In this document: positions 1 through 14,205 of the stretch, in pieces
Numbering within the stretch: position 1 is the stretch's first letter
Layout of the letters: the number at the start of each line of letters is the position of its first letter
Virus record (IMG/VR): IMGVR_UViG_2541047928_000015
Source: a virus
Taxonomy: Duplodnaviria; Heunggongvirae; Uroviricota; Caudoviricetes
Length of the DNA: 14,205 bases
Reading direction: 5' to 3' (one strand)
Notes under the pieces: generated by a model
What the model was told of the DNA's origin: nothing
Database searches by the model: none
Seen by the model: only the letters and a program-made list of their open reading frames with translations
Program-made: the position numbers and the translations under genes

Positions 1-462
1 ATGACGGCGAAAACAGCACCGAAAGTCACGCTGTGGGAGTTCTTCCAGCAGTTAGGCAAAACCTTCATGTTACCCGTGGCATTATTGTCGTTCTGCGGCA
101 TTATGCTCGGCATTGGTAGTTCTCTTAGCAGCCATGATGTCATCACCCTGATCCCGGTCCTGGGCAACCCCGTGTTGCAGGCTATCTTTACCTGGATGAG
201 TAAGATTGGCTCGTTTGCTTTTAGTTTCCTGCCAGTCATGTTCTGTATCGCCATCCCGCTGGGTCTGGCACGCGAAAACAAAGGCGTAGCGGCATTCGCT
301 GGCTTCGTCGGTTATGCGGTAATGAACCTCGCGGTAAACTTCTGGTTGACCAATAAAGGCATTCTGCCAACCACGGACGCCGCAGTTCTGAAAGCCAATA
401 ATTCACAGGTGTTTTTTCCCATCCTGTGGTTTCCTTGGCGTTTTCTAGGTTTTTTCAGATAG
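1..462 (+). pseudogene. malX: PTS system EIICB component, glucose/maltose family (MalX-like), N-terminal ~135 codons only; frame then runs into unrelated sequence and stops after 18 more codons
   Basis: Translation MTAKTAPKVTLWEFFQQLGKTFMLPVALLSFCGIMLGIGSS... reads as the N-terminal membrane domain of a PTS EIIC protein and matches my recollection of E. coli MalX. An EIIC domain needs ~350 aa, so a 153-aa product is truncated. The C-terminal 18 residues (SQVFFPILWFPWRFLGFFR) are not transporter-like. Sequence character changes at about nt 406. Confidence 0.55.
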
Positions 463-810
463 TTGCATTTTTTAAAAAGCATCCTAAGTTCGATCTCAGT
501 GTCTATCTGGGGCCTATTTCTGTCCCATATATGCCCCAAAAAAACTCCTCAACAGATAAGTAGTTTTTTCATGGAGTTACGCGTAAAATCAATAACGGCT
601 GGAAATCATTCAATACTCGCACTATCGAAAAATTTACCAGCCAACCGCAGCACGTTCTTGCATAAGGCGTGTCTGCGGTTTTTCAACTATTCAGATACAT
701 CACTCCCATCACATTCATTCCTCCGCATCAAAGGCATATAGGCTATATCACCTTGATATTTTTCTTCTTCAGATAAAAACTGTTATCTATGTATACTTTT
801 AAACCCAATC

Positions 811-823
811 CGTGTAGAGTCTC
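811..823 (+). repeat. Direct repeat copy 1, CGTGTAGAGTCTC (extended imperfect match over ~21 bp, 801-823)
   Basis: Seen directly. Same 13-mer with one mismatch recurs at 1719-1731 in the same orientation; a gapped alignment of the extended 21-bp region gives about 17 of 21 matches. Confidence 0.4.
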
Positions 824-1002
824 TGCATAAGATAGTTTGCAGTTGCCACTTCAGCTTGCGCCATAAACCGCCTGATTTTTGCCGCCATCTGTTAGCATTC
901 CTGTATACCTGAAACGACAATGTTTATCTACGAACTTTAAGAACACCCAGGATAAAAATTGTCAACTATATCATATATAACACATTACTAATTCGAGGCT
1001 AT

Positions 1003-1116
1003 ATGAACAGCATACTGATAATCACTTCGCTCCTTATCATATTCAGCATTTTTAGTCATGCTCTAATAAAATTAGGGATTGGCATATCCAATAACCCAGA
1101 CAAAACCGATGTATAA
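1003..1116 (+). CDS. Hypothetical 37-aa hydrophobic peptide ([37 protein letters not shown]): one predicted TM helix plus polar C-tail
   Basis: ATG at 1003 preceded by GAGG (995-998); TAA at 1114-1116. Below the ORF-track size cut-off, so found by hand. AT-rich DNA yields Ile/Leu/Phe-rich ORFs by chance, hence low confidence. Confidence 0.3.
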
Positions 1117-1184
1117 GTCAACATATCCTGAATCAGACATACAATATCGCAATGAAAATCAATAATATTTTAAGGAATATATTC

Positions 1185-1418
1185 ATGAAATCAAAAGACA
1201 CCCTAAAGTGGTTCCCTGCGCAGCTTCCTGAAGTCAGAATTATCCTAGGGGATGCTGTAGTGGAAGTAGCAAAACAGGGAAGACCTATCAATACCAGAAC
1301 ATTGCTTGATTACATTGAAGGAAACATAAAGAAAAAATCATGGCTGGATAACAAAGAATTATTACAAACAGCGATATCAGTTCTTAAAGACAACCAAAAT
1401 TTAAATGGTAAAATGTAA
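1185..1418 (+). CDS. Hypothetical small protein, 77 aa from the SD-preceded ATG (88 aa if upstream ATG at 1152 is used)
   Basis: ORF track 1152..1418. The internal ATG at 1185 is preceded by AAGGAA at an 8-nt spacing, whereas the 1152 ATG has no SD. Very AT-rich coding sequence. I recognise no family. Confidence 0.45.
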   Translation: MKSKDTLKWFPAQLPEVRIILGDAVVEVAKQGRPINTRTLLDYIEGNIKKKSWLDNKELLQTAISVLKDNQNLNGKM

Positions 1419-1583
1419 TATAATAAACTTACTTTTTTATCATTTTTCCACTTTAACAACATTTTGCTCCACTTTTCCACGACCAAACAACTTGAAATCT
1501 GGTTAAAATAACACGCAACACTATTCTTCTTCCTTGAGTCCGCCCGGAACTCGAAAAACAAACCGAGTTAAAGCCATTTTTCA

Positions 1584-1597
1584 CAAAATCGATTTTG
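1584..1597. promoter_or_regulatory. 14-bp perfect palindrome CAAAATCGATTTTG, followed by a second dyad TTTTGG-GTCTCAC-CCAAAA (1594-1611); candidate operator or recombinase-binding site
   Basis: Seen directly in the 317-bp non-coding region upstream of the recombinase gene. The loop heptamer GTCTCAC recurs at 1724-1730 inside the direct-repeat copy 2. Confidence 0.3.
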
Positions 1598-1718
1598 GGT
1601 CTCACCAAAATTACGGGGTTGCATACGCATTCGTTTATTTTCGAACGTGTACATACAAACATGCACAAAAATAATCAAAATTATTTTCTGAGATGCATTA
1701 TGATATGAACACCAATTT

Positions 1719-1731
1719 CGTATAGAGTCTC
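1719..1731 (+). repeat. Direct repeat copy 2, CGTATAGAGTCTC, ending 3 nt before the recombinase start codon
   Basis: Seen directly; pairs with 811-823. Confidence 0.4.
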
Positions 1732-1734
1732 ACT

Positions 1735-2325
1735 ATGTCTCGAATTTTTGCTTACTGTCGGATATCAACGCTGGATCAGACCACCGAAAATCAACGCCGG
1801 GAAATCGAAAGTGCAGGTTTTAACATCAAATCTCAGCAAATAATCGAAGAACACATTAGCGGCTCAGCAGCAACCAGTGAGCGTCCTGGTTTTAACCGGT
1901 TGCTTGCTCGCCTGAAATGTGGTGATCAATTGATTGTGACAAAACTGGATCGCCTTGGTTGTAATGCAATGGATATCAGGAAAACAGTGGAACAACTGAC
2001 CGAAACAGGTATCAGAGTGCATTGCTTAGCATTGGGGGGCATTGACCTGACCAGTCCAACAGGAAAAATGATGATGCAAGTAATTTCAGCAGTCGCTGAA
2101 TTTGAACGAGACCTTTTACTTGAACGCACTCATTCCGGGATAGTAAGAGCCCGCGGCGCAGGGAAACGTTTTGGTCGACCACCTGTGTTAAATGAAGAAC
2201 AGAAACAGGTGGTATTCGAACGAATTAAGTCAGGTGTAAGTATAAGTGCCATTGCCCGGGAATTCAAAACCTCGCGGCAAACCATTTTAAGAGCCAAAGC
2301 AAAACTTCAGACACCTGACATATAA
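1735..2325 (+). CDS. Serine recombinase of the resolvase/invertase family (Pin/Hin/Gin-like), 196 aa
   Basis: N-terminal catalytic motif YCRISTLDQ (Ser10), DRLG motif, E..ER acidic patch, GRPP linker and C-terminal helix-turn-helix. Position beside the tail fibre genes is the classic Pin location in e14/Rac-type prophages. Only about one-third identity to Gin/PinE by eye, so invertase versus resolvase is unresolved. Confidence 0.9.
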
Positions 2326-2422
2326 AAAATAATCTCGGTGTGAGATGCTTTACGTCTTCCAAGCCCCCTTCCTTGCCGTAAATGGAAAGATACATCTAAT
2401 TATAGAATTTATATGTTTTACC

Positions 2423-2542
2423 CTACGGCAGTGCTGGCCATTCAATATCCTGTGCAGTTGACGTATCAACACGGTTCAGCAATACCCGATACTTTTTCCA
2501 TGCTTCCAGCAACGAGATTTCTTCCTCCGTTGCATATACAGC
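2423..2542 (-). pseudogene. tfa: Fossil 3-prime end of tail fibre assembly gene tfa (last 39 codons, no start codon)
   Basis: Minus-strand translation [39 protein letters not shown]-stop is nearly identical to the lambda Tfa C-terminus as I recall it (...[34 protein letters not shown]...). It is preceded in frame by TGA at 2543-2545, and upstream sequence shows no Tfa similarity in any frame I read. Confidence 0.7.
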
Positions 2543-2552
2543 TCACCTTTTT

Positions 2553-2876
2553 TCACCCACGATTAACCAACAGCCAGACCAGCAGACACGCCACCACCGG
2601 CACAGCAAAATCTATCAGGCTTGCCACATCCCAAACACGCGGATCAAAACCGCCCCACCACGGCATGTTAATCCGCTTGCAATGCCCGAACATTTCAATC
2701 CAGCGATATTCTGCCTGGGTGTGTTCCCGCGCAATGAAGAATGTACAACCGGCTATCGCCCCGTAAGCCCAGTTTCCGGTAAAAAGACCAACCAGTACCT
2801 GCGCAGCCACAGCACAAAGCGCATGAAGAAAAGGTGTTATATCCATTTTCATCCTACCCAATAAAACGGGGCGCAT
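2553..2876 (-). CDS. Hypothetical small membrane protein, 107 aa, 2-3 predicted TM segments
   Basis: ORF track. Hydrophobic stretches ITPFLHALCAVAAQVLVGLFTG / AYGAIAGCTFFIA / VASLIDFAVPVVACLLVWLLV. Starts 12 nt downstream of the orf346 stop, so probably co-transcribed. No family recognised. Confidence 0.5.
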   Translation of the reverse strand: MRPVLLGRMKMDITPFLHALCAVAAQVLVGLFTGNWAYGAIAGCTFFIAREHTQAEYRWIEMFGHCKRINMPWWGGFDPRVWDVASLIDFAVPVVACLLVWLLVNRG

Positions 2877-2887
2877 AGCCCTTAATA

Positions 2888-3928
2888 TTATTTAGACGCA
2901 AGCGTCGCCTCAATTGCAGATAATCTTTGCCTTAATTCTGCGTTTTCTTCTTCCAGTACTGTTATTCTGTCGTCTGACTCTCTGGCTACCTGAACAAGCA
3001 AGCCAGTAACACCAGAATAATCTACTGTGTAATAACGTTCACCTTCTTCACCTTCCGATCCGCTTGCACCGTCCTGATATTTCATTGCGGAACCGACAAC
3101 TTCTGGGATTGCTTCCAGAGCTTCCTGTGCAATGACACCTGCATAGGGCATACCGTTTTCTTTAAGCGTGTATGTATAGCCGTTCATTTTACGGATGCGG
3201 TCGGTTGCATTATCGATCACCTGAATGTTGTCTTTCAGATCCCGGTCGGAATGCTGGTTAAATGCGGTGGCATGACATGCACCATTAACGCTTAACATAT
3301 AGGTGTTATCGGTATTTTTCTGCGCATAGAACATATACGCGCCACCATCAGCACCAACTTCATATACAACCGGACGGGTAGAGTTACCCCACAAACTAGT
3401 AGTAGCGCCAGAATGAGCGGTCCCCTGTGTGTTTAATGTCATGGTTGACCCATGATTGGCATATTTGATTTGTAATGTGTCTGTGCAGTCAAACTTAATA
3501 AGCGCGTTACTTCCCCGCACACCATACGACATGAGACAGTTCCCCATCTTAAGGTAACCATCACTGCCTGGAAAAATTAATGTTCCGCCGTAAAGATCGC
3601 TAAAATCCCAAAAGATACCTTTTGTTCCATTGTGTGTGACAATCCTTGTCATTGTATCTTTTGTACCGTCAATATTTTTTCTGGTGTACATCTCACTATA
3701 AGCGTTTTCGGTTTCTCCTGTCTTATTTGACAAGTGAATCTTACCGCTAAATATAGTTCCAGTGGTCGGCAATGCCTTTTGATCATAGATTACATTGCAA
3801 TAACTATTCCATGTTGTTTTATTGTCTACATATGATTTTGTTGCATAGCTTCCTTGATCAGTTTTTAGTTTACTAACATCGGATTTTAGCGTTTTGATGT
3901 CATCAGGAATTACTGTTTTTGTAACCAT
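2888..3928 (-). CDS. Tail fibre / tail spike-like protein with C-terminal intramolecular chaperone auto-processing domain (peptidase S74-like), 346 aa
   Basis: C-terminal ~120 aa (SDRDLKDNIQVIDNATDRIRKMNGYTYTLKENG ... ITVLEEENAELRQRLSAIEATLASK) has the hallmark S-D-x-x-L-K-x-N-I start and terminal coiled coil of the self-cleaving chaperone domain found in phage endosialidases and the T5 L-shaped fibre. GGAG SD 9 nt upstream of the ATG, lying inside the end of orf89. Lower GC than the J gene. Confidence 0.8.
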   Translation of the reverse strand: MVTKTVIPDDIKTLKSDVSKLKTDQGSYATKSYVDNKTTWNSYCNVIYDQKALPTTGTIFSGKIHLSNKTGETENAYSEMYTRKNIDGTKDTMTRIVTHNGTKGIFWDFSDLYGGTLIFPGSDGYLKMGNCLMSYGVRGSNALIKFDCTDTLQIKYANHGSTMTLNTQGTAHSGATTSLWGNSTRPVVYEVGADGGAYMFYAQKNTDNTYMLSVNGACHATAFNQHSDRDLKDNIQVIDNATDRIRKMNGYTYTLKENGMPYAGVIAQEALEAIPEVVGSAMKYQDGASGSEGEEGERYYTVDYSGVTGLLVQVARESDDRITVLEEENAELRQRLSAIEATLASK

Positions 3929-3940
3929 TGTCTTACTCCA

Positions 3941-4210
3941 TTAAGCCCATGTCCTTACATGCTGATCTGTCGTAATGAAAGGCATTAAAGAAGATATGTT
4001 TTTACTGCTATCAACAATCCTCATGTTTACGAAAAAACCACCGCGATCAATGCCTGTACATCTTTCGTTTTCTGGCTCCTCGTAATCGATAATGCAGCCA
4101 ATAACATCAACAAGAACCCCGTTTTCTTCTTCAAGACTGAACAGGCCACTGTCATATACAATTGCGTTAAACTGTTCTCTGTTATCGAATCGTAATGTTA
4201 TATCTCGCAT
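3941..4210 (-). CDS. Hypothetical acidic 89-aa protein, translationally coupled to the side tail fibre gene (possible fibre adaptor or assembly factor)
   Basis: ATG overlaps the stf stop (TAATG on the minus strand at 4212-4208). No family recognised. Confidence 0.6.
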   Translation of the reverse strand: MRDITLRFDNREQFNAIVYDSGLFSLEEENGVLVDVIGCIIDYEEPENERCTGIDRGGFFVNMRIVDSSKNISSLMPFITTDQHVRTWA

Positions 4211-6567
4211 TATACGTATTCCTTAAGCTGCGTATCTGACAATGCTCTGTTCCAGAAACGGAGGTTTTTTATATGACCATTAAGGTGTCGTAATCCTGTC
4301 GTCGTTTGCCCCCCGATACGAATCACGGCTGCTTCACGAATATATTTCCATACTGTTTTTGTTTCAGCGCTTATATGCTTATTTGCAAATGAGCATGTCA
4401 TGCCGTCAGCCTTAACCCTGAATCCCATAACGAGATCCCTTACTCCGCATGATTCATATACACGTCGGTTAGCCCCGCCTATATCGCAATACGAATAACC
4501 GTCCTGACTGATAGTTCCAGAAGAACCAAACCCCATAATAAATGGGCCTCCGGACTGGTGATTTTCTGAATCAATGACACGCGGTGCAGCATTATGAGAA
4601 ATAAACCAGTTTTTATGGACTTCCACCATGAACGTAAAAGGCATGGTATACATATTTTTCATCAGCGGAAATTTACATAAATCTGATGCACGAGTCGCTG
4701 GCTCTGTTGTCGTTATGATGAAGGAAGTTGCACAAGCACCATACTCGAATTGCGGGGTGGTTACTTCTATCCAGTCACCTGTTGCAAAAGCTCCCACAGC
4801 TCTGTCGGCTGCAATTTGCAGCTGCGTACCAACCATTCCCCATTCTGGCAGACATTTCAGTGTTGCCTGAAAATATATCCATCCACTACCAGGGTCGATT
4901 TCAAAGTTTGCTGTTAATAGCTGGGCATTGCCACCAGTAATTTGTAGTTCATGGGTCTGTAATGACAAATAGGCGTCGCAAAGGAAGGTGTATCCTTCCG
5001 AGTTATACCGTTCAAAACGGATACGTGCGCGAACATTGAGATCACTTCTTACCCTGAACGACGCGGTAACATACGGACCTTTACTGTACTGATCATCGCC
5101 AGTCACATCTATGCCTTTGTTACCAGCAACTGTGCATATATTTCTCCCTGTTGTCGTTCCTGCTATATCGCTTCCTACCGTGAAACGTCCATATTTAAAC
5201 TCAAATTCATCTGTTGATGATGTTACAGATATACCACCGCTTTTATTCCACGCATCAGGATTAAAACTATTTACGAACATGTTTGTTCGCTGATTCTCTA
5301 TCAGCAAACCATATTTTTCAAAACGAGGAACGTTATTACCTGCCACGGTAATATGCCCGGACTTATCAATATACGTTGCAGATGAAGCCCGGCTAAATTG
5401 GCATATGCCATTAACTGGCACAGTGATTTCATCGCTGCCGATGGTTATTGTTTTATACCCCGGCGCATACCCTGTTATCGCTTCCAGAGAATCATTCAAG
5501 GGTAGCCAGATATCAGGAAGCGGAGGGACAGAAGCAGGATCAGCGGCATCTTCTGCAATCCGGGCTGCATTCTCTGCTCTTGTTGCGGCTGACGTTGCTT
5601 CTGTCTCGCTGGCTGCTGCTTTTGTTTCGCTCGCCTTTGCGTTAGTTTCACTGGTTTTTGCAGCTTTTTGGCTATTAGCTGCCGCTGTTGCAGAACCAGC
5701 TGCAGCACTCTCGCTTTCGGCTGCTGCATCCTGACTGCTTTTCGCCGCAGTTTCGCTGGCTTTGGCATTCGTTTCGCTGGTCTTCGCTGCCGTCTGGCTG
5801 GACTTTGCGTTAGTTTCACTCGTCTTCGCAGCTTTCTGGCTGTTAGCCGCAGCAGTTGCTGATCCAGCTGCTGAAGTCGCAGAACCGGCTGCCGCGCTCT
5901 CGCTTTGGGCTGCTGCAACCTGGCTGTTTTTTGCCGCAGTTTCACTGGCTTTGGCATTCGTTTCGCTGGTCTTCGCTGCCGTCTGGCTGGACTTTGCGTT
6001 GGTTTCGCTCGTCTTTGCGGCTGTCTCGCTGTTTTTCGCGTTGGTTTCTGATTTTTTGGCTGCTGTCGCGGAGTTTGCCGATGCAGTCTGCGAGGACGCT
6101 GCCGCCTGTGCGCTGTTAGCTGCATTCGTTTCTGAGGTTTTCGCCGCGTTCTTCGATGATGCCGCTGCAGTTTCGGATTTCTTTGCCACCGCTGCGCTCT
6201 GAGAGGCGGCTTCGGCGTTGCGTGCCGCTTCTTCCACCATTGCCTCAAAACGACGCAATGCCTCCGGCATGACATCATCTTCCGTCATGGCACCGAGAAA
6301 ATCATTCAGCGTACCTGGTCTGGAACCTTCATAGACGGTAATGATCCCGGCATGTGAAGGCGGAAAACCTTCAACCAGCAGGATAACGCTATACTGGCCA
6401 TACTCAACGTCCATGCTGTAACGCCCGGCTTCATCCGGATTTTCAGAGGCCACCGTGTTCACCAGTACAGTGGTGCTGTTACGCTTTGCCTTCAGTTGAA
6501 TAGTGCAGTTCTGTATTGGTTTTCCCGCACCATCTTTCAGCACACCTGAGATTTTTACTGCTGCCAT
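4210..6567 (-). CDS. stf: Side tail fibre protein: lambda Stf-like N-terminal anchor and Ala/Ser/Thr/Lys repeat shaft, non-lambda distal region ending in a ConA/LamG-like lectin domain
   Basis: N-terminus MAAVKISGVLKDGAGKPIQNCTIQLKAKRNSTTVLVNTVASENPDEAGRYSMDVEYGQYSVIL is near-identical to lambda Stf as I recall it. C-terminus ...RIGGQTTTGLRHLNGHIKNLRFWNRALSDTQLKEY matches the LamG-type signature (G-x-I-x-x-hRhWNRALS-x-x-Q/E-h). Start placed at ATG 6567 (GGAG 5 nt upstream) rather than the track's GTG at 6573, which lies inside that SD. Confidence 0.9.
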   Translation of the reverse strand: MAAVKISGVLKDGAGKPIQNCTIQLKAKRNSTTVLVNTVASENPDEAGRYSMDVEYGQYSVILLVEGFPPSHAGIITVYEGSRPGTLNDFLGAMTEDDVMPEALRRFEAMVEEAARNAEAASQSAAVAKKSETAAASSKNAAKTSETNAANSAQAAASSQTASANSATAAKKSETNAKNSETAAKTSETNAKSSQTAAKTSETNAKASETAAKNSQVAAAQSESAAAGSATSAAGSATAAANSQKAAKTSETNAKSSQTAAKTSETNAKASETAAKSSQDAAAESESAAAGSATAAANSQKAAKTSETNAKASETKAAASETEATSAATRAENAARIAEDAADPASVPPLPDIWLPLNDSLEAITGYAPGYKTITIGSDEITVPVNGICQFSRASSATYIDKSGHITVAGNNVPRFEKYGLLIENQRTNMFVNSFNPDAWNKSGGISVTSSTDEFEFKYGRFTVGSDIAGTTTGRNICTVAGNKGIDVTGDDQYSKGPYVTASFRVRSDLNVRARIRFERYNSEGYTFLCDAYLSLQTHELQITGGNAQLLTANFEIDPGSGWIYFQATLKCLPEWGMVGTQLQIAADRAVGAFATGDWIEVTTPQFEYGACATSFIITTTEPATRASDLCKFPLMKNMYTMPFTFMVEVHKNWFISHNAAPRVIDSENHQSGGPFIMGFGSSGTISQDGYSYCDIGGANRRVYESCGVRDLVMGFRVKADGMTCSFANKHISAETKTVWKYIREAAVIRIGGQTTTGLRHLNGHIKNLRFWNRALSDTQLKEYV
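5580..6125. repeat. Imperfect tandem DNA repeats (three ~120-190-bp units on a 21-bp / 7-codon periodicity) inside the stf shaft-coding region
   Basis: Seen directly: 5747-5823 is almost identical to 5936-6011, and 5630-5750 closely resembles 5800-5936. Protein shows repeating KTSETNA/KSSQTAA/KASETAA heptads. Confidence 0.7.
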
Positions 6568-6578
6568 ATCCACTCCAC

Positions 6579-6604
6579 AAAAAAGCCCGCCTGAACCGGC
6601 GGGC
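6579..6604 (-). terminator. Rho-independent terminator downstream of lom (minus strand)
   Basis: Perfect 7-bp GC-rich stem (6585-6591 / 6598-6604), 6-nt loop, followed on the minus strand by a run of six U (6584-6579). Sits between the lom stop and the stf SD. Confidence 0.7.
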
Positions 6605-6631
6605 TGTCATAACACTGTGTTACCTGGCTAA

Positions 6632-7231
6632 TCAGAATTTATAACCGACACCCACGATGAAACCGTCAGTGCGCCAGTCGCCACTGCCGGAGCCTTCATA
6701 AGCAATATCAATGGCCACGGATTCGGTCGGGTTAAACTGCACGCCAGCTCCCCACGCCAGAGACGTGTTGCTGTGGCGATCGTCATCACTTCCGGTCAGC
6801 ACATCGTGCGTTTTCCCCTTGTTGTCAGTTACGCGGAGATAATCCCCGGAGAACGTCGAAACACGGCTGTAAGCCACACCTGCCATCGCATAAGCACTGA
6901 ACCATTCATTCACGCGTACAGACGGCCCCGCCATCATGCTGAACCAGCGGTTACGCACTGAATCTTCATGCCAGCGGGTATCGCTGTAATGCGTTTTTTG
7001 CTCATCTTTGGCATTGGCATAACTGAATGACGTCACCAGCCCCAGCGTGTCCGTAAATTCATAACGGTATTTCACGTTAATGCCCTTCAGGTCATCGTTG
7101 CCGGGCATATCAGTATGGGTCTGAAGATACCCGGCGCTTAGTGTGGACTGATGCTCTGCTGCGCTCGCTGGCGTACCAGCGGCGACCAGCCAGACTACTG
7201 TGGACAGAATAACAGCACATAATTTACGCAT
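6632..7231 (-). CDS. lom: Lom outer membrane protein (Ail/Lom/PagC beta-barrel family), signal peptide present
   Basis: 199 aa. C-terminal IAYEGSGSGDWRTDGFIVGVGYKF and internal motifs (KGINVKYRYE, SAYAMAGVA) match lambda Lom. Same position as in lambda, between J and stf. Confidence 0.95.
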   Translation of the reverse strand: MRKLCAVILSTVVWLVAAGTPASAAEHQSTLSAGYLQTHTDMPGNDDLKGINVKYRYEFTDTLGLVTSFSYANAKDEQKTHYSDTRWHEDSVRNRWFSMMAGPSVRVNEWFSAYAMAGVAYSRVSTFSGDYLRVTDNKGKTHDVLTGSDDDRHSNTSLAWGAGVQFNPTESVAIDIAYEGSGSGDWRTDGFIVGVGYKF

Positions 7232-7252
7232 AATTACCTCTCGCTTTTCTGC

Positions 7253-7278
7253 AAAAAAAAGGCACCATTTCTGGTGCC
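7253..7278 (-). terminator. Rho-independent terminator between J and lom (minus strand)
   Basis: Stem GGCACCA (7272-7278 / 7261-7267) with a 4-nt loop, followed on the minus strand by eight U (7260-7253). Confidence 0.7.
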
Positions 7279-7297
7279 CGTATATGGGTTATAAAAT

Positions 7298-10200
7298 TCA
7301 GCTGATACTGATGCCTGCGGTGGCTTTCTTCATCACCACAACCAGCAAATCGCTGATACTTGCTGTGGGATACCAGTCATTTACCAGCCATGCTGACACC
7401 GAAAACTCCAGCGTCATGTGACCGTGACCGGCAGGCATATCAATAACGCCACTGTAAATCAGCGTATTATCCAGCGCGGTACGGTTATAAATTTCAGCAC
7501 CGTTTTTCCGCACTATCAGACGGCATGAGGAGTAAATATCAGTATGCTCTCTCTCATGTTTAGCGCCGCTGAATGCCACCGCCGGAATAACAATCTGCCG
7601 GTCAAACGGCTGATCGTCATAAACCCTGACGGTAATGGTCCCTGATGGCCACCGTTCCGGTGCACGGGAGTCCCGGGGGAAAGCTTTGCCCACTGTTTTA
7701 ACGAGATCGCCTTCAATCTGGTTCGCGGACAGTTTTCCCAGAACCCGACAGTTCTCGTTAATCGTGACGTTGTTGAGCGTCCCGGAGTTCGCATTCACGT
7801 TACCGCTGATATCGGCATTTTTCGCCGTCAGCCGCCCATCCGGTGTCAGGGAAAATGCCGGTGGATTTCCACCACTGGTAATGGTGGGGGCCGTCAGGCG
7901 TTTCAGGAACACGTCGTTCATGAATATCTGATTGCCCTGCGCCACAAACATCGGCGTTTCATTCCCGTTTGCCGGGTCAATAAACGCGATACGGTTAGCG
8001 GCAACCAGAAACTGGCTCAGTTTGCCTTCCTCCGTGTCCTCCATACTGAGGCCAATACCCGCGACATAATGTTTGCCGTCTTTGGTCTGCTCAATTTTGA
8101 CAGCCCACATGGCATTCCATTTATCGTTGGCATCCTTCCACTCTTTCGAAAACTCATCCAGTCTGCTGGCGTTATCCTCCGTCAGATCGACTTTTTCCAG
8201 CAGCTCCTTGCCGAGATGGGATTCGGTTATCTTGCCTTTGAAAAAATCCAGGTAACCTTCCGCATCATCGCTCGCCCGACCGACGGACTCCACGAATGCC
8301 GATTTGCCAACGGTGTTCACACTGCGGATATAAAAGTAATAATCATGGCCCGGTTTGATATTGATACTGGCGGCTATCCAGTACAGCCCCGTGCCAAGGT
8401 AGCGGGCTGTGGTTTCAACCTGCCTGATATCGGTAATCCGCGTTTCCGAGAACCAGAACTCAAACTGTACCGTCGGATCATAAACCGCAAGATGCGGCGT
8501 GGCGGTGATCTGAAAATAGCCCGGCGTCAGCTCAATCCTCGACGGTGCTGCCGGTGCGGCAATCCGGAACGATACCGACGCCGGATCGCCCTGCTGCCCC
8601 CACGCATTTACCGCCCGGACTGTCAGCCTGTAGTTCCCCAGCGCCAGCTGCGTGAAGCGGTATGTGGTTTCCGCCGTCCGGGCCGTGCTGACCAGCCGCT
8701 CACTGCCGTCATCCGCTGCCACGGTCAGGCGAAGCATAAAGCTCACCCCCTTCACCACCTTCGGCGTATCCCAGCGTGCCAGCACCTGATACTCCCCGCT
8801 GTCTGCGGTGACTTCGGCAGTCAGGTGCTGCACCGCTGGCGGCGTGACACCATTCACCGTGCCGCTCTGGTCGCCGTCAAAGTGCGCCCCGTTATCCACG
8901 ATGGCTTCTTTTTCCGGTACATGCTGCACGGCGGTGATGGCATACGTGCCGTCGTCGTTCTCACGGATACTCACGCAGCGGAACAGGCGCTGGCGCAGCG
9001 TCGGCAGCTTCAGCCCCCATACGCTGTATTCAGCAACGCCGTCAGGAACACGGCTCACTTTCACCTTCACGCCGTCGGTGACGGACTGGACCTCCACGCT
9101 GACCGGATTGCCACTTCCGTCAACCAGGCTTATCAGCGTGGTACCGGAGGATGGCAGCGTGATTTCACGGTCGAGCGTCAGCGTCCGGGTCTGGCTGTTC
9201 ACAGCCAGCACGCGCCCGCCGATGCTGATCCCCGCATAGTCATCATCGCAGATTTCAATAACATCCCCCGGCACATGGCGAAGCCCTTCGGCACCCACGC
9301 TGAAATCCACGGTCTGCGTCTCCAGCAGCTCCGTTTTAATCAGCCACAGCCCGGCGCGGTGTGCCTGCCCCCGACTGGTACAGCCAAAGGCATCCATCTT
9401 CGTGACGTTACGACCGTAACGGGCAATGGCCTGCGTGTCCTCCACAAGCTCTGTCGCCGTCTCCCAGCCGTTATCCGGGTCAATCCAGTTCACCTCAACG
9501 GCATTATGACGGTCCTTCAGGGCGCTGAAGCTGTAGCGGAACGGCGCGCCATCATCCGGCATCACCACATTACTGCGGTTATAGGTCCACACCTTATCCG
9601 ATGGCCGGTCCTGCACGAACGTCAGCGTCTGCCCGTTCCATACCGGCATACAGCGCATCGCCGAGCAGAAATCACTGAGCACATCCCACGCCTTGCGCTG
9701 TGTGGTCAGGTACGCATTACAGGCGATGCGCGGCTCCGTGCCGCCAAAGCCGTCCGGCACCGACTGGTCGCAGTACTGGCCGATGACATACAGCGCCCAT
9801 TTATCCACATCCGCCGCACCAAGACGTTTCCCCATGCCGTAGCGCGGATGGGTCAGCATATCCCACAGACACCAGGCCATGTTGTTGCTGTATGCCGGTT
9901 TTAACGTTCCGTCCCAGATACCGCTGTATTGTCGCGTCTGCGGGTTATAGTTCGACGGCACCTGCAGAATGCGCCCGCGAAGATGATAATTACGACTCAC
10001 CTGCTGACTGCCGAACTGCTCCGAGTCCACCTGTACGCCAACCAGTGCCGTGTTCGGGTAGCACTGTTTCACATCGATGATTTCGGTGTATGACGACCAG
10101 AGCGTTTTGTTCTGCAGCTGGTCTGTGGTGCTGTCCGGCGTCATCCTGCGCATCCGGATATTAAACGGGCGCGGCGGCAGGTTATCCACCACCACCGAGG

Positions 10201-10693
10201 CCAGATACTGCGAGGTGGTTTTGCCCTTAATGGTGATGTCTTTTTCCGTCACCCAGCCACCGTTACGCTGTATCTGAACCAGCAGGCGGACTTCCGACGG
10301 ATTCCTGTCACCCTTTGAGGTGGTTTCCACCAGTGCCTGCACGCCGAAAGTAAAGCGCAGACGGTCGATGTTTGCCGACGTGATGGTGCGGGTGATCGGC
10401 ATGTCATATTTCACTTCCATACCCAGCACCGTCTCGGAGCCGGAGGATTCAAACCCCTCCGGCGGAGTCTGCTCCTGCTCACCTGCCCGGAACACCGCCG
10501 TAACACCGGAAATGTTGGTATTCCCTTCACTGTCCAGCACCGGCGTACTGTTCAGCAGCACGCTTTTTAACCCATCCACCGGACCTTCAATCGGCCCTTC
10601 GCTGATGACATCGATCACACTCAGCAACTGCGTGGATTTCAGGTTGTCCTTCGCTTCGCGCGGGGTATGCCCCTTACTGCTGCCTTTACCCAT
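7298..10693 (-). CDS. J: Tail tip host specificity protein J (central tail fibre), 1131 aa
   Basis: Length and sequence along the whole protein resemble lambda J, including the C-terminal end ...[32 protein letters not shown]. Confidence 0.97.
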
Positions 10694-10715
10694 TCCTCAT
10701 GCTCCATAAACGACA

Positions 10716-10735
10716 AAACCGCCCGCAGGCGGTTT
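10716..10735 (-). other. Stem-loop in the I-J intergenic region (8-bp stem AAACCGCC/GGCGGTTT, 4-nt loop); possible weak terminator or RNA stability element
   Basis: Seen directly. The downstream minus-strand sequence UGUCGUUUAU is only moderately U-rich, so function is uncertain. Confidence 0.35.
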
Positions 10736-10753
10736 CATATAAAACATGTTCCA

Positions 10754-11425
10754 TCAGCGACCAATCACCACGATTTCACCACCATCACCTTCATCAGCTG
10801 TACTGATCTCCTGAGATGCCACACGTGACCCCACGCGCATTTCACCGAACAGAACGGGCAGAACATTGCCCTGGGCAACCATGTTATCCAGTGAGGAGAA
10901 ATAGGTGTTTTGTTTGCCGTTATCCGTTATCTGTGTACGGGGAGTTCTGGCTTTCGGTGCCAGCATCTGCGCCACACCACCGAGCACCATACTGGCACCG
11001 AGAGAAAACAGGATGCCGGTCATACCACCGGCCCCAATGGCTGCCCCCCATGCTGCAAGGGTGGCTCCGGCAGTAAAGAATGATCCGGCAATGGCGGCAG
11101 CTCCCAGGACAATCTGGAATACGCCACCTGACTTGGCCCCGGCGACTCTGGGAACAATATGAATCACAGCGCCATCAGGCAGAGTCTCATGTAACTGCGC
11201 CGTTAACCCGGACGTGCTGACGTCCCGCCCGGCAATCCGTACCTGATACCAGCCGTCGCACAGTTTCTGACGAAACGCCGGGAGCTGTGTGGCCAGTGCC
11301 CGGATGGCTTCAGCCCCCGTTTTCACACGAAGGTCGATGCGGCGGCCAAATCGTTGTAAATCCCCGTAAAGGCAGATGCGCGCCATGCCCGGTGACGCCA
11401 GAGGGTGTGTGTGCGTCGCTGCCAT
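10754..11425 (-). CDS. I: Tail tip assembly protein I, 223 aa
   Basis: Near-identical to lambda I by eye (MAATHT.PLASPGMARICLYGDLQRFGRRIDLRVKTGAEAIRALATQLPAF...). Overlaps the 3-prime end of K by 103 nt, as I recall for lambda. Confidence 0.95.
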   Translation of the reverse strand: MAATHTHPLASPGMARICLYGDLQRFGRRIDLRVKTGAEAIRALATQLPAFRQKLCDGWYQVRIAGRDVSTSGLTAQLHETLPDGAVIHIVPRVAGAKSGGVFQIVLGAAAIAGSFFTAGATLAAWGAAIGAGGMTGILFSLGASMVLGGVAQMLAPKARTPRTQITDNGKQNTYFSSLDNMVAQGNVLPVLFGEMRVGSRVASQEISTADEGDGGEIVVIGR

Positions 11426-12066
11426 TTGTCGGTGTACCTCTCTCGTTTGCTCAGTTGTTCAGGAATATGGTGCAGCAGCTCGCCATCACCACAGTAAATG
11501 GCGGCATGATTCGGCACCGATGAACCAAAACAGCACAGCAGCACATCGCCCGGTTGTGCTGATGACAACGGCACCTGATACAGCCCTGTGGCCTCCAGAT
11601 TATCCAGATAGAGATTCTGGCCGTTACGCCACCAGTCATCCTCACGATGAAAGTCCGGCATCTCAATCCCCGCCAGATGATAAGCATCCCGGAACAGTGT
11701 GTAACAGTCCGTCACACCGTGCTCAAAGCGCCGCCCGGTGAGATGCGGCACACAGCGGAACTTATGAATCGTCCCCCGGCAGACCAGCCACCACGGCAAA
11801 TCACTCTGCACCTGCAGCCGCCGGTCGGCCTCACTCAGCCAGGGCAGACCACCGGGGTGGCTGTGGACCAGCGCCACAATCTCACCCTGCATTTCTGCCT
11901 GCAGCCAGTCTTCCGGCGACATACGGAAATACGCCTCCGGCTCACCGGAGATATTCACGCAGGGGAAATATCTTTCCCCCTCCGGCGTGCTTACCACGAA
12001 GCCGCACGACTCCGCTGGCGCACATCGCCGGGCGTGCGCCAGAATCGCTGATTCTGTCTGTGTCAT
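11323..12066 (-). CDS. K: Tail tip assembly protein K (N-terminal MPN/JAB-like domain with HSHP motif, C-terminal NlpC/P60-like domain), 247-aa form
   Basis: ORF track. Contains HSHPGG and the Cys-containing DCYTLFRDAYHLAG region. Lambda K is usually annotated as 199 aa starting at the Met equivalent to nt 11922 here; the long form starts 6 nt after the L stop but lacks a clear SD. Confidence 0.85.
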   Translation of the reverse strand: MTQTESAILAHARRCAPAESCGFVVSTPEGERYFPCVNISGEPEAYFRMSPEDWLQAEMQGEIVALVHSHPGGLPWLSEADRRLQVQSDLPWWLVCRGTIHKFRCVPHLTGRRFEHGVTDCYTLFRDAYHLAGIEMPDFHREDDWWRNGQNLYLDNLEATGLYQVPLSSAQPGDVLLCCFGSSVPNHAAIYCGDGELLHHIPEQLSKRERYTDKWQRRTHTLWRHRAWRASAFTGIYNDLAAASTFV

Positions 12067-12071
12067 GGGAT

Positions 12072-12770
12072 TTACTGCGAAAGTTTGTTAATGGAAAGGA
12101 AGCCGCCAAAGTTGCCGACGTTATTGCGGAACTTACAACCGCTCAGGCATTTGCTGCATTTATCCTTCGTGATATCGGACGTTGGCTGGTCATATTCATC
12201 CGCGACAGCCGGACCGCTATAACCGCACTCGTCACCGCGATAGGTCCAGGTGCAGGTGTTGGCCAGCATGATACGTCCCGGAAAAACAGCGCCATCCGTT
12301 TCCGTCGGCGTGGACAGTACAAAGGAGGCACTCACCGCGCTCAGTTCGCTGCACTGCTCAATGCGCCAGCGGCTGATCACCTCCTGCTCCGGATCGGCGT
12401 AACTGTTTCCGTTGACGAAGTTCACCGCATCCAGAAAACGGGCGTAAACCTTACGCCGGACCACCGTTCCGCCGACCAGACTCTGCATATCTTCCGCCAT
12501 CCCGGTGACCATACCGTACAGGTTAGAAACCGTCAGCGTGGGGCGCGTACTGGTGCCTTTGCCATTCAGTTCAAAACCGCTCCCCTGAATGGGATACGGC
12601 TGATACTGTCGCCCCTGCCAGGTGACCGGCTCACCTTTTTCGTTCTGCTCATTACAGAAAAAATAACGTTCTCCACCGACCTCTGTCAGGTCGATTTCCC
12701 AGAGCACCACGCTGGCCGACTGCTCCGCACGGGTGCATTCATTCAGTGTTTCCTGCCGGATATCCTGCAT
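12072..12770 (-). CDS. L: Tail tip protein L, 232 aa
   Basis: Size, position and sequence match lambda L; Cys cluster CSKCLSGCKF near the C-terminus. Start overlaps the M stop. Confidence 0.95.
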   Translation of the reverse strand: MQDIRQETLNECTRAEQSASVVLWEIDLTEVGGERYFFCNEQNEKGEPVTWQGRQYQPYPIQGSGFELNGKGTSTRPTLTVSNLYGMVTGMAEDMQSLVGGTVVRRKVYARFLDAVNFVNGNSYADPEQEVISRWRIEQCSELSAVSASFVLSTPTETDGAVFPGRIMLANTCTWTYRGDECGYSGPAVADEYDQPTSDITKDKCSKCLSGCKFRNNVGNFGGFLSINKLSQ

Positions 12771-13099
12771 CAGTTCACCACCTGTTCAAACTCTGCGCTG
12801 AACTCAACACGCAGCATACTGACCCGCGACGACCATTTTGCGCAGGTCACCTTTATCTGCCGCCACTCATAAGGCGGCGTCCACAGAAAGGATTTCCAGC
12901 CCCCGTGCTCTTCCAGAAACGACTCCAGTACCGTGGCCTCCTCACGGGGGACAGAAAGCGTCACGCTGTACGTTTTCAGGTTGGCATTCAGCCCGGCAGG
13001 CGCTCGCTGAGAATAGCCATCACCAAAGCGCACCTTTCTTACAGAAGGGACCGAAGCCACATCCATACCGGGTTTCACTTTCCAGCGGAAGGTCTTCAT
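12770..13099 (-). CDS. M: Tail tip protein M, 109 aa
   Basis: Size and position match lambda M; ATGA overlap with the H stop. Confidence 0.95.
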   Translation of the reverse strand: MKTFRWKVKPGMDVASVPSVRKVRFGDGYSQRAPAGLNANLKTYSVTLSVPREEATVLESFLEEHGGWKSFLWTPPYEWRQIKVTCAKWSSRVSMLRVEFSAEFEQVVN

Positions 13100-14205
13100 C
13101 GTCCACCTCCGGAGAACAGGCCACCATCACGCATCTGTGTCTGAATTTCATCACGGGCACCCTTGCGGGCCATGTCATACACCGCCTTCAGAGCAGCCGG
13201 ACCTATCTGCCCGTTCGTGCCGTCGTTGTTAATCACCACATGGTTATTCTGCTCAAACTTCCCGGACGCCTGCGACCGGCTGTCCGCCAGGCTGCCCGGT
13301 GTACCGACATAACCACCGGTGGCATAGCCGCGCATCAGCCGGTAGAGATTCCCCACGCCAATCCGGCTGGTTGCCTCCTTCGTGAAGACAAATTCACCAC
13401 GGTGAACAATCCCCGCTGGCTCATATTTGCCGCCGGTTCCCGTAAATCCCCCGGTTGCAAAATGGAATTTCGCCGCAGCGGCCTGAATGGCTGTACCGCC
13501 TGACACTGATGCGCCACCACCGGCAGCACCGCCAATGACGCTGCCGATACTCCCGACAATCCCCACCATTGCCTGCTTAAGCAGAATTTCTGTCATCATG
13601 GACAGCACGGAACGGGTGAAGCTGCGCCAGTTCTGCTCACTGCCGGTCAGCATCGCCGCCATATTCTGTGCAATTCCATCAAAGGTCTGCGTGGCTGCAC
13701 TTTTTACCTGCGACATACTGTCCGTGGCGCTCTCTTCCCACTCACTCCAGCCGGACTTCAGGCCTGCCATCCAGTTCCCGCGAAGCTGGTCTTCAGCCGC
13801 CCAGGTCTTTTTCTGCTCTGACATGACGTTATTCAGCGCCAGCGGATTATCGCCATACTCCTCCTTCAGGCGCTGTTCCGTGGCTTCCTTCGCTGCCTGC
13901 CGGTCAGTCAGCCCCCGGCTTTTCGCATCAATGGCGGCCCGTTTTGCCCGTTGCTGCTGTGCGAATTTATCCGCCTGCTGCGCCAGCGCGTTCAGGTGCT
14001 CCTGATACGTGACCTTATCGCCAAGTGCAGCCAGCTGGCGTTTGTACTCCAGCGTCTCATCTTTATGCGCCAGCAGGGATTTCTCCTGTGCGGACAGCTG
14101 GCGACGTTGCGCCGCCTCCTCCAGTACCGCGAACTGACTCTCCGCCTTCCACAAATCCCGGCGCTGCTGGCTGATTTTCTCATTTGCTCCGGCATGCTTC
14201 TCCAG
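13096..14205 (-). CDS. H: Tail tape measure protein H, C-terminal ~369 codons (5-prime end lies beyond the window)
   Basis: The frame is open from 14154 to the window edge at 14205 (I translated it by hand and found no stop), so the track's start at 14154 is only the first in-window start codon. The Gly-rich C-terminal region resembles the lambda H C-terminus. Confidence 0.9.
   Translation of the reverse strand: MEKHAGANEKISQQRRDLWKAESQFAVLEEAAQRRQLSAQEKSLLAHKDETLEYKRQLAALGDKVTYQEHLNALAQQADKFAQQQRAKRAAIDAKSRGLTDRQAAKEATEQRLKEEYGDNPLALNNVMSEQKKTWAAEDQLRGNWMAGLKSGWSEWEESATDSMSQVKSAATQTFDGIAQNMAAMLTGSEQNWRSFTRSVLSMMTEILLKQAMVGIVGSIGSVIGGAAGGGASVSGGTAIQAAAAKFHFATGGFTGTGGKYEPAGIVHRGEFVFTKEATSRIGVGNLYRLMRGYATGGYVGTPGSLADSRSQASGKFEQNNHVVINNDGTNGQIGPAALKAVYDMARKGARDEIQTQMRDGGLFSGGGR

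Follow-up and report, generated by a model that had tools for sequence, protein, structure and literature searches.

We asked what is encoded in the very AT-rich DNA between the end of a prophage and its recombinase gene in a 14,205-nt stretch of viral DNA (Caudoviricetes; IMG/VR record IMGVR_UViG_2541047928_000015), referred to here as the window. A reading of the letters alone had picked out two small ORFs at this place and had proposed that they form a toxin-antitoxin, abortive-infection or anti-defence pair, while allowing that both could be chance ORFs. The layout given by this original prediction was borne out. Both ORFs lie on the plus strand between the prophage end and the recombinase, their coordinates and the 68-nt gap between them are exact (Table 1), the 37-aa product has the form of a hydrophobic membrane peptide with a polar tail, the 77-aa ORF is preceded by a Shine-Dalgarno sequence, and the GC content of the module DNA is 31-36%, where the malX fragment beside it has about 52%. 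We found that the module is the known lambdoid-prophage pair ynfT(ynaM)-ydfK(ynaE), an identity that we regard as firm. Both genes are already known and are annotated in thousands of genomes.

Table 1. Features of the prophage end that carries the ynfT-ydfK pair (positions in the window)
Feature	Position	Strand	Remarks
malX 5' part (PTS maltose IICB)	1..401	+	Host gene truncated by the prophage; listed for context
Probable att core or junction	389..401	.	malX homology overlaps prophage-end homology
Shine-Dalgarno-like GAGG	995..998	+	4 nt before the ynfT ATG; kept in Salmonella
ynfT/ynaM	1003..1116	+	37-aa small protein; hydrophobic helix and polar tail
Spacer	1117..1184	+	68 nt; holds the ydfK ribosome-binding site AAGGA, 1172-1176
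ydfK	1185..1418	+	77 aa; cold-induced, cytoplasmic, predicted four-helix protein with AriR/YmgB-like fold
Pin-type serine DNA invertase (pinQ/pinR-like)	1735..2325	+	Pfam Resolvase (E 1e-36) and HTH_7; RefSeq pinQ; bounds the module

The larger product, for which no family had been recognised, is by its sequence the cold shock protein YdfK/YnaE (PF27475, phrog_2718). It matched phrog_2718 with an E-value of 1.8e-47 over residues 1-77, it was 99-100% identical to K-12 YdfK/YnaE and to proteins named cold shock protein YdfK, and PF27475 was found on all homologues. Our own Pfam search, whose model set did not include PF27475, gave no match for YdfK at E<=1. At the matching locus, RefSeq annotates "ynfT: YnaM/YnfT family protein", "ydfK: cold shock protein YdfK" and pinQ, all as 100%-identical matches. 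The calculated monoisotopic mass of the 77-aa form with its Met is 8772.80 Da, and a mass of 8772.78 Da was measured for YdfK by top-down mass spectrometry (PMC5594050). An 88-aa YdfK starting at the ATG at 1152, as annotated in phage Tritos, was considered and rejected: the measured mass fits 77 aa, and Salmonella lacks the upstream ATG. For these two reasons we take the 77-aa start to be real. Pfam revealed no CSD or OB-fold domain in YdfK at E<=1, and the predicted fold is all-helical; the label 'cold shock protein' refers to an expression pattern, not to a fold.

The smaller product was 100% identical to two K-12 proteins, YnaM of the Rac prophage and YnfQ, now YnfT, of the Qin prophage. 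It passed the cut-offs of both YnaM/YnfT family models, scoring 96.2 bits with Pfam PF23676 (cut-off 27; E 6.5e-28; full length, 1-37) and 63.9 bits with NCBIfam NF041477 YnaM_YnfT (cut-off 35; E 1.2e-17). When a 40-aa padded YnaM query was used, almost only E. coli entries were returned, plus one noisy variant on a 1.3-kb contig. Synthesis of YnaM and YnfQ has been detected in K-12 by means of a chromosomal SPA tag (PMC6001520), and in ordinary LB cultures tagged YnaM reached higher levels than most newly found small proteins (10.1101/511675). In the window itself, the codon-level selection described below and the Shine-Dalgarno-like motif point indirectly to translation. The peptide also has a conserved small-x-Ala motif, a potential cleavage site, just ahead of L21. 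As a single hydrophobic helix of fewer than 50 aa, made at detectable levels and encoded next to a stress-regulated gene, YnaM is built like MgrB, SafA, DrpB and AcrZ, but it shares no sequence similarity with them, and the likeness is one of general architecture only. MgrB, SafA and AcrZ are small membrane-protein regulators of E. coli. DrpB, also a small protein, activates Rcs (PMC11451591).

Both ORFs were conserved between E. coli and Salmonella, which retains the ynaM-ydfK pair. The comparison of the two copies gave a dN/dS of 0.106 for ynaM (12 synonymous and 7 non-synonymous differences) and of 0.085 for ydfK, while the two off-frames of the same comparison gave values of 0.8-6. The ORFs were about 82% identical to those of Salmonella and gapless, as opposed to 48-66% identity with many gaps in the flanks and the spacer. 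Within YnaM the tail ISNNPDKTD was invariant between the two species. In the same alignment the spacer kept two blocks, ACAT(A/T)TCCTGAAT and AAAAT..AATATTTT(A/G)AGGAA, and the ydfK ribosome-binding site falls within them. We conclude that ynfT and ydfK are genuine genes under purifying selection. The suggestion that they could be chance ORFs is contradicted by the Pfam and NCBIfam scores, the RefSeq genes and the dN/dS of about 0.1; the original prediction had itself named missing conservation and missing translation as signs against it, and both genes proved to be conserved, and translated in K-12.

The surroundings of the module are those of a prophage end. The malX fragment matched NCBIfam PRK10110 (PTS maltose IICB) over residues 1-139 of the 530-position model. 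Homology to intact malX covers 1-401 and stops there, and Qin-type prophage ends next to ydfJ match 389/390-1000. This malX junction was found in one of 5,426 complete E. coli genomes. The K-12 pairs ynaM-ynaE (Rac) and ynfT(ynfQ)-ydfK (Qin) consist of the same genes as those in the window, with the same gene order, spacing and neighbouring pin invertase; the difference lies in the host sequence, as the prophage end here abuts truncated malX, whereas Qin adjoins ydfJ and Rac adjoins ttcA/ttcC. Tail-fibre genes follow beyond the Pin invertase, and the promoter-like sequence TGTACA-16-AATAAT at 1648-1675 is the pinQ/pinR promoter given in PMC3946193. A DNA search also identified the cassette in the viable lambdoid phages Tritos, HannyBb, Turner, Kati, 2H10 and the PhiR series. 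The order in Tritos is exo-xis-int-(attP)-ynaM-ydfK-pin-tail fibres, and int-attP-ynaM-ydfK-pin-tail fibre recurs in 10 further phage records; therefore, the cassette occupies a classic accessory position at the prophage end.

We further studied how widely the two genes occur, and whether they occur together. An 851-bp stretch around the module matched 2,807 of the 5,426 complete E. coli genomes, and ynfT (3,378 places) and ydfK (3,371 places) were located in the same 2,803 genomes. All of these E. coli copies are more than 90% identical and represent one 851-bp cassette, so co-occurrence within the species is not independent evidence that the genes are coupled. Beyond E. coli, YdfK forms a small family limited to Enterobacterales, with 30 representatives at E<=1e-3 among 1.84 billion proteins and 66 loci in a species-level genome set. 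The few matches in non-enterobacterial MAGs were 99-100% identical to E. coli and were therefore treated as contamination. In several lineages, YdfK homologues of 55-60% identity were accompanied on the same strand by YnaM-like peptides, defined by one hydrophobic helix followed by [IV]SNNxD and an acidic tail, and two of these peptides matched Pfam YnaM at E 1e-4 and 1e-3. The YnaM-like ORF lies upstream of ydfK in Superficieibacter and Pantoea eucrina, and downstream in Pantoea sp. BRM17, an uncultured enterobacterium and Raoultella sp. The Superficieibacter pair is placed between the host gene thrS and a tail-fibre gene, which is the same prophage-end position, and the pair of the uncultured enterobacterium lies near an integrase. 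These findings suggest that the pairing of YnaM with YdfK recurs more often than chance would produce.

Pairing is nevertheless the minority arrangement at these loci: in about 50 of the 66 species-level YdfK loci, no YnaM-like ORF was detected within 3 kb of ydfK. The neighbours seen more often are a convergent gene for a 2,860-aa GH94 protein (37 of the 66 loci) and a divergent gene for the zinc-ribbon protein YnfU just upstream of ydfK (32 of the 66). Since most loci lack YnaM, it would not be generally needed for YdfK function, and, as judged by gene content, YdfK clearly works without it in most lineages. The occurrence of YnaM without YdfK was assessed inside E. coli genomes. A reading in which the two are unrelated accessory genes on one mobile piece of DNA fits these counts, as it fits the near-perfect co-occurrence of a single cassette in E. 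coli. YdfK would then work alone, and YnaM/YnfT would be a separate membrane protein, for instance a modulator of a transporter or sensor, or a superinfection-exclusion factor. We consider this reading doubtful as it stands, although it is a serious contender. In at least five more lineages, and in either order, a divergent YnaM-like peptide accompanies a divergent YdfK homologue, a recurrence that common descent of a single cassette would hardly account for by itself, and the ynfT and ydfK mRNAs rose together in one RNA-seq experiment.

What YdfK does may be approached through its predicted structure. An AlphaFold2 model of YdfK, built with 12 family members, consisted of four helices (pLDDT 78.8, pTM 0.65), and the first-ranked Foldseek hit for this model was 2oxl_A, with a probability of 1.00 and a TM score of 0.82 by target; the next hit had a probability of 0.41. 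By this comparison the modelled YdfK has the YmgB-type helical fold (PDB 2OXL). When the YdfK profile was searched against the whole PDB, the best sequence match was also 2oxl (E 0.3), with an aligned motif LGxAVxxhxxxGxxhN. The NCBIfam model YcgZ (NF040640) matched YdfK at E 0.012 with 15.9 bits, which is below the curated cut-off of 80, and PF10798 (YmgB/AriR-YcgZ-YmgA) gave no match at E<=1. Alignment of the YdfK family with YcgZ/YmgA/AriR by hhalign gave a probability of 84% and an E-value of 7e-6 over 58 columns, which is only moderately significant: the real score was reached by 3 of 200 column shuffles, and the reversed alignment had a probability of 2%. A fold search of the viral BFVD set with the YdfK model returned no significant match. 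We concluded that the modelled fold of YdfK is that of AriR/YmgB and that YdfK is probably a remote homologue of YcgZ, YmgA and AriR(YmgB), while, by the thresholds that PF10798 sets for sequence scores, it falls outside that family. In the literature searched, no paper links YdfK to AriR/YmgB, and the co-mentions are gene lists.

The "connector" proteins YcgZ, YmgA and AriR are small, cytoplasmic and induced by cold and blue light; their genes neighbour bluR and bluF, and they work by binding host signalling proteins. Their sequence identity to YdfK is about 15%, and their genes belong to the chromosomal BluR-controlled ycgZ-ymgABC operon, whereas ydfK is prophage-borne. The YmgB dimer binds SpoT through a contact for which R74 is essential, and this binding raises ppGpp; YmgB also activates the Rcs phosphorelay independently of SpoT binding (PMC10704370), and it does so without a need for RcsF (PMC11451591). 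In our alignment, on which the mapping depends, R74 of YmgB appears to correspond to an invariant Thr in YdfK, so that the same SpoT contact is unlikely in YdfK.

A different role for a small helical protein of this kind would be that of an Hha/YmoA-like or DNA-binding nucleoid modulator, acting on H-NS-dependent, temperature-dependent silencing. YmgB reportedly resembles Hha, according to its original structure paper, and some records label YdfK a 'predicted DNA-binding transcriptional regulator'. The production of YdfK at low temperature from AT-rich, horizontally acquired DNA that is bound by H-NS (PMC3946193) would also suit such a role. Against it, neither the fold nor the sequence of YdfK was found to be of the Hha/YmoA/Cnu type, and the fold searches gave no support, which makes this role improbable.

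Published data place the appearance of YdfK protein in the cold. YdfK and YnaE proteins were seen by top-down mass spectrometry in colonies after refrigeration (PMC5594050), and YdfK was recovered in NudC pull-downs at 16 °C, not at 37 °C (low-temperature reports on proteins identical or almost identical to this YdfK: PMC5594050, PMC10654059, PMC12890032). The ydfK and ynaE mRNAs move with cspB/F/G/H/I, and in one RNA-seq data set ynfT and ydfK were up 5.7-fold and 5.3-fold, respectively, along with cspB, cspG, cspI, deaD and rhlE. A predicted cluster of Fur sites is centred at +8 of the ydfK start (PMC2189734), and binding of RNAP and H-NS has been reported in the region, with an H-NS mark at ydfK/ynaE (PMC3946193). 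A sequence scan predicted no terminator between or after ynfT and ydfK. The spacer contains a candidate internal ydfK promoter, TCAACA-16-TACAAT (1118-1145), whose -10 element is not conserved in Salmonella. We infer that ynfT and ydfK are co-transcribed. We considered, and rejected, a leader that responds to cold through a cspA-like RNA thermosensor or a cold box: an Rfam search of both strands at E<=1 gave nothing in 1003-1418, TGACGTACAGA was absent near the module, the total number of its matches was not above chance, and the RNA of 960-1215 showed no unusual structure.

Given this arrangement, the 37-codon ORF might be mainly a translated leader (uORF) whose translation controls, at low temperature, how stable the ydfK mRNA is or how well it is translated, with the peptide as a by-product. 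The ORF is on the same strand 68 nt upstream of ydfK with no predicted terminator, the AT-rich RNA of the region is unstructured (the fold of 960-1215 was no more stable than shuffles, z = +0.5), and in UPEC shifted from 23 to 37 °C the YdfK protein falls together with BluF/BluR while its mRNA is unchanged. We nevertheless judge this most improbable. The selection on ynaM acts on the peptide, including its invariant tail, the tagged peptide is stable and abundant, and neither a cspA-type thermoregulator nor another Rfam element was found. Moreover, the YnaM-like ORFs downstream of ydfK at loci L083 (Pantoea), L064 and L073 (Raoultella) cannot be leaders.

The reading from which we started, in which the membrane peptide is a type I-like or holin-like toxin with YdfK as its antidote, or in which the two form an abortive-infection or anti-defence pair, is the least credible and found no support. 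Its appeal is superficial architecture, namely that an accessory region of a prophage encodes a peptide of fewer than 40 aa, with a hydrophobic helix and a polar tail, and then a small cytoplasmic protein. Type I toxins such as Hok, Ldr, TisB and PepG1 are likewise short hydrophobic peptides whose C-terminus is polar or charged. The antitoxin of a type I system is an RNA, whereas the neighbour of ynfT encodes a protein; Rfam showed no antisense RNA family in 1003-1418, no terminator was predicted, and minus-strand promoter-like hexamers were not above the shuffles (7 vs 4.5 +/- 1.9). The sole match to a toxin family in NCBIfam was a very weak one to PepG1 (E 0.055; 13.1 bits), far below its cut-off of 70, and PADLOC-DB 2.0 returned 0 families at E<=1 for both proteins. 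Finally, YnaM is plentiful in healthy growing K-12 cells (10.1101/511675), unlike a repressed toxin, YdfK occurs without YnaM in most lineages, and YdfK is cold-induced rather than constitutively protective.

Taken together, we propose that the module is a cold-responsive accessory ("moron") cassette expressed by the lysogen, in which YdfK modulates host signalling by binding proteins, in the manner of AriR, and YnaM is a membrane peptide expressed along with it, a proposal to which we give about even credence. The cassette, which has attP on one side and the genes for the Pin invertase and tail fibres on the other, would be expressed as the lysogen cools, and YdfK would bind a host signalling protein and thereby retune stress or envelope signalling. 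A protein-binding role is proposed for YdfK because of its remote homology to the YcgZ/YmgA/AriR connectors, which bind the Rcs phosphorelay and, for YmgB, also SpoT; YdfK would accordingly not be expected to be an enzyme, a toxin or an RNA chaperone. YnaM/YnfT would be a single-pass membrane peptide that either acts together with YdfK on a membrane-bound target or plays a separate part in the membrane.

A more specific version of the accessory-cassette proposal, which we put forward tentatively and rate as unlikely in full, is that YnaM/YnfT and YdfK form a phage-encoded, temperature-gated "connector" device that is switched on when the lysogen leaves its warm host. YdfK might target RcsC/RcsD of the Rcs phosphorelay, SpoT or some other sensor, with YnaM possibly recruiting or assisting it. 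If so, envelope, biofilm or stringent physiology would be switched for the benefit of the prophage, the YcgZ/YmgA/AriR superfamily would have in YdfK its first member from a mobile element, and an E. coli orphan gene, among the most strongly cold-induced of its kind, would gain a function.

For genome scans, the practical outcome is that this module should be labelled as the known ynfT-ydfK pair and not as a candidate toxin-antitoxin or defence locus. What is new is the probable remote relationship between YdfK and AriR/YmgB, which looks like a modest lead to a function that is directly testable. The genes ydfK and ynaE have repeatedly been listed among cold-shock-induced genes, and they are present in about half of the sequenced E. 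coli as well as in viable lambdoid phages. The predicted structural link to AriR/YmgB suggests that prophages can plug into the low-temperature signalling network of their host.

At its left edge the prophage interrupts the host maltose PTS gene malX, whose 5′ part occupies positions 1-401. The last base with malX homology was position 401, while homology to Qin-type prophage ends, which normally adjoin ydfJ, already began at 389/390. When 5,426 complete genomes of E. coli were compared, only one shared this malX/prophage junction. This appears to represent integration at a rare or secondary site, where the core overlap spans about 13 bp (389-401).

Besides the coding genes, two RNA-model matches and one promoter-like element were located in the window.

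RNA-model matches and promoter-like element in the window
Feature	Position	Strand	Details
CssrB (Rfam; Shigella chromosomal sRNA)	646-783	-	weak; 28.7 bits, E 0.003
TGTACA-16-AATAAT, promoter-like	1648-1675	+	upstream of the invertase gene
IS009 (Rfam; E. coli intergenic sRNA candidate)	2457-2617	-	67.4 bits, E 2e-14, full model length

The IS009 match, which is flanked by the pin invertase gene on one side and the tail-fibre genes on the other, was strong yet remained below the Rfam gathering score of 117. The CssrB match falls in the interval that separates the prophage end from ynfT and was also below its gathering score (76); it probably reflects sequence common to prophage ends and not a validated RNA. 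The promoter-like element is identical to the 'constitutive promoter' of pinQ/pinR reported from genomic SELEX (PMC3946193).

All YnaM-like peptides, including the window YnaM (1003-1116; residues 18-23), carried a small-x-Ala motif (variants SHA, SYA, SVA, IVA and ALA) followed by L/V-x-K/R, and the SNNxD tail started about 15-20 residues after the small-x-Ala motif. This motif could correspond to a signal-peptidase-like site, or it may just mark where the membrane helix ends.

Salmonella prophages (loci L002 and L003, 3143-3765) encoded a second, YnaE-like paralogue of 70 aa with about 30% identity to YdfK, which is overlapped and followed by a 137-aa ORF that had no Pfam family. The ynaM-ydfK pair is situated directly downstream of these two ORFs.

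We also compared the neighbourhoods of YdfK homologues in other Enterobacterales. A 2,860-aa GH94/glycoamylase gene, cyclic beta-1,2-glucan-synthase-like, was convergent with the YdfK homologue at 37 of the 66 species-level loci (among them L027-L084), and a divergent gene for the zinc-ribbon protein YnfU was located about 130-170 nt upstream at 32 of the 66. Near-identical copies were present in many genera and also on a Pantoea plasmid (L037), a pattern suggestive of a horizontally spread island. In Enterobacter (L006-L009), GnsA/GnsB-family and YnfU genes, small genes that K-12 has in the Qin prophage or the cold-shock set, lay within a few kb of the YdfK homologues. The Enterobacter loci hint that small cold-associated genes form a recurring neighbourhood.

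Follow-up and report, generated by a model that had tools for sequence, protein, structure and literature searches.

A serine recombinase gene next to tail fibre genes raises the question of whether it inverts part of them. We addressed this question in the window, i.e. the whole stretch of 14,205 nucleotides of phage DNA analysed here, in which such a gene lies beside a set of fibre genes. The proteins concerned, PinR and PinQ, are annotated as "DNA invertase" in thousands of E. coli genomes and phages and were recently proposed as the first recombinase-activated anti-phage system. We conclude that the gene probably originated as the tnpR (resolvase) gene of an old Tn3-family transposon that came to lie beside the fibre genes, and not as an inversion switch of the Pin/Gin type.

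The recombinase is the lambdoid prophage protein PinR/PinQ

The gene encodes an intact serine recombinase that contains a Pfam Resolvase domain (E 1e-36) followed by a C-terminal HTH_7 domain (E 4e-11).

1735-2325, plus strand: pinR/pinQ allele, a probable orphan tnpR-type serine recombinase of 196 amino acids with Cys76, Gln35 and Lys61

Its product is identical to E. coli K-12 PinR at 194 of 196 positions and to PinQ at 192 of 196. It differs from both by K30N and P33S, and additionally from PinQ by Q3R and A159V; Cys76 is also present in K-12 PinR (Rac prophage) and PinQ (Qin prophage). The window, Rac and Qin share the gene order ynfT/ynaM - ydfK/ynaE - pin - tfa, with pin convergent with tfa and located at the prophage end, while the insertion site differs, the prophage of the window being in malX and those carrying PinR or PinQ at ydfJ or ttcA. 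The recombinase beside the fibre genes is the known E. coli lambdoid-prophage gene pinR/pinQ; what we propose is a reinterpretation of its origin, since the gene itself has already been described and we found no transposon origin for it in print. Of 5426 complete E. coli genomes, 2869 (about half) carry the pin module, and each of the 18 lambdoid copies that we examined has an intact pin ORF. When scanned against NCBIfam, the recombinase gave only matches far below threshold (Mpi, XisF and CcrB), and a promoter and terminator scan of 1400-2600 gave no excess over the shuffle expectation.

The gene is in the Rac position and no invertible segment accompanies it

Every tail gene of the window is on the minus strand, and those considered here are the following.

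7298-10693, minus strand: J
6632-7231, minus strand: lom
4210-6573, minus strand: Stf, 787 amino acids
3941-4210, minus strand: orf89
2888-3928, minus strand: fibre protein, 346 amino acids, with an S74 chaperone domain
2553-2876, minus strand: orf107
2423-2534, minus strand: tfa 3' remnant (last 37 codons), its translation matching the TfaQ C-terminus; right junction of the replaced fibre cassette

The 3' ends of pin and tfa face each other, so that pin and the fibre genes converge, an arrangement also seen in Rac and Qin. In e14 and Mu, it is the 5' end of the invertase gene, together with one crossover site, that abuts the invertible segment. The window gene is in the Rac position, not in the e14 position. 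The original prediction had likened its location to that of pin in both e14 and Rac; the likeness to Rac holds, and the comparison with e14 is misleading because the protein shares 37% identity with PinE and the gene has the opposite orientation.

The absence of an invertible segment, also predicted from the sequence, was confirmed. The window contains no plus-strand fibre ORF, and thus none on the strand opposite to the fibre genes; an inverted-repeat search across the window returned short low-identity pairs only, the longest being 35 nt at 71%; and an adjacent invertible segment with alternative gene ends at the 5' end of the recombinase gene is absent from the window. The predicted absence of a Hin/Gin-type crossover site was likewise verified, since the hix/gix/pix-type pattern TTNTCNNAAACCNNGGTTTNNGANAA had no match in the window at up to 3 mismatches, and in control searches the same pattern detected both e14 pix sites (1 mismatch each) and both Mu gix sites (2 mismatches each). 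A gix-like half-site candidate, CAAACCGAG, near 1555-1565 was rejected because it is located inside the remnant of a terminal inverted repeat described below (IRL').

It had been suggested that the gene was orphaned by a cassette replacement, in which case pin would be a former invertase of the Pin type that lost its invertible stf/tfa segment on entry of the fibre cassette 2535-6573. The replacement itself is real: the last 37 codons of tfa are left at its right junction, a remnant that related genomes annotate as a partial tail fibre assembly pseudogene, and the fibre genes of the cassette match those of phage Tritos, a functional phage carrying the same replaced cassette, and not those of Rac or Qin. 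Over the 209 bp downstream of pin (2326-2534), the window matches the corresponding DNA after pinQ in K-12 Qin with 100% identity. However, the original stf-tfa is kept in K-12 Rac and Qin and in the functional phages 2H10 and Turner, all of which show the same pin layout, with an identical pin module and flanking duplication, and have neither an inverted segment nor crossover sites. Besides, the gene is convergent with tfa and encodes a protein far from PinE. Comparison with these relatives, which lack the replaced cassette, refutes the loss of an invertible segment by cassette swap, and we give this origin hardly any credence.

The protein clusters with transposon-borne resolvases

The window protein shares 35% identity with Gin, 37% with PinE and 32% with gamma-delta resolvase, and 59-85% with a family of homologues spread over diverse Proteobacteria and counted in 1894 plasmid records. 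Homologues of the protein number roughly 8000. Within the group of Hin, Gin, Cin and PinE, identity is about 65-77%. In a phylogeny against Gin, Hin, PinE and resolvases, the check put forward with the original prediction, the protein clusters with transposon-borne resolvases with a bootstrap of 100. In this neighbour-joining tree the family and the lambdoid clade each have a bootstrap of 100, Hin-Gin-PinE form a separate clade at 100, and the sister of the lambdoid clade is an E. coli plasmid transposon (bootstrap 94).

The genomic surroundings of the relatives were then analysed. A TnpR with 78% identity to the window protein (P0081, at loci L044-L047) is encoded divergently to a TnpA of 994 amino acids (DUF4158 and DDE_Tnp_Tn3), the two genes being separated by a 159-bp intergenic region. 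At L012, L024 and L027 the gene is flanked by Tn3-type TnpA ORFs identified with Pfam, and at L030 the upstream ORF has a TnpA-like N-terminus, as judged without a domain search. The transposons of the relatives are bounded by canonical 38-bp GGGG...ACGCTAAG repeats, and a related intact Shewanella transposon (L024) is flanked by a 5-bp target-site duplication, TAGAT. All relatives carry, once per locus, a res region composed of a conserved 26-bp dyad at -115, a 32-bp site II, a -10 element and a site III. The dyad (-115 to -90) is organized as 12-2-12 with the half-site consensus TGTACGAAACCG/TGTCCGAAACCG, its half-sites score 12-20 bits, and its motif shifts where the recognition helix shifts (L029 and L010). 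Family-type transposons with an intact res, such as that of p2RM9088 within L012 5880-6000, were found at 205 places on E. coli plasmids. Judged by this architecture, the relatives would act as cointegrate resolvases, and from the literature it is plausible that they correspond to Tn5403. The resolvases of such plasmid transposons are automatically named "PinR".

Probable remnants of a Tn3-family transposon surround pin

The DNA around pin contains the following elements, read here as parts of a decayed transposon.

1530-1534, no strand: left 5-bp target-site duplication TTCCT, abutting the outer end of IRL' and identical to 2369-2373
1535-1572, plus strand: IRL', decayed left terminal inverted repeat of the Tn3 family, 23/38 to the family repeat GGGGTCCGCTTGGAAAACGGAAAATATCCTACGCTAAG
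1622-1647, plus strand: res site I (crossover) remnant, strongly decayed, at the position of the family 26-bp dyad, 13/24 consensus positions
1662-1693, plus strand: res site II remnant, sharing 20/32 positions with site II of the Hafnia transposon L044
1699-1724, plus strand: -10 element (TATGAT) and res site III remnant, 15/18 identical to site III of L012/L014
2334-2368, minus strand: IRR', decayed right terminal inverted repeat, 24/38 ungapped, with a 3-nt deletion near the outer end
2369-2373, no strand: right target-site duplication TTCCT, a perfect repeat of 1530-1534

IRL' and IRR' are the sole matches of at least 23/38 to the family repeat in the window, while shuffles of 400-2600 gave a mean of 0.023 such matches and two matches in 0 of 300 shuffles. 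IRR' is the best match of the window to the family repeat, but since its local alignment score alone was reached in 23 of 200 shuffles, the case for it rests on its position, its orientation and the flanking duplication. It starts 9 nt past the stop codon, exactly as does the 37/38 IRR of plasmid p2RM9088, and continuous DNA homology to the transposon of this plasmid extends over 1655-2364, through the inverted repeat up to 4 nt from its outer end (2368). The TTCCT repeat at the pin module is also found in Qin, 2H10, Tritos and Turner.

The region upstream of the gene appears to be a decayed homologue of the three-subsite res of the relatives (site I 13/24, site II 20/32, site III 15/18), the -10 element being TATGAT in the window versus TATAAT in the relatives. 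The half-sites of site I reach at most 6 bits in the window versus 12-20 in the relatives, and the best surviving half-site of the window, TATACGAAATTG (9.5 bits), is at 1713-1724, within the site III remnant. A tblastn search with TnpA found no remnant of tnpA in the window. The empty site, reconstructed as a junction of the ydfK side with the tfa side, was found neither in 5426 E. coli genomes nor in 50,697 phage records, so that the transposition event is not demonstrable in this way.

We propose that the parent element was a minimal Tn3-family transposon, organized as IR-tnpA-res-tnpR-IR, that would have entered an ancestral lambdoid phage at a point about 55 bp downstream of tfa, giving the 5-bp TTCCT duplication. 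After a later loss of tnpA, IRL', a decayed res, tnpR and IRR' would have remained as the 834-bp relic at 1535-2368. The place beside the tail fibre genes would then be an accident of transposition and not the trace of a shufflon, and the invertible segment and hix-type sites would be absent because the gene descends from a transposon resolvase. If so, the missing fibre segment needs no special explanation, the "Pin" name and the "invertase" annotation are misleading, and pin shows by example how part of a transposon can be fixed at the accessory end of a phage lineage. The gene would be a weakly constrained passenger, hitch-hiking in lambdoid phages with their tfa-proximal end.

Catalytic and regulatory residues are changed in the lambdoid proteins

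By alignment to 1GDT and Gin, C76, Q35 and K61 of the window protein correspond to R71, R32 and E56 of gamma-delta resolvase. The catalytic set, defined in Tn3 resolvase as Y6, R8, S10, D36, R68 and R71, is incomplete: Y7, R9, S11 and R73 are kept in the window protein, E39 replaces D36 throughout the whole family, and Cys76 replaces R71 in the lambdoid clade only. C76, Q35 and M113 are confined to this clade, R76 being present in the other 114 of 118 family representatives. In Tn3 resolvase, R71A/K mutations abolish recombination and decrease cleavage about 1000-fold (PMC2794168). The substitution actually tested there is R71A/K, whereas the lambdoid proteins carry a Cys at this position. The regulatory (2-3') interface is formed by R3, R35, R59 and E61 in the family and by R3, Q35, R59 and K61 in the window protein, in which two of four residues are altered (R32Q and E56K equivalents); mutations in this R interface (R2, R32, K54 and E56) abolish resolution (PMC9943657). 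The DNA-binding helix T(S/T)RQTI(L/M)R of the window protein is conserved with the family.

These residues bear on whether the protein could be a still-working resolvase that uses 1622-1724 as res and resolves phage or prophage genome dimers or cointegrates. A res-like region is kept at the right place, overlapping the likely promoter, with site III at 15/18, and the DNA-binding helix is conserved; however, the halves of site I do not exceed 6 bits, the window has no dyad of at least 4 bits, and two R-interface residues as well as the equivalent of catalytic R71 are changed. Lambdoid phages package from concatemers and are not known to need a resolvase. Judged by its sequence, such a function seems very improbable. 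Of the three alternatives raised in the original prediction, the idea of a resolvase comes closest, with phylogeny, synteny and DNA remnants pointing to a Tn3-family tnpR, but the gene is degenerate, with a decayed res and with one catalytic and two interface residues changed.

In its own res the crossover site has been destroyed, and the rest of the window, like the complete genome of a matching functional phage, yielded no cognate site. A second family-type site was found neither in the window, nor within 6 kb on either side in 12 relatives, nor in the whole Tritos genome, which has no dyad of at least 14 bits. In Erwinia phage LS-2018a, which carries a 61% homologue, no inverted duplicate of its site was found nearby. 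Most likely, pinR/pinQ rearranges nothing in cis, and any remaining role would be in trans or would consist in DNA binding through the conserved HTH domain.

Some purifying selection may persist on pin, as dN/dS is 0.34 versus a more divergent C76 lineage, an estimate blurred by mosaicism with plasmid copies. In the close lambdoid clade, the polymorphic sites (8 nonsynonymous, 4 synonymous), whose reading is complicated by mosaic alleles, are compatible with near-neutral drift.

Possible activities in trans

Action on sites outside the window, another alternative of the original prediction, has published support for K-12, where PinQ and PinR were reported to invert the e14 P segment in trans (Kirigo et al. 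2025, PMC12529663). The protein would then be an active DNA invertase that binds pix and inverts the P segment, leading to a chimeric StfE2 that blocks T2 adsorption. When PinQ was overproduced, the share of the 1797-bp P segment in the inverted state rose from about 30% to 88%, deletion of pinQ lowered both inversion and T2 survival, and the effect required stfP, stfE and e14 (PMC12529663). These overproduction phenotypes suggest that PinQ has an activity, and the window protein differs from PinQ by only 4 residues and from PinR by 2. However, a pinE mutant was locked in one orientation despite intact pinQ and pinR, and the study describes neither an S11A control nor PinQ in a pinE deletion background (PMC12529663), so that direct inversion of the P segment by PinQ still lacks key controls if the gene is a transposon relic. 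The plateau at 88% also seems at odds with the roughly 50:50 expected of a simple invertase, PinE having given 49%. Moreover, the catalytic Arg is replaced by Cys76, the protein is outside the Hin/Gin/PinE clade, and with the half-site matrix of the family, pix half-sites do not exceed 6 bits and the e14 and Mu regions contain no half-site that reaches 10 bits. We therefore hold a direct mechanism on the P segment, which is located outside the window, to be questionable, and regard an active trans-invertase as possible but doubtful.

Alternatively, the protein may have been exapted as a non-catalytic DNA-binding protein, either an autorepressor or a modulator that acts where co-resident Tn3-family transposons or shufflons have their res or crossover sites and that biases other recombinases, for example PinE. 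Conservation of the HTH domain, an intact ORF and the dN/dS between C76 lineages, together with the loss of catalytic and regulatory residues, are in line with such a role; the family-type transposons with intact res on E. coli plasmids would offer possible targets, and the published phenotypes would be reconciled with the requirement of PinE for inversion. Since the polymorphic sites of the close lambdoid clade fit near-neutral drift and pix sites do not match the family motif, we consider exaptation rather unlikely. Equally tentative is the idea that PinQ/R is a naturally deregulated ex-resolvase, i.e. a weak, orientation-blind trans recombinase or site-binding modulator kept by lambdoid phages, with Cys76 keeping its activity tolerable. 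Accessory res sites could have become unnecessary through loss of the R interface (E56K and R32Q equivalents) and the lineage-specific T113M at the start of helix E, and the E56K equivalent is one mutation of the engineered activated "NM" Tn3 resolvase. Targets would be recombination sites of other elements in the cell, for example those of the e14 P shufflon or the res sites of plasmid Tn3-family transposons, with consequences such as an altered cell surface that excludes rival phages.

Comparison with known systems

With the Fis/enhancer-dependent DNA invertases Hin, Gin, Cin and PinE, the window protein shares the small serine recombinase fold, a place near phage tail fibre genes and the "pin" name, and its best sequence match in the PDB is Gin (E 2e-29, versus 2e-22 for gamma-delta resolvase). 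In contrast to these invertases, it belongs to a separate clade, has neither hix-type sites nor an invertible segment, is encoded in the opposite orientation to the fibre genes, and carries the recognition helix SRQTILR instead of VSTLYK/R.

The likeness to TnpR proteins of the Tn3 family, for which minimal cryptic Tn5403-like elements are the plausible counterpart and Tn3 and gamma-delta the studied models, includes the Resolvase and HTH_7 domains, 78-85% identity to TnpRs encoded divergently to Tn3-type tnpA, what appears to be the remnant of a three-subsite res upstream over the likely promoter, 38-bp GGGG...TAAG repeats, a 5-bp target duplication and an IRR 9 nt past the stop codon. Unlike in Tn3-family modules, tnpA is gone from the window, both inverted repeats and res are decayed, and the equivalents of R71C, R32Q and E56K are present; site I of the family itself spans 26 bp (12-2-12) versus 28 bp in Tn3.

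Finally, the SGI1 Res was rejected as a member of the family and is used here as an analogous case only. Its resolvase gene is intact while its res is inactivated (Veress et al. 2025, PMC12217951). In SGI1 an integron has inserted into the res and split it, and res activity can be recovered, whereas the res of the window has decayed by point mutation and the protein has changed as well. SGI1 Res thus provides a precedent for a Tn3-like resolvase gene that persists in a mobile element after its res has been disabled.

The window carries an allele of the known PinR/PinQ recombinase

The window starts with a truncated malX (1 to ~401), and from ~390 it contains the right end of a lambdoid prophage, with the same gene order as Qin and Rac of E. 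coli K-12:

first: ynfT/ynaM
1185-1418: ydfK/ynaE
1735-2325, + strand: recombinase (pin), with Resolvase and HTH_7 domains
2423-2534, - strand: tfa 3' remnant, the last 37 codons of tfaQ
Following the tfa remnant, all - strand: orf107, a 346-aa fibre with a Peptidase_S74 chaperone domain, orf89, a 787-aa Stf, lom and J

The recombinase shares 194/196 residues with PinR and 192/196 with PinQ, but only 71/196 with PinE. The module 1600-2375 is present in 2869 of 5426 complete E. coli genomes, mostly at ≥99% identity, and functional lambdoid phages, among them 2H10, mEp460, Turner and Tritos, possess the pin module at 98-99% identity. The gene is real but already known, and the absence of an invertible segment beside it has a simple answer.

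Other features of the locus were recorded. The prophage breaks malX, which encodes a PTS maltose IICB, after ~nt 401 (window 1-460), and this junction is common to only 2/5426 complete E. coli genomes (≥80% of window 1-700); ydfJ, prfC/dinI or ttcA are the sites of related pin-bearing prophages. A fibre cassette (2535-6573, - strand) takes the place of the classical stfR/tfaR, with its right junction within tfa at 2534/2535. It comprises the 787-aa Stf (phrog_1419), orf89 (phrog_1361), the 346-aa fibre with its S74 intramolecular chaperone (phrog_4563) and orf107 (phrog_1443), and is also found in the functional phage Tritos and ~100 E. coli genomes. A 611-aa ORF (8069-9904, + strand) lies antisense within J; GC-rich coding sequence most likely accounts for this long ORF, which would be spurious.

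Its relatives as probable Tn3-family transposon resolvases

In a MAFFT alignment, Gin and PinE share 35-37% identity with the window protein and γδ resolvase shares 32%, against 65-77% among PinE, Gin and Hin; the γδ sequence used agrees with the 1GDT alignment. A search of 5.8 billion proteins returned a large family at 59-85% identity, which tblastn located in 1894 plasmid records, chiefly of Klebsiella, Escherichia and Enterobacter, and one scan of species-representative genomes in Shewanella, Photorhabdus, Erwinia, Burkholderiales, Sphingobium and roseobacters. In a neighbour-joining tree (100 bootstraps), the family and the lambdoid clade each obtained a support of 100, the lambdoid clade was sister to an E. 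coli plasmid copy (94), and Hin, Gin and PinE formed a separate clade (100). The window recombinase is thus not an invertase of the Pin/Gin type.

The genomic context of the relatives was then considered. In Hafnia and other genomes, the gene for P0081 (78% identical) and that for a 994-aa protein bearing DUF4158 and DDE_Tnp_Tn3 domains diverge from a shared 159-bp intergenic region. Tn3-type transposase ORFs, confirmed by Pfam, are arranged in this way at three further loci (L012, plasmid p2RM9088; L024, Shewanella; L027), and at a fourth (L030) a putative transposase ORF upstream resembles TnpA at its N-terminus. These transposons are bounded by the canonical Tn3-family repeat GGGGTCCGCTTGGAAAACGGAAAATATCCTACGCTAAG. 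The p2RM9088 element measures 3815 bp in all and is organized as IRL-tnpA-res-tnpR-IRR, with IRR beginning 9 nt past the tnpR stop, and the 9.4-kb Shewanella relative is flanked by a 5-bp target duplication, TAGAT. About 115 bp 5' of the resolvase gene are conserved family-wide:

-115 to -90: 26-bp dyad, 12-2-12, half-site TGTCCGAAACCG/TGTACGAAACCG
about -79 to -48: 32-bp dyad
downstream: TATAAT, then a third element GTACACCCATTTCGTACA

Sites I, II and III of a Tn3-type res are laid out in this way, and the region overlaps the promoter of tnpR. The 26-bp dyad occurs once per locus within ±6 kb. In Sphingobium and the Erwinia phage, which have a different recognition helix, the repeated motif is different as well, as it should be for a binding site of the recombinase. 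From this architecture, the relatives are predicted to resolve cointegrates.

Two loci depart from this scheme. In Erwinia oleae (L028, ~1270-2652), two family resolvase genes stand back to back, divergently oriented, in an unusual double-tnpR arrangement, with an extra dyad 5' of the usual res. On pUSKPC3 (Klebsiella IncFII; L014, 3966-6588), a member with an intact res is divergent to a ParA/MipZ-like partition operon and has no adjacent tnpA ORF, so some family members may serve as plasmid multimer resolvases.

A probable transposon relic surrounds pin

Local alignment revealed continuous DNA homology of 1655-2364 to the p2RM9088 element, spanning res sites II and III, the gene, its stop codon and the terminal repeat, and stopping ≤4 nt from the outer end of the repeat (2368). 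The best match of the window to the family terminal repeat (2334-2368, - strand) begins 9 nt past the stop, as in p2RM9088, and the only other match ≥23/38 lies at 1535-1572 (+ strand), so that pin is flanked by both in inverted orientation. Shuffling of the AT-rich region 400-2600 gave a mean of 0.023 such matches, and two in 0/300 shuffles. The pentamer TTCCT stands directly outside both ends (1530-1534 and 2369-2373). The TTCCT pair is a 5-bp target duplication of the kind that Tn3-family transposition typically leaves. The same pair is found in Qin, 2H10, Tritos and Turner, indicating that all lambdoid copies derive from one insertion.

The relic extends over 834 bp (1535-2368), and no tnpA was found in the window. 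Since no unoccupied site was found in E. coli genomes or phages, the insertion event is deduced from the ends, the duplication and the homology. A Tn3-family transposon would have inserted beside the fibre genes of a lambdoid ancestor and later lost tnpA, leaving the relic; PinR/PinQ would adjoin the fibre genes because of this insertion and would never have belonged to a fibre shufflon. The transposon origin of PinR/PinQ is well supported; we found no statement of it in the searchable literature, and plasmid papers carry Tn3-borne resolvases auto-annotated as 'pinR'.

Between the left repeat and the res remnant, all lambdoid copies have conserved a pair of AT-rich overlapping palindromes (CAAAATCGATTTTG and ATTTTGGGTCTCACCAAAAT, 1584-1611), which may represent the junction left by the tnpA deletion or a binding site.

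State of the res site and of the enzyme

A half-site matrix was derived from ten site I sequences of the family, and real halves score 12-20 bits under it. The homologous site I positions of the window reach ≤6 bits, and the right half of site III is the sole survivor (9.5 bits); the positions kept are 13/24 in site I, 20/32 in site II and 15/18 in site III. No dyad ≥4 bits was found in the window, nor any ≥14 bits, whatever the spacing, in the complete genome of Tritos. The best family-type half-site of the window, TGACCGAAACAG (13.1 bits, 1997-2008), lies within the pin coding sequence (LTETG codons) without a partner half; it is the only one ≥12 bits in the whole Tritos genome and probably a chance match.

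Position 76 is Arg in 114/118 full-length family representatives and Cys in the lambdoid clade only. The window protein also departs from otherwise invariant (≥95%) residues by R35Q, E61K, T113M and a few others, and its DNA-binding helix is conserved with the family. Alignment to solved structures equates C76, Q35 and K61 with R71, R32 and E56 of γδ/Tn3 resolvase. Mutation of R71, as of five other residues, abolishes recombination and makes cleavage ~1000-fold lower (Olorunniji and Stark 2009, PMC2794168). R2, R32, K54 and E56 form a regulatory interface where mutations abolish recombination, R2A/E56K preventing resolution (Montano et al. 2022, PMC9943657). Of the options in the original prediction, a resolvase comes closest: by tree, context and DNA relic the gene descends from a Tn3-family transposon resolvase, but both res and enzyme have decayed.

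The ORF is intact in 18/18 lambdoid copies examined. dN/dS is 0.34 versus a divergent C76 lineage and 0.15 versus the plasmid transposon copy, and polymorphic sites within the close clade are 8 nonsynonymous and 4 synonymous, estimates that are blurred by mosaic alleles. These alleles are plasmid-type over the first ~170 codons. Their 5' part, which takes in some of res and Arg76, is the same as in the tnpR of the plasmid transposon; the 3' end and the flanks are of the PinQ type. Gene conversion therefore takes place between the Tn3-family copies on plasmids and the pin gene of prophages, and it can bring back the catalytic Arg. Examples are L043 8001-8591 (E. coli GCA_910593615.1) and proteins P0003, P0004, P0006, P0007 and P0009. 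Any function left to the PinR/PinQ protein is inferred.

Absence of an invertible segment and comparison with e14 and Mu

The lack of an alternative fibre segment was confirmed, as the window has neither fibre genes on the plus strand nor any substantial inverted repeats. So was the lack of a crossover site: the hix/gix/pix consensus pattern with ≤3 mismatches gave 0 matches in the window, and recovered both pix sites of e14 and both gix sites of Mu as a control. Orphaning of the recombinase by cassette replacement is not borne out, as pin occupies the same place, without an invertible segment, in 2H10 and Turner, which have a classical stf-tfa cassette, and in Tritos, which has the alternative cassette of the window. 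The 209 bp 3' of pin, including the last 37 tfaQ codons, are 100% identical to Qin; together with the unchanged position of pin in phages, this indicates that the cassette exchange is real and did not orphan the recombinase.

Action on sites outside the window had also been envisaged, and it fits a report that PinQ (PinR taken as equivalent) inverts the 1797-bp e14 P segment in trans and thereby blocks T2 adsorption (Kirigo et al., NAR 2025, PMC12529663); its authors also saw no inversions in Qin or Rac. We regard direct inversion by PinQ with caution. In the same study, a pinE mutant was locked despite the presence of pinQ and pinR, and neither a catalytic-serine mutant nor PinQ in a pinE-null strain is described; its plateau of 88% inverted with PinQ is, in our reading, unlike the 49% reached with PinE. 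Moreover, pix half-sites score ≤6 bits under the family matrix and the catalytic Arg is missing in PinQ/PinR. PinQ could act indirectly, via selection, PinE modulation or residual activity on overproduction.

Finally, the placement of the gene beside fibre genes like pin of e14 or Rac holds for Rac and Qin, where it is likewise convergent with the fibre genes, but not for e14. The invertible segment of e14 and Mu is adjoined by one crossover site and by the invertase gene with its 5' end, whereas the window gene is convergent.

Follow-up and report, generated by a model that had tools for sequence, protein, structure and literature searches.

A lambda-type side tail fibre with an exchanged outer half and a second short fibre gene in an Escherichia coli prophage

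The E. coli prophage studied here (a stretch of 14,205 nucleotides, referred to as the window) carries a lambda-type side tail fibre gene, the outer half of which has been exchanged and which is accompanied by a helper gene and a gene for a second short fibre. Gene structure, homologies, mosaic breakpoints and distribution of this locus were established from composition, breakpoint and homology analyses. We consider it probable that the product of the locus is a composite side tail fibre, which was built by modular recombination and contains two receptor-binding proteins, and this architecture is an ordinary one, already present in many sequenced phages. All genes concerned are located on the minus strand, with stf (4210–6573; GTG start) coding for a side tail fibre protein of 787 aa, orf89 (3941–4210) for a small acidic protein, orf346 (2888–3928) for the second short tail fibre and orf107 (2553–2876) for a small membrane protein, followed by the 3′ remnant of a lambda-type tail fibre assembly gene (tfa; 2423–2539). 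The ORFs and the RefSeq annotation agree on the gene order J-lom-stf, as known for lambda-type Stf, and all ORFs from tail gene H through orf107 are intact. The genes previously read downstream of stf are indeed arranged as described, with orf89 translationally coupled to stf through an overlap of its start with the stf stop in a TAATG motif and 12 nt separating orf89 from orf346. Each of the four proteins is matched by a PHROG family over its full length, namely Stf by phrog_1419 (residues 4–787 on profile positions 1–793 of 793), orf89 by phrog_1361 (E 1e-30), orf346 by phrog_4563 (residues 1–346 of 346) and orf107 by phrog_1443 (E 1e-57).

The N-terminal part of Stf consists of a lambda-type collar with a linker (residues 1–135, 6169–6573, minus strand), serving as anchor for attaching the fibre to the tail tip, and of an Ala/Ser/Thr/Glu-rich repeat shaft (residues 136–345, 5539–6168, minus strand). 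Pfam family PF08400 covers residues 5–134 (E 6.3e-66, 220.9 bits vs. a cut-off of 26.6), and the RefSeq name of the protein is “prophage tail fiber N-terminal domain-containing protein”. Residues 5–97 align with the collar chain of Ur-lambda Stf (PDB 9e7m) at an E-value of 8e-49, most of them being identical; in Ur-lambda, the collar consists of 12 copies of Stf residues 1–94 and is located where gpV meets gpM (PMC12617516). The first 128 aa show 82% identity to lambda, and a tblastn search against lambda yielded 58% identity over residues 5–275 and no match beyond residue 275, with nucleotide similarity ending at window position 6215. The shaft is made of 21-nt units (7 aa) belonging to repeat families D1–D3 and contains a tandem duplication of 189 nt. 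The lambda-like anchor and repeat shaft recognised by the sequence-only reading were thereby confirmed. It had also stated that lambda character is lost from about residue 330; the non-lambda part of Stf begins at about residue 300–345, and this breakpoint is acceptable because the repeat shaft extends to about residue 345. The features of a full-length lambda orthologue, i.e., a gp37-like distal coiled coil, an orf314-like tip and a working tfa gene, were not found for this Stf.

The remainder of Stf is a foreign distal module of about 440 aa (residues 346–787, 4213–5538, minus strand), which shows no similarity to lambda. It contains a beta-sandwich domain of the type known from the head spike fibre of the Rhodobacter gene transfer agent RcGTA, as indicated by a match of Stf residues 424–629 to the NCBIfam model NF048003 for the GTA head-spike-fibre domain (47.9 bits vs. 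a cut-off of 36) and by a profile match of the module to Rcc01080 (PDB 6tb9, E 1.2e-9). An AF2 model of the module was confident for about 180 of its 442 residues (module residues about 91–267), which form a beta sandwich, and reached pLDDT values below 35 in the C-terminal 175 residues; Foldseek searches returned weak matches to carbohydrate-binding modules, lectins and phage fibres. At the C-terminus, Laminin_G_3 (PF13385) scored 20.4 bits, below its cut-off of 27.6, over the last 40 residues alone, and the C-terminal domain is possibly ConA/LamG-like. The earlier description of Stf as lectin-ended is weakly supported, the match to the RcGTA-type domain being above its cut-off and the Laminin_G_3 match below. 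RcGTA head fibres fix the particles to the polysaccharide capsule (PMC7296036). Taking together the NF048003 and Rcc01080 matches, the capsule attachment by RcGTA and the weak lectin matches, the module would most likely bind a surface polysaccharide, and it presumably acts both as a glycan-binding receptor domain and as a docking platform for the second fibre. Homologues of the module were found in 218 phage records, and it is represented by 2027 clusters at 50% identity. Among the 150 matches listed, those covering the full module carry it at the C-terminus. It is combined with lambdoid (PF08400) as well as P2-type anchors (PF12571 + PF03406), also ends the fibre proteins of T5-like, Vequintavirus, Drexlerviridae and Nonagvirus phages, and differs between phages to an extent that leaves 38–54% identity. 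The module is a portable, terminal unit.

The small gene orf89 belongs to the phrog_1361 family, members of which are located directly 3′ of the module in phage 21, 2G7b, JeffSchatz and IrisVonRoten, regardless of whether a second fibre gene is present or not. A protein of about 92 aa occupies the matching position in phages swan01 and JenP1, where the TAATG-type coupling and the spacing are also alike. The homologue of phage VogelGryff underlies features annotated as “putative lateral tail fiber chaperone”. AF2 modelling of orf89 predicted an alpha/beta fold (pLDDT 66) that gave no significant fold match, and searches against the anti-phage defence and exclusion models of PADLOC, Pfam and NCBIfam returned no matches. 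Because orf89 has no recognisable fold, roles as a chaperone, an adaptor or a tip protein would all fit. It goes along with the module in all phage lineages covered here and is taken as its obligate partner, probably a fibre chaperone or adaptor.

The second fibre, orf346, was correctly predicted to contain a chaperone domain. Peptidase_S74 (PF13884) was identified in residues 227–278 (52.5 bits vs. a Pfam cut-off of 22), and the protein exhibits the motif S227-DRDLKDN, which conforms to the conserved Ser-Asp...Lys cleavage motif of C-terminal S74 domains. The intramolecular chaperone domain (residues 228–346, 2891–3247, minus strand) is predicted to be released after Ser227 by self-cleavage. 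The C-terminus aligns with the chaperone region of S16 gp37 (PDB 6f45), and the protein further resembles fibre segments of T4 gp34 and S16 gp37. Its most variable part comprises residues 61–225, with 85% identity to PhiR11_1 and 71% to 2G7b. The N-terminal 37 aa (3818–3928, minus strand), in turn, are kept at 54–100% in the second-fibre genes of lambdoids, JenP1/JenP2 and Drexlerviridae, and in those phages this type of N-terminus is always encoded 3′ of the module and the small protein. The second fibre of phage IrisVonRoten shares 71% identity with orf346 over the first 17 aa and was modelled with AlphaFold-Multimer as attached to a proximal fibre that carries a galectin-like domain at its C-terminus (PMC11990801, Fig 12B legend). 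The three elements of an IrisVonRoten-type two-protein lateral fibre, namely the module, a phrog_1361 protein and the N-terminal motif of the second fibre, are all present in the prophage. Because the 37-aa peptide is conserved despite differing fibre bodies, and in view of the published IrisVonRoten model (PMC11990801) and of the precedent of LtfA and LtfB of phage DT57C (PMC4728585), orf346 probably docks by this peptide, with Stf and/or orf89 as the proposed partner.

Base composition and pairwise comparisons revealed how the locus was assembled. The GC content is not uniform, amounting to 0.571 for J and to 0.389–0.441 for an island that coincides exactly with Stf residues 346–787 (0.441, GC3 0.373), orf89 (0.389) and orf346 (0.417). 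Taken literally, the statement that all downstream genes have a lower GC content than J holds, yet orf107 (0.522) resembles the Stf N-terminus (0.519) as well as lom (0.533) and does not belong to the low-GC island. Similarity to lambda is limited to Stf residues 5–275 and the tfa remnant. High identity to 2G7b stops at window position 5677, at a repeat boundary within the shaft, and another breakpoint is found at 2855, just upstream of orf107. Compared with PhiR55_1, identity in orf346 lasts for about 14 codons and then breaks at position 3885. From composition and pairwise breakpoints, two separately exchangeable units are evident, one consisting of the module with orf89 and the other of the body of the second fibre. 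Composition and homology thus bear out the proposal of a host-range mosaic with a foreign distal module and a second fibre.

On the right flank, orf107 is a conserved lambdoid backbone gene outside the swapped low-GC block. Its start is likely M11 at window position 2846, yielding a protein of 97 aa, which is also the RefSeq start and the residue at which the phrog_1443 alignment begins. The protein contains two strong hydrophobic segments, in line with two transmembrane domains annotated in the phage 21 record, and gave no match to Pfam, NCBIfam or PADLOC, including models for anti-phage defence and exclusion. It occurs in 1886 of 5426 complete E. coli genomes (35%) and is 92–94% identical in phage 21, Lambda_2G7a, 2G7b and the PhiR phages despite their differing modules. 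The adjacent tfa remnant exhibits 90% nucleotide identity to lambda (window 2433–2534 vs. lambda 22437–22538), and 36 of its 39 codons correspond to the C-terminus of lambda Tfa at 89% identity; it has a stop codon upstream and no start codon and is listed by RefSeq as a pseudogene (“tail fiber assembly protein, missing N-terminus”). The 39-codon fossil postulated beyond the cassette is therefore real. It is retained in whole or in part 3′ of orf107 in 2G7b, 2G7a and phage 21, and orf107 together with the remnant is 93–94% identical in phage 21 and Lambda_2G7a, the modules of which share only 38–43%. The displacement of tfa was rightly recognised inasmuch as only its 3′ end is left, but because the orf107/tfa junction is common to phage 21, 2G7a and 2G7b, it is not private to this prophage. 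A Pin-type resolvase/invertase gene (1735–2325) lies nearby as an orphan; we found no convincing pair of inverted repeats flanking a fibre segment between positions 1400 and 7300 and no second inverted fibre end, as would be typical for an invertible fibre switch of the Gin/Cin/Pin type. The flank itself is of the Qin type, with a pinQ-ydfK-ynfT segment that adjoins a truncated malX.

The sequence-only reading regarded the locus as one cassette with three non-lambda genes and as an undescribed lambdoid architecture. A single private event of this kind, in which one foreign four-part cassette created a new architecture in the prophage, would fit the break in composition and the remnant of tfa, both of which are real, but it is barely credible and stands refuted by the distribution of its parts: phage 21, 2G7a and 2G7b have the same junctions, orf107 is the widespread flank gene described above, and the identical architecture is represented in the PHROG families, in PhiR11_1 and in complete genomes. 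A search for relatives identified PhiR11_1 (PV340547), which is 94% identical at the nucleotide level over 96% of the cassette with all four genes, and many other phages containing the module; most of the cassette is present in 75 of the 5426 complete E. coli genomes. At the protein level, the module and orf89 are 99% and orf346 is 90% identical in PhiR11_1 and PhiR55_1, which are plaque-forming phages propagated on K-12 and E. coli C. The same order of four genes after lom/J (Stf with PF08400 anchor and module, then a small protein, an S74 fibre and a membrane protein of about 90, 346 and 97 aa, respectively) is shared by PhiR11_1, 2G7b (NC_049954) and the related lambdoids Tritos, HannyBb and PhiR63_1, and all these records list the three genes after stf as hypothetical. 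The main difference of PhiR11_1 from the prophage lies in the central part of the second fibre, whereas 2G7b contains another allele of the module (49% identity) and small protein. Matching gene orders, seen for instance in swan01 and JenP1, extend beyond lambdoids to T5-like phages (IrisVonRoten), Drexlerviridae and Nonagvirus.

Other known systems share parts of this arrangement. Phage 21 (OL657228; CPT_21_22 to CPT_21_24) and Lambda_2G7a possess the lambda-type anchor, a module (43% identity), a phrog_1361 protein, an orf107 homologue (93%) and part of the tfa remnant, but have a shorter shaft, no second fibre gene and sitABCD cargo instead of pin downstream. In IrisVonRoten (Bas32; bas32_0022 to bas32_0024), the module (50%) and a phrog_1361 protein (33%) are followed by a second fibre, the N-terminus of which is similar and which also contains an intramolecular chaperone domain. 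This virulent phage differs by a T5-type anchor, a separate assembly protein LtfC and the lack of an orf107 homologue, and its “T-shaped” second fibre comprises 574 aa and includes two receptor-binding domains. Ur-lambda Stf has the same collar, proximal coiled-coil shaft and position after J and lom, whereas its hinge, gp37-like distal coiled coil and OmpC-binding tip have all been replaced in the prophage, leaving 39 codons of the tfa gene that lambda requires. LtfA and LtfB of DT57C follow the same working principle, in that an anchored fibre is joined by a second one via its N-terminal ~45 aa and both recognise O-antigens (PMC4728585, PMC10713586), but LtfA terminates with an S74 chaperone domain of its own in place of the module, and the alignment with the DT57C chain in PDB 8hqz is confined to the low-complexity shaft of Stf. 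Rcc01080 of RcGTA contains a homologous central domain of about 240 residues and serves in capsular polysaccharide attachment (PMC7296036), but it is present as a single copy on capsid pentamers rather than on a tail, has no coiled-coil shaft, and its globular part is without a solved structure.

A different geometry would result if the parts were arranged serially, with the module as a joint or “knee”, orf89 as a joint protein like T4 gp35/gp36 and orf346 as the sole tip of an end-to-end fibre. The order of a long proximal fibre, a small protein and a distal fibre resembles T4 gp34-35-36-37, the authors of the BASEL collection call the IrisVonRoten homologue a “proximal fiber” (PMC11990801) and its orf89 homologue is annotated as “tail fiber protein”, while the conserved N-terminus of orf346 is compatible with either geometry. 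Yet phage 21, Lambda_2G7a and the Vequintavirus JeffSchatz retain the module and small protein without any second fibre, and the module diverges as strongly as receptor-binding parts do and contains a domain homologous to a capsule-binding fibre, which makes the serial fibre unlikely in our view. It is still more doubtful that orf346 attaches elsewhere on the tail tip and is merely co-located with stf, even though unrelated receptor-binding genes often gather at tail-fibre loci and the contact of Stf with orf346 is a proposed one. In lambdoids, Nonagvirus and Drexlerviridae, and in a weaker form over 17 residues in IrisVonRoten, the N-terminal motif of orf346 was found solely 3′ of the module and small protein; because tail tips differ across these groups, the module and/or the phrog_1361 protein are left as the only candidate partner common to all.

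The fibre genes might also be inactive cargo of a decaying, defective Qin-type prophage without present function. The Qin-type flank with its truncated malX, the tfa pseudogene and the orphan invertase without inverted repeats would fit this explanation, and the prophage copy may indeed not be inducible in view of its location beside the orphan invertase and truncated malX. We nevertheless rate it as improbable, given the intact ORFs of the tail genes from H through orf107 and the near identity of the fibre genes to those of viable phages.

According to the composite fibre that we favour, the lambda collar of Stf would clamp trimers of the fibre to the tail tip, and the coiled-coil shaft of 7-aa repeats would have been retained while the outer half was swapped for the portable module. 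The role of Tfa would most likely be taken over by orf89, either as a dedicated factor for folding or assembly of the module or in the form of a small structural adaptor. As a short trimeric second fibre, orf346 would dock with its N-terminal peptide on the distal module of Stf, with or without orf89, and bind a second receptor by its variable middle part, while its S74 domain would fold the trimer and then cut itself off. Glycan binding, docking of one fibre on another, the chaperone role and self-cleavage are deduced here from sequence. Because phage 21, 2G7a and JeffSchatz manage without a second fibre, the module with its small protein is not dependent on a partner fibre, and a different site could serve for docking. 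As a small inner-membrane protein, orf107 may be expressed in the lysogen or play an exclusion-type role, which is a guess. The side fibres of the virion would thus have receptor-binding tips of two different kinds and, if this is true, the first, reversible step of adsorption would be broadened or retargeted.

The sequence covers the tail end of a lambdoid E. coli prophage. Its tail genes lie on the minus strand, where a partial H gene and the genes M, L, K and I precede J (7298-10693), which codes for the central tail fibre. J is followed by lom (6632-7231), the stf gene for the 787-residue side tail fibre Stf (4210-6573), orf89 (3941-4210), orf346 (2888-3928), orf107 (2553-2876) and a remnant of the tail fibre assembly gene tfa (2423-2539), with the stop codon of stf overlapping the start codon of orf89 in the sequence TAATG. 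The cassette reaching from Stf to the tfa remnant (window 2400-6600) is 100% identical to a stretch of E. coli MS20659 (NZ_CP082073), for which RefSeq annotates the same genes, including a pseudogene 'tail fiber assembly protein, missing N-terminus'. The GC content is 0.571 in J, 0.533 in lom and 0.519 in the N-terminal part of Stf, vs. 0.441 in the distal part of Stf (residues 346-787), 0.389 in orf89 and 0.417 in orf346. The sequence-only reading had described a mosaic host-range locus, which is real and was correctly described. Its compositionally foreign block is confined to window 2888-5538, leaving out orf107, whose GC content of 0.522 resembles those of the Stf N-terminus and lom. Strong terminator-like hairpins with T runs are present on the minus strand directly after J (7260-7279) and directly after lom (6584-6605); stf and the genes behind it would therefore depend on read-through, e.g., by antitermination of late genes, or on their own promoter. 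A promoter scan returned as many sites as expected by chance and gives no reason to assume that orf107 is driven by an internal promoter.

The proximal part of Stf is of the lambda type. Residues 5-134 match PF08400 of Pfam (E 6e-66), and residues 5-97 align closely with the Stf collar chain of Ur-lambda (PDB 9e7m), most residues being identical. In Ur-lambda, the collar domain is present in 12 copies at the gpV/gpM junction and is followed by a coiled-coil shaft (PMC12617516). A tblastn comparison with lambda aligned residues 5-275 of Stf at 58% identity and gave no alignment past residue 275, while nucleotide similarity to lambda breaks off at window 6215 and returns only in 2433-2534, a stretch with 90% identity to the final ~100 nt of lambda tfa. 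The shaft is built from 21-nt units and includes a 189-nt tandem duplication (5677-6054), the copies of which are 85% identical. Because this duplication begins exactly where the high identity to the lambdoid phage 2G7b stops, we suggest that the shaft repeats provide sites for recombination and a source of fibre length variants. Two further reading frames within the repeats, an alternative-frame ORF of 260 codons (5496-6278, minus strand) and an antisense ORF of 146 codons (5762-6202, plus strand), are best explained as low-complexity artefacts of the repeat and resemble lambda 'orf206b', which is annotated opposite lambda's own stf shaft.

The distal module of Stf (442 residues) is widespread among phages with different tails. 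A tblastn search matched it in 218 phage records at 33-54% identity, among them Drexlerviridae, Nonagvirus (JenP1/JenP2), T5-like phages, Vequintavirinae and many lambda-like phages. An exhaustive HMMER scan (E ≤ 0.001) found it in 2027 clusters at 50% identity, and, of the 150 matches listed, those to the full module have it at the C-terminal end. In a large protein collection, it is fused to lambdoid PF08400 anchors as well as to P2-type PF12571+PF03406 anchors. The earlier view of a lectin-ended Stf is plausible rather than established. In its favour, the NCBIfam model NF048003 ('GTA head spike fiber') scores above its cut-off on the module, and a profile of the module family matches the RcGTA head fibre Rcc01080 (PDB 6tb9; E 1.2e-9), a fibre by which RcGTA attaches to capsular polysaccharide (PMC7296036). 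Laminin_G_3 matches the extreme C-terminus below threshold only, and AF2 modelling from a 32-sequence alignment (mean pLDDT 50) gave confidence only to a central beta sandwich. Foldseek comparison with the PDB gave hits among carbohydrate-binding modules, lectins and phage fibres, all of them weak (TM-scores <0.3), which we take as supportive only. A beta-helix depolymerase was also considered, but PF13229 reached 12.9-15.2 bits vs. a cut-off of 25.9, which is noise. LtfA of phage DT57C aligns solely over the low-complexity shaft and is regarded as an analogue, not a relative.

The gene directly 3' of the module codes for a small protein of phrog_1361 (orf89), which is found in the same position in phage 21, 2G7b, the Vequintavirus JeffSchatz and the T5-like phage IrisVonRoten, while swan01 and JenP1 carry a ~92-residue protein in the equivalent coupled position. 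Proteins of this type accompany the module both with and without a second fibre downstream, and they diverge at least as much as the module does (~30-33% identity between homologues whose modules are ~43-50% identical). In VogelGryff, the homologue of orf89 is covered by features that bear the annotation 'putative lateral tail fiber chaperone'. A single-sequence database search with orf89 retrieved only 4 fragments, while a profile of six members found 341. The AF2 model shows a small alpha/beta fold (pLDDT 66); Foldseek found no structural neighbour below E 0.1, and orf89 could not be assigned to a known fold. We infer that orf89 acts as a dedicated assembly factor or adaptor of the module, replacing Tfa functionally.

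The second, short fibre encoded by orf346 consists of an N-terminal stretch of 37 residues, a variable middle and a C-terminal chaperone domain. The first 37 residues are conserved in second-fibre genes of lambdoid phages, JenP1/JenP2 and Drexlerviridae, and genes with this N-terminus always come after those for the module and the small protein; the first 17 residues also resemble the start of the second fibre of IrisVonRoten. A conserved N-terminus combined with a variable body usually marks an attachment peptide fused to a part that binds the receptor. Residues 61-225 are the most variable (85% identity with PhiR11_1 and 71% with 2G7b), and the middle is similar to the T4 gp34 repeats and the P2 H fibre. 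It is followed by a Peptidase_S74 intramolecular chaperone domain (residues 227-278, 52.5 bits) with an S-D-x-x-x-K motif at Ser227, and the C-terminus also aligns with the chaperone region of S16 gp37 (PDB 6f45).

The product of orf107 is predicted to be a small membrane protein from its two strong hydrophobic segments, and the phage 21 record likewise annotates two transmembrane domains. Its start is likely M11 at window 2846, giving a protein of 97 residues. The gene is present in 1886 of the 5426 complete E. coli genomes at no less than 90% nucleotide identity, often in more than one copy, whilst none of the virulent phages examined has it in the fibre locus. A distant homologue (37% identity) occurs at 3001-3306 of the temperate Halomonas phage phiHAP-1, an unrelated myovirus, where the genes for the tail fibre and for tail fibre assembly directly precede it; the family may have a link to fibre loci outside E. 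coli. No match to orf107 was obtained with Pfam, NCBIfam or PADLOC models, and a defence function of orf107, orf89, orf346 or pin is unsupported, as none matched PADLOC. Any role of orf107 in the lysogen is a guess of low confidence.

Pairwise comparison with other lambdoid phages located the joints of the mosaic. The stretch between the end of J and the shaft repeat boundary at window 5677 shows 97.5% identity with 2G7b, which is lost over the module and orf89 and regained in orf346, orf107 and the tfa remnant; Tritos, HannyBb and PhiR63_1 show the same partial-match pattern across the cassette. With PhiR55_1, identity of 97.4% begins in J, extends over Stf and orf89 and reaches ~14 codons into orf346, after which it is lost until orf107. 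In phage 21, only the Stf N-terminus and a stretch of orf107 with part of the tfa remnant match (93.7% for the latter stretch). Three recombination joints are thereby placed at the shaft repeats, at the start of the second-fibre gene (its first codons) and at the conserved right-hand gene. The breakpoints define the module with orf89 and the second-fibre body as exchangeable units. The conserved linkers between them are the Stf anchor with the shaft, the second fibre's N-terminal peptide, and orf107 together with the remnant of tfa.

These comparisons also bear on how the cassette arose. A one-off replacement in the present prophage, as first proposed, does not hold, because the truncation of tfa is old and common to its relatives. 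Nor is the architecture an undescribed one, as had been suggested: it already occurs in the sequenced lambdoid phages PhiR11_1 and 2G7b, and a model of it exists for a T5-like relative. All four proteins have end-to-end PHROG matches (phrog_1419, phrog_1361, phrog_4563 and phrog_1443), at least 80% of the cassette is present in 75 of 5426 complete E. coli genomes, and the plaque-forming PhiR11_1 contains all four genes at 94% nucleotide identity. 2G7b shares the four-gene layout but differs in its alleles, whereas in phage 21 and Lambda_2G7a the Stf bears a homologous module, and the small protein and an orf107 homologue are present, but the second fibre is missing. Literature searches yielded nothing on the PhiR phage series and nothing relevant on side tail fibres of ECOR prophages. 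The mosaic represents the normal modular design that recurs in lateral tail fibres.

Further observations concern the surroundings of the cassette. J is itself mosaic: over residues 1-980 it has 96.7% identity with lambda J, while the 151 C-terminal residues (7298-7750, minus strand), the receptor-binding end, show 43% identity with lambda and 99% with PhiR55_1 and 2G7b, so that both host-range determinants of the prophage are non-lambda. A Pin-type serine invertase gene (1735-2325, plus strand; Resolvase and HTH_7 domains), annotated as pinQ in near-identical genomes, adjoins the tfa remnant, with ydfK beside it on the plus strand. An invertible fibre segment operated by Pin was rejected for want of suitable inverted repeats. 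Because neither inverted recombination sites nor alternative fibre ends remain nearby, the invertase looks like an orphan of an ancestral invertible segment. The left flank (window 1-1700) is a Qin-type pinQ-ydfK-ynfT segment, which runs on into ydfJ in most genomes; here it is joined to malX (PTS maltose transporter), which goes out of frame after ~135 codons. Only strain 2020CK-00188 carried the malX-joined flank over the full query length among the best matches listed, suggesting that DNA between the end of the prophage and malX was deleted or rearranged.

Side tail fibres determine the initial, reversible step in recognising a host, and they are swapped by engineers to retarget lambda-based delivery particles. 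There is no new kind of biology at the present locus, which is a clean natural example of where fibre swaps happen, namely at three joints; its practical value lies in defined module boundaries and two very common partner proteins, orf89 and orf107. The two-protein fibre design is known from T5-like phages, and a lambdoid tail can carry it too. For IrisVonRoten, the BASEL authors predicted that the second fibre attaches to the protruding galectin-like C-terminal domain of the proximal fibre (PMC11990801, Fig 12B legend), the same arrangement as proposed here for Stf and orf346, and genetic evidence for fibre-on-fibre attachment exists for LtfA/LtfB of DT57C (PMC4728585, PMC10713586). Among the different tails whose second fibre has an N-terminus of the orf346 type, the only component in common is the module and/or the small protein. 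Beyond the two very common proteins, the remaining interest lies in a possible docking interface. A tentative and rather doubtful proposal is that the module, the phrog_1361 protein and the 37-residue N-terminus of the orf346 type form a portable fibre-on-fibre docking interface common to lambdoid, T5-like, Drexlerviridae and Nonagvirus phages and, in addition, that orf107 is a membrane protein linked to fibre loci that protects the lysogen, e.g., by blocking superinfection. If such a docking interface exists, any fibre body could plug onto any tail.

Follow-up and report, generated by a model that had tools for sequence, protein, structure and literature searches.

A probable relic of the fibre assembly gene tfa at a widespread mosaic joint in a lambda-like prophage

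Introduction

Tail fibre assembly proteins of the TFA family combine a variable N-terminal fibre-binding domain with a conserved C-terminal helical trimerisation domain (PMC9608196), and this modular build makes the 3' block of tfa a shared sequence. When lambda was crossed with the Rac prophage, the right-hand crossover fell within a region of 95% homology in tfa in one third of the recombinants (PMC3945230). In lambda itself, tfa (orf-194) is intact, lies downstream of the side tail fibre gene stf, ends in …PAVPVME and is followed by ea47. The tfaQ and tfaR genes of the K-12 prophages Qin and Rac, like the tfa gene of mEp460_ev081, are intact genes, with products of 191 aa, convergent with a ynfT-ydfK-pin neighbourhood. 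Invertases of the pin family also accompany stf/tfa-type genes in the Mu G, P1 C and e14 P segments (Gin, Cin and Pin, respectively), and PinQ and PinR, acting in trans, invert the P segment of e14 and so block T2 adsorption (PMC12529663). Two further named genes of K-12, tfaX (b0563) and tfaD (b0561) of prophage DLP12, lie at mosaic joints; tfaX retains only a C-terminal part, and tfaD is a copy whose N-terminal part has been replaced.

The locus considered here lies in a 14,205-nucleotide stretch of a lambda-like prophage (IMG/VR record IMGVR_UViG_2541047928_000015), which we refer to as the window. It shares with tfaQ, tfaR and mEp460_ev081 tfa the last 112 nt of the gene, at 100% identity, and the same convergent ynfT-ydfK-pin neighbourhood, but residues 1-155 are gone and a 97-aa membrane-protein ORF and another set of fibre genes stand in their place. 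The lambda gene occupies the same position downstream of stf and its C-terminal block is closely related, whereas the neighbour beyond the fragment in the window is pin and not ea47. As in Mu, P1 and e14, a pin-family invertase sits beside stf/tfa-type genes; unlike those systems, the window contains no crossover sites, inverted duplicate fibre genes or invertible segment. The fragment resembles tfaX and tfaD in lying at a mosaic joint, but its breakpoint and upstream partner differ from theirs, and tfaX, unlike the fragment, has a start codon, an open frame and a CDS annotation. A preliminary description, made from the sequence of this DNA alone, had read the fragment as a fossil tfa 3' end that pinpoints where a new fibre cassette was spliced in. 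Here we compare the fossil and its flanks with related phages, prophages and complete E. coli genomes.

Results

The fossil occupies positions 2423-2545 on the minus strand. Full-length Tfa queries gave a single tblastn match in the window, in which codons 2533-2426 correspond to residues 156-191 of a 191-aa Tfa and are followed by the native stop codon (2425-2423). All 36 residues are identical to the Tfa of mEp460_ev081, which represents the Qin/Rac/mEp460_ev081 type, and 33 of the 36 to lambda Tfa. Correspondingly, the 3' ends of tfaR and tfaQ from K-12-type strains show 100% identity to the DNA at 2423-2534, and the fossil is 91% identical to lambda tfa. Searched against Pfam, the fossil peptide matched Caudo_TAP (PF02413), the family of lambda Tfa and Mu U, over profile positions 95-130 of 131 (E = 1.7e-16). 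We judge the similarity to Tfa to be far beyond chance.

Translation of the minus strand over 2400-2560 revealed 39 sense codons (2542-2426), the number that the preliminary description had called nearly identical to the lambda Tfa C-terminus, and bore out its statement that they have no start codon and directly follow an in-frame TGA (2545-2543). Only 36 of the 39 derive from Tfa, however. The codons for AVY and the TGA fall in a degenerate tfa-like stretch (2534-2545), which aligns with other tfa remnants as far as 2545 but does so across a 1-nt gap and is therefore out of frame. No further piece of Tfa (residues 1-155) was found anywhere in the window by tblastn at E values up to 10. An overlooked tfa-like ORF would have undermined the interpretation as a fossil, but no frame contains an intact tfa ORF, and at a minimum length of 40 aa the fossil is overlapped only by a 117-aa antisense ORF (2413-2766, plus strand) and a 40-aa ORF in another minus-strand frame. 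The former begins with ATG, runs antisense to both the fossil and the 97-aa gene, is absent from the annotations of MS20659 and Tritos, and is probably spurious.

A functional Caudo_TAP gene would have a complete ORF with a start codon and a fibre-binding N-terminal domain. Given the missing start codon, the in-frame TGA and the loss of residues 1-155, the fossil is a pseudogene fragment and not a functional member of the family. Nor does it lie immediately 3' of the side tail fibre gene, as ORFs of 89, 346 and 97/107 aa intervene. At the identical locus of E. coli MS20659, PGAP applies the label 'tail fiber assembly protein, incomplete, missing N-terminus'; the fossil is real but ordinary, and already annotated as a partial tfa pseudogene.

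The genes upstream of the fossil all lie on the minus strand. J (10693-7298) and lom (7231-6632) are followed by stf (4210-6573), whose 787-aa product combines a lambda-type N-terminal domain (Pfam phage_tail_N, E = 6e-66), Ala/Ser/Thr-rich repeats and a non-lambda C-terminal half, with an NCBIfam GTA_spike_fiber domain at residues 424-629. Side fibres that are not of the lambda, Rac or Qin type imply that the fibre-determined part of the host range differs as well. Within the sequence encoding the Stf shaft (5603-6033, minus strand), internal direct repeats of the KTSETNAK type, rich in Ala, Ser and Thr, give ~79-82% self-similarity between 5603-5844 and 5771-6033.

Next to stf, and overlapping its stop codon with its own start, is an 89-aa ORF (3941-4210, minus strand) that occupies the place of tfa in lambda. 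It belongs to phrog_1361, of unknown function, and has no match in Pfam, in NCBIfam or among PDB sequences. A single-sequence AlphaFold2 model is all-beta, with low confidence (pLDDT 54). Its position suggests that it may be a candidate fibre assembly factor, perhaps of a different kind. The following gene (2888-3928, minus strand; phrog_4563) encodes a 346-aa tail-fibre protein that ends in a Peptidase_S74 intramolecular chaperone domain (PF13884, E = 6e-14); among PDB sequences, it matched only a long-tail-fibre tip, and weakly. Finally, a membrane-protein ORF spans 2553-2876 on the minus strand, encoding 107 aa from the first ATG or 97 aa as annotated by PGAP (2553-2846). We refer to it as the 97-aa ORF. 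It belongs to phrog_1443 (E = 1e-57); Pfam and NCBIfam gave no match and a PDB sequence search nothing useful.

The 97-aa ORF is the constant upstream partner of fossils that have the joint seen in the window. It occurs in phage 21 and in many lambdoid phages, where it follows the stf module, and in the P22-like phage JEP4, where it directly follows the tailspike gene. Members of phrog_1443 stand beside receptor-binding genes in all of these cases, and Aeromonas, Halomonas and Salmonella phages gave weak matches. From this position alone, one could guess at a function in superinfection exclusion or one related to the receptor.

A related locus, L011, is 98% identical to the window over 1700-2847 and 3885-7300 but is without 2848-3884, which makes the 346-aa fibre gene a separate insertion/deletion module; in ev243 and phage 21, an ORF of ~90 aa is likewise followed directly by the 97-aa ORF. 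Tritos shares 398-3947 with the window at 94% identity, while its 89-aa ORF and stf tip differ. The fibre cassette is therefore itself composite.

On the other side of the fossil, 97 bp away and convergent with it, is a pin-type serine DNA invertase gene (1735-2325, plus strand; Pfam Resolvase and HTH_7). It is preceded by ydfK and belongs to a Qin/Rac-type backbone. The left end of the window (1-388, within an ORF at 1-462 on the plus strand) is the 5' part of malX, encoding the PTS maltose transporter IICB (positions 1-139 of NCBIfam NF007509). The prophage end abuts malX at ~388-390. Of 5,426 complete E. coli genomes, a single one has this joint; other strains carry this end of the prophage beside ydfJ, the Qin site.

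Relatives with an intact stf-tfa arrangement at the same position, whose existence was a point to be checked, were readily found. In mEp460_ev081, stf (1023 aa), tfa (191 aa) and pin occupy this position, and identity between this phage and the window is 98.8% over 389-2534, rising to 100% over 2300-2534, an interval that takes in the tfa 3' end and the pin flank. The identity ends at 2535, and similarity resumes only in the stf 5' region (~6038-6215, 84%). With 2H10, Kati, PhiR34_1 and PhiR68_2, this match recurred and covered a gene annotated as tail fiber assembly, and in K-12 Qin the ynfT-ydfK-pinQ genes face an intact tfaQ. The fossil thus has the features of a mosaic joint as understood by De Paepe et al. 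(2014): the gene at this position is intact in relatives, the patch itself is of high identity (83-100% across nine loci) while the flanks on both sides vary, and recombinant haplotypes switch within it.

The breakpoint lies at the heptamer AAAAAGG (2546-2552, minus strand), between the stop codon of the 97-aa ORF and the start of tfa-like sequence, and has the appearance of an ancient illegitimate joint. In an alignment and haplotype table, sequence 5' of it recurs only at loci with this joint (class A), and sequence 3' of it is shared with tfa genes. On these comparisons, the fossil marks where a different fibre gene set joined the lambda-like prophage. The preliminary description is thus supported, by the outcome of both checks that it had proposed, with the qualifications that the cassette is composite and that the joint was inherited, phage 21 and ~1,060 E. 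coli genomes having the identical one.

To count this joint we used a 198-nt probe (2423-2620) at a minimum coverage of 80%, which detected it in 1,060 of 5,426 complete E. coli genomes, about a fifth; the tfa 3' block alone was present in 5,354 of them, with a median of four copies. Neither the E. coli genomes nor the IMG/VR loci counted below are phylogenetically independent. Base for base, the joint is the same in Tritos, HannyBb, PhiR63_1, 2G7b, ev243 and phage 21 (OL657228). In Tritos, HannyBb, 2G7b, ev243 and phage 21, the 97-aa gene is 92-94% identical to that of the window. Their fossil haplotypes and downstream flanks differ from those of the window, with sitABCD in phage 21 and a methyltransferase gene in 2G7b and ev243. 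In phage 21 (locus L129, 4794-4886), only ~69 nt of the fossil remain; both its ends have been cut, and on the 3' side the convergent sitABCD genes, for an iron/manganese transporter, cut it at what corresponds to 2477 in the window. Many E. coli genomes carry this doubly cut form, with matches that cover only 2477-2620. Our literature search found no paper on the fibre region of phage 21. Taken together, the sequences indicate that the joint was inherited and not made in this prophage, and that it is old and common.

Within the fossil, haplotypes change over. The window and MS20659 are of the Qin/ev081 type from 2533 downstream, and the other class A haplotypes in the table differ from the window at 2517, 2501 and 2483, which places the switch of the window within 2518-2533 (minus strand). 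These 16 nt, GCAACGGAGGAAGAAA, lie where joint-specific sequence gives way to a tfa 3' end that is 100% of the Qin/Rac/ev081 type, and we infer that they are the site of a homologous crossover. Tritos and loci L046, L011, L084 and L092 switch elsewhere, inside an invariant 20-mer (2463-2482). Downstream of the same joint, no fewer than three unrelated flanks occur, one of the pin type, one of the 2G7b/DLP12 type and one of a third type. These patterns indicate that the fossil has served as a homology patch for crossovers. The direction could also be the reverse, with the joint first formed in a Qin-type tfa and the other haplotypes arising as recombinants. The preliminary description had called the conserved tfa 3' end a linker for exchange of tail fibre modules, and here it agrees with the literature, both with the crossovers recovered in tfa in lambda x Rac crosses (PMC3945230) and with the conserved C-terminal module of the family (PMC9608196).

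We surveyed truncation points more widely by scanning IMG/VR with the 20-mer of the conserved tfa 3' end, TTGCTGAACCGTGTTGATAC (2463-2482 in the window). The scan returned 123 occurrences in 119 loci, 75 of them in tfa ORFs of intact length and 46 in truncated or disrupted copies; 20 of the 46 have the joint of the window. Homology to tfa stops 32, 52, 77, 84, 108, ~201 or ~351 nt upstream of the 20-mer, giving at least seven truncation points, and the sequence beyond the stop differs among the seven classes, as judged from one representative inspected per stop. Different stops with different sequences beyond them point to several independent illegitimate events. Beyond the 52-nt stop, which defines the class of the window, lies the 97-aa ORF; beyond the 32-nt stop lies a truncated serine-recombinase fragment, beyond the 77-nt stop the terminal part of long Stf proteins that are similar at the C-terminus to the 346-aa S74 fibre (Ayreon, mEp460 and PhiR70_1), and beyond the 108-nt stop a sequence annotated in K-12 as tfaX, b0563. 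The C-terminal fragment tfaX thus matches the 108-nt class. Five of the seven breakpoints fall within 108 nt of the 20-mer (nominal binomial P ~0.006, with a post hoc threshold and loci that are not independent).

Several of these classes have features of their own. In the 32-nt class (L062, L109, L115, L128, L015 and L030), the tfa 3' end is fused in the same orientation to a pin/hin-like fragment, and the microhomology TCGT(T)GCTGG is common to both sequences at the joint. In the 77-nt class, the fossil is in the same frame as the long Stf (Ayreon, L006, 6001-6164; mEp460, L007; PhiR70_1, L008); in Ayreon, reading upstream from the fossil in this frame, the first stop codon met is the TGA that ends Stf, located 38 codons ahead of the 20-mer. 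Read-through of that TGA would append the C-terminal helices of Tfa, but the in-frame layout is probably a coincidence. In one further record (IMGVR_UViG_2703718837_000003, L025), stf and tfa are fused in frame (…NIALYCEACIMAFRMSEQ…) within an open frame of 1,421 codons that, by eye, begins in sequence resembling a large terminase; a deletion or rearrangement of the prophage, or an artefact of assembly, is the likely cause. The tfaD, ybcY (an annotated pseudogene) and tfaX genes of DLP12 in K-12 MG1655 (L132, 4535-6061) mirror the layout of 2G7b and ev243 (L004 and L005, 4770-6125), in which the fossil is followed by a methyltransferase gene on the opposite strand, a second tfa fragment and ompT. 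With the fossil on one side of it and the second fragment on the other, the methyltransferase gene lies between two tfa 3' ends in several elements.

Discussion

We favour an explanation in which the fossil is a non-coding relic, the last 36 codons and the stop of a Qin/Rac-type tfa, that was produced by an illegitimate joint, spread by homologous recombination and left behind by a tolerated gene loss. To this explanation as a whole we assign a probability of roughly 0.85. In an ancestral lambdoid phage, an illegitimate event would have fused the 3' end of a foreign module, with the 97-aa ORF as its last gene, to approximately nucleotide 465 of tfa, deleting the 5' four fifths of the gene together with its fibre-specific N-terminal domain. 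Homologous exchange within tfa alone could not have generated the truncated gene, so one illegitimate joining must have preceded the homologous spread. The occurrence of the 97-aa gene in JEP4 without any fossil marks that gene as foreign to tfa, which likewise argues for an illegitimate event; a donor carrying the module with its original downstream sequence was not found among the sequences we compared. As the comparison of haplotypes and flanks shows, the composite then spread among lambdoid phages and prophages by homologous recombination, with the conserved stf 5' region and J/lom as one arm and the ~120-nt fossil plus whatever lay downstream as the other. Loss of tfa would have been tolerated because the incoming fibres brought folding help of their own; the S74 chaperone domain on the 346-aa fibre and the 89-aa ORF in the tfa position suggest as much. 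Judging from domain content and gene order, the fossil would border a Tfa-independent fibre set on its downstream side, and today it would be a passive homology patch with no other role.

For an annotator, the fossil tells where the fibre module of the prophage ends, although alone it carries little weight: it is a routine, already known pseudogene at a well-known kind of mosaic joint and is common in E. coli. The survey provides a small illustration of how lambdoid phages swap receptor-binding modules, with several illegitimate joins in tfa and a 3' block reused for crossovers. Such reuse fits the published recombination between lambda and Rac (PMC3945230).

The joint might instead have been created in this prophage lineage, leaving the fossil as the scar of a single recent splice into a resident Qin/Rac-type stf-tfa. 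The 100% identity of the pin-side flank and fossil to the intact ev081/Qin type, up to 2534, is what such a scar would look like. The joint (2535-2562), however, also occurs with lambda-type fossil haplotypes and other flanks, as in 2G7b, ev243, phage 21 and ~1,060 E. coli genomes. Since an identical joint, base for base, is not what a de novo event would recreate, a local origin is largely refuted and unlikely. Somewhat less improbable, though still doubtful, is that the tfa 3' block, which encodes the C-terminal trimerisation helices, has been kept by selection as a docking site for Tfa-independent receptor-binding cassettes. Cassettes would then be swapped through the fossil by Red/RecA-type recombination, and the fossil would be a selected recombination linker and not a neutral scar. 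The crossovers that map inside fossils, those seen experimentally in tfa (PMC3945230) and the clustering of five of the seven truncation points in the last 108 nt before the 20-mer (at the nominal P value and post hoc threshold given above) all fit this idea, but neutral persistence of a 120-nt scar, together with a bias towards further deletion, explains the same data, and fossils decay and, in phage 21, have been cut again. The data are compatible with selective retention but do not call for it.

Our preferred account of a passive relic also has to be set against two readings in which the fragment or its neighbour plays an active part. One is that the fragment is itself functional, either as a small peptide comprising the Tfa trimerisation helices or as a cis-acting RNA, terminator or regulator of the fibre operon or pin. 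We consider this very unlikely. Its amino-acid sequence is indeed perfectly preserved relative to TfaQ/TfaR-type proteins, but recent recombination with an intact Qin/Rac-type copy explains this best, and the fragment has no start codon, an in-frame TGA upstream and a frame different from that of the 97-aa ORF. A search of the whole window detected no Rfam family, the predicted RNA fold of 2326-2560 is no more stable than that of shuffled sequence (z = -0.56), and a terminator and promoter scan found nothing in the fossil or in the spacer to pin and no terminator-like site in 2326-2560. The fossils of relatives have decayed as well, with TAG stops, a 1-nt deletion and the replacements W to R or L, L to R and KY to AC at residues that are invariant in the 75 intact copies. 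Counts of synonymous to non-synonymous differences, 84:58 in fossils against 92:48 in intact copies, are crude and drawn from copies that are not independent, and show no clear separation. The other reading makes the truncation a product of the adjacent Pin invertase, through site-specific inversion or deletion of the kind known from Mu G, P1 C and e14 P. The pin gene, 97 bp away, is intact and PinQ and PinR are active invertases (PMC12529663), but the same pin-tfa layout exists with an intact tfa in mEp460_ev081 and K-12 Qin. Moreover, the e14 crossover repeat, TTGGTTTGGGAGAAGG, has no match in the window at up to three mismatches, and no suitable long inverted repeats were found flanking the cassette. 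The core pattern of such crossover sites, AAACCNNGGTTT, has only one match in the window at up to one mismatch, which is the chance level. All fibre genes lie on the minus strand, and the window has neither an alternative fibre gene in the opposite orientation nor a second tfa or stf tip, so that of the components of an invertible segment the adjacent serine invertase is present and the paired inverted crossover sites and two opposed gene sets are absent. On the repeat, pattern and inverted-repeat results we rejected a Pin-mediated origin, which we regard as improbable in the extreme. The pin gene of the window is nonetheless intact and, by analogy with PinQ and PinR, might likewise act in trans in a host that carries e14.

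Follow-up and report, generated by a model that had tools for sequence, protein, structure and literature searches.

We analyzed a 14,205-nt stretch of viral DNA (IMG/VR record IMGVR_UViG_2541047928_000015; hereafter, the window), which represents the tail end of a lambdoid E. coli prophage. Its tail genes lie on the minus strand and end in a side tail fibre module, immediately 3' of which is the gene investigated here. The features are listed below in the order in which they are read on the minus strand.

13096–14154, minus strand: end of the tape-measure gene, followed by M, L, K, and I
7298–10693, minus strand: J
6632–7231, minus strand: lom
4210–6573, minus strand: 787-aa side tail fibre, N-terminal/proximal protein (ORF list, RefSeq)
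3941–4210, minus strand: 89-aa protein of unknown function (PHROG 1361) that accompanies the Stf-type fibre gene (PHROG match)
2888–3928, minus strand: 346-aa distal tail fibre with a C-terminal Peptidase_S74 intramolecular chaperone (Pfam, PHROG)
2860–2881, minus strand: decayed GC hairpin and U-run between the fibre gene and the 97-aa gene, containing an ATG (2874–2876)
2852–2855, minus strand: Shine-Dalgarno sequence AGGA, 5 nt 5' of ATG 2846 (read from the sequence)
2477–2855, minus strand: DNA block shared with phage 21-type lambdoid phages at ~93–94% identity (megablast)
2553–2846, minus strand: coding sequence, stop codon included, of a predicted 97-aa membrane protein, PHROG 1443/'Ybl63' (RefSeq, PHROG, alignment, dN/dS, AlphaFold2)
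2423–2533, minus strand: C-terminal remnant of a tail fibre assembly (tfa) gene, 3' of the 97-aa gene (RefSeq pseudogene, sequence read)
1735–2325, plus strand: pin-type invertase
1152–1418, plus strand: ydfK

RefSeq labels the 787-aa protein a 'prophage tail fiber N-terminal domain-containing protein', and the 346-aa fibre matches both Pfam PF13884 (E = 6e-14) and the tail fibre family phrog_4563 (E = 5e-208). The arrangement with the 89-aa PHROG 1361 protein recurs in phage 21, Tritos, and PhiR49_1. The tfa pseudogene call comes from the RefSeq annotation of an identical copy. Lastly, the ORF list of the window contains no lysis genes adjoining the 97-aa gene.

Start codon and upstream region

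The initial annotation had described a 107-codon ORF that starts 12 nt after the 346-aa fibre gene. Such an ORF is indeed present at 2553–2876 on the minus strand, in the orientation of the fibre genes and close behind them, but the gap from the fibre gene's TAA to this ORF is 11 nt, not 12 nt, and the real start is further in. As judged from the sequence, the true start is ATG 2846, which yields a protein of 97 rather than 107 aa and lies 41 nt from the stop of the fibre gene. We consider ATG 2846 to be the conserved start because RefSeq, the PHROG 1443 alignment, the start sites of homologues, and the Shine-Dalgarno sequence agree on it. RefSeq gives 2553–2846 as the coding sequence in an identical copy, and residues 11–106 of the 107-aa ORF match profile positions 1–96 (of 97) of PHROG 1443. 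Homologues mostly start at, or a few residues from, a conserved Asp-2 ('MD...'). In other genomic contexts, the equivalent ATG has both an equally spaced AGGAGG and an in-frame stop codon upstream of it.

ATG 2876, from which the longer ORF would be read, is missing from relatives, where the equivalent position is the loop of a hairpin (GGGGCcgagcGCCCCgttttatt, fold −14.6 kcal/mol, z = −1.8). In these relatives, a GGGGC/GCCCC stem is followed by a U-run; the window version is down to a 4-bp stem (z = −0.5). By comparison with these relatives, ATG 2876 is a window-specific mutation within a decayed hairpin. In the fibre context of this window, the start also reads 'MKMD', a double start that is not conserved.

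The gene that starts at ATG 2846 has a GC content of 52.7%, compared to 39–42% for the two genes upstream, a contrast that marks the region as mosaic. A megablast search with window positions 2400–3000 as the query returned matches that span query positions 78–456, that is, the shared block at 2477–2855. The block contains the ribosome-binding site, the coding sequence, and 76 nt of 3' flank, but not the upstream promoter region. Since the conserved DNA begins only 9 nt 5' of the start codon, the gene seems to lack a promoter of its own, and a search directly upstream in the window found no promoter-like site. The conserved block thus indicates a gene without a portable promoter that depends on late genes, either for read-through or for translational coupling. 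Given the lack of its own promoter and the coupling to late genes, expression from the prophage is not indicated.

Family membership and conservation

The protein matches phrog_1443 over its full length (E = 1.1e-57, profile positions 1–96 of 97) and possesses all of the signature residues of this family, which is labeled "Ybl63" in UniProt. The near-invariant signature comprises H8, G-R40-E41-x-x-Q44-A-E46, W72, D79, and P83 in proteins of ~95–100 aa. We found no material difference between the window protein and other PHROG 1443/Ybl63 proteins, one of which, CPT_21_24 of phage 21, is 92.8% identical and is also encoded after a side tail fibre module. Source records name these proteins 'hypothetical protein', 'putative membrane protein' (the phage 21 curators' term for CPT_21_24), or 'Ybl63'. 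The gene family is already catalogued, yet uncharacterised.

Homologues numbered 571 at 90% clustering and fell into 442 clusters at 50% identity, all of them stand-alone proteins of ~60–150 aa without fusions. Between genera, synonymous sites are saturated; wherever dS was measurable, dN/dS against other copies was 0.14–0.25. These substitution patterns establish the gene as genuine and under purifying selection. The central loop (AREHTQAEYRWI..FG.GKR.NMPWWGGFD) reads the same in copies ranging from E. coli to Comamonas and Aeromonas. Residues D2, H8, Q16, G29, R40, E41, Q44–I50, R58, M61, P62, W64–D68, W72, and D79 are invariant in close homologues. In the broad family (89 sequences, down to 30% identity), R40, E41, and W72 remain invariant, and H8, Q44, A45, E46, and P83 are conserved in at least 90% of members.

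Distribution and genomic contexts

The DNA is present in 4052 of 5426 complete E. coli genomes, at a median of two places per genome, and in 67 sequenced phages including phage 21. At the protein level, matches were found in 74 phage records and in 40 plasmids, mostly phage-plasmids. In other words, about three-quarters of complete E. coli genomes, usually with two copies, and a classic laboratory phage carry this uncharacterised gene. Finding its function would annotate thousands of prophage genes, and an exclusion mechanism or a minimal membrane enzyme of a new kind might come to light. The contexts of the gene are as follows.

Lambdoid phages (window, Tritos, phage 21): side fibres upstream
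JEP4 (P22-like): tailspike upstream, the stop codon of which is overlapped (ATGA); gene situated before int
611R6 (P22-like): tailspike and O-acetylase upstream
Leclercia and Aeromonas HP1-like prophages: fibre upstream, stop and start abutting or overlapping; more tail genes downstream
phiHAP-1: fibre assembly gene tfa upstream and overlapped; sheath gene downstream
Citrobacter: pectate-lyase tailspike upstream
E. coli prophage: GDSL-esterase protein upstream; lysis cassette downstream
160-kb Salmonella contig: one tailspike gene on either side
Desulfovibrio, Chelativorans, Comamonas, Pantoea: tail proteins upstream
SSU5-like phage-plasmid: the same S74 fibre upstream as in this window

The linkage to receptor-binding genes, which the initial annotation had described for the window, therefore holds in lambdoid, P22-like, P2/HP1-like, SSU5-like, and Kuttervirus-like phages, and three of the contexts (HP1-like, phiHAP-1, and JEP4) show overlap or abutment that would couple translation to late genes. 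Across these genomes, phages that differ greatly in architecture carry a family member as the next gene 3' of a tail fibre or tailspike gene. In 80 viral contigs, in which the proteins are 90–100% identical, the upstream gene was a 227-aa fibre in 38, the 346-aa fibre in 22, and a 92-aa protein in 17. The same protein follows differing fibre genes, hence these comparisons indicate no co-variation with the receptor-binding domain or with receptor specificity.

Copies outside phages were also identified. In at least four Aeromonas species, syntenic non-phage chromosomal copies follow pirin; in sphingomonads, non-phage copies at four loci follow ligA; and five Leclercia genomes have non-phage chromosomal copies as well. 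As the gene neighborhoods demonstrate, the gene can persist alone as a syntenic chromosomal gene. A P1-like phage-plasmid carries it among the unknown genes of an operon close to hot, humD, and phd-doc, with the fibre genes far off.

In the virulent siphovirus HC6 and in the Kuttervirus KFSST3, the gene is reduced to a decayed remnant after an S74 fibre and a tailspike, respectively. Because only remnants follow a working fibre or tailspike in these phages, the gene is not needed for fibre function. This decay in virulent phages could have suggested a lysogeny-specific role; this idea is weakened by intact copies in the jumbo Aeromonas phage AVP1 and in the 160-kb Salmonella contig with multiple tailspikes, both apparently virulent. 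The role is therefore not limited to the protection of lysogens.

Predicted structure and membrane topology

The proposal of a small polytopic membrane protein was borne out by AlphaFold2 (input alignment of 43 sequences), which predicted three helices with a mean pLDDT of 92. The predicted helices span residues 4–23, 26–53, and 74–96, with a 20-residue loop after helix 2, and hydrophobic segments were found at 4–23, 26–39, and 74–94. On the basis of these three predicted helices, the protein would be an integral inner-membrane protein, as Sie proteins are.

Topology predictions disagreed on the side of the loop. Among 313 family members, the Lys and Arg count was 5.8 on the side of the N-terminus and loop versus 1.0 on the other side. 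By the positive-inside rule, these counts would place the loop in the cytoplasm. By contrast, the phage 21 record quotes TMHMM (two transmembrane domains, N-in, C-in) and a signal peptide from SignalP; this topology would make the loop periplasmic, contrary to the Lys and Arg count. A cleaved signal peptide is hard to reconcile with the acidic 'MD' N-terminus and the invariance of H8. Most likely, the N-terminus and the conserved loop are cytoplasmic and the C-terminus is outside. Under either topology, the extramembrane mass is a ~34-residue loop hugging the membrane; only ~3 residues follow helix 3, and the C-terminal tail across the family has a median of 3 residues and 0 Lys or Arg. From helix geometry, on which the placement rests, we infer that the N-terminus, H8, R40–E46, and D79 share one membrane face, where they would form a polar pocket at the interface.

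Searches for characterised relatives

Searches of the 97-aa protein against Pfam (E < 0.1), NCBIfam, and PADLOC returned no match, nor did sequence searches of the PDB with the single protein or a profile. A fold search found neither a characterised match nor an enzyme fold, and PADLOC, Pfam, and PHROG annotations revealed no similarity to a known Sie or defence protein. When 89 diverse members were compared with Pfam at E ≤ 5, only scattered sub-threshold matches and no recurrent domain emerged: the PhoR N-terminal transmembrane hairpin in 7 of 89 (best E = 0.003), VirB3 in 4, and Phage_holin_8 in 1, all of which we judged to be compositional. A second database search from the distant phiHAP-1 member yielded only unnamed proteins without Pfam domains.

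One Aeromonas member is named 'prolipoprotein diacylglyceryl transferase' in UniRef. Pfam contains an Lgt family, and we regard this name as an annotation artefact because no Pfam match at E ≤ 0.1 backs it. Expert annotation of phage 21, which included HHpred, assigned no function to CPT_21_24. In the literature on Ybl63, on the annotation of phage 21, and on small membrane proteins beside fibre or tailspike genes, we found no functional study; the papers on Tai and SNIPE were checked and are unrelated.

Possible functions of the 97-aa protein

The initial annotation had drawn an analogy with Cor and Llp, according to which the protein would block, by masking or inactivation, the outer-membrane receptor that the neighbouring fibre recognises. 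Cor (phi80, N15, HK022, T1) and Llp (T5) are lipoproteins of the outer membrane; they are specific for FhuA, in line with the receptor of the phage, and are encoded next to receptor-binding genes. The position of the 97-aa gene does resemble those of cor and llp; nevertheless, the analogy is disfavoured, and we consider receptor masking very improbable. The protein is a predicted helical inner-membrane protein in which neither a lipobox ([LVI][ASTVI][GAS]C) nor a positively charged signal n-region was found: the N-terminus reads 'MD', and Cys11, the only early Cys, is preceded by Leu (position −1) and varies within the family. The extramembrane part, ~34 residues that hug the membrane and are probably cytoplasmic, could not reach an outer-membrane receptor. 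Moreover, one protein is found behind fibre tips that are unrelated (at least three distinct upstream genes among the 80 contigs), and close homologues follow P22-type tailspikes, so the receptor-matched co-variation of Cor and Llp is not seen; chromosomal orthologues exist without any phage genes. The same location, immediately 3' of and translationally coupled to a fibre gene, with a tfa remnant just downstream in lambdoid copies, is also the slot of Tfa/gpG-type chaperones, in which a tail-fibre assembly or maturation factor might be expected. Such a factor is soluble, co-varies with the fibre tip, and is needed by it. The 97-aa protein is instead a predicted integral membrane protein that stays constant while fibre tips vary; HC6 and KFSST3 keep working fibres or spikes with a decayed gene; and the P1-like plasmid and chromosomal copies have no fibre gene nearby. 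A role in fibre assembly is thus unlikely, and we give it hardly any weight. A holin, antiholin, or modulator of lysis timing expressed at the end of the late operon would agree with a protein of ~100 aa and three helices, as in class I holins. In T7, T4, and phi29, holin genes follow fibre genes, and the 'MKMD' double start in this window's fibre context is reminiscent of the S107/S105 double start of lambda. In a Comamonas prophage and an E. coli prophage, the gene lies directly upstream of a holin-like gene, which the Comamonas gene overlaps, and then of endolysin and spanin genes; the weak Phage_holin_8 match in 1 of 89 members points in the same direction. Against this, adjacency to holin or endolysin genes occurs only in some of the Comamonas and E. 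coli prophages, in which the family coexists with canonical holins, and lambdoid carriers have complete lysis cassettes of their own elsewhere. The charged C-terminal tail of class I holins such as lambda S105 is absent, as are adjoining lysis genes in the window; conservation does not extend to the double start, the conserved polar loop is not holin-like, and a lethal protein would hardly be expected to have stable chromosomal orthologues. A holin-like role is therefore unlikely, and a function related to lysis in general seems improbable to us.

Two further alternatives were considered. The protein could be a hitch-hiker without a role specific to phages: a small host-type membrane protein captured by phages and retained chiefly because its slot is permissive, where its gene would also serve as a conserved 3' homology arm for swaps of fibre cassettes. 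Syntenic chromosomal copies in three lineages, high DNA identity against mosaic flanks (GC content of 52.7% versus 39–42%), and decay of the gene in some phages would all be explained. But phage copies are under purifying selection, they have been retained beside receptor-binding genes in siphoviruses, myoviruses, and podoviruses and in four classes of Proteobacteria, and 4052 of 5426 E. coli genomes carry the gene (median two copies), so we find this explanation doubtful. Alternatively, the protein might be a minimal membrane enzyme or lipid-phosphate binder that alters a lipid-linked envelope precursor, and thereby surface polysaccharides generally. Candidate substrates would be undecaprenyl-phosphate-linked glycans and phospholipid or lipid A precursors, and the gene would provide a conversion function beside polysaccharide-specific tailspikes. 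Several observations are consistent with such an activity: the cluster of invariant His, Arg, Glu, Gln, and Asp residues is predicted to lie at one membrane interface, conservation this extreme is what catalytic or ligand sites typically show, enzymatic tailspikes make up many of the neighbours (pectate-lyase fold, GDSL esterase, and the S74 and P22 types), the gene sits beside an O-acetylase in 611R6, and lipid A acyltransferase genes adjoin the Aeromonas copy. Enzymes of this size exist (DgkA has 121 aa and three transmembrane helices). In P22-like phages, the slot between tailspike and int hosts gtrABC and oac, and the 97-aa gene occupies this tailspike-integrase slot in JEP4 and 611R6 as P22 gtrABC and Sf6 oac do; it differs from them in being a single gene on the late strand that, in JEP4, overlaps the tailspike stop codon. 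On the other hand, no fold or sequence match to any enzyme was found, partner transferase genes are absent, and no GtrA-like, glycosyltransferase, or acyltransferase domain was detected (Pfam E < 0.1; none recurrent among 89 members). Fibres of the phage 21 Stf type are not known depolymerases, and a copy is kept by sphingomonads, which to our knowledge have no LPS. On balance, an enzyme or lipid-phosphate binder of this kind has a small chance of being correct. Its more explicit form, a predicted three-helix module of ~97 aa whose invariant His/Arg/Glu/Gln/Asp pocket would lie at the cytoplasmic membrane interface, which phages of many architectures would carry beside their receptor-binding genes to re-tune a universal lipid-linked envelope pathway, and which would have been domesticated in Aeromonas, Leclercia, and sphingomonads, has a slim one.

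A possible autonomous accessory protein of the inner membrane

We tentatively favor another possibility, by analogy with other phage-borne proteins, in which the 97-aa protein is an autonomous accessory protein of the inner membrane whose target would be a host membrane component conserved across Proteobacteria; the effect might be general entry exclusion. The strict adjacency to receptor genes, the invariant polar motif, and the stand-alone chromosomal copies point to a conserved inner-membrane target in the host. Copies in Aeromonas, sphingomonads, and Leclercia chromosomes and on the P1-like plasmid, away from fibres, suggest that the protein would not require a phage partner. Its activity would depend on a pocket of conserved polar residues at one membrane interface (H8, R40, E41, Q44, E46, D79, and W72), most likely on the cytoplasmic face if the positive-inside rule holds, and the ligand of the pocket may be a conserved membrane component or a lipid-linked molecule of the host. 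The benefit to the phage might be a general change in the inner membrane that hinders the entry of further phage genomes, that is, exclusion of the HK97 gp15, P22 SieA, or T4 Imm type rather than receptor masking of the Cor/Llp type.

Exclusion at DNA entry is our leading guess, being the outcome with the best precedents among phage-borne proteins of this type. HK97 gp15 and T4 Imm exclude at the DNA-entry step, and HK97 gp15 is encoded by a moron inside the tail gene cluster. HK97 gp15, P22 SieA, and T4 Imm are small, phage-encoded, polytopic accessory proteins of the inner membrane, features that the 97-aa protein is predicted to share. P22 SieA, a protein of 162–164 aa with three predicted transmembrane domains, is expressed from the prophage and blocks DNA injection; its types are only ~24% identical (PMC10883804). 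The 97-aa protein has no sequence or profile similarity to HK97 gp15, P22 SieA, or T4 Imm, and differs from Sie proteins in having no promoter of its own, an invariant loop, and chromosomal orthologues. The absence of a promoter and the coupling to late genes, as deduced from the gene arrangement, count against expression in the lysogen. Sie proteins diverge fast, whereas a loop that is invariant across proteobacterial classes looks more typical of an enzyme or of a protein that binds a universal ligand. Thus, the invariance of the pocket and the absence of a promoter are atypical of Sie proteins, and would fit an enzyme or ligand-binding site at least equally well. As a minor observation, the window allele has Cys56 at a position where at least 90% of homologues have Gly.

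The start codon and the Cys56 allele of the 97-aa protein

Two features bear on the gene for the 97-aa predicted membrane protein (PHROG 1443):

2860–2881 (-): hairpin and U-run in the gap separating the target from the upstream fibre gene
2679–2681 (-): codon 56 of the target, encoding Cys56

In relatives, the hairpin and U-run are intact and read GGGGCcgagcGCCCCgttttatt. The copy in the window has decayed through an indel/substitution, and the same change gave rise to an upstream ATG (2874–2876). The start codon chosen in the initial annotation, which yielded a 107-aa ORF, is spurious; the conserved start is the ATG at 2846. Residue 56 of the protein is Cys in this allele vs. Gly in at least 90% of homologues. 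The Cys56 allele is common: its identical-protein cluster was found on 718 contigs.

The surrounding fibre genes and the prophage end

1 to ~388, continuing to 1150 (+): 5' part of malX (PTS maltose transporter IICB), joined to prophage-end genes
1735–2325 (+): intact pin-type serine invertase
2423–2533 (-): tfa remnant, a bare C-terminal part
3941–4210 (-): 89-aa PHROG 1361 protein
~5500–6200 (-): long Ala/Ser/Thr/Lys-rich tandem repeats within the 787-aa fibre gene

In each of phage 21, Tritos, PhiR49_1 and an SSU5-like plasmid, the PHROG 1361 protein is a constant companion of the Stf-type fibre gene, whose stop codon its own gene overlaps. It could act as an adaptor or chaperone for the fibre. 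The repeats of the 787-aa fibre gene include …AAKTSETNAKSSQTAAKTSETNAKASETAAK… and generate many long spurious ORFs in other frames on both strands. On the other side of the target, the invertase adjoins the tfa remnant. With the alternative fibre tips lost, the pair resembles an invertible fibre segment that has degenerated. Further out, malX is truncated at approximately nt 388, where the prophage-end genes ynfT and ydfK are fused on, a junction found in only one of 5426 complete E. coli genomes.

Family members in other phages and away from fibre genes

Comparison loci carrying family members or their remnants are as follows:

L078, phage HC6, 3965–4120: truncated or frameshifted, unannotated remnant directly after an S74-type fibre
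L083, Kuttervirus KFSST3, 3480–3605: truncated or frameshifted, unannotated remnant directly after a tailspike
L079, Aeromonas jumbo phage AVP1, 539–3907 and 3917–4180: 1122-aa protein, then the family member
L164, P1-like phage-plasmid p1_000533, 2680–4555: family member in a four-gene operon
L003, Aeromonas rivipollensis chromosome, 8001–11645: family orthologue and neighbours

HC6 and KFSST3 are both virulent, and their remnants were apparently brought in with a fibre cassette and decayed afterwards. In AVP1, the family member is intact (87 aa) and flanked by the 1122-aa protein, annotated in the record as a 'putative DNA helicase/terminase' and read by us as an intein-interrupted terminase, and by a 758-aa protein that had no match among PHROGs and may be a tailspike.

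No fibre genes adjoin the family member of p1_000533. Its operon, of tightly packed and partly overlapping genes for uncharacterised proteins, includes PHROGs 8805 and 1258 followed by a 256-aa protein, and is situated upstream of hot, humD and phd-doc. The chromosomal orthologue of A. rivipollensis is preceded by pirin. The genes convergent with it encode a RIO1/kinase-like protein and two lipid A acyltransferases, an LPS neighbourhood that may be coincidental.

Follow-up and report, generated by a model that had tools for sequence, protein, structure and literature searches.

In lambda-like phages, which serve as workhorses for delivering DNA to E. coli in the gut, host recognition begins with a reversible step that is set by the side fibres. 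The 14,205-nt stretch of phage DNA analysed here (the window) is a prophage in a temperate lambdoid context, and it raises a simple question: what is the function of a small, separate gene downstream of the side-fibre gene, whose product appears to end in a chaperone domain that cuts itself off? An earlier note, made from the sequence alone, had proposed that this protein (orf346) forms a second distal tip or branch that docks onto the side fibre Stf. Here we examine the gene, its neighbours and its relatives in other phages, and weigh that proposal against the alternatives.

Gene order and content of the locus

The features of the window are collected in Table 1. The orf346 frame lies on the minus strand, which the earlier note had left unstated, is complete from ATG to TAA, has a GGAG Shine-Dalgarno sequence 8 nt 5' of its start codon, and its product matches phrog_4563 ('tail fiber protein') over its full length. 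Comparison with three homologues gave dN/dS values of 0.07-0.27, indicating purifying selection, and tblastn showed that the mature part of the protein resembles P2 gpH and other fibres. No match of orf346 to the tail-fibre-assembly (Tfa) family was found in Pfam, PHROGs or NCBIfam. The description of this protein in the earlier note, as a separate, 346-aa fibre-like product rather than a conventional Tfa chaperone, is therefore borne out by the intact frame, the phrog_4563 match, the lack of any Tfa family match and the fibre-like mature part, which includes a T4 gp34 trimer module (see below). The gene does lie downstream of the side-fibre gene, as that note had it, but the two are not directly adjacent, and the 89-aa ORF (orf89) between them had gone unmentioned.

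Table 1. Annotated features of the 14,205-nt window
Feature	Coordinates	Strand	Remarks
J	7298-10693	-	
lom	6632-7231	-	
Stf	4210-6573	-	787 aa from GTG; RefSeq: 785 aa
Stf C-terminal domain, ~440 aa, residues 345-787	4210-5541	-	GTA head-spike-fibre match
orf89	3941-4210	-	small conserved protein, phrog_1361, no Pfam
orf346, putative third (distal) side-fibre subunit precursor	2888-3928	-	uninterrupted ORF, 346 aa, 38.0 kDa
orf346 residues 1-35: N-terminal peptide MVTKTVIPDDIKTLK and predicted helix (9-28), putative docking segment	3824-3928	-	column identity, AF2
orf346 residues 36-110: mosaic segment, candidate receptor-binding or lateral domain	3599-3823	-	lowest column identity
orf346 residues 111-226: fibre shaft and tip, ending at predicted cleavage site His226	3251-3598	-	gp34 profile, tblastn
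orf346 residues 227-346 and stop: S74 intramolecular chaperone	2888-3250	-	Pfam, Ser227/Lys232, C-terminal helix 304-345
Small two-helix membrane protein	2553-2876	-	phrog_1443; 97 aa in RefSeq; closes cassette
tfa remnant, C-terminal, 36 codons	2423-2533	-	
PinR-like serine recombinase	1735-2325	+	

Because the stop codon of Stf and the start codon of orf89 overlap (TAATG), only 12 nt separate the orf89 stop from the orf346 start, and hairpins of terminator type follow J and lom while none lies between Stf and orf346, we read Stf, orf89 and orf346 as one tightly packed operon. No intact tfa was found within the window, only the remnant listed in Table 1. An invertible segment acted on by the PinR-like recombinase was considered and rejected: even the best inverted repeats flanking it reach no more than 71-79% complementarity, and orf346 lies on the stf strand.

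Stf begins with a lambda-type attachment domain (phage_tail_N, E 6e-66; PDB 9e7m, the lambda Stf N-terminus, E 8e-49) and continues into a repetitive, Ala/Ser-rich shaft. In its C-terminal domain, residues 424-629 match GTA_spike_fiber NF048003 (E 2e-12), and the domain also matches PDB 6tb9 (E 3e-7). Judged by these matches, Stf carries a lectin-like module of its own at the C-terminus; a Pfam search found no S74 domain in it.

The C-terminal domain of orf346

The C-terminal ~120 aa of orf346 had been singled out in the earlier note for an S-D-x-x-L-K-x-N-I signature and a terminal coiled coil, with a suggested search against the Peptidase_S74 HMM and an expected cleavage site before the serine of SDRDLK. 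The signature is present as S227-D-R-D-L-K232-D-N-I (Ser227 codon TCC at 3250-3248; Lys232 codon AAA at 3235-3233), and across an alignment of 34 family sequences the conservation of S227-K232 is 90% or more. The HMM search gave a significant match: Pfam Peptidase_S74 (PF13884) aligns with residues 227-278 over profile positions 1-57 of 58, at E 6.2e-14 and 52.5 bits, the cut-off (gathering score) for this family being 22 bits. A profile made from the family alignment also matches the chaperone region of Salmonella phage S16 gp37 (6f45, E 1e-7) and, weakly, MYRF, while the ~55 residues preceding the predicted cleavage site match, at E 7e-9, the C-terminal trimer module of T4 gp34. This profile performed better than orf346 by itself, for which phmmer against PDB sequences returned only the S16 gp37 chaperone (E 0.0016).

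T5 pb1 is cut between Thr1263 and Ser1264; Lys1269 activates Ser1264 as the nucleophile, and a Ser1264Ala mutant remains uncleaved (PMC4690869). Because the Ser/Lys spacing of +5 in orf346 equals that of the pb1 pair, and pb1 is cut just before its serine, cleavage of orf346 is predicted at His226|Ser227, which by analogy puts the site where it had been expected. The computed products are a mature protein of 226 aa (24.8 kDa) and a released fragment of 120 aa (13.2 kDa). The idea of a mature part that lacks the chaperone domain thus stands, although its predicted length is 226 aa and not the ~228 aa first proposed.

An AF2 model places a helix at residues 304-345 (block pLDDT 79-88), which makes the terminal coiled coil plausible, although the model as a whole is poor: its mean pLDDT is 60, and the S74 region lies below 50 (34-sequence alignment, single chain). 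Such a result is to be expected when an intertwined trimer is modelled as a monomer, and we used the single-chain predictions for secondary structure only. Foldseek of the model against the PDB gave nothing at E<=0.001 and only weak matches to T4 gp34. On the profile and motif evidence, the C-terminal ~120 aa of orf346 are a bona fide S74 intramolecular-chaperone domain with a catalytic Ser/Lys pair, and orf346 as a whole is a small tail-fibre subunit with a predicted self-cleaving folding domain.

Conservation along the protein is uneven. Among 32 unique family members, mean pairwise column identity is 0.94 in residues 1-35, falls to 0.67 in residues 36-110 (the lowest of the four regions), rises to 0.87 in residues 111-226, where positions 171-220 are moderately variable, and returns to 0.94 in the S74 domain (227-346). 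The segment 36-110 has been swapped out wholesale in the Tritos homologue, and AF2 predicts a beta-rich unit at residues 51-100 (pLDDT 73-81). This combination of constant anchor, variable middle and constant chaperone is the pattern that receptor-binding proteins usually show.

A three-gene cassette in phages with unrelated tails

The arrangement found in the window is less unusual than the earlier note had implied. Comparison of loci points to a conserved order in which a Stf-like fibre with a lectin-like C-domain is followed by a protein of ~85-93 aa and then by a variable fibre protein. This cassette is present in the plaque-forming lambdoid phages PhiR11_1 and Tritos, in the virulent Nonagvirus JenP1 (gp23-gp24-gp25), in a second Queuovirinae contig, in KurtStettler (Seuratvirus), KarlBarth (Dhillonvirus) and swan01 (Drexlerviridae), and in the T5-like phages VSe12, IrisVonRoten and the 111-kb contig L005. 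Pairwise comparisons confirmed the homology of all three proteins across phages, and the synteny holds in at least six phage lineages with otherwise unrelated tails. The N-terminus of the first protein differs between them, being of the phage_tail_N type in lambdoid phages and Queuovirinae but T5 pb1-like in the T5-like phages, where its gene comes after LtfC. What is constant across the cassettes is the C-domain of the first protein, the orf89 protein and an N-terminal peptide on the third protein.

This peptide is the feature that unites the third genes. Their products all start M-[VAT]-T-[KSVY]-T-x-I-P-x-D-I-x-x-L-K, a pattern that the orf346 start (MVTKTVIPDDIKTLK) fits, while the bodies behind it differ. 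An S74 domain is found in the 346-aa protein of the window, in the 224-234-aa proteins of other E. coli prophages and swan01 (residues 116-172 in the 234-aa form), one of them at the same prfC-dinI-pinR site, in a 326-aa protein of a T5-like contig, in the 510-aa protein of KurtStettler, and in the T-shaped proteins of T5-like phages (557-586 aa). The 330-aa protein of viral contig L031 instead combines Gp34_trimer with Gp53-like_C, without S74, and KarlBarth has a pair of 98 and 196 aa with Phage_tail_C_2.

To follow the peptide more widely, we scanned IMG/VR with a degenerate DNA pattern that was derived from the family itself. At least 119 loci were recovered, mostly in related E. coli prophages, and hence not independent events. 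Among the matches listed, an orf89-family gene lies directly upstream of the peptide in 119 of 119, and a Stf C-domain lies upstream in 118 of 119, the exception having only 63 nt of upstream sequence; the peptide was found outside the cassette context in none of these 119.

For the orf89 protein, a fold search with its low-confidence AF2 model gave no informative match. A homologue search from the single sequence recovered only four fragments, and a family-alignment search was used instead; many of the loci that carry its relatives in viral contigs end at the prophage boundary, leaving 17 of 23 informative. In each lineage that was compared, an orf89-family gene separates the large fibre gene from the third gene. 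Furthermore, phage 21, the rV5-like phage JeffSchatz and a large group of prophages keep orf89 even though they have no third gene. Because it is retained there, its primary role probably concerns the Stf C-domain, for which it would be an assembly factor or cap. Since phage 21 and many prophages have Stf and orf89 but lack the third gene, it also follows that Stf works without the third protein and that orf89 is not dedicated to it. Within the cassette, orf89 may serve as an assembly factor or adaptor, possibly as part of a socket.

The three genes appear not always to have travelled together. JenP1 gp25 is 82% identical to orf346, compared with 40% for gp23 and Stf and 29% for gp24 and orf89, and because the third protein is so much closer than its neighbours, the comparison indicates that the tip gene alone was recently exchanged between a virulent and a temperate phage. 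Higher conservation between distant phages (82%) than for Stf or orf89 is unusual for a host-range determinant, although it fits such a recent transfer.

A proposed docked, self-maturing tip

With a probability of about 0.7, we consider that Stf, orf89 and orf346 form a three-gene cassette for a side (lateral) tail fibre, in which orf346 is the third, distal subunit. In this scheme orf346 would be made as a 38-kDa precursor whose C-terminal S74 domain trimerises and templates the folding of the gp34-like beta-fibre that precedes it. Ser227, activated by Lys232, would then cut His226|Ser227 and release the 13.2-kDa fragment, and the mature 226-residue trimer would be held on distal Stf by its N-terminal peptide and a short coiled coil (residues 1-30), either directly or through the 89-aa protein. 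The resulting side fibre would carry two binding modules, the lectin-like C-terminal domain of Stf and an exchangeable orf346 tip with variable residues 36-110 and 171-226. We infer the trimerisation, cleavage, docking and receptor binding of orf346 from these comparisons. Docking on distal Stf, direct or via orf89, is the simplest reading because the cassette moves between unrelated tail tips while only the Stf C-domain and orf89 stay invariant. The proposal that the protein docks on Stf as a distal tip or branch is thus supported by the synteny, by the N-terminal peptide, by the association with orf89 in all 119 of the matches listed and by homology to the IrisVonRoten system (see below).

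Could orf346 instead be an independent short fibre, a separate trimer mounted on the tail tip or baseplate through J or another tail protein and not through Stf or orf89? It is a complete small fibre with its own start codon and ribosome-binding site (RBS), and separate long and short fibres are common among phages (BASEL paper). However, the same peptide occurs in phages with different tail tips (lambdoid, Queuovirinae, Dhillonvirus, Drexlerviridae, T5-like); apart from the Stf C-domain and orf89 it has no constant neighbours, and no case of the peptide without them appears among the 119 matches listed. An independent fibre is, on this evidence, unlikely.

A variant of the docking reading is that the tip is attached through orf89 only, the 89-aa protein acting as an adaptor on Stf with no contact between Stf and the mature orf346 protein. 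The position of orf89 directly upstream of the peptide in every one of the 119 matches listed and its translational coupling to Stf would suit this role. In addition, IrisVonRoten Gp23 is annotated as 'tail fiber protein', and in one place the BASEL text gives Gp23 as the proximal partner. Yet the retention of orf89 in phage 21 and the rV5-like JeffSchatz, which lack a third gene, suggests a role at the Stf C-domain, and the fold search offered no clue in favour of an adaptor. We therefore think attachment by orf89 only improbable.

A further alternative is that orf346 is a trans-acting assembly chaperone, absent from the virion, whose S74 domain helps the Tfa-less Stf to fold and trimerise and which is then discarded. 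The KurtStettler homologue carries the BASEL annotation 'putative lateral tail fiber chaperone', and it is true that the window has only a tfa remnant and that Stf lacks an S74 domain of its own. Nevertheless, to our knowledge every S74 domain that has been characterised works in cis, on the chain from which it is cleaved. That of the K1F endosialidase acts in cis, and so does that of T5 pb1, on its own polypeptide (PMC4690869). Against a discarded chaperone there is also the 226-aa mature part, which is fibre-like and varies as a receptor-binding protein does; there are the third genes that have the same peptide without S74 (the Gp53-like_C and Phage_tail_C_2 tips); and there is phage 21, a functional phage with Stf and orf89 and no third gene, which implies that Stf folding is independent of the third gene. 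This role for orf346 is accordingly hard to credit.

Finally, it is very improbable that orf346 is prophage cargo, either decaying or of no relevance, or that it serves as an alternative C-terminal exon for Stf which the PinR-like invertase swaps in: a recombinase gene (1735-2325) and the tfa remnant do adjoin the cassette in this prophage, but the ORF is intact, under purifying selection and present in plaque-forming phages, and it sits on the stf strand with its own RBS.

Relation to known fibre systems

The closest published counterpart of the proposed docked tip is found in IrisVonRoten (Bas32, Tequintavirus), where AlphaFold-Multimer models show the IMC-bearing Gp24 attached to the proximal fibre Gp22, whose C-terminus forms a protruding galectin-like domain that was proposed as an additional receptor-binding domain (10.1101/2024.09.12.612763). 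Stf is 45% identical to Gp22 over ~740 aa, C-domain included, and orf89 is 33% identical to Gp23, while the similarity of orf346 to Gp24 covers the first 17 aa (71%) and the distal tip with S74 (25%). The systems differ in that Gp24 is a T-shaped protein of 574 aa with an extra Gp12-like RBD1, whereas orf346 lacks the ~230-aa insert; their alignment is confined to orf346 residues 1-17 and 29-336 (Gp24 264-571), and the RBD1 region has no counterpart. By this comparison orf346 falls outside the T-shaped dual-RBD fibres (Gp12-like RBD1 plus T5-like RBD2). The proximal fibre of IrisVonRoten also has a T5 pb1-type N-terminus, whereas the Stf of the window has the lambda Stf N-terminal attachment domain.

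T5 pb1 itself (PDB 4UW7/4UW8) shares the C-terminal S74 domain and the Ser/Lys pair at +5, and its binding tip is unmasked on release of the chaperone (PMC4690869). However, pb1 is one polypeptide of 1396 aa that carries both attachment and tip, which the window splits over separate genes, and orf346 gave no significant direct match to pb1 by sequence (phmmer against PDB sequences) or fold (Foldseek against the PDB).

The branched LTF of DT57C and DT571/2 (LtfA plus LtfB) offers a parallel from genetics: the second, S74-bearing fibre protein needs the first as its attachment site, and genetic data support two specificities on a single fibre (PMC4728585). LtfA itself ends in S74, in contrast to the Stf of the window; the docking segment of LtfB (N-terminal ~45 aa) resembles phiEco32 gp15, a difference that we take from the published description; and an intervening gene of ~90 aa is not mentioned in the consulted part of that account (PMC4728585). 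By analogy, docking of orf346 on Stf would agree with the IrisVonRoten multimer models (10.1101/2024.09.12.612763) and parallel the genetically supported branched fibres of DT57C (PMC4728585).

Two further systems resemble the locus in part. The Stf and Tfa of Ur-lambda have the same Stf N-terminal attachment domain and the same genome position after J and lom, but there Stf has another C-terminus and needs a separate Tfa, in place of which the window has the lectin-like C-domain, orf89 and the S74 tip protein. The K1F endosialidase, the founder of Peptidase_S74, belongs to the same Pfam family and has the SDxxxK motif, although its S74 domain sits on a tailspike enzyme and not on a 226-aa fibre fragment. 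A literature search for virion proteomics of JenP1-like phages, or for lambdoid Stf with S74 partners, found nothing relevant.

Implications

The S74 domain, its self-cleavage chemistry, multi-protein lateral fibres and a modelled homologous cassette are already known, and we propose no new mechanism. What is new here is the link to lambdoid Stf, a putative docking peptide specific to the cassette, and an allelic series of tips. These suggest that lambdoid Stf of a common class is assembled from three proteins, one of them a tip that matures itself, can be exchanged and uses the same docking peptide as in virulent T1-, T5- and 9g-like phages. If true, a three-protein assembly would explain how tips move between unrelated phages, as with JenP1 (82%, and 29-40% for the neighbours). 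Several annotations should also be corrected, as 'tail fiber domain-containing protein', 'putative lateral tail fiber chaperone' and 'hypothetical protein' are vague or misleading.

A broader proposal is more speculative, and we hold it only tentatively. The 15-residue peptide, the orf89 protein and the end of the Stf C-domain could form a universal plug and socket, common to at least six siphovirus lineages, temperate and virulent, into which tips of several kinds (S74, Gp53-like, Phage_tail_C_2, T-shaped) are swapped as single genes. Under this proposal orf89 would be a previously unrecognised adaptor, and lambdoid prophages in ~12% of E. coli genomes would encode side fibres of dual specificity. 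If true, the plug and socket would provide a ready-made grafting point to retarget lambda-based delivery particles.

Of 5426 complete E. coli genomes, 652 (~12%) carry a member of the orf346 family, with at least 80% coverage in 249, and these copies are always annotated as 'tail fiber domain-containing protein'. The gene that closes the cassette in the window possibly is a lysogenic-conversion or exclusion gene, and its small membrane product may lie outside the fibre; a phrog_1443 membrane gene also stands behind the cassette in Tritos, in phage 21 and at loci L015-L017, L037 and L038. The exact combination of Stf 3' end, orf89, orf346 and membrane gene is found in about 98 genomes.

Exchange and variation of the third fibre gene

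The product of the third gene of the fibre cassette, orf346 (window 2888-3928), is 82% identical in protein and 79% identical in DNA to gp25 of the virulent Nonagvirus JenP1 (L004 6914-7969), whereas the two upstream cassette proteins of these phages share only 40% and 29% identity. This disparity indicates a recent exchange of one gene, that for the tip, between a virulent Nonagvirus and a lambdoid prophage, as judged from the sequence comparison.

A shorter allele of the third gene, encoding 234 residues, was found in roughly half of the prophage loci scanned (among the matches listed), and in other strains it lies at the same chromosomal site (prfC-dinI-pinR). Its product begins with the same N-terminal peptide as orf346 and carries the S74 chaperone domain at residues 116-172, and therefore its mature part is predicted to be just 115 residues. 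In gp24 of phage KurtStettler, the S74 domain (residues 208-259) is followed by approximately 250 more residues; it is thus non-terminal, which is unusual for the family. In phage VSe12, an unannotated spacer (L009 5075-5200) 5' of gp088 ('tail fiber protein') encodes the peptide MVTKTVIPTDITKLK, and the annotation assigns the S74 end to a gene of its own, the 80-aa gp089; the third gene of this phage is therefore either frameshifted or mis-annotated in its record.

Features of the cassette, its surroundings and related third genes (window coordinates unless a locus is named)
Feature	Coordinates	Strand	Match or annotation
MalX (PTS maltose transporter), N-terminal 139 residues	1-462	+	NF007509, E 2.5e-80
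PinR-like serine recombinase	1735-2325	+	
tfa C-terminal remnant, 36 codons	2423-2533	-	
Small two-helix membrane protein	2553-2876	-	phrog_1443
orf89, 89-aa protein	3941-4210	-	phrog_1361
Stf C-terminal region, residues 345-787	4210-5541	-	NF048003; PDB 6tb9
234-aa third-gene allele	L017 5292-5996 (also in L016 and L041-L159)		
KurtStettler gp24, 510-aa third-gene product	L011 4501-6033		'putative lateral tail fiber chaperone'

Stf and the other cassette proteins

In its C-terminal region, Stf has a domain that belongs to the head-spike-fibre family of the Rhodobacter gene-transfer agent (NF048003, E 2e-12; PDB 6tb9, E 3e-7), and therefore this Stf probably binds a surface glycan on its own. 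Several long ORFs (109-260 aa) overlap stf on both strands at 5405-6278. Their positions match those of 42-bp and 189-bp tandem repeats coding for the Ala/Ser-rich shaft of Stf, and these ORFs almost certainly arise as artefacts from the repetitive composition.

Translationally coupled to Stf is orf89, for which Pfam and NCBIfam searches returned no match. Its family, with the conserved motifs GYFVNVRIL and PLREWA, is found alongside the Stf C-domain in lambdoid, Queuovirinae, Dhillonvirus, Drexlerviridae, T5-like and rV5-like phages, and is kept with that domain also in phages that have no third fibre gene downstream. The phrog_1443 membrane protein is encoded by the last gene of the cassette in the window, Tritos (a plaque-forming lambdoid phage), phage 21 and several prophages, directly following orf92 in phage 21; this gene may have a role in conversion or exclusion that is tied to the receptor of the fibre.

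Recombinase, tfa remnant and prophage edge

In the window, a PinR-like recombinase adjoins a tfa remnant; the same neighbour is present in Tritos. No credible inverted repeats were found flanking the fibre genes in the window. The pair looks like a relic of an earlier stf-tfa-pin arrangement, since overwritten by the current cassette. At the left end of the window, the sequence following the MalX segment is out of frame, and this segment is a host gene cut short at the edge of the prophage. The left flank differs (ydfK, dinI, prfC) in strains whose fibre genes are identical to those of the window (L001).

Follow-up and report, generated by a model that had tools for sequence, protein, structure and literature searches.

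A small acidic protein encoded after stf in an Escherichia coli lambdoid prophage, a candidate assembly partner of a mobile tail fibre end

Genes and features of the stf region

The stretch of DNA analysed here (the window; 14,205 nucleotides of IMGVR_UViG_2541047928_000015) was the late-operon end of an Escherichia coli lambdoid prophage. gpJ (7298-10693), Lom (6632-7231), stf (4210-6573), a small open reading frame designated S (3941-4210), a second fibre gene designated orf346 (2888-3928) and a small membrane protein gene, orf107 (2553-2876), were all encoded on the minus strand.

Stf (F1; 787 amino acids, GTG start) matched Pfam PF08400 (E 6e-66) and PHROG 1419, and its N-terminus matched the tail-fibre N-terminus of PDB 9e7m. 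It comprised a phage_tail_N attachment domain (amino acids 5-134), Ala/Ser-rich repeats (about 135-345) and a distal part, designated F1C (amino acids 331-787; 4213-5583, minus strand), which was recognised as a mobile module from homology across lineages; its homologues were 34-58% identical across all lineages examined. Amino acids ~424-629 matched NCBIfam GTA_spike_fiber ('phage head spike fiber'; E 3e-13), and the AF2 monomer of F1C contained a confident beta-sandwich at amino acids 437-614 (pLDDT mostly 67-91 over ~440-610) which, when searched with Foldseek, resembled phage fibre domains and CBMs (E ~5e-5). The remaining amino acids, 615-787, gave a match to Laminin_G_3, a ConA-like lectin domain, that was too weak to pass the cut-off (E 7e-4). 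The 'lectin domain' that a sequence-only reading of the window had assigned to Stf corresponds to two beta-sandwich or lectin-like parts, the CBM-like sandwich and the sub-threshold Laminin_G_3 region. Conservation across F1C was highest at amino acids 351-430 and 611-787, with the sandwich between them more variable. The LamG-like end agrees with the 'galectin-like' domain reported for the homologous Gp22 of phage IrisVonRoten (PMC11990801). Amino acids 615-787 (4213-4731, minus strand) were the most conserved part of the fibre end, with 80-90% column identity, and had pLDDT values below 50, mostly 21-37, in the AF2 monomer. This poor model may mean that folding requires a partner or oligomerisation, or it may stem from an uninformative alignment, shallow and nearly invariant in this part.

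S encoded an 89 amino acid protein, identified by its open reading frame and translation, a PHROG match and an AF2 model. The sequence-only reading had placed an acidic protein of this length here, and the composition bore this out, with a pI of 4.38, 16 aspartate and glutamate residues against 8 lysine and arginine residues, and a net charge of -8.4. No hydrophobic segment or signal-like N-terminus was found in S. The AF2 model, which was built on an alignment of database proteins, had a pLDDT of 71 and an alpha+beta fold; comparison with the PDB revealed neither sequence relatives of S nor an informative structural relative of its model.

The overlap of the S start codon with the stf stop codon, which had also been pointed out, can be read directly in the minus-strand letters across the junction, CTTAAGGAATACGTATAATGCGAGAT. 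The stf TAA (4212-4210) and the S ATG (4210-4208) have base 4210 in common, as TAATG, and a Shine-Dalgarno-like AAGGA motif (4224-4220) lies inside the 3' end of stf, separated from the S ATG by a 9-nt spacer (junction 4208-4224, minus strand). S ended in TAA (3943-3941) and was followed by a 12-nt spacer (3929-3940, minus strand), with GGAG at 3939-3936, before the orf346 ATG at 3928. A scan for terminator-like sites between stf, S and orf346 found none. Overlapping stop/start pairs are frequent in phage operons, so the TAATG overlap alone is ordinary. It makes co-translation of S with Stf plausible, but the stoichiometric co-expression that had been read from it does not follow, as no fixed 1:1 ratio is implied.

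The second fibre, orf346 (F2; 346 amino acids), matched Pfam PF13884 (E 6e-14) and PHROG 4563. The Pfam match corresponded to a Peptidase_S74 intramolecular chaperone domain at amino acids 227-278 (3095-3250, minus strand). Motif alignment placed a putative docking peptide, MVTKTVIPDDIKTLKS, at the N-terminus of orf346 (3881-3928, minus strand; F2 N-terminal peptide letters: MVTKTVIPDDIKTLKSDVSKLK). Pfam analysis revealed no Peptidase_S74 domain in Stf or in S. F1C was thus encoded without S74 and without an intact Tfa, the neighbouring tfa (2423-2542, minus strand) being a relic whose translation gave the last 39 codons only; in the same place, E. coli strain A33 has a gene annotated 'tail fiber assembly protein, incomplete'.

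orf107 (designated M) matched PHROG 1443 (E 1e-57) and had a homologous core of 97 amino acids, counted from the ATG at 2846, with two hydrophobic segments. Copies of M were found in three other loci (L083 7289-7585, L093 7583-7879 and L002 6970-7263). In prophages M was the last gene of the cassette, as F1-S-F2-M or, in several of them, F1-S-M; it was absent from lytic phages with the same module and is a candidate lysogenic-conversion or exclusion protein. Beyond the tfa relic lay a Pin-type serine invertase gene (1735-2325, plus strand; Pfam Resolvase E 1e-36, HTH_7). Inverted repeats flanking this gene or bounding a segment were sought and none were found; an invertible fibre segment was accordingly rejected and the invertase is regarded as a relic. 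The tfa relic and Pin are the remains of an stf-tfa-pin locus that was overwritten by the F1C-S-F2-M cassette.

Other open reading frames were observed in the window. One of 611 amino acids ran antisense within gpJ (8069-9904, plus strand), and several of 87-146 amino acids lay antisense to the Ala/Ser repeats of stf (5405-6202, plus strand); these are probably artefacts of composition. An open reading frame at 1-462 (plus strand) resembled by eye the N-terminal portion of a membrane protein of the PTS EIIC type and ended early, and one of 88 amino acids at 1152-1418 (plus strand) looked by its sequence like the prophage cold-shock protein YdfK/YnaE; strain A33 has an annotated ydfK next to the invertase. 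This suggests a prophage boundary, possibly with a disrupted host gene, within the first ~1.1 kb.

The S protein family

Residues 1-89 of S aligned to positions 1-92 of the 92 positions of PHROG 1361, annotated as 'unknown function', with an E value of 9.6e-31. S matched no Pfam or NCBIfam family, and a Pfam search with 32 members of the S family gave no match to any family (0/32). The hhalign comparison of S with the Caudo_TAP protein of a P2-like prophage (L092) returned a probability of 0.5%. These results uphold the earlier statement that S is unlike Tfa.

A profile search retrieved 349 S homologues, none of them named, and tblastn revealed matches in 178 phage records, with hosts of the gene among lambdoid, Drexlerviridae, Dhillonvirus, Seuratvirus/Nonagvirus (Queuovirinae), T5-like and Vequintavirus phages; it was also present in a P2-like prophage. 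Homologues with 28-40% identity occupied the same position in unrelated phage families. The members were 85-110 amino acids long and acidity was common to them (pI 4.05-4.52, net charge -8 to -13). M1, D3, F8, G38, G58, N62, R64, R86 and W88 were invariant in both alignments made; the 20-sequence alignment alone added I65 to the invariant set and showed D35 and I37 as almost invariant. Outside the invariant residues identity was ~30%, and the C-terminal motif R-x-W-A was nearly invariant. pN/pS across classes of S ranged from 0.17 to 0.34, with 0.17 for the S of the window, which indicates that S is under purifying selection and is a real gene rather than a chance open reading frame.

The identical 270-nt S gene is present in E. 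coli chromosomes, and the plaque-forming relative PhiR55_1 also encodes an identical S. Among 5426 complete E. coli genomes, 141 carried an allele with at least 95% identity, and there the product is annotated 'hypothetical protein' and adjoins a 'prophage tail fiber N-terminal domain-containing protein'. A word-index search with the single S sequence returned 4 fragments only, and a HMMER scan of 1.84 billion representatives returned two true clusters only; the additional hits were rejected as noise from repeat proteins (P0007, P0008) and as a chimera that carries a frameshift (P0005). No relatives were found when the S profile was run against one genome per species. The family is visible only through a profile and barely by single-sequence search.

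A divergent member was encoded by the lytic Vequintavirus CarlMeissner (bas48_0027; L088 7001-7333). This S-like protein of 110 amino acids followed a 1479 amino acid fibre ending in F1C; it had neither R64 nor the C-terminal R-x-W-A, and no second fibre followed it. rV5 encoded a different allele of the CarlMeissner-type fibre, and S was absent.

Linkage and exchange of S, F1C and the second fibre

In all loci examined, S began at -4 to +10 nt from the end of a fibre gene with an F1C-like C-terminal region of ~450 residues, as in the window, where the acidic S directly follows the ~450 amino acid F1C fibre end. The N-termini of these fibres varied and were those of lambda Stf, T5 pb1, P2 gpH or of the 1331 and 1479 amino acid fibres. 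The start-stop overlap had the form TAATG (-1) in lambdoid, Drexlerviridae and Vequintavirus phages and ATGA (-4) in T5-like, Seuratvirus and Dhillonvirus phages; in one prophage class a 10-nt spacer carrying AGGTGG, a strong ribosome-binding site, lay between F1 and S. The kind of overlap is therefore conserved and its form varies between lineages, with the start/stop coupling of S to F1 tight in most of them. A spacing of 9-12 nt from S to F2 was likewise kept in other lineages.

The linkage was also counted from the side of the fibre. A profile search of IMG/VR with F1C, which starts from F1C and is unbiased by S, gave 76 complete copies of F1C whose contigs extended far enough for a following gene, and in 75 of them S came directly after F1C. 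In the sole exception (L111 5375-5778, an IMG/VR prophage) an IS cuts S after codon 12. These data bear on the idea that S is a moron, immunity or exclusion gene unrelated to the fibre and hitch-hiking beside stf, or a spurious open reading frame. S is small, has no recognised domain and lies near the prophage end, and morons are frequent near prophage ends. Phages that are strictly lytic (T5-like, Drexlerviridae, Queuovirinae and Vequintavirus) nevertheless have S in the same place, and S was found after all but the IS-cut copy of F1C, with its start overlapping or tightly spaced within a late structural operon; the purifying selection on S and the lack of a hydrophobic segment or signal-like N-terminus argue in the same direction. 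A role unrelated to the fibre is close to refuted.

Sliding DNA identity was used to compare loci. Between the window and L079 it was ~95% over stf nucleotides 1-800, fell to 30-60% from ~nucleotide 900 of stf to the end of S, and was back to 91-97% exactly at the start of orf346. Between the window and both L002 and L030 it was 99% over stf and S and collapsed right after the S stop codon. Among 351 locus pairs, those with S at least 95% identical never had F1C below 80% identity, and 80 of them had F2 below 50%; those with S below 50% identical never had F1C at 80% or more, and F2 reached at least 80% in 8. Rank correlation of S with sub-regions of F1C among distant pairs, once close relatives were left out, gave no signal (rho 0.05-0.3), so the evidence for co-inheritance lies in the discordance counts only. 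Taken with the identity breakpoints, these counts place S in the F1C cassette and orf346 in a separate one, and indicate that F1C and S move as one recombination cassette.

The genes downstream of S differed between loci. Of 95 distinct S-plus-downstream configurations, 68 had an F2 bearing the conserved N-terminal motif, 1 had an F2 with a different N-terminus (L086), 7 passed from S to the membrane protein M, 15 had nothing after S and 4 ended with the contig. F2 was thus absent in 22/95, about a quarter, and was also absent after the F1C and S-like genes of CarlMeissner. In one prophage class S was followed at once by a stem-loop and a T-run that looked, on inspection by eye, like a rho-independent terminator. 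pN/pS was 0.21 in the class of S that came mainly from prophages without F2, and the invariant residues of S were unchanged whether F2 was present, absent or of the different N-terminus. F2 proteins have chaperones of more than one type, the S74 domain in orf346 and a separate Caudo_TAP Tfa in the P2-like prophage. In that prophage (L092 5001-9026, GCA_012920285.1) F1C-S-F2 was grafted onto a P2 gpH-type N-terminus and an F2 without S74 was followed by the Tfa, so that two types of helper lie side by side in one locus. In E. coli strain A33 (L001 9283-12773) the second fibre was split by ISEc8, and the F1C-S-F2 module decays in some prophages.

Alignment of F2 proteins that are otherwise unrelated showed that their first ~17 residues have M-[VAT]-T-x-T-x-I-P-x-D-I-x-x-L-K in common, with ~70% conservation. 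orf346 starts 12 nt after S and carries this motif (M.T.T.IP.DI..LK), and further copies begin at L004 6289, L005 6278 and L092 7613. When residues 1-70 of the IrisVonRoten F2 served as tblastn query, full-length matches were present only in T5-like/Seuratvirus-type phages among the matches listed; some of these, not all, were cross-checked against the S lists, and those that were cross-checked carry F1C-S. Fibres of DT57C, Wifcevirus, phiKT and Dhillonvirus matched only residues 27-70. The N-terminal peptide of F2 (17-26 residues) is therefore a putative docking plug specific to the F1C-S module, and this specificity would point to docking on F1C, on S or on both.

S could be a retained joint or socket on the tip of Stf, alone or with the LamG-like end, which receives the F2 peptide. 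The resulting fibre would be branched or in two segments, as in the earlier proposal of an adaptor linking orf346 to Stf. The order F1-S-F2 is conserved in lambdoid, T5-like, Seuratvirus, Drexlerviridae, Dhillonvirus and P2-like phages, the F2 motif persists at the start of unrelated proteins, and in DT57C, Wifcevirus and phiKT-type fibres the match starts only downstream of it. R-x-W-A, nearly invariant in a protein with ~30% identity, is lost in the F2-less Vequintavirus variant. The most directly homologous system described, that of IrisVonRoten (Bas32), has a Gp22 ~45% identical to amino acids 133-787 of Stf, a 92 amino acid Gp23 that is an S homologue (33%) and a Gp24 of F2 type that carries the N-terminal motif. 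Gp22 and Gp24 have been modelled as a proximal fibre and a T-shaped distal fibre, with Gp24 attached to Gp22 and the small Gp23 left out of account (PMC11990801). However, S remains intact, with its C-terminal motif, under purifying selection in F2-less prophage classes; its invariants are constant though the F2 N-terminus differs in L086; and S recombines with F1C, not with F2. S was also not detected in virion proteomics, for which one data set was checked, that of AKFV33 with four gel bands only (PMC3326045). Since S is kept without F2 and recombines with F1C, docking of F2 would not be its sole or ancestral role. The conserved F2 peptide keeps the adaptor proposal alive, weakened as a primary role, and we regard a retained joint as possible and distinctly less probable than the assembly role set out below.

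A proposed role for S in fibre assembly

Across the loci compared S was conserved, obligately linked to F1C and inherited with it, independent of orf346 and unrelated to Tfa. The explanation that we favour, at a probability of roughly 0.55, is that S is a non-Tfa assembly partner dedicated to F1C, the distal module of Stf. S would be translated from the late transcript right after Stf, with the ribosome restarting at the overlapping TAATG, and would thus appear where and when the C-terminus of Stf emerges. It would bind this C-terminus and be required for its folding or trimerising into a competent fibre end, in which case it would replace the Tfa of lambda, Mu and P2 or a C-terminal S74 chaperone. 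orf346 would be an optional add-on with its own chaperone that plugs into the finished tip of Stf through its N-terminal peptide. The sequence-only reading had offered a dedicated folding factor for the lectin domain as its other possibility; pairing and exchange with F1C, and the retention of S in lineages without F2, favour the dedicated factor, which could act on either of the two lectin-like parts of Stf or on neither. We infer both the binding of S to F1C and its chaperone activity, and S may then leave the fibre or stay on it.

Fibre ends generally need a dedicated chaperone, as with T4 gp57A/gp38, lambda Tfa, Mu U and the intramolecular chaperones of T5 and K1F, and globular lectin-like domains often fold without help. 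Three features count against a chaperone: the position of S between both fibre genes with a conserved 9-12 nt to F2, the F2 peptide found in F1C-S phages among the matches cross-checked, and the fact that the variant without R64 and R-x-W-A, that of CarlMeissner, belongs to an F2-less lineage. A structural joint would explain all three at least as well as a chaperone that acts transiently. The readings of S as assembly factor and as retained joint are compatible if S does both. In a tentative version of this, S and the LamG-like end would form a portable socket and the F2 peptide the plug, in a three-part system with F1C, S helping in assembly and then remaining in the joint permanently.

An assembly partner of this kind can be compared with known systems. 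Like the Tfa/gpU/gpG proteins of lambda, Mu and P2 (Caudo_TAP, PF02413), which are dedicated to one fibre end and whose start and stop codons often overlap the fibre gene, S is small, encoded directly after a fibre gene and inherited together with the C-terminal end of that fibre. Unlike them, it has no Caudo_TAP sequence or profile match, is half the size (89 amino acids against ~140-195), has a different predicted fold and is paired with a fibre end made up of a beta-sandwich and a LamG-like part. Like the S74 chaperones (PF13884) of T5 pb1, K1F endosialidase and DT57C LtfA/LtfB, S would serve one fibre C-terminus, and in orf346 such a chaperone co-occurs with S in the same locus; S differs in being a separate polypeptide rather than a cleaved domain and has no similarity to S74.

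Two tandem fibre genes with homologous shaft segments are also found in the T5-like phages DT57C and DT571/2, whose lateral fibres are branched (LtfA/LtfB); a conserved N-terminus holds the first of these fibres on the tail, and the second reaches the tail by way of the first (PMC4728585, PMC10713586). phiR2-01 was of the same type. In the window, Stf has no S74 and S lies between the fibre genes, whereas DT57C has no S and LtfA ends in S74 (PMC4728585). The match in DT57C lies in ltfA and covers only amino acids 27-70 of the F2 query, outside the N-terminal docking peptide. As DT57C has no S and an LtfA with its own S74, and as the match in its ltfA leaves out the plug, F1C-S-F2 is a different solution.

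The Alteromonas phages V22 and A5 encode separate fibre chaperones that were proposed to act as transient caps (PMC10579305). As with S, the cognate chaperone and fibre are common to distantly related phage families; their sequences are unrelated to S, and they resemble intramolecular chaperone domains, which the model of S does not. By analogy, S could be a transient cap that masks the lectin-like fibre end until release and spares the progeny from host debris. Obligate pairing and co-inheritance with F1C would be expected of a cap as of an assembly partner, the strong, conserved negative charge might imitate a receptor made of anionic polysaccharide or repel it, and such 'chaperone caps' have been cited as a possibly widespread strategy (PMC11990801). 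The idea is purely inferential, however: sequence does not tell a cap from a simple chaperone, and F2 would need to dock on a capped tip. We consider it improbable.

A literature search found no paper that names, describes or tests the S protein, and the CRISPRi-ART paper contains no data at genome scale for EdH4. The homologous locus is both annotated and modelled in the BASEL papers, where the small protein is left without a role (PMC8594841, PMC11990801), and IrisVonRoten Gp23 is entered in GenBank simply as 'tail fiber protein' or 'hypothetical'. Some GenBank records give the label 'putative lateral tail fiber chaperone' to the third gene rather than to S, presumably on account of the S74 domain in the product of that gene.

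F1C is among the most widely shared fibre ends of E. coli and Salmonella phages, occurring in seven or more groups. Its obligate partner S is 'hypothetical' in annotations and was passed over in the recent modelling of the homologous fibre. As judged from the comparison of loci, S is an accessory protein of a fibre end, unrelated in sequence to the familiar ones and obligately paired with a very mobile fibre module. If the socket and plug arrangement is true, it would let unrelated sipho- and myoviruses share one type of proximal fibre and fit it with exchangeable distal fibres for receptor binding. The range of O-antigen or capsule types within reach of a phage is set by its side and lateral tail fibres, and they are the parts most often swapped in engineered phages or phage-derived particles, where a swapped fibre end works only with its cognate helper. 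Treating F1C and S as one unit and the next fibre as a separate plug-in cassette gives a rule for the annotation of these loci and for the design of chimeras, and S matters mainly for understanding and engineering the host range of phages.
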